From IMG/VR virus record IMGVR_UViG_3300028393_000063: a stretch of 20,000 bases of DNA, one strand, 5' to 3'. Positions 1 through 20,000 of this stretch are shown piece after piece; the stretch's first letter is position 1, and each line of letters starts with the position of its first letter. The notes beneath the pieces were generated by a model, which ran no database searches, was not told the origin of the DNA, and was given only the letters and a program-made list of their open reading frames with translations. A program made the translations under genes and the position numbers. Source of the DNA: an uncultured virus (IMG/VR IMGVR_UViG_3300028393_000063) (Duplodnaviria; Heunggongvirae; Uroviricota; Caudoviricetes).

Positions 1-1248
1 TGAATTATCTCCGGGAGATTGAGTTGTACCTACCGCAGCGCTTGCTACTGTGGTTGAGACTGTTGCGGCTGTTGTGGCATTTGTAGCGTTTGTAGCTAGT
101 GTTGCTGTTGCAGCATTGCCTGTTGTATTTTGATTTAATGTTGGGAACGTACAGTTAGCTAAGTTGCCGGAAGTTGGAGTTCCTAAAAGTGGAGTTACTA
201 GAGTAGGTGAAGTGCTTAAAACTACACTCCCCGAACCGGTAGAAGTAACCACACCTGTACCACCATTTGTTACAGCCAAAGTTCCAATAACTCCAGTAGT
301 TAAGGGCAAACCCGTACAGTTAGTTAAAACTCCAGAAGTAGGCGTTCCAAGAAGAGGTGTAACTAAAGCGGGTGCATTACTAAGAACATTATTTCCAGAA
401 CCTGTGGATGTAGTTACGCCTGTACCACCGTTGGTTACTGCTAAAGTGCCTGTAACTTGAGTCGCTAAATTAATATTACCTGATATTGAGCCAGACGGAT
501 ATCCAGTACAGTTAGCCAAGTTTCCAGATTGGGGTGTTCCAAGAAGAGGGGTTACTAAAGTAGGGGATGTACTTAATACGTTATTTCCTGTTCCTGTAGA
601 TGTAGTAACGCCTGAACCACCATTAACAACAGCAACTATACCAGTCACATTTAGCGAAGTACCACCAACACTTAACCCAGCGGCTGAACCAGTAATGCCT
701 GTACCCGGACCTGAAAATTGAGTACCAGCTGTTATTGTTGTACTACCAGCTATTGCGCCTGTGCTTGTAAGTGAAGTACAGTTAATAGCGCCTGTAGTGA
801 TAGTTCCACCAGTAACAAGATTCTGAGCATTCTGCACATAATTTAAAACACCCCATGATGCCCCTACTATTCCAGTACAGTACAAATACATAGTCTGTCC
901 GTTAGGGACTTGAGTTGTAGTACCGCCTGACATTTTTATATATGCAACTTGCGGGGAAGTTAAGCTGTTAGTAACCATGTAAAGTTTTGGAACAGCTGGC
1001 ACTATTACACTATATGTAGCATTTTGAGTACCTGTAACTATAATTACCGCACTTCTTGCTTCATCTAAAGCACCGTTTAAGTTTGTTAGGGTATAGTCGG
1101 CATTAGCCATTGTGATGGTAGTTTGTCCAACAATAGCCTGTTCAAGGAGAGTGCCAAAGTTTGCATTGGTGGTTTGACCCCAAGTACCTGTCTGGTCGCC
1201 ATCTCCTATGAGGGTTAATTTTAATGAGGTTGAATAGGTACTTGCCAT
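1..1248 (-). CDS. Tail fibre / tail appendage protein, 3'-truncated by the window edge (at least 416 aa)
   Basis: Not in the ORF track because it has no stop in the window. ATG at 1248 after AAGGA. Translates MASTYSTSLKLTLIGDGDQTGTWGQTTNANFGTLLEQAI..., an N-terminus typical of tail proteins in such phages, then Thr/Gly-rich repeats (LAVTNGGTGVTTSTGSG..VLS.SPTLVTPLLGTP.SG.L.NCT). Confidence 0.8.
   Translation of the reverse strand, partial: MASTYSTSLKLTLIGDGDQTGTWGQTTNANFGTLLEQAIVGQTTITMANADYTLTNLNGALDEARSAVIIVTGTQNATYSVIVPAVPKLYMVTNSLTSPQVAYIKMSGGTTTQVPNGQTMYLYCTGIVGASWGVLNYVQNAQNLVTGGTITTGAINCTSLTSTGAIAGSTTITAGTQFSGPGTGITGSAAGLSVGGTSLNVTGIVAVVNGGSGVTTSTGTGNNVLSTSPTLVTPLLGTPQSGNLANCTGYPSGSISGNINLATQVTGTLAVTNGGTGVTTSTGSGNNVLSNAPALVTPLLGTPTSGVLTNCTGLPLTTGVIGTLAVTNGGTGVVTSTGSGSVVLSTSPTLVTPLLGTPTSGNLANCTFPTLNQNTTGNAATATLATNATNATTAATVSTTVASAAVGTTQSPGDNS
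145..650 (-). repeat. Three imperfect ~50-aa fibre repeats
   Basis: NG codons of the AV.NGG motif at 619-624, 427-432 and 262-267 (spacings 192 and 165 nt); VTPLLGTP and NCT recur in all three. Confidence 0.85.
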
Positions 1249-1257
1249 AATTTATCC

Positions 1258-2256
1258 TTATTGACTATTGTTTATTTCTACCCAGCCTTGCGTTTGGCTG
1301 TTATTAATCTGTACCCAGTTAGCGTTTGTGTCAGGAATAATTGGGTCTGGTACATTACCTGAAACAACTGCGTATCCAGCAAATGATAATGAAGCAAACG
1401 GAGTTCCCCCAAAATTAGCTATGTCAGTAAACGTCTGTTGTTTATAACCCCAGTTAGCATCTTGATTATCATTAATTGTATACCAACCACGAGGAAATTG
1501 GGAATCTAAAAGTGATATGGCTTCGGTAATAGTTTGTAAGAAATTAGACTGCTGGGTGCTTGAGTCGGCTAAAGTGACCGCCTCGGTAATAGAGTTCTGA
1601 AATTGCGCAAGAATTGACTCTGTTTCTGCGGAAGTTACGTTCTCAGTAATAGCAAGCGCATATATTGCAATAATCTGAATAACATCAGCGGCTGTAGTGT
1701 TCTCGGTTACAACCGCATTAAACTGAGCAAGAATAGACTGAGCATTATCTAAGGTAGTACTCTCGGATACGCTTGCGGCAAACTGGGCTAAGATAGTAGG
1801 TGCGTCAGCTAAAGTGCTGTTTTCTACAATACTGGCTAAGTATTGAGCGGTAATTGACGGAGTATCCGCAAGGGTTGAGTTTTCGGTAATGCTTGTTACA
1901 AACTGAGAAATTATTGTCTGTACGGTATCAAGTACGGAATTTTCAGCCCTACTTACATTAAACTGCGCCAAGATAGACTGTGCATTGTCTATGGTAGTCG
2001 GCTCTGTAATGCTTGTTAAGAATGAAATACCACCAACAACAACGTCTGCTATATTTACGTTTTCTGTTTGAGAAGCAGCAAACTGCGCCAGAATAGACTG
2101 GGTATTGTCTGAGGTTATGTTGTCGGTAAAGCTGGCTAAGAACTGCGCAGTGATTGTTTGCGCATTGTCTACTGTTACATTTTCGGATAACGCTAGGTCA
2201 TAACCCACCCCTAATGCAGCAAATGGTGCCTGAGCAAAAGAGGTGAATCCAAACAT
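1258..2256 (-). CDS. Virion structural protein with 20-aa tandem repeats
   Basis: 332-aa ORF in the tail module; about 11-12 repeats of (I/V)TEN.T..D..SILAQF..S; N-terminal MFGFTSFAQAPFAAL; C-terminal W..IN.(N/S)Q motifs. Confidence 0.75.
   Translation of the reverse strand: MFGFTSFAQAPFAALGVGYDLALSENVTVDNAQTITAQFLASFTDNITSDNTQSILAQFAASQTENVNIADVVVGGISFLTSITEPTTIDNAQSILAQFNVSRAENSVLDTVQTIISQFVTSITENSTLADTPSITAQYLASIVENSTLADAPTILAQFAASVSESTTLDNAQSILAQFNAVVTENTTAADVIQIIAIYALAITENVTSAETESILAQFQNSITEAVTLADSSTQQSNFLQTITEAISLLDSQFPRGWYTINDNQDANWGYKQQTFTDIANFGGTPFASLSFAGYAVVSGNVPDPIIPDTNANWVQINNSQTQGWVEINNSQ
1520..2190 (-). repeat. 60-nt periodic coding repeat
   Basis: aactg at 2141, 2081, 1961, 1901, 1781 and 1721, with variants at 1841 and 1601: an exact 60-nt period. 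Confidence 0.9.
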
Positions 2257-2257
2257 A

Positions 2258-2476
2258 TTAGTTTGTTACTTCAGGGATTACCTCTAAAGACTGTTTTAAC
2301 ATGGTAAAAAAGGCGTTCTTACCCACGCTTAACTGGTCAAGGTTAAACTGAGCTGAAGCAATTTTACGGTCAAGGTCTATGCAATGTTGAAACAATTTTT
2401 GCTGTTCCTCGGTTAAGTCTTCAAGGGTGTAATCTACATCATCAATAGTTACTGGGGTTGTTTTTTTCTCGCCCAT
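2258..2476 (-). CDS. Small coiled-coil protein, possible tail-fibre assembly factor
   Basis: 72 aa, AGGAG RBS, heptad-like helix; function inferred only from position downstream of the fibre. Confidence 0.6.
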   Translation of the reverse strand: MGEKKTTPVTIDDVDYTLEDLTEEQQKLFQHCIDLDRKIASAQFNLDQLSVGKNAFFTMLKQSLEVIPEVTN

Positions 2477-2509
2477 TCTATTCTCCTAGTTGTACTACGG
2501 TTTAAAAAT

Positions 2510-2830
2510 TTATACGGTTGCCCAAGGCAATGCTGTGTTTTGTGGGCTAACAGGTGGTGTAATTAGGCTATCAATCTGCCCTTGTACACAAGCCTGTGCG
2601 CTGTCTATTTGGTTCTTAGGAATCCAACTAATAACTAACGCCTCTGTTAAGTTTGCGTAAGGCACAAATGTAGTCTGGTCTGTAGAGTCAAACTGTGTGT
2701 TTCCTTGGATAGAGGCAGTATAAGTGCCGTCTACTCCTGTTACTTCCCATAGTGCATTAATCACATAGTTTGGGTCAGGTTGTTGTACTGTGTACATTGC
2801 TGTAATGCGTGTTGTAAAGACTGTTGCCAT
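2510..2830 (-). CDS. Putative tail-fibre assembly/chaperone protein
   Basis: 106 aa, AAGGAG RBS, directly after the fibre; motif F.PY..LTE..V..W and terminal LPW, as commonly seen in fibre-adjacent small genes. Confidence 0.65.
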   Translation of the reverse strand: MATVFTTRITAMYTVQQPDPNYVINALWEVTGVDGTYTASIQGNTQFDSTDQTTFVPYANLTEALVISWIPKNQIDSAQACVQGQIDSLITPPVSPQNTALPWATV

Positions 2831-2841
2831 TTTAATTCTCC

Positions 2842-5800
2842 TTAAGGATGGGTTGCTTTGTATGCGTCAAATTCTGCTTTTAACTGCTTTATTGCGTTTA
2901 TCATGTACCAAGTTAGGTTGTCCGAGTCTACAGACATAACACCGGTGCTTTCAGTCTTAATACACTCAGGCAATATCTGTTGAAGTTCTTGGGCAATAAC
3001 ACCAAGTTGAACGCCTTCTTTTTTAATTGCTTGACTTTGCGGTAAGTCGGTAACTTCTTCAGGTAAACGGTATTCAAAGTTACGCACTTGAATTTGTGTA
3101 ATCTTATCTAGACCTGTGTTGTTGTCTACAATGTTCTTTTTAAGTCTTGCGTCAGAAGTAATAGACCACGATAAAGAATTGTTACCTTGATATACGCCAC
3201 CAGCACCGGGATTAATAAATCCTGTGGTAGTACCTTTACCAGCGGAGTTATACCCAATAACGATTTCATTTGTTGGGCTTGCGCCTGACGGATAAGCATA
3301 TGAGCCAACATAAACATTGGAGTTGCCAGTTGTTAAATTTGAACCCCCTACTGGAGAACCATATCCAGAACTAGTACCAAAACACGAATTATTAGAACCG
3401 CTTGTAATAGCATAACCAGATTGATAACCAAAAAGGTTATTTCCAGCACCATCAAGGCTATAGCCAGCCTGATAACCTACTGCGGTGCTACTAGAGGCGG
3501 TGTTGTTATTGATAAGCGATTGCTGACCAAAAGCCGTATTGTACGAACCTGTAGTGTTGCTTAATAAAGAATAAAAACCAAAAGCGTTATTAGATACACC
3601 AGTTGTATTTGCAGTAAGTGCTTGAAAACCAAACGCATCTGAACCTCCAGTAGTGTTTGCTCTTAGTGCTTGATAACCTACGGCTGTAGAATTTCCGGCT
3701 GTGTTTGCGTACAGTGCTTGATAACCAACTGCTGTGTTGTTTGAGCCAGAAGCACCGCCATTTGCTACGCTTAATGCACCTGAACCTAATGCAGTATTGT
3801 AAGAACCTGTTGCTCTATATCCTGCATAACCACCTACATAAGTATTATCAATTCCTGCTGTATTAAAGTATCCTGCGCTTGCGCCAATATATACCTGACC
3901 TTGATTAGAGCCACCGCCAGTATATGAATATGCCGCTTGCGAACCTACTGCAACTAGAGTTGGCGCTACAGTACTGCTATACAAGGCTTGATAACCTACG
4001 GCTACAATATTAGAGGCGGTGGTGTTTGAACGCAAAGCGCCAGAGCCTAAAGCCACATTATAACTACCAGTTGTATTTAACTCTAATGTCCCACTTGAAA
4101 TACCGGGAACACTACCTCCAACTGCAACGTTTTGTGTACCTGTGGTATTTGAGGTTAAAGACATGGCACCAAATGCAGCATTGTAAGCGCCACTGGTGTT
4201 ACTGCTCAATGCTTCTGCTCCAAATGCTGCATTCCAGCGACCGACAGCGCCACTTGAGCCTTTTAGTGCATTTCCACCCATTGCTGTATTGCCATCACCT
4301 GCATTCCAGTATGTTGCTTGATAGCCCACTGCGGTGTTGTTATTACTGCTTACATTCTTGTCTAGTGCGCCCGACCCAATGGCAACATTGTTACTACCAG
4401 TGGTTGTGCTTTCTAAAGCATAATCACCGATTGCTATGTTGTAGTTAGCAGTAGTATTGCCTAGTGCTGCTCTGTAACCAATAGCAACTAAGTTTATACC
4501 TGTAGTGTTTGCATATCCTGCTTGATAACCTACGGCTGTGTTTTGAGAGGCGGTGGTGTTTGCTCTTAATGCTTCTACGCCTAATGCAGTATTGTAAGAA
4601 CCACTTGTGTTTTGTAATAGAGCCTGTTGTCCTATAGCAGTTAGATAAGAACCAGCACCTGTAGATGCTACTGCCGCATCTCCAACAATAGTGTTATATG
4701 AACCTGTATTTAAGTATCCAGAAAAAGAACCAGCAAATAAATTATTACTGCCAGTATTTGATTTTCCAGCAAAATAACCTATACCAGTTTGCCTATCTGT
4801 TGTAGTTGTTGTATATAAAGACTGATAACCTACTGCTGTGTTATTAGAGGCGGTGGTGTTGGAGCCTAATGCACCAGTACCAACTGCAATATTGTATGAA
4901 CCCGTACTGTTGCCACTCAGCGCAGAAACAGAATTAGCAACATACTCCCCCCCAACTGCTACGTTGGCAACACCCGTTGTGTTGCTATATAGGGCATTAC
5001 GTCCGAATGCGTGTAAAGCCGTTCCCGTGGTATTGCTATACCCTGCTTGATAGCCTACTGCTGTATTGTTAGAGGCGGTGGTGTTTTTCTCTAGCGCTGA
5101 CCTACCAAGGGCAGTATTAAAGGAGCCAGTGGTATTTTGTTGTAAAGCCCAGTAGCCTAAAGCCGCATTAGAGCCTCCACTACTATTTGTTGATAGCGCC
5201 CCAGAACCAACAGCAGTGTTAAAAGATGTTGTATTGCCGTAAAGTGTTTGATAACCTACTGCTACGTTGTCTGTGCCAGTAAGGTTTGAGTTCATGGCTG
5301 AGTAACCGAGAACTGTATTATATGCACCTGATGTGTTTTGATTTAAAGCATACCCACCAACAACAGTATTTGCATCCCCTGTAGTATTTGATGCTAAAGC
5401 CTCTCGACCAACTGCTACAGAACCTCCACCTGTAGTATTAGCCCTTAAAGCATTCATTCCAACTGCTGTTAGACTACCACCTGTACTGTTTGTGTATAAA
5501 GACTGATAGCCTACTGCTGTGTTGTTAGAGGCGGTGGTGTTTTGTGCTAATGCCGCAGTTCCTATAGCAGTATTGTAACTACCTGAACTATTGCTAAACA
5601 ACGCACCATATGTTCCAGCATCTTGTGAGCCAACAGCAGTATTGTAAGAGCCTGATGTAGTTAAATACATAGCGTAATTACCAAGAGCCAAGTTGTTATT
5701 TCCACTTGTAATACTTGCCAATCCACTAGCACCAACTACGGTGTTATTAGTAGCCCCAGCGTTTCCACGCCCCACTCTTACACCATAAACAGTTAAGTCA

Positions 5801-6195
5801 GTACCTGAGTATAAAAGGTTGGCTGAGTCTGTTAGTAGACCGTCCGTAGTAGCATAAGCAACACGACCACTTGTTAATGCGGCTGAACTTAAATTGACAG
5901 ACCGCTCACTAGGATAAGTTAGGAATACGTTCTGTGTACCAGTACTAAAGTTAGTTAAAGAGCCAGCATTAGATGAGGAGAGCACCGTGGTACGGGCTAA
6001 TGTTCCAGACGAGTAAGTACCAATACCTACTTCCCAATTAGCTCCATTCTGGTCAGCTATAGCGTAGTAACAAGTATTACCGTTGCCTACCGTGCTAAAT
6101 GCTTGGTAGCCTGTAACTGCGCCTAATAACGTAATCGTACCTGTACCGGGAGAAGTACAGGTCTCTAGTACTCTGTCCTTTAATACTAATGCCAT
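2842..6195 (-). CDS. Long tail fibre/spike: N-terminal anchor, beta-helical NTAVGYQAL..NTTG repeats, C-terminal intramolecular chaperone (peptidase S74-like)
   Basis: 1117 aa; AGGAG RBS; MALVLKDRV.ET... anchor; dozens of ~14-aa repeats; SDARLKKNI autocleavage motif (Ser codon 3154-3156) followed by GVIAQE and a terminal coiled coil. Confidence 0.9.
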   Translation of the reverse strand: MALVLKDRVLETCTSPGTGTITLLGAVTGYQAFSTVGNGNTCYYAIADQNGANWEVGIGTYSSGTLARTTVLSSSNAGSLTNFSTGTQNVFLTYPSERSVNLSSAALTSGRVAYATTDGLLTDSANLLYSGTDLTVYGVRVGRGNAGATNNTVVGASGLASITSGNNNLALGNYAMYLTTSGSYNTAVGSQDAGTYGALFSNSSGSYNTAIGTAALAQNTTASNNTAVGYQSLYTNSTGGSLTAVGMNALRANTTGGGSVAVGREALASNTTGDANTVVGGYALNQNTSGAYNTVLGYSAMNSNLTGTDNVAVGYQTLYGNTTSFNTAVGSGALSTNSSGGSNAALGYWALQQNTTGSFNTALGRSALEKNTTASNNTAVGYQAGYSNTTGTALHAFGRNALYSNTTGVANVAVGGEYVANSVSALSGNSTGSYNIAVGTGALGSNTTASNNTAVGYQSLYTTTTTDRQTGIGYFAGKSNTGSNNLFAGSFSGYLNTGSYNTIVGDAAVASTGAGSYLTAIGQQALLQNTSGSYNTALGVEALRANTTASQNTAVGYQAGYANTTGINLVAIGYRAALGNTTANYNIAIGDYALESTTTGSNNVAIGSGALDKNVSSNNNTAVGYQATYWNAGDGNTAMGGNALKGSSGAVGRWNAAFGAEALSSNTSGAYNAAFGAMSLTSNTTGTQNVAVGGSVPGISSGTLELNTTGSYNVALGSGALRSNTTASNIVAVGYQALYSSTVAPTLVAVGSQAAYSYTGGGSNQGQVYIGASAGYFNTAGIDNTYVGGYAGYRATGSYNTALGSGALSVANGGASGSNNTAVGYQALYANTAGNSTAVGYQALRANTTGGSDAFGFQALTANTTGVSNNAFGFYSLLSNTTGSYNTAFGQQSLINNNTASSSTAVGYQAGYSLDGAGNNLFGYQSGYAITSGSNNSCFGTSSGYGSPVGGSNLTTGNSNVYVGSYAYPSGASPTNEIVIGYNSAGKGTTTGFINPGAGGVYQGNNSLSWSITSDARLKKNIVDNNTGLDKITQIQVRNFEYRLPEEVTDLPQSQAIKKEGVQLGVIAQELQQILPECIKTESTGVMSVDSDNLTWYMINAIKQLKAEFDAYKATHP
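3493..5541 (+). repeat. Six dispersed copies of AGAGGCGGTGGTGTT inside the fibre gene
   Basis: Exact copies at 4012-4026, 4546-4560, 4846-4860, 5071-5085 and 5527-5541; a one-mismatch copy at 3493-3507. Confidence 0.95.
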
Positions 6196-6208
6196 GATTG
6201 GCTCCTAA

Positions 6209-6817
6209 TTACGAAGTTGCGGTTGTACTATAAGTTACAGATACTGTATCGCCAGCCGTTACTATTTTAGATGTAGTAAAGTTACCTTCGGAATAAAGCG
6301 TACCAGCTGTTGAGCTTTGCGTATTAACAGCACCTGTACCGGTTACCAAGAAGCATCCGTAAACTGTTCCGCCAGCGCCCGTGATTGTATAAGTAATTGA
6401 GGCTGCAGCAGAGGTTGTGACGTTACTTGGGGTTGTGCCTGTAGAAGTAGAAGCTGTAAACACCGCTGTGCCACGAACCGCTGAACTACTTACTGTGTAG
6501 TTAATGAACTCACCAGCATTTGTAGTCACTAAGGTAGTCATCGTATCTGTAGCTGCTGGAGTTAAAGACACTTTAGTTAAGCCTAGGAACGGTCCAACAA
6601 CAGTATAAGAAGAGCCTCTTAACAAGGTATCTAACATCAGCTGTTTACCTACAGCTACGACTAAGTTAGGAAACTCATCTTCCCACTTTAATTTGCCCTC
6701 GGCATCACGGCACACTACTTTATAAAAACCTTCTATACCCATTCCTTCGGGAATAGTTACGTTTGCTTGTAATGAGGCTACAGCGTTATCACCGCAGCTT
6801 GCTTTTTCGTTTGTCAT
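6209..6817 (-). CDS. Virion structural (tail) protein
   Basis: 202 aa, Thr/Gly-rich beta protein, W.....NLVV..G and GDT..VTY motifs; AGGAG RBS. Confidence 0.7.
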   Translation of the reverse strand: MTNEKASCGDNAVASLQANVTIPEGMGIEGFYKVVCRDAEGKLKWEDEFPNLVVAVGKQLMLDTLLRGSSYTVVGPFLGLTKVSLTPAATDTMTTLVTTNAGEFINYTVSSSAVRGTAVFTASTSTGTTPSNVTTSAAASITYTITGAGGTVYGCFLVTGTGAVNTQSSTAGTLYSEGNFTTSKIVTAGDTVSVTYSTTATS

Positions 6818-6825
6818 AATTACTC

Positions 6826-7254
6826 CTAATTAAGAAGAATAACAGCGGTTGTTGAAGTCGCTGAAGGGAAAGTTATAGTAAATGTTTCTGATGCTGTTTT
6901 ATTTGAACCAAAATCTAACACACAAATAGCCGCAGACGTTGTGCTATTATAAATCAAAGCCCCTCGTGTAGTAAAGGATGCTCCTGTCCAAACTACATTA
7001 TCAAATGAAATATATGCGGTATTGTTTATAAAATCAACTGCTGGCACTATTGGAGTTAAGGTTTTTCCTCCGGCGGTGTATCCCCCGCCAACAATCTCAT
7101 TGCTAGTAGTATAAGCAAGAGTTGAGCTGTCCAGAGTAGCCAGAGATGTATAAAGTGCAATTTTATAAACATAAGTAGTTCCTACGGCAAAATTTTCTAA
7201 GCCACTTAAAAGATTCTTTTTAAATATTGTAGTTTGGCCTTGGGTAAAAGACAT
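6826..7254 (-). CDS. Virion structural (tail) protein
   Basis: 142 aa with KIALYTS.ATL, GYTAGG.TL and RGALIYN...VLDFG motifs; start overlaps the upstream stop. Confidence 0.7.
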   Translation of the reverse strand: MSFTQGQTTIFKKNLLSGLENFAVGTTYVYKIALYTSLATLDSSTLAYTTSNEIVGGGYTAGGKTLTPIVPAVDFINNTAYISFDNVVWTGASFTTRGALIYNSTTSAAICVLDFGSNKTASETFTITFPSATSTTAVILLN

Positions 7255-8168
7255 TAACTAACCCCTATCTTAACTTGACCATCTCTATAAGCATCGCCAC
7301 GCTCCAGACCATCACCAAGGCGTTTAGCTAGGGCTACGGCTTCAGTAAACTTCTGTTCGTAATAAGTGACCATATCCTGCTCACCCTTCATAAATATCAT
7401 GGCTTCCCGCATTGCACCATACAGGAGAACAGGGTCAAAGTTATCACCAAGCCAAGAAGTCCCAGTTGTATTATTAACCGCAGTCACGGGTATAGAGAAC
7501 CCAGAACCAGAACCGACACCGATATTAGCTGCATTAAAGCTTAGGGTATCCCCTACTATGTAAAATTGTCCACCATTAGTTAGAGTTACGCCTGTAACAA
7601 TACCAGCAACAATAGTTAATGTAGCTACAGCCCCCATACCAGAACCACCTGTTAACGGTATGTTTGTGTACGTTCCGCTAGTGTATAAAGTTCCGCCAGT
7701 AATAGTGCCTAATAAGGTAACAATACCCTGCACAATAGAGGCTGGGTAAAAGAAATAGTGCAACTCTACAGGATAACTAGAGTTTGGTGTAGGCCCCATA
7801 ATGACTGATAATTCAGTGTTTAAGGTGTATTGTGGGCCAAATAAGGCGTAATACTTAGGTGTTCCTGTATCAGTTGCTTTAGGATAAGCCTGTCTAATAT
7901 AATTAACATCTTTATTAAGTAAGTACTCGTAGCCATCTGCCGTTACTACAGCCAGTGAGTAAGTAGCTAAAAAGTCGTTTGGCAAAGAGAGGTATTGATT
8001 ACCTGAAGTTAGAGTCCCCGTTACATTTTTGCGTAGCGAAGGAAACTGTATTGTATTAAAGATACGCTCTTCAGCCTGTTGTACAAACGTAGGAATGCTC
8101 GATATAAAGAGCGATTCCGTATTCTCAGCGTAGTTCTGAATTGTTTGGTACAACGTAACGTAATTCAT
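7254..8168 (-). CDS. Head-tail adaptor/neck protein with an internal Gly/Thr-rich insertion
   Basis: 304 aa; MNY..L...IQ.Y.EN...F...IP.F..QAE.RI, G.PKYYA.F, GPTP and W.....VLLYG motifs; position between head and tail genes. Confidence 0.7.
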   Translation of the reverse strand: MNYVTLYQTIQNYAENTESLFISSIPTFVQQAEERIFNTIQFPSLRKNVTGTLTSGNQYLSLPNDFLATYSLAVVTADGYEYLLNKDVNYIRQAYPKATDTGTPKYYALFGPQYTLNTELSVIMGPTPNSSYPVELHYFFYPASIVQGIVTLLGTITGGTLYTSGTYTNIPLTGGSGMGAVATLTIVAGIVTGVTLTNGGQFYIVGDTLSFNAANIGVGSGSGFSIPVTAVNNTTGTSWLGDNFDPVLLYGAMREAMIFMKGEQDMVTYYEQKFTEAVALAKRLGDGLERGDAYRDGQVKIGVS

Positions 8169-8458
8169 TATGCCATCGGCCCTCTAGACATTAAGCCTTT
8201 AGTAGCAGCGCCTGTACCACGCATCTTAATACCAGAAGTCTTAACATCATCTCTTCCGGGGTCTCCTGCGCTTACACGCATAGCTTGTGAGGAAGGTCTT
8301 GTTTGTTTAGCACTTAATGTATTTGGGTCTACAGCACCAGATACGGCTTTCATAGCGTCTTTAGGACCTAATGAAGTACCTGCCATTGTATGTGGAGTAG
8401 CGTATACGGAAGCTTGTCCAACTTCCTTACCCATTACTTTGTTAGAAAATTTAGCCAT
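8168..8458 (-). CDS. Small basic protein (C-terminal GIKMRGTGAATKG)
   Basis: 96 aa, tightly packed with its neighbours. Confidence 0.75.
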   Translation of the reverse strand: MAKFSNKVMGKEVGQASVYATPHTMAGTSLGPKDAMKAVSGAVDPNTLSAKQTRPSSQAMRVSAGDPGRDDVKTSGIKMRGTGAATKGLMSRGPMA

Positions 8459-8460
8459 GA

Positions 8461-8631
8461 TTATTTCCCAAATTGGTTTTTAAGTTTAGCCATATTACGC
8501 CCCACAGCTTTCATAGCATCTTGCGTTTTACCACCTTTAGCCATTTTAGTTGGTTTAGAACCCTTGTGCATACTTTTTTCATGCTTACGCACTTCAGTAT
8601 CTGCAATTGATTTTACTTCTTTTTTGTCCAT
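8461..8631 (-). CDS. Small basic protein, 56 aa (not in the ORF track)
   Basis: TAAGGAG RBS then MDKKEVKSIADTEVRKHEKSMHKGSKPTKMAKGGKTQDAMKAVGRNMAKLKNQFGK*; fills the gap exactly. Confidence 0.85.
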   Translation of the reverse strand: MDKKEVKSIADTEVRKHEKSMHKGSKPTKMAKGGKTQDAMKAVGRNMAKLKNQFGK

Positions 8632-8641
8632 TTTATGCTCC

Positions 8642-9058
8642 TTAACTTACGGTTACGCTATTTGTTACACCTATAGATTGTAAACTATTCGGTGTTTCCC
8701 CAAAATCATATTTAAACCCTACCGGGTTCCAACTCCATTGAATCTGTCTACTACCCCCACTAGGAGTTCCATAACCATCTAAAGTATCCCCAGCGGATTC
8801 ATTTATAATAATACCAGTATTCCCAGATTGATAATAGCTATTATCTCTACGTGGTTCTCTTACAGCCTGCGGGTCATTGACCGGATACATACCTAATTGC
8901 AATTGTGGCTGGTCAGGTTCCCAACACTCAGGACATACTTTAATGCTAACTTGCTTAGTCTTAATTGTTAGTTTTTTTAAGTCCGTGAGTTTAAATCTAA
9001 AGCCACATCTATCGCACTCAGCAATTGAAAATCTGCCAGAGGTAAACATCGTAGTCAT
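8642..9058 (-). CDS. Zn-ribbon protein of the neck region
   Basis: 138 aa; CDRC...CPEC pair; PQ..LG..P..DPQA.R.PR. Confidence 0.75.
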   Translation of the reverse strand: MTTMFTSGRFSIAECDRCGFRFKLTDLKKLTIKTKQVSIKVCPECWEPDQPQLQLGMYPVNDPQAVREPRRDNSYYQSGNTGIIINESAGDTLDGYGTPSGGSRQIQWSWNPVGFKYDFGETPNSLQSIGVTNSVTVS

Positions 9059-9062
9059 TGCA

Positions 9063-9794
9063 TTACCTTAAAAACGTAACACGAGGTATATATCTATCGG
9101 GCGCTTTTTCTCTATCTTCCGCTGCGGCTAAAGCAAATTGCTCTTCGTAATCTTGTTTAAGACTTATAATCCGTTGTGGGTCTACCCCTTTTAATTTAAT
9201 AGACAAGTAATAAGCTAATCCTGCTACCACAGCAGGTATAAATCTAAATGGAATATCTTGTGTATTAACAGCTGTACCTGCATCTTGAATGCGCCTTAAA
9301 CGCCAGTATACAAACGTATAATACGGGCTTGCTATCGTTCCTTGGTCAGGGGTAGGCCACACTACTATCTTGGGGTTATTTACGCCTGTAGGGTACGTTG
9401 CGCCGCTTTGACGGTTAATCCAAACTTGGATTGGTCGCCCTTGCGCTAATTTATTAGGAATTGTAGAGTAGGTAGATACACTGATGCGGCTGATGGTGAT
9501 ATCGGTCTGATTATTCTGTTGACCCGCATTAGTACGGATTTGATGTTCGAGTAAATCAATTGTATCAACTGGTAAGTCATATGTGTTTATCCCCTGCCCC
9601 ATTGGTATGGTGCCTTGTTCAATAGTCCAAAGGTTAATACCACGATTAGCCCACTCAATAGTAAGTATGTTTAATGAACGTCTTGCTGTCTTAAAGTCAT
9701 AACCCGTGCGTATTTCAAGACCGCATCTTTCAAATGACTCTTCAATAAGTTCACTTAAATCAAGGTTAAATGCGGAGGTACCTGTTGTAGTCAT
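9063..9794 (-). CDS. Head-tail connector / adaptor protein
   Basis: 243 aa; FNLDL.ELIEE.FERCG, ARRSLN...EWANRG.NLW, WP.PD and P.RF.PA..AGLAYYL motifs; helical adaptor-like termini; position. Confidence 0.7.
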   Translation of the reverse strand: MTTTGTSAFNLDLSELIEESFERCGLEIRTGYDFKTARRSLNILTIEWANRGINLWTIEQGTIPMGQGINTYDLPVDTIDLLEHQIRTNAGQQNNQTDITISRISVSTYSTIPNKLAQGRPIQVWINRQSGATYPTGVNNPKIVVWPTPDQGTIASPYYTFVYWRLRRIQDAGTAVNTQDIPFRFIPAVVAGLAYYLSIKLKGVDPQRIISLKQDYEEQFALAAAEDREKAPDRYIPRVTFLR

Positions 9795-9973
9795 TTACTA
9801 GCTTTCTTTGCTTTACTAGCGGCTTTTTGAGCAGTTATATTAACAAGCGCTTTTTTAGCTACAGTTGTTGTTTTTTTAACAACTTGCTTTTTAACGGGTG
9901 CTACTACTCCCACAACATCTTGTGGTTTTGGCATATACCAATTAGTTAGCCACAGTAGTATTTTATTTAGCAT
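9791..9973 (-). CDS. Small Lys-rich hypothetical protein
   Basis: 60 aa; hydrophobic N-terminus and K/A-rich tail; 4-nt overlap with the next gene. Confidence 0.65.
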   Translation of the reverse strand: MLNKILLWLTNWYMPKPQDVVGVVAPVKKQVVKKTTTVAKKALVNITAQKAASKAKKASK

Positions 9974-9981
9974 ATTATACC

Positions 9982-10125
9982 CTAACGTATAAACATTATT
10001 CTAAGTATAAACAAGTCTAATACAAAATAACTAAAGTCTTCGTCTGTAACTAATTCAAACCCAAACATCACACCTTTAATAAAGTGTAAATCAATACTAA
10101 ATAACGGTTCGGTGTCTTCGTTCAT
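9982..10125 (-). CDS. Small hydrophobic hypothetical protein, 47 aa (not in the ORF track)
   Basis: TAATG stop/start overlap at 10125; MNEDTEPLFSIDLHFIKGVMFGFELVTDEDFSYFVLDLFILRIMFIR*. Confidence 0.75.
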   Translation of the reverse strand: MNEDTEPLFSIDLHFIKGVMFGFELVTDEDFSYFVLDLFILRIMFIR

Positions 10126-10358
10126 TATCTGTACCCTGCGGTTTTCTTTGCTATGTTTTTCGGTTGTGCTACAAACTGTTTACCTTTTGCTTTACCCGCC
10201 CGCTTTGCCCGTGTAGTTGCGGCATACTCTTGCGGACTTAACGCATCAATAGCCTTCTTTGGTAAATACCGCTCACCCGTTACAGATGATTTCTTACCTG
10301 ACTTGGTTGTCCATTTCTGGTCCCCCCAAGCTTTTAAAGACTGTTGTGGCGCTTTCAA
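10125..10358 (-). CDS. Basic protein, DUF5872-like C-terminal half
   Basis: 77 aa, TTG start overlapping the upstream TGA; QQSL..W..QKW.TKSG...GERYLP and GKQFV motifs (family from recall). Confidence 0.7.
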   Translation of the reverse strand: MKAPQQSLKAWGDQKWTTKSGKKSSVTGERYLPKKAIDALSPQEYAATTRAKRAGKAKGKQFVAQPKNIAKKTAGYR

Positions 10359-10609
10359 TCTTTATACCCCCCACCGGCGGCTTTGTATTTCTTTGCTACC
10401 AATTGAGCCTTACGAGCTGACCATTTCCCTGCGCCTGTGCCTTGTGTTGCTGCGGATTTAACCTGAGAAACAATACGCTTTCTAAGACTAGGTTTAGTGT
10501 AATTACCAGCTGCGTTTACTTTACCGCCTTTTTTTAATAAGACGGCGGACTTGGAACTATCAGGTTGTTTTGCTGGGCTAATTGCTCCCATGCCCCGACT
10601 AGCTTTCAT
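10355..10609 (-). CDS. Basic protein, DUF5872-like N-terminal half
   Basis: 84 aa; NYTKP.LRKRI...G.WSARKAQL....YK..GGGY (family from recall). Confidence 0.7.
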   Translation of the reverse strand: MKASRGMGAISPAKQPDSSKSAVLLKKGGKVNAAGNYTKPSLRKRIVSQVKSAATQGTGAGKWSARKAQLVAKKYKAAGGGYKD

Positions 10610-10878
10610 TTTGTCTTGCCGCCTCTACACATACCATAACCACGAGTAGCTAATTGACCAGCAACTTTACCGCCCTTAGCCATTTTTTTAGTGGCTGTAG
10701 GAGGAGTGTCTGAAGTCATAGATTTATACTTTTCTACGACATAATCTTTAGCTTTACGTAAAGGAGCCATCATAGCTTCACGGTCTTGCTTGTTTTCTTC
10801 CGTTGCTATTTTATCGGTTATTTCTTTAGCCGTAGGCTTGCCCTTATACTCGTCTGGGTCGTATTTTTGCTCAGCCAT
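10606..10878 (-). CDS. Small protein with KKMAKGGKV motif
   Basis: 90 aa; 4-nt overlap with the downstream gene. Confidence 0.75.
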   Translation of the reverse strand: MAEQKYDPDEYKGKPTAKEITDKIATEENKQDREAMMAPLRKAKDYVVEKYKSMTSDTPPTATKKMAKGGKVAGQLATRGYGMCRGGKTK

Positions 10879-10880
10879 GA

Positions 10881-11306
10881 TTAGCAGACCTTGCCTTTAG
10901 TTTTGCCCTTAGACTCAATCCCACCACCTTTAGACATTTTTTTAACCTTGCCGCCTTTTTTCATCATACCCATTTCAGCGGTTTCGTGTTTTACCATAGA
11001 AGCCGGAGCTCCCTTTTTCTTCATAAATGCAACTTCTTTTCCTACCATTTTTTTAGACTCTGCCATACCGCCTCCTTTTAGACCTACATGTTTACTAAGA
11101 CTATAATTGGGAACCCCACCTTCTGTATGATGGGCTTTTGGTTTGTTAATACTTGCGGGCATACCGCCCTTTTTAAATGTTTTACCTTTATCTGCTTCTG
11201 CAAAATCTTTACCTACCGATTGAGGTACGCCTAATCTTTTTGCTGCTTTAGGATTGTGCGCAACCAACTCCATAAACCGATGCTGTTTTGCTGTTTTACT
11301 TGGCAT
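10881..11306 (-). CDS. Lys/Gly-rich basic protein (141 aa), putative internal virion protein
   Basis: Start reassigned to MPSKTAKQHRFM (ATG 11306), just after the upstream stop; multiple KGG motifs. Confidence 0.75.
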   Translation of the reverse strand: MPSKTAKQHRFMELVAHNPKAAKRLGVPQSVGKDFAEADKGKTFKKGGMPASINKPKAHHTEGGVPNYSLSKHVGLKGGGMAESKKMVGKEVAFMKKKGAPASMVKHETAEMGMMKKGGKVKKMSKGGGIESKGKTKGKVC

Positions 11307-11307
11307 A

Positions 11308-11556
11308 TTATTTCCAATGATTTGAAACAAAATCAACTAACCATGCGCCTGCGCCCGCTAACATCATCCAAACTAAACCGGCTAAAGACTTATGGATTAT
11401 TGCTTTACGTAACTCTGCTCGTTCTGCTTCTGCTTTTATTGCCATTCTAACCCATTGTAACTCATCTGGATTTAATGGATGTGAATCTATAGTTTGCTGT
11501 ACTGCCTCTTTAATTAGCTGCACTAGTTCTAATTTTGTGGAGTCGTCTAGTGCCAT
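11308..11556 (-). CDS. Small protein with a C-terminal transmembrane segment (holin-like candidate)
   Basis: TAATG coupling suggests a start at 11556; hydrophobic SLAGLVWMMLAGAGAWLVDFV. Holin function is not established. Confidence 0.55.
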   Translation of the reverse strand: MALDDSTKLELVQLIKEAVQQTIDSHPLNPDELQWVRMAIKAEAERAELRKAIIHKSLAGLVWMMLAGAGAWLVDFVSNHWK

Positions 11557-11813
11557 TAACATTTCCATCTCTTTAGACTTGCAGCCTTTCTAGTAGGTTT
11601 GCCGTTCTCGTCTTTCATTGGTCCGGGCATTCCTGACATCCTAGCGCAAAACGACTTCTTCCTTGCGCCCCCTTGTGGTTGCGGAGCCTTTAAGTTAGAC
11701 CCTGTAGCCGCATTGTACTTAGCTCTGCCTTTGGCGGTAAGTCCAGCCCCTTTAGATACGGGTAACTTCTCACCCCTACCAATAGCCAGAGACGGACCTT
11801 TTTTCTTAGCCAT
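11556..11813 (-). CDS. Small basic protein, DUF6321-like
   Basis: 85 aa; GL.AKGRA.YN...G.NLK.P...R.KSFCARM.G...SL.RWKC (family from recall). Confidence 0.7.
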   Translation of the reverse strand: MAKKKGPSLAIGRGEKLPVSKGAGLTAKGRAKYNAATGSNLKAPQPQGGARKKSFCARMSGMPGPMKDENGKPTRKAASLKRWKC

Positions 11814-12318
11814 AATAAATATTAACTGCCGTTAGGTTAACCATATACGCATACACGCCAGTAATAGCTCTTACGCCTTCTCCCGGAATAAATGGTGCGT
11901 TATTATAAGAATCTCCAGCCGCTATATCATATGACATTAGCCACTTACCTGTAGAATAAACAAGTGTTGGTGAGGCACTAATAGTCCCGCTGTTAATGTC
12001 TGTAACTGTAAATGTACTAGAGTTTGTAACAGTAACTGCGTAAGTACCATTAGTAGCCGTTCCGCCCGTGCCCGCCGCAAAGTCAATACCAATGGTTTGT
12101 CCTGTTGCTAAACCATGAGCCGATTGCGTAATAGTAACAGTTGTCCCAGAACGACCATAAGTAGCCGTAGTTACAGGAGCGGTTGTGGTATCAAAAATAG
12201 TTAATTGCCCAGCAGAGGCAGTACCAGTTAATGATATACCCTTAATACGGGTGCCAAAAGGCACCATAATACCGCTGCCGTTTAAATGCGCTTGTTTTAC
12301 ATCATATTGCATACCCAT
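11806..12318 (-). CDS. Virion structural protein with an internal beta-rich (HGL.TG) module
   Basis: 170 aa, AGGAG RBS; MQYDVK...IPGEG...YYG frame with a TVTIT..AHGL.TG.....NGTY.VT...TFTV segment. Confidence 0.7.
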   Translation of the reverse strand: MGMQYDVKQAHLNGSGIMVPFGTRIKGISLTGTASAGQLTIFDTTTAPVTTATYGRSGTTVTITQSAHGLATGQTIGIDFAAGTGGTATNGTYAVTVTNSSTFTVTDINSGTISASPTLVYSTGKWLMSYDIAAGDSYNNAPFIPGEGVRAITGVYAYMVNLTAVNIYYG

Positions 12319-12337
12319 AATTAATCTCCTAAGTTGT

Positions 12338-12358
12338 AAAAAGGGGTCCGTAGACCCC
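12338..12358 (-). terminator. Intrinsic terminator with cUACGg tetraloop
   Basis: Minus strand GGGGTC-TACG-GACCCC-TTTTT, about 10 nt after the stop at 12368. Confidence 0.85.
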
Positions 12359-12367
12359 CCGGATTAA

Positions 12368-13051
12368 TTAATCAAAGTTACCGTATGGGTAGGCTGTAGC
12401 TGTACCAATGTTTCCATCAGCTTGTGTATACTGAACTGTAAATATGTACTGACCCGCTGTAACTGCGGAAAGAGTAGTACCTACAATTGCAATAGTGAAT
12501 ACAACCTGAGAAATATTTGGTTGTCCGCTCTGAAGAATATCAGTAGACGTAGCTTGCATATTAGCTAGTTGAGTAGCTGTAAATGTAGCTAGTGCTTGGC
12601 GACCAACAGCGCTAATTGCACCTGTAGCAGCATAAGTAGGTGTACCAGCGGCAGCTGTATAGTTATTTGAAATGTAAACAGTTTGTGATGTTAGTGTACC
12701 TGTAACAGTAACTAAAGCTTGAACATCAACAAGCATATTAATAATGCGGCTATTTGTTGGTAGATATGCAACAAACCCACGATATATGTTAGTGGCTGTA
12801 TCAGCTGGAATAGTTTGTACAACTGATGGGAATGTAGAAGAAGACGGTACATAAACAACGCCAGAGGTATTTGGAATAGCGTTTGAATCAACAAATTGAC
12901 CAGAAATTCCGCCGTAGTTAGCAGTATTTGCCGTTACGTTTGTCAATAATAAATTACCTGATTGGTTTAACCCAGCGTATCCTACGTTACGTAGGGCGCC
13001 AAATCTAGTATCACCTGATAGAATTGGACCTTCAAAAGTTGCTCGTGCCAT
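12368..13051 (-). CDS. Virion structural protein (capsid-associated candidate)
   Basis: 227 aa, MARATFEGP.LSG N-terminus, beta-rich; AAGGGG RBS; bounded by an RNA element and a terminator. Confidence 0.7.
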   Translation of the reverse strand: MARATFEGPILSGDTRFGALRNVGYAGLNQSGNLLLTNVTANTANYGGISGQFVDSNAIPNTSGVVYVPSSSTFPSVVQTIPADTATNIYRGFVAYLPTNSRIINMLVDVQALVTVTGTLTSQTVYISNNYTAAAGTPTYAATGAISAVGRQALATFTATQLANMQATSTDILQSGQPNISQVVFTIAIVGTTLSAVTAGQYIFTVQYTQADGNIGTATAYPYGNFD

Positions 13052-13074
13052 TATAAAACCCCTTATGCAAAAGT

Positions 13075-13135
13075 TTGCTTATACCAATCGTTGCATCGTC
13101 TGCTGGGGCAGTCCGGTATAAGAAATCACCCAGTT
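13075..13135 (-). ncRNA. Structured RNA with pseudoknot, candidate Mu-gpT-DE-like motif
   Basis: 8-bp stem CTTATACC/GGTATAAG (13115-13122 with 13078-13085) enclosing hairpin CTGC-CCCA-GCAG, whose loop region is complementary to upstream CTGGG (13129-13133). Family name from recall. Confidence 0.6.
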
Positions 13136-13140
13136 ACCAG

Positions 13141-13210
13141 TAGTTTATACTATTTTTTATTTTTGTGTAATGTTTTTTAATGTTTTTTAGCTAAAATGTA
13201 TAAAAAGGAG
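13141..13210. promoter_or_regulatory. AT-rich divergent promoter region
   Basis: Between divergent genes; plus-strand TAAAAT at 13192-13197; minus-strand TATAAA/TAAACT near 13142-13149; tandem AATGTTTTTT at 13169-13188; no convincing -35 boxes. Confidence 0.45.
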
Positions 13211-13216
13211 ATTTTT

Positions 13217-13363
13217 ATGAGTTCTTGGCTTATTATTGTGACTGGATTAATCTACGCTTATATTGCACTAGAGCAAGGAATAAAAGGAAACATGTCTATG
13301 GCAGTCGTATATAGCGGGTATTCTTTTTCGAATTTAGGGCTTTACTTACTGGCAACTAAATAA
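13217..13363 (+). CDS. Small membrane protein, 48 aa (not in the ORF track)
   Basis: AAGGAG RBS; MSSWLIIVTGLIYAYIALEQGIKGNMSMAVVYSGYSFSNLGLYLLATK*; two hydrophobic stretches. Confidence 0.85.
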   Translation: MSSWLIIVTGLIYAYIALEQGIKGNMSMAVVYSGYSFSNLGLYLLATK

Positions 13364-13364
13364 C

Positions 13365-13784
13365 ATGACTACTATTCTTGGTGATTGGAAACAAAAAGTT
13401 TTAGTGGCAGATAGTCAATTTTCAGATACCGACACTGGCATTAAATACTTTGAAGATAAGGTCTTTGCAATAGATGGTGGGTGGGTTGGCGTTGCGGGTA
13501 ATTACGTAGACGCAGAAAAAGTTATAGAGTTTTTAAATAAAAAAAGTAAAGTAAAACCAAAATTAAAATCAGATAGCTCTTTCTTAAAACTTACAAACGA
13601 AGGTTTATTTGCTTGTGGGGATGACCTTGAGTGGGAAAGAGTTAGAACTTTTATGGCTATTGGCAGTGGGGCAATGGCGGCAGAGGTATGTATGCGCATG
13701 GGTCTAACACCTGAAGACTCTGTAAAGTGGGCTTGTAATGTGGATTTAATGAGCCACGAGCCTGTTAAAACTTACCCCCTGTAA
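13365..13784 (+). CDS. Minimal HslV/proteasome-beta-like Ntn hydrolase
   Basis: M-T-T-I start (Thr1), ADS (Asp), DKVF (Lys), GVAG and AIGSG motifs in HslV order; only 139 aa. Confidence 0.75.
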   Translation: MTTILGDWKQKVLVADSQFSDTDTGIKYFEDKVFAIDGGWVGVAGNYVDAEKVIEFLNKKSKVKPKLKSDSSFLKLTNEGLFACGDDLEWERVRTFMAIGSGAMAAEVCMRMGLTPEDSVKWACNVDLMSHEPVKTYPL

Positions 13785-13786
13785 AA

Positions 13787-14149
13787 ATGCCATATAAAGA
13801 CCCTGCAGTTAGAAAGTTAAAACATGCGGAGTATTCAAAAAAACATTACGAAGAAAATAAAGTATCAGAAAAAATAAGATTAGCCAAAACAAAAAAAGAA
13901 AAAAGAGCCGAATGGGCTGCTTTTAAAGCCACTCTTAGGTGTGAAAGATGTGGAGAAGACCACCCAGCAACTTTTGACTTTCACCATGTAAATCCCAAAG
14001 AAAAAGAAGGTGACCTTAGTTCATTAATAACCGGCGGTCAATTTTCTAAAGCGTACAAAGAATTAAAAAAATGTATTGTGCTGTGCTCAAACTGCCATCG
14101 TATACATCACTACGAAGAAAATTTAAAATTAAAAAACCCCGCCTTGTGA
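13787..14149 (+). CDS. HNH endonuclease
   Basis: CERC...FDFHH...KCIVLCSNCHRIHH Zn-HNH signature after a basic N-terminal helix. Confidence 0.9.
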   Translation: MPYKDPAVRKLKHAEYSKKHYEENKVSEKIRLAKTKKEKRAEWAAFKATLRCERCGEDHPATFDFHHVNPKEKEGDLSSLITGGQFSKAYKELKKCIVLCSNCHRIHHYEENLKLKNPAL

Positions 14150-14157
14150 GCGGGGTT
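14131..14157 (-). terminator. Intrinsic terminator after the major capsid gene
   Basis: Minus strand AACCCCGC-TCACAAG-GCGGGGTT-TTTT; overlaps the last codons and TGA stop of the HNH gene. Confidence 0.85.
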
Positions 14158-14178
14158 CTATTGGGTAGGAGCATTCGA

Positions 14179-15096
14179 TTAGAATGAACCAGAACTTCCC
14201 CAGACACCTAGTGGGTCCGACCAGCCAAATGAATAACGCTCACGAGACTTGTAACGTACGTTACCAGTGTCAAAGTCGCCGTCCATAGAATTCTGGAGAG
14301 GAGTACGGATAAAGTGCTTCAATCCGTTAGGAACGTCAGTCAACATAAACCAAGCATTAGTATCGGTCAAGAAGTGGTTAACTGTGTAACCTTCAGGAAC
14401 AGTACCGTTGTTGTTAATTGCACTGATGTCATTGTTGTTTGTACCAACACGTAACTTAGTTTCAAGTAGGCGAGTAGCTACGAACTGCAATGCAGGAGGA
14501 ACAACTAACTTCTTAGGTTTAGCAGCAATTAAGAGGCTACGCTCATCAGTCCAAGCAGCGATTTGAATAACAGCAGCTTCTAAAGAAGTTTCATTCAAGT
14601 CAACTTGGGTTGAAGGAGTATTAGCATTAGTGCCACCAGATACTAGTGGATGCACTGTAGAGAACAGAGGAACGCCATCTCCGCCGTAATACTGGCTTGA
14701 GTTAGTGAAACCATTGTTTAATACAGAAGCAGCTTTTACTTGCTTAGTGTAAGACATACCACGAGCTAGAGCCTTAGTATAACGAGCAGACAATGAGTCA
14801 TACAAGTTATCTTCAATCGCTTCTTCAGTGATTGAGAAACCTAAAGCAATGGTTTCGTGTGAGTAACGAGTTGTCCATGCCTCTTGCGCATTGTCATAAG
14901 CAATGGCAGCGCCTTCAGATTTAACTGGGGCAGCAGAGAATCCAGACAATTTTGTCTCTTCTTCAAACGAACGCTCAGAAGATTCAGTCTCATATAACTC
15001 TTTGTGCTCTTCGCCGTAGCGAGCATACTCAAGACCAAACAGGGCATTGAGGCCGGGTAATAGCTCTTTAAGGAGCTGTGAACGTGAAATAGCCAT
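14179..15096 (-). CDS. Major capsid protein (HK97 fold, Mu gpT-like family)
   Basis: 305 aa; MAISR.QL.KELLPGLNALFG, SERSFEEE, K.EG..I.YD, GGDGVPLFS..HP and GDFDTGNVRYK.RERYSFG.SDP motifs; AAGGAG RBS; followed by a terminator. Confidence 0.92.
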   Translation of the reverse strand: MAISRSQLLKELLPGLNALFGLEYARYGEEHKELYETESSERSFEEETKLSGFSAAPVKSEGAAIAYDNAQEAWTTRYSHETIALGFSITEEAIEDNLYDSLSARYTKALARGMSYTKQVKAASVLNNGFTNSSQYYGGDGVPLFSTVHPLVSGGTNANTPSTQVDLNETSLEAAVIQIAAWTDERSLLIAAKPKKLVVPPALQFVATRLLETKLRVGTNNNDISAINNNGTVPEGYTVNHFLTDTNAWFMLTDVPNGLKHFIRTPLQNSMDGDFDTGNVRYKSRERYSFGWSDPLGVWGSSGSF

Positions 15097-15107
15097 TTTT
15101 TAGCTCC

Positions 15108-15764
15108 TTAGTTAGATGTACCGGCGGATTGATAATATGAATGCACGCCAAAGTTTATTTTGACAATACAATCCGTATAAGCATCACCGGGGTTAGATGG
15201 GAAATTGCCGCCAAATGAAGAGTTAGCGTTAACTAAATCAACAATTTTGCAAGCAAGAGCGCTTGTGTTAGCTACAGTAGCCGATAAAGCAATAACTGAG
15301 TTACCAGTAGTTGTATTAACGGTTGTGCTTCCAGTACCGCCTGTAAAGTTAGCCAATGCGATTGTCTTACCGATAGAAGCAACGGTAATTGAACCTAAAG
15401 ACTGAGCTTGGAATAAACAATCTGGGTCATCCATTACACGAATATAAATATTTGTGTAGCCAGCAGTCACAGCGTTAGCTGGTAAATACTGAGCATATAA
15501 AGGATAGCCTAATTGTTGTCCAGCCAATTGATAACGTACGCCTACGCAAACACCAACTAGACCAACTGAAGATGTTGTAGGTGTAGCAGTTACAACTGTT
15601 GGTTGTCCAGCTGTTGATGCTCCAATTTGAACCAAATCTCCATTACCAATAGGGGCACTATTATTGCTGGTAAGTAGAATCTCACGAATCACCCCACCAT
15701 TAAATGCCTGACCACCGATAAGGTTAAGTGGCTTTAGTCCATAAGGACCTGAGAATGTCGCCAT
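15108..15764 (-). CDS. Capsid decoration/cement protein (putative)
   Basis: 218 aa immediately upstream of the MCP; PYGLKP.N..GG, I..GD.V, GV..G and DDPD..F motifs; GGAGG RBS. Confidence 0.65.
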   Translation of the reverse strand: MATFSGPYGLKPLNLIGGQAFNGGVIREILLTSNNSAPIGNGDLVQIGASTAGQPTVVTATPTTSSVGLVGVCVGVRYQLAGQQLGYPLYAQYLPANAVTAGYTNIYIRVMDDPDCLFQAQSLGSITVASIGKTIALANFTGGTGSTTVNTTTGNSVIALSATVANTSALACKIVDLVNANSSFGGNFPSNPGDAYTDCIVKINFGVHSYYQSAGTSN

Positions 15765-15794
15765 TTTAAACCTCCAAAATTAAATTAATTAAAA

Positions 15795-16262
15795 TCACTT
15801 ACCACCAAAAGTAACCTTTGTAGACCTATCTTTAAACATAGGCATACGGGGGTCGTTTTCACGCATGTAAGTATTATCTACCGATTCCATCTGAGAATTA
15901 GCTAAACGCTCATAATGTTTAGCACGCTGCTCCATCATCTCTTTTGGGGCACGGCATAAAACTAAACCACCAATCTCAATTGAGCCTTTATATTGTCCAT
16001 CAATGGACGCATGGCTCATAGCTTCAGGATAATCCTCTGCCTTCACAGGTTCGAATCCTTCCCTACGGCTTTTGGAGATATTCATTGGGTCAGAGGCTCC
16101 CATTAAGGAAGTTCTGCACCATCTATGAGTCCAACCTTCTCGTGGGTCAATTTTTGGCAGTGTTTCAGGCGGTGTCCATACGTTAATAGGGCGCACCTCA
16201 TTATCACGGGATTCTTGCTCACGACTAGTTTTGTTTGCAACAGTTATTGTTCCTGTACTCAT
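15795..16262 (-). CDS. Conserved head-module protein of unknown function
   Basis: 155 aa; W.PP..LP...GW..RW.R, REG.EPV and IGGL.LC motifs; coupled to the scaffold stop. Confidence 0.75.
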   Translation of the reverse strand: MSTGTITVANKTSREQESRDNEVRPINVWTPPETLPKIDPREGWTHRWCRTSLMGASDPMNISKSRREGFEPVKAEDYPEAMSHASIDGQYKGSIEIGGLVLCRAPKEMMEQRAKHYERLANSQMESVDNTYMRENDPRMPMFKDRSTKVTFGGK

Positions 16263-17290
16263 TATCTATCTCCATTCATTTGTTCGGCAACCTTCTTGGC
16301 GTATAACTCTAAGGGTACTCCTAAGCGTTTCGCAATTGAAATTTGCGTTGGCGTTAGTTGTATCTTTTTTGGTGCGGCAGAACGAGTAGCCGGAGCCACT
16401 ACATTTGCTGCTGGTTTGGCACGGCGTGGACTATCTGTCTTTGCCGGTTCTACTTCAGTTTTTTCTTCGCTCCCGAAATAATCGGGGAATCTTTTACGGA
16501 TTGTATCACTAATCTTAGCATAATAGTCGTCCGTTCCAACATATTTTTCACCAAACTCACGAGCAAGCTGGTTATGTTTAGTTAAAGCGAGACCAGTCAT
16601 CTCATCTTCTTCTGAACTTTCACCACCGTACCAAGGGTTATTTTCTAGCCAATTGTCTAGTTTTGAGTCTTGAGGCTGCTGCTGTTGTTGTTGAGGAATA
16701 TTATATTGCTGCTCTTGTATTGCAATAGGGCGCAAGTTCTGAGCCTTATCCATTTTAAGAGTAGCTTCTGCCATTCTCTGCTGTGCTTCTGCTAGTGCGT
16801 CACCATCCCCGGCTTCATAAGCTTCTTTAAAAGCCTTTTTAGCCATACCAAGTTCGGTTTCAGCGCTATTTTTGCCTTGCTCAATATAAACTTTGCTACC
16901 TTCATGTAAAGATGCTTGCAATCTCCTGTTTTCATCTACAAGAACTTGGGCAACTCGAAGGGCTTCTTCCCGCATACGAAAAGCTTCTTCTTTAGCACGG
17001 CGTTCATCGTGGTATCCACGACCTAGCTTTTTAATACGCTTTTGAACTTTTTCATCATAAGAGGCCAGTTCATCCTCCGTTATATCTTCCGGAGGTTGTT
17101 CCATTGGCTTACGATTACGGTCTTCTGGGGGCGTATCTTCTACAATTTCAATATCCAGTTCGGGCTCTTCTTTAGCCTTTTTAGTGACTTTAGTTTCTGC
17201 TTCATCTGGGAATACAAACTCTGTATCCTCATTAACTGGGACCATTTTTCCGTCTTTAAAGACGGATGTTCCAAATTCTTCCATTGCCAT
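16262..17290 (-). CDS. Capsid scaffolding protein
   Basis: 342 aa; acidic N-terminus, long coiled coil, W...NPW, C-terminal LT..Q..IAKRLGVP.E.YA helix; between portal and MCP. Confidence 0.75.
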   Translation of the reverse strand: MAMEEFGTSVFKDGKMVPVNEDTEFVFPDEAETKVTKKAKEEPELDIEIVEDTPPEDRNRKPMEQPPEDITEDELASYDEKVQKRIKKLGRGYHDERRAKEEAFRMREEALRVAQVLVDENRRLQASLHEGSKVYIEQGKNSAETELGMAKKAFKEAYEAGDGDALAEAQQRMAEATLKMDKAQNLRPIAIQEQQYNIPQQQQQQPQDSKLDNWLENNPWYGGESSEEDEMTGLALTKHNQLAREFGEKYVGTDDYYAKISDTIRKRFPDYFGSEEKTEVEPAKTDSPRRAKPAANVVAPATRSAAPKKIQLTPTQISIAKRLGVPLELYAKKVAEQMNGDR

Positions 17291-17300
17291 TTATATCTCC

Positions 17301-17702
17301 TTATGCTCGTGTAATCCCACGGGGGTCTTGAACAACAGCTTCTACGCTATCGTCATTTATGATTCTGAACTCTTGACCATGAATCTTTACTCGTGAACCT
17401 GAGTTTGGTCTAATAAGAACAAAATCTCCTACTTTACACAGTGGTCCGCTTGGAAAACGCTCTTTATCTGCATAAGCGTCAGGTCCTAAATCCATCACAA
17501 ACAACACCGGAGTTAATACTTCCTCGTAGTGCATAGTCTGGTCTGACTTTAAAATACCCCCTTCAAACTCTTCGTCAGCTGCTGGAACCATACATAAAAT
17601 ATGGTAGCCTGCTGGCTTTGGAAGCTGTGTTGCCTTTTGCTCTGCTTTCGCAGGGATTTGTGATATGTTACCTACTGCATCACTTATTAATAAATCACTC
17701 AT
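17301..17702 (-). CDS. groES: Co-chaperonin GroES-like (Cpn10)
   Basis: P.GY.IL, GGIL mobile loop, V..LGPDAY, CKVGD.V, G....I.G.E.RIINDD.V.AVV; likely start is the third ATG after AAGGA. Confidence 0.88.
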   Translation of the reverse strand: MSDLLISDAVGNISQIPAKAEQKATQLPKPAGYHILCMVPAADEEFEGGILKSDQTMHYEEVLTPVLFVMDLGPDAYADKERFPSGPLCKVGDFVLIRPNSGSRVKIHGQEFRIINDDSVEAVVQDPRGITRA

Positions 17703-17886
17703 CATCATCCTTATTTAGTTTCTGCTCACGGTCTTTGATTAACTCAATAGCAAGGGCAAGACCACGGATAACCCCAACTACATGCTTATACTCTTCAAAA
17801 TCTTTGCAATTGCCTGCGGCAATAAATTCTGATTTTCCATCAATCTGCTTCTGTAATTCCTTACAGAGATAGTCATACTCGTTCAT
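17695..17886 (-). CDS. Small helical hypothetical protein after the portal
   Basis: 63 aa; G...DFEEYK...G.IRGL; overlaps both neighbours. Confidence 0.8.
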   Translation of the reverse strand: MNEYDYLCKELQKQIDGKSEFIAAGNCKDFEEYKHVVGVIRGLALAIELIKDREQKLNKDDDE

Positions 17887-20000
17887 TACTTAGTTTCCTT
17901 TTTAAAGGATTGCTGCGCTGGAGTTAATTCTCTTTTAGATGCGTGGTCATAGGATTTAGCGGTCATAGCATGGTTATGCTGACGTTCCCGATTTATTGCA
18001 TCTATTGCTAACTTTGCTCCGGATTCTAGTTGCTGAGCTTTTATTTTCTGTGCATTACTTGCTGTTGTTGCAGAAAGTTGAGCCTGTGCGGTAGCTGCTT
18101 GGCTCTGAATACGCTGAGCCTCAATTTCTAACTGCTTAAGTTTAAGTTGAGCATCGGTCTGGTCTTTCTGAGACTTACGTTGCTGTTCTTGTGCTTTTAA
18201 CTCCAACTCTTTTTGCTGCATCTGGATAATCGGGTCTTGCGCTTGCTGAGCGGCTTGCGCTTGTTTTTGCTGATTTTGATTCTGTTGTAGCAACTGCTGA
18301 GCGGCTTGGGCCAATCTTAACGACAAGGCTGCTTCTATTTCCGGAGTCATATTAACGTCTTCTTCTATTCCTGAGTCGTCCATTTTTTGTGGTGGCAAGC
18401 TAATACCCAACTGTTTCTCAATATCTTTACGATACTGGAACCCAATGTGTTCATTAACGTGTGCCATCATAGCTTGTTGTAGTTGCGGGGCTACTGGGTT
18501 TCCTTGTAACAGTTGCATAATCTTAGGGTCTTGCATTGCTGCCATATGAACCGTGATATGCGCTTGATGGTCTTGGTAGCTGAAAGCCTTGACAGGTTTC
18601 ATCATTAAGACGTTCTGATTTTCCGTAACTGGGTCAGTAGGTTTTTGGTCGTCCGACATCGGAATAAGTTTAGCGGCGTTCTTAACCCCAAGTGTCTCCA
18701 CCATCTGTCTATGTAAGAGAGGAAGGTTATATAACTGAGGCGCTTGTTGAGCCAACTGAAGTACCGCTTGATACTGCACAATCTTTTGTGCCATCGTACT
18801 TGCATTTGGGTCGCTGACTGGAATAACTTCAACATCATCGTAGTCCGATTTTTTTGCTGAAGCTTTACCTTCTTCTGGCTCGTAATCGTATTCCTCTGGT
18901 GTATAGTCCGCAATAATATGCTTAAGTAACTTAAACTCTTGTTTCATAGAGTAATGTAAACGTGCCTGAATAGCAGTCATTACTTTTAAGGTGCGCTCAA
19001 GAATAGCTAAGGTAGTACCGACTGGAGCATTTCCACCCATATCAGATACTTGCAAATCACCGGCGGAAATAAAGTTTCTACCTTCTGTAACAATCGAATT
19101 AAACAACTGCGATAGCGTCTGACTTGGTTCTTTATACGGCAAGAGCATAATGTTATCTTTAATACTACCGCTCGGTACATCTACGTCCCTAAACTCTCCG
19201 GGGCTAATCGGCGTGTCGTCCCCTTTAACACGAAGTCCCCTTGCTTTAAGTCCGCCGGGTAAGTTTGAAAGAGTTCCCGCATCAATAAGCTGACGTAACA
19301 TAGTAGTAGCACTACGAGCATAACCGCCAATAAGGTGTATGAGACCATACCCGTAGAACCCAAACCCCGGTACATACTGATAATGCACAAAGTGAATTCG
19401 TTTAGACTTTAGTGTATCTTCTTCATACCAATTTCTACGAATAGCAAGTACATGACCAGTGCTTTTTTCTATAGTTATGACATAAGGCAGGGCAATTCCT
19501 GTCTCTTTACCGTCTTTTTTGTCCTCAAACCCCGGTAAATCGTAGTCAACGTGCATCTCTAAAATGCGGAAACGGTTGTCGTTTATAGCTGAAAAACCCT
19601 GTTCTTCGGCTTTTCTCTTCTCTATATCGTCTAAAACAGCTAAAGGCTCCCCTAATTCTATGTCTCTATAAAACCCAGCAACCATTAATTTCTTAACATC
19701 GTTCTTAGTTTTACGCATAATATGCGTCATACGCTCTGCGGTATCTAAGTTTGAAGCCCCGTATGGTACAACGAAGTCTTCTGCTGGTATAAACATAGCT
19801 ACTTGCCTATCCAAACTTGGGTCAAAATACACCTTTTTAAACGCTGAGCCGGCTAATGGTAAATTCCACAATAACTTCTCGTGCTCAGGACGGTACTCTG
19901 TCATCTGGTCCATTAACTTATAATTCATATCGTCTGAGACTCTAATTGATGATTCTTTTTTAGCGTTTGTCTCTTTGCCGATAATCTGTGTCTTTACTGG
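17886..20000 (-). CDS. Portal protein (P22-like), 5'-truncated
   Basis: The frame is open to the window edge (PVKTQIIGKET...RVSDDMNY); LPLAGSAFKKVY.D, GFYGYGLIH, L.DAGTL.NLPGG and LPYKEPS motifs; long Gln-rich C-terminal coiled coil. Confidence 0.88.
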   Translation of the reverse strand, partial: PVKTQIIGKETNAKKESSIRVSDDMNYKLMDQMTEYRPEHEKLLWNLPLAGSAFKKVYFDPSLDRQVAMFIPAEDFVVPYGASNLDTAERMTHIMRKTKNDVKKLMVAGFYRDIELGEPLAVLDDIEKRKAEEQGFSAINDNRFRILEMHVDYDLPGFEDKKDGKETGIALPYVITIEKSTGHVLAIRRNWYEEDTLKSKRIHFVHYQYVPGFGFYGYGLIHLIGGYARSATTMLRQLIDAGTLSNLPGGLKARGLRVKGDDTPISPGEFRDVDVPSGSIKDNIMLLPYKEPSQTLSQLFNSIVTEGRNFISAGDLQVSDMGGNAPVGTTLAILERTLKVMTAIQARLHYSMKQEFKLLKHIIADYTPEEYDYEPEEGKASAKKSDYDDVEVIPVSDPNASTMAQKIVQYQAVLQLAQQAPQLYNLPLLHRQMVETLGVKNAAKLIPMSDDQKPTDPVTENQNVLMMKPVKAFSYQDHQAHITVHMAAMQDPKIMQLLQGNPVAPQLQQAMMAHVNEHIGFQYRKDIEKQLGISLPPQKMDDSGIEEDVNMTPEIEAALSLRLAQAAQQLLQQNQNQQKQAQAAQQAQDPIIQMQQKELELKAQEQQRKSQKDQTDAQLKLKQLEIEAQRIQSQAATAQAQLSATTASNAQKIKAQQLESGAKLAIDAINRERQHNHAMTAKSYDHASKRELTPAQQSFKKETK

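What the first reader, a model, noticed from the sequence alone, without database searches (positions are those of the whole stretch)
3493..5541. Synonymously invariant 15-nt anchors in the tail fibre: candidate recombinational shuffling system
Seen: NTTAS is always encoded AAC ACC ACC GCC TCT (five exact copies, one with a single change). The C-ending codons stand out in a gene rich in A/T third positions, and other NTT tripeptides in the same gene use varied codons (e.g. AAT ACT ACA, AAC ACA ACG). Identity extends into the NTAVGYQ codons: 4814-4860 and 5495-5541 match at 45 of 47 nt. Spacings (519, 534, 300, 225, 456) are all multiples of 3 but irregular, and the sequence between anchors is highly diverged, which simple tandem duplication does not explain. 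Inference: these are in-frame crossover sites that let beta-helix cassettes be swapped, added or deleted within or between phages, diversifying fibre length and receptor range without an invertase or DGR.
Basis: partly seen in the sequence, partly recalled or inferred. Interest (0 to 1): 0.85.

Follow-up and report, generated by a model that had tools for sequence, protein, structure and literature searches.

The report
Shared swap points in phage fibres
Many unrelated lake and sea phages carry the same short DNA unit several times inside their tail-fibre gene, and their fibre genes have visibly traded whole blocks at exactly those units, like a shared plug-and-socket system for rebuilding the fibre.

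Summary
The six repeats lie in a 1117-aa S74 beta-solenoid fibre of an HTVC023P-like freshwater phage. The exact 15-mer is lineage-specific (14 of 359 NTTAS in homologues). The family-wide element is a core, AACACCAC[C/A/T]GC, heading a 38-55-nt in-frame unit (NTTASNNTAVGYQ). In protein-selected genes, 321 of 365 such units carry AACACCAC.

Among 279 fibre genes, long shared tracts end at these units: 17 of 38 ends in newly fetched pairs against 4.9 expected, while motif-less NTTA show no excess. Whole anchor-to-anchor cassettes are shared at 92-98% between otherwise different genes, and the window's own 5' block ends at anchor 1. No known recombinase, annealing protein or reverse transcriptase was found in 5 near-complete carriers, so host recombination is inferred.

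The core's reverse complement here is GCGGTGGT, the Caulobacter AddAB chi, and the homology lies on the side Chi polarity predicts. Host-genome statistics did not support Chi (partial signature in 1 of 4 genomes). Receptor-range effects are untested. Closest known: T-even adhesin shuffling at conserved motifs. The scan noted this fibre family before on other DNA, but not the anchors.

The parts
2842..6195 (-). Tail-fibre gene, 1117 aa: N-terminal attachment region, shaft of 17-residue beta-solenoid repeats, C-terminal S74 chaperone
   Evidence: ORF; repeat parse; PF13884 E 3.7e-12; model of aa 140-480 with one strand every 17 residues, pLDDT 80, pTM 0.85
5504..5541 (-). Adapter unit 1 (core AACACCACCGC at 5531-5541, then NNTAVGYQ codons)
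   Evidence: end point of the tract shared with L126 and L024
5048..5085 (-). Adapter unit 2
4823..4860 (-). Adapter unit 3
   Evidence: 13 contigs of run X7 stop matching at 4860, and one X6 contig is 100% identical from 4861 to 4463 after 336 foreign nt
4523..4560 (-). Adapter unit 4
3989..4026 (-). Adapter unit 5
3470..3507 (-). Adapter unit 6, core degenerate (NNTAS; the ACCACCGC octamer is lost)
5501..5838 (-). First block of repeats, shared at 92.5-93.8% with two other phages (L126/G082, L024/G081) and ending at +38 of unit 1
4027..5503 (-). Four inter-unit cassettes (anchor spacings 456, 225, 300, 534 nt); no close relative other than the same virus in IMG/VR
   Evidence: the 456-nt cassette had no scan of its own
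3508..3988 (-). Fifth cassette (anchor spacing 519 nt)
2962..3156 (-). Peptidase S74 intramolecular chaperone domain (aa 1014-1078)
6209..6817 (-). Conserved upstream neighbour gene, used to sample the orthologous locus without codon bias

Best explanation
The repeats are the 5' cores of a recurring 38-55-nt in-frame adapter unit that acts as a polar homologous-recombination hot spot in phage fibre genes. SHOWN: (1) the unit is shared at nucleotide level by fibre genes of unrelated phages; (2) shared tracts begin and end at it; (3) units are in frame and mostly a whole number of 17-residue coils apart, so swaps keep the solenoid in register. INFERRED: (4) during co-infection, host RecA-dependent recombination pairs any unit with any other unit, swapping blocks of about 200-500 nt between fibre genes that are otherwise only 40-55% alike in protein; (5) the core is held by sequence-specific selection because exchange starts there. 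My preferred candidate for step 5 is a Chi-type signal read on the antisense strand (GC[G/T/A]GTGGTG) by host AddAB-type resection, which would leave a 3' tail whose homology runs downstream in the gene; (6) repeated exchange re-homogenises the units. Odds: crossover role about 0.85; sequence-specified initiation at the core about 0.55; the recogniser being AddAB/Chi about 0.3.
For: Codon constraint: first Thr is ACC in 301 of 359 NTTAS against 72 of 260 NTTGS in 74 protein-selected genes; 38 of 50 against 20 of 129 in 18 genes selected by the neighbour gene; ACC at T1 in 463 of 519 units while T7 of the same unit is spread. Polarity: within-gene synonymous excess is about 0 upstream, 0.64-0.69 at the three core codons and 0.23-0.30 at codons +7 to +10. 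Breakpoints: 32 of 70 tract ends lie within -15..+60 of NTTA in both genes against 8.7 expected; 17 of 38 against 4.9 in pairs with newly fetched genes (p 1e-5). Near motif-bearing NTTA 38 of 54 against 18.3, near motif-less NTTA 5 against 3.8, near NTTG 12 against 23.6. L533/L535 are 99.9% identical over 1288 nt from base -1 of an anchor. The base at +8 agrees within genes in 0.82 of pairs against 0.47-0.61 for other wobbles, and differs even on a shared cassette (L158/L180). The motif is confined to the fibre in 10 phage records. No Tyr/Ser recombinase, RT, Erf, RecT, Rad52 or AAA_24 in 5 records. GCGGTGGT is the Caulobacter putative chi (PMC5443536). Two Roseobacter isolates carry it in their fibres.
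Against: The host is unknown. GCGGTGGT is neither enriched nor polarised in 400 kb of two AddB-positive genomes (22/18 and 12/12 leading/lagging), and only modestly so in a third (47/32). It is polarised (48 of 64) but rare in a Polynucleobacter-genus genome. GCTGTGGT, the type of 31 of 74 genes, shows no Chi-like abundance in 61 Burkholderiales genomes. The motif is not spread over the phage genomes as protective Chi sites are. Two-fold sites downstream (N+5, Y+11) are as conserved as the core, and TAT in GYQ is common everywhere. ACC at T2 in NTTG is confounded by CCGG avoidance. Upstream DNA has no homology, so one-sided crossovers are not independent proof of polarity. Tract ends are not fully independent, and all pairs but one come from metagenome assemblies. 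No recombination was observed directly.
Confidence: 0.58

Rival explanations
1. Passive self-reinforcing linker. One ancestral 17-aa repeat spread by copying and now provides the only shared 40-55-nt homology between fibre genes. RecA or an unrecognised phage annealing protein uses it, nothing reads the core, and the likeness to chi is coincidence.
For: Change points are spread from about -11 to +70. N+5, N+6 and Y+11 wobbles are also conserved. Host-genome tests gave no clear Chi signature. The +8 base varies among C, A and T.
Against: Four-fold sites in the core are about 2.5 times more homogenised than four-fold sites 15-25 nt downstream. T1 is ACC in 89% across genes of very different GC3 while T7 is free. 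The +8 base tracks the gene rather than the cassette. 6 of 11 xTTA units that lost the Asn keep the octamer (small n).
Confidence: 0.27
2. Common ancestry plus assembly chimeras: assemblers join different phages at the repeated unit, creating false mosaics.
For: Nearly all genes are from metagenome assemblies. Units are up to 97% identical. The perfect X6 junction has depth 3.7.
Against: Many cassettes are bounded by units at both ends with 92-98% interiors. The isolate CRP-1 shares a 291-nt 95% tract with L176 that ends at +12 of an anchor in both. The window's junctions recur at 100% in other records, which may come from the same sampling. Chimeras do not explain the codon constraint.
Confidence: 0.08
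3. Site-specific recombination at the unit (shufflon/invertase-like, or an attC-like folded single strand).
For: 12 of 19 aligned 5' tract ends fall at -5..0. ACA-type units can form a weak hairpin.
Against: No PF00589 or PF00239 match in 5 records. All sites are direct and their type varies. The sense strand folds no better than synonymous recodings (-0.06 kcal/mol), and ACC-type cores pair with the downstream codon in only 37 of 295 units. Switch points are spread.
Confidence: 0.05
4. Protein or codon-usage constraint only; no recombination role.
For: 432 of 655 canonical NTAVGYQ repeats follow NTTA, which could reflect structure.
Against: The constraint is synonymous. Low-GC3 homologues, HTVC111P and Venkman use NTTA without the motif or the GYQ unit. 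Breakpoints follow the motif, not the peptide.
Confidence: 0.02

Closest known systems
Recombinational shuffling of T-even adhesins (gp37/gp38) at conserved motifs (Tetart et al. 1996, 1998, as cited in PMC3157838; passages read)
   Same: Exchanges fall in or near conserved motifs that separate variable segments of a tail adhesin; no dedicated recombinase.
   Different: There the motifs are position-specific glycine-rich protein elements in one small adhesin of one phage group. Here one nucleotide-level unit recurs up to 13 times per gene, joins non-collinear blocks, is under synonymous constraint, and is shared by phages with different terminases and replication modules.
Chi sites of RecBCD/AddAB; Caulobacter putative chi GCGGTGGT (PMC5443536, passages); Chi-rich recombinase-less phages (PMC3784561 and PMC12315714, passages)
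   Same: Identical octamer in the window and in two Roseobacter phages; single orientation; carriers lack known recombinases; homology lies 5' of the octamer on its strand.
   Different: Sites are packed in frame into one structural gene rather than spread for genome protection. Variants GCTGTGGT and GCAGTGGT are not among the Chi motifs in the passages read. Host enrichment was not shown.
Invertase shufflons (Mu Gin, P1 Cin, R64 Rci) and diversity-generating retroelements (recalled, not read)
   Same: Diversify tail fibres or adhesins by rearranging DNA at defined places.
   Different: No inverted sites, no recombinase, no RT or template repeat found; the partners are other phages.
Lambdoid linker or boundary sequences between genome modules (recalled; one search listed one paper, not read)
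   Same: Short shared sequences that let otherwise unrelated modules recombine.
   Different: Here they lie inside one gene, in frame, repeated and in register with a solenoid repeat.
17-residue-repeat S74 fibres: Roseobacter phages CRP-7 and CRP-1, Venkman gp55, HTVC111P gp52, P-SSM2
   Same: Same repeat and mostly the same chaperone, 33-39% identity.
   Different: CRP-7 (2 of 3 NTTA) and CRP-1 (3 of 4) carry the core; Venkman (0 of 1) and HTVC111P (0 of 3) do not.

Membership tests
Chi site (AddAB/RecBCD) | Matches a described Chi sequence | tested here: met
   Reverse complement of the window's core is GCGGTGGT; met for the C type only, not for the A and T types
Chi site (AddAB/RecBCD) | Over-represented and leading-strand polarised in the host chromosome | tested here: inconclusive
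   Host unknown. Not met in G222 and G232, partial in G132, polarised but rare in G066. GCTGTGGT not abundant in 61 Burkholderiales
Chi site (AddAB/RecBCD) | One-sided action: exchange on the 5' side of the Chi strand | tested here: inconclusive
   Homology and change points lie on that side, but upstream lacks homology anyway
Chi site (AddAB/RecBCD) | Orientation-dependent, AddAB- and RecA-dependent stimulation | not testable with these tools
   Needs genetics
Invertase shufflon / site-specific system | Tyrosine or serine recombinase in the element | tested here: not met
   0 of 5 near-complete carriers; the window's own full genome is not held
Invertase shufflon / site-specific system | Inverted sites and a fixed crossover base | tested here: not met
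   All six sites are direct; change points are spread
Diversity-generating retroelement | Reverse transcriptase gene | tested here: not met
   PF00078 in 0 of 5
Integron attC-like folded site | Conserved hairpin with covariation | tested here: not met
T-even-type adhesin shuffling at conserved motifs | Exchanges concentrated at conserved motifs between variable segments | tested here: met
T-even-type adhesin shuffling at conserved motifs | Swapped segments change receptor specificity | not testable with these tools
   No host-range data
S74-chaperone tail fibre/spike | C-terminal Peptidase_S74 domain | tested here: met
   46.8 bits against cut-off 22

The most novel reading that the evidence does not exclude
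Aquatic phages without recombinases have written their host's Chi-type resection signal, in frame and in one orientation, into the start of a universal adapter repeat. This aims the host AddAB-RecA machinery at the fibre gene and creates a community-wide cassette library shared across unrelated phage lineages. The lineage-specific +8 base would then read out the undescribed Chi variants of their hosts.
Probability: 0.3. Interest if true: 0.92.

Novelty: new variant of a known kind. Interest (0 to 1): 0.78.

Why it matters
How unrelated phage genes become mosaic is a long-standing question, argued between random illegitimate joins and shared linker sequences. Here a linker is defined to the nucleotide. 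It is present in 105 of 205 protein-selected fibre genes, its use is statistically demonstrable, and there is a natural motif-less control class. Two cultured Roseobacter phages carry it, so the question can be tested at the bench. If the core is a Chi-type signal, it would be host end-processing targeted to a single phage gene for diversification, and a way to discover Chi sequences of uncultured hosts.

Tried and rejected
Hairpin/attC model: rejected. Genome-wide Chi enrichment in the phages: not seen in flanks of 74 loci or in 10 whole records. Host Chi signature: 61 Burkholderiales and 201 Pseudomonadota counts were uninformative, because the reversed-word control is itself a common word. 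Markov and skew tests on 400 kb of each of four genomes recovered GGGCAGGG (KOPS, label recalled) in the three AddB-positive genomes but gave no clear Chi result. Cassette-specific scans found only the same virus or distant relatives, so no close mosaic partner for the window's inner cassettes. Laid contigs gave no clean anchor-to-anchor deletion of this virus; listed joints have short sides and probably come from other phages. Motif-poor pairs showed no breakpoint excess (2 of 12 against 2.0), but n is small. No match in plasmids. No solved relative by sequence or by Foldseek at E<=0.001; the wider fold search was not obtained. The GroES-like gene gave no host clue. The Paracoccus paper passage gave no support. 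Chromosomal Bacteroidota-type homologues mostly lack the core. The -15..+60 window was chosen, so one search is post hoc; the new-gene subset is the replication.

Full report
1. Observation. The 15-mer occurs five times exactly and once with one mismatch, all on the minus strand and in frame in ORF 2842-6195. Spacings and the 45-of-47 match are as reported. With the gene's own codon usage the chance of five identical NTTAS encodings is 3.6e-9. The similarity is larger than 15 nt: the 38 nt from the anchor to TATCA match at 30-37 positions in all 15 pairs, against 9-18 of 30 just upstream.

2. Context. The protein has a C-terminal Peptidase_S74 domain and a shaft of 17-residue repeats. A model of residues 140-480 is a beta-solenoid with one strand per 17 residues (pLDDT 80, pTM 0.85); no solved relative was found. 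The capsid is closest to HTVC023P/CRP-901-type phages, 54-69%. The best-holding runs are freshwater metagenomes. The host is unknown and the whole genome is not held.

3. The motif across homologues. To avoid selecting on the motif I used loci chosen by protein. In 74 deduplicated genes (of 78), 359 NTTAS have AAC 320 times and first-Thr ACC 301 times, against 136 and 72 of 260 NTTGS; only 14 are the exact 15-mer. Loci chosen by the upstream neighbour gene (26 of 158 loci had a repeat gene, 18 after deduplication) gave ACC in 38 of 50 NTTA against 20 of 129 NTTG. The first Thr is the clean comparison, because ACC at the second Thr of NTTG would create CCGG (inference). In 205 protein-selected genes, 321 of 365 NTTA..NTAVGYQ units start with AACACCAC, against 188 of 634 other NTTA. 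The base at +8 is gene-typical: 32 C-type, 31 A-type, 3 T-type, 2 mixed and 6 without, of 74. It agrees within genes in 0.82 of pairs against 0.45 between genes; other wobbles give 0.47-0.61 against 0.31-0.43. Of 279 genes, 160 are motif-rich, 37 motif-poor (median GC3 0.16), 15 intermediate and 67 have fewer than two NTTA. Motif-poor genes also lack the GYQ unit after NTTA (8 of 249). Among isolates, Roseobacter phages CRP-7 and CRP-1 carry the core; HTVC111P and Venkman do not.

4. Do breakpoints map to the units? All-against-all blastn of 157 genes showed long shared tracts ending at units. With a -15..+60 window chosen on that output, 16 of 42 ends were near anchors in both genes against 3.6 expected (post hoc). 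After adding 122 new genes, pairs with a new gene gave 17 of 38 against 4.9 (p 1e-5); all motif-rich pairs gave 32 of 70 against 8.7; motif-poor and intermediate pairs gave 2 of 12 against 2.0. Within motif-rich pairs (tracts of at least 150 nt and 90%), 38 of 54 ends were near motif NTTA (18.3 expected), 5 near motif-less NTTA (3.8) and 12 near NTTG (23.6); inside the anchored span the figure was 37 of 42. Ends at sequence termini or outside the repeat region were dropped before counting, and related pairs may share events. Examples: unit-to-unit cassettes in L014/L020, L158/L180 and L174/L449; L533/L535 at 99.9% over 1288 nt from base -1 of an anchor. The window's first block is shared at 93.8% with L126 and ends at +38 of unit 1, although L126's genome (G082) has a different terminase and replication module from the closest near-complete relative, G080. 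The isolate CRP-1 shares a 291-nt tract ending at +12 of an anchor. Contigs from four runs pile up on the units, and 13 contigs of X7 stop at 4860, the anchor's upstream edge; other near-relative tracts end at 4507 and 4057, not at an anchor edge. Of 519 spacings, 214 are exact multiples of 51 nt and 99 are 3 nt short of one.

5. Mechanism. Change points are spread: medians -11 to +24 in 13 of 14 shared-upstream pairs (one at +54) and -5 to +71 in 16 shared-downstream pairs. This fits repeated homologous exchanges in a unit of about 60 nt, not one fixed crossover base. No integrase, resolvase, RT, Erf, RecT, Rad52 or AAA_24 match was found in 5 near-complete carriers; 67 scanned ORFs of three of them gave exonucleases and junction resolvases but no named annealing protein, and several ORFs remain unassigned. 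Host RecA is therefore inferred. The core looks special: within-gene synonymous excess is near 0 upstream, 0.64-0.69 on the three core codons and 0.23-0.30 at codons +7 to +10, though N+5 and Y+11 are also high. Its reverse complement in the window is GCGGTGGT, the predicted Caulobacter chi, arrays of which slow AddAB in vivo in one orientation; those authors state they did not show that recombination occurs there (PMC5443536, passages). Phages lacking recombinases over-represent Chi (PMC3784561, passages). RecBCD enters from Chi's 3' side and loads RecA on the new 3' end (PMC12315714, passages), so the homology needed would lie downstream in the gene, as seen. Against Chi: no enrichment or polarity in two AddB-positive genomes, a modest signature in a third, polarity without abundance in a Polynucleobacter-genus genome that has an AddA-like gene, no abundance of GCTGTGGT in 61 Burkholderiales, and confinement to the fibre. 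PMC8022716 (part 2 of 4 read) lists five proteobacterial Chi motifs, none of them these; in that part it tested near-variants of the E. coli word, and its supplementary octamer lists, which I did not see, may bear on this. I put Chi at 0.3, any sequence-specified initiation at 0.55 and a passive linker at 0.27.

6. Comparison and novelty. It works like T-even adhesin shuffling at conserved motifs (PMC3157838, passages) and like the recalled linker idea for lambdoid mosaics. It is not a shufflon, DGR or attC system on the features tested. Ten paper searches listed nothing describing this unit; 'NTTAS' with 'tail fiber' gave 0 papers. Subscription journals are not covered, and Tetart 1996/1998 were seen only as citations. 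PMC2013936 and PMC3925955 were seen as passages and gave no support. Earlier scan notes describe the same fibre family but not the anchors.

7. Verdict. A real, widespread and testable cassette-exchange signal in aquatic phage fibres. The exchange role is well supported, the initiating factor is open, and the effect on host range is untested. New variant of a known kind; interest 0.78.

Noticed in passing
window 13787-14149 (+): HNH-like 120-aa ORF (PF01844, just under cut-off) and a 139-aa ORF at 13365-13784, both against the direction of the structural operon, just downstream of the capsid gene.
   Followed up: no
window 1258-2256 (-): 332-aa ORF with its own 20-aa (60-nt) repeats (families D10, D14); ACC is 14 of 40 Thr codons.
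   Followed up: no
window 1-1248 (-): Second fibre-like ORF with three 138-156-nt repeats (D4), no Pfam match.
   Followed up: no
window 17301-17708 (-): GroES-like gene beside the portal; no match in 11 sampled Pseudomonadota genomes.
   Followed up: partly
L226-L383 (neighbour-gene loci): Only 26 of 158 loci with the conserved upstream gene carry this repeat fibre within the fetched DNA, so the slot may often hold other fibre types; many loci are short.
   Followed up: no
L204 (CRP-7) fibre nt 1768-1866; L582 (CRP-1) fibre nt 1306-1407: A second widely shared tract of about 95 nt at the end of the repeat shaft (GGLDIRTSSNNIVLSDGDGN region), 85-96% identical in many genes; a possible separate joint for swapping C-terminal tips.
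   Followed up: no
L130, L167, L198, L484, L560: T-type lineage (ACCACTGC) in low-GC3 genes with up to 13 anchors per gene and extensive mutual cassette sharing.
   Followed up: partly
G132:C1 1-400000: CGCGGTGG/GCGGTGG/GTGGTG words are among the most strand-skewed after GGGCAGGG; a candidate Chi family in this AddB-positive genome.
   Followed up: partly
L219, L213, L207, L210: Phage-like contigs with motif-bearing fibres binned into bacterial MAGs (Polynucleobacter, a betaproteobacterium, a gammaproteobacterium, Ca. Endobugula); weak host leads or mis-binning.
   Followed up: partly
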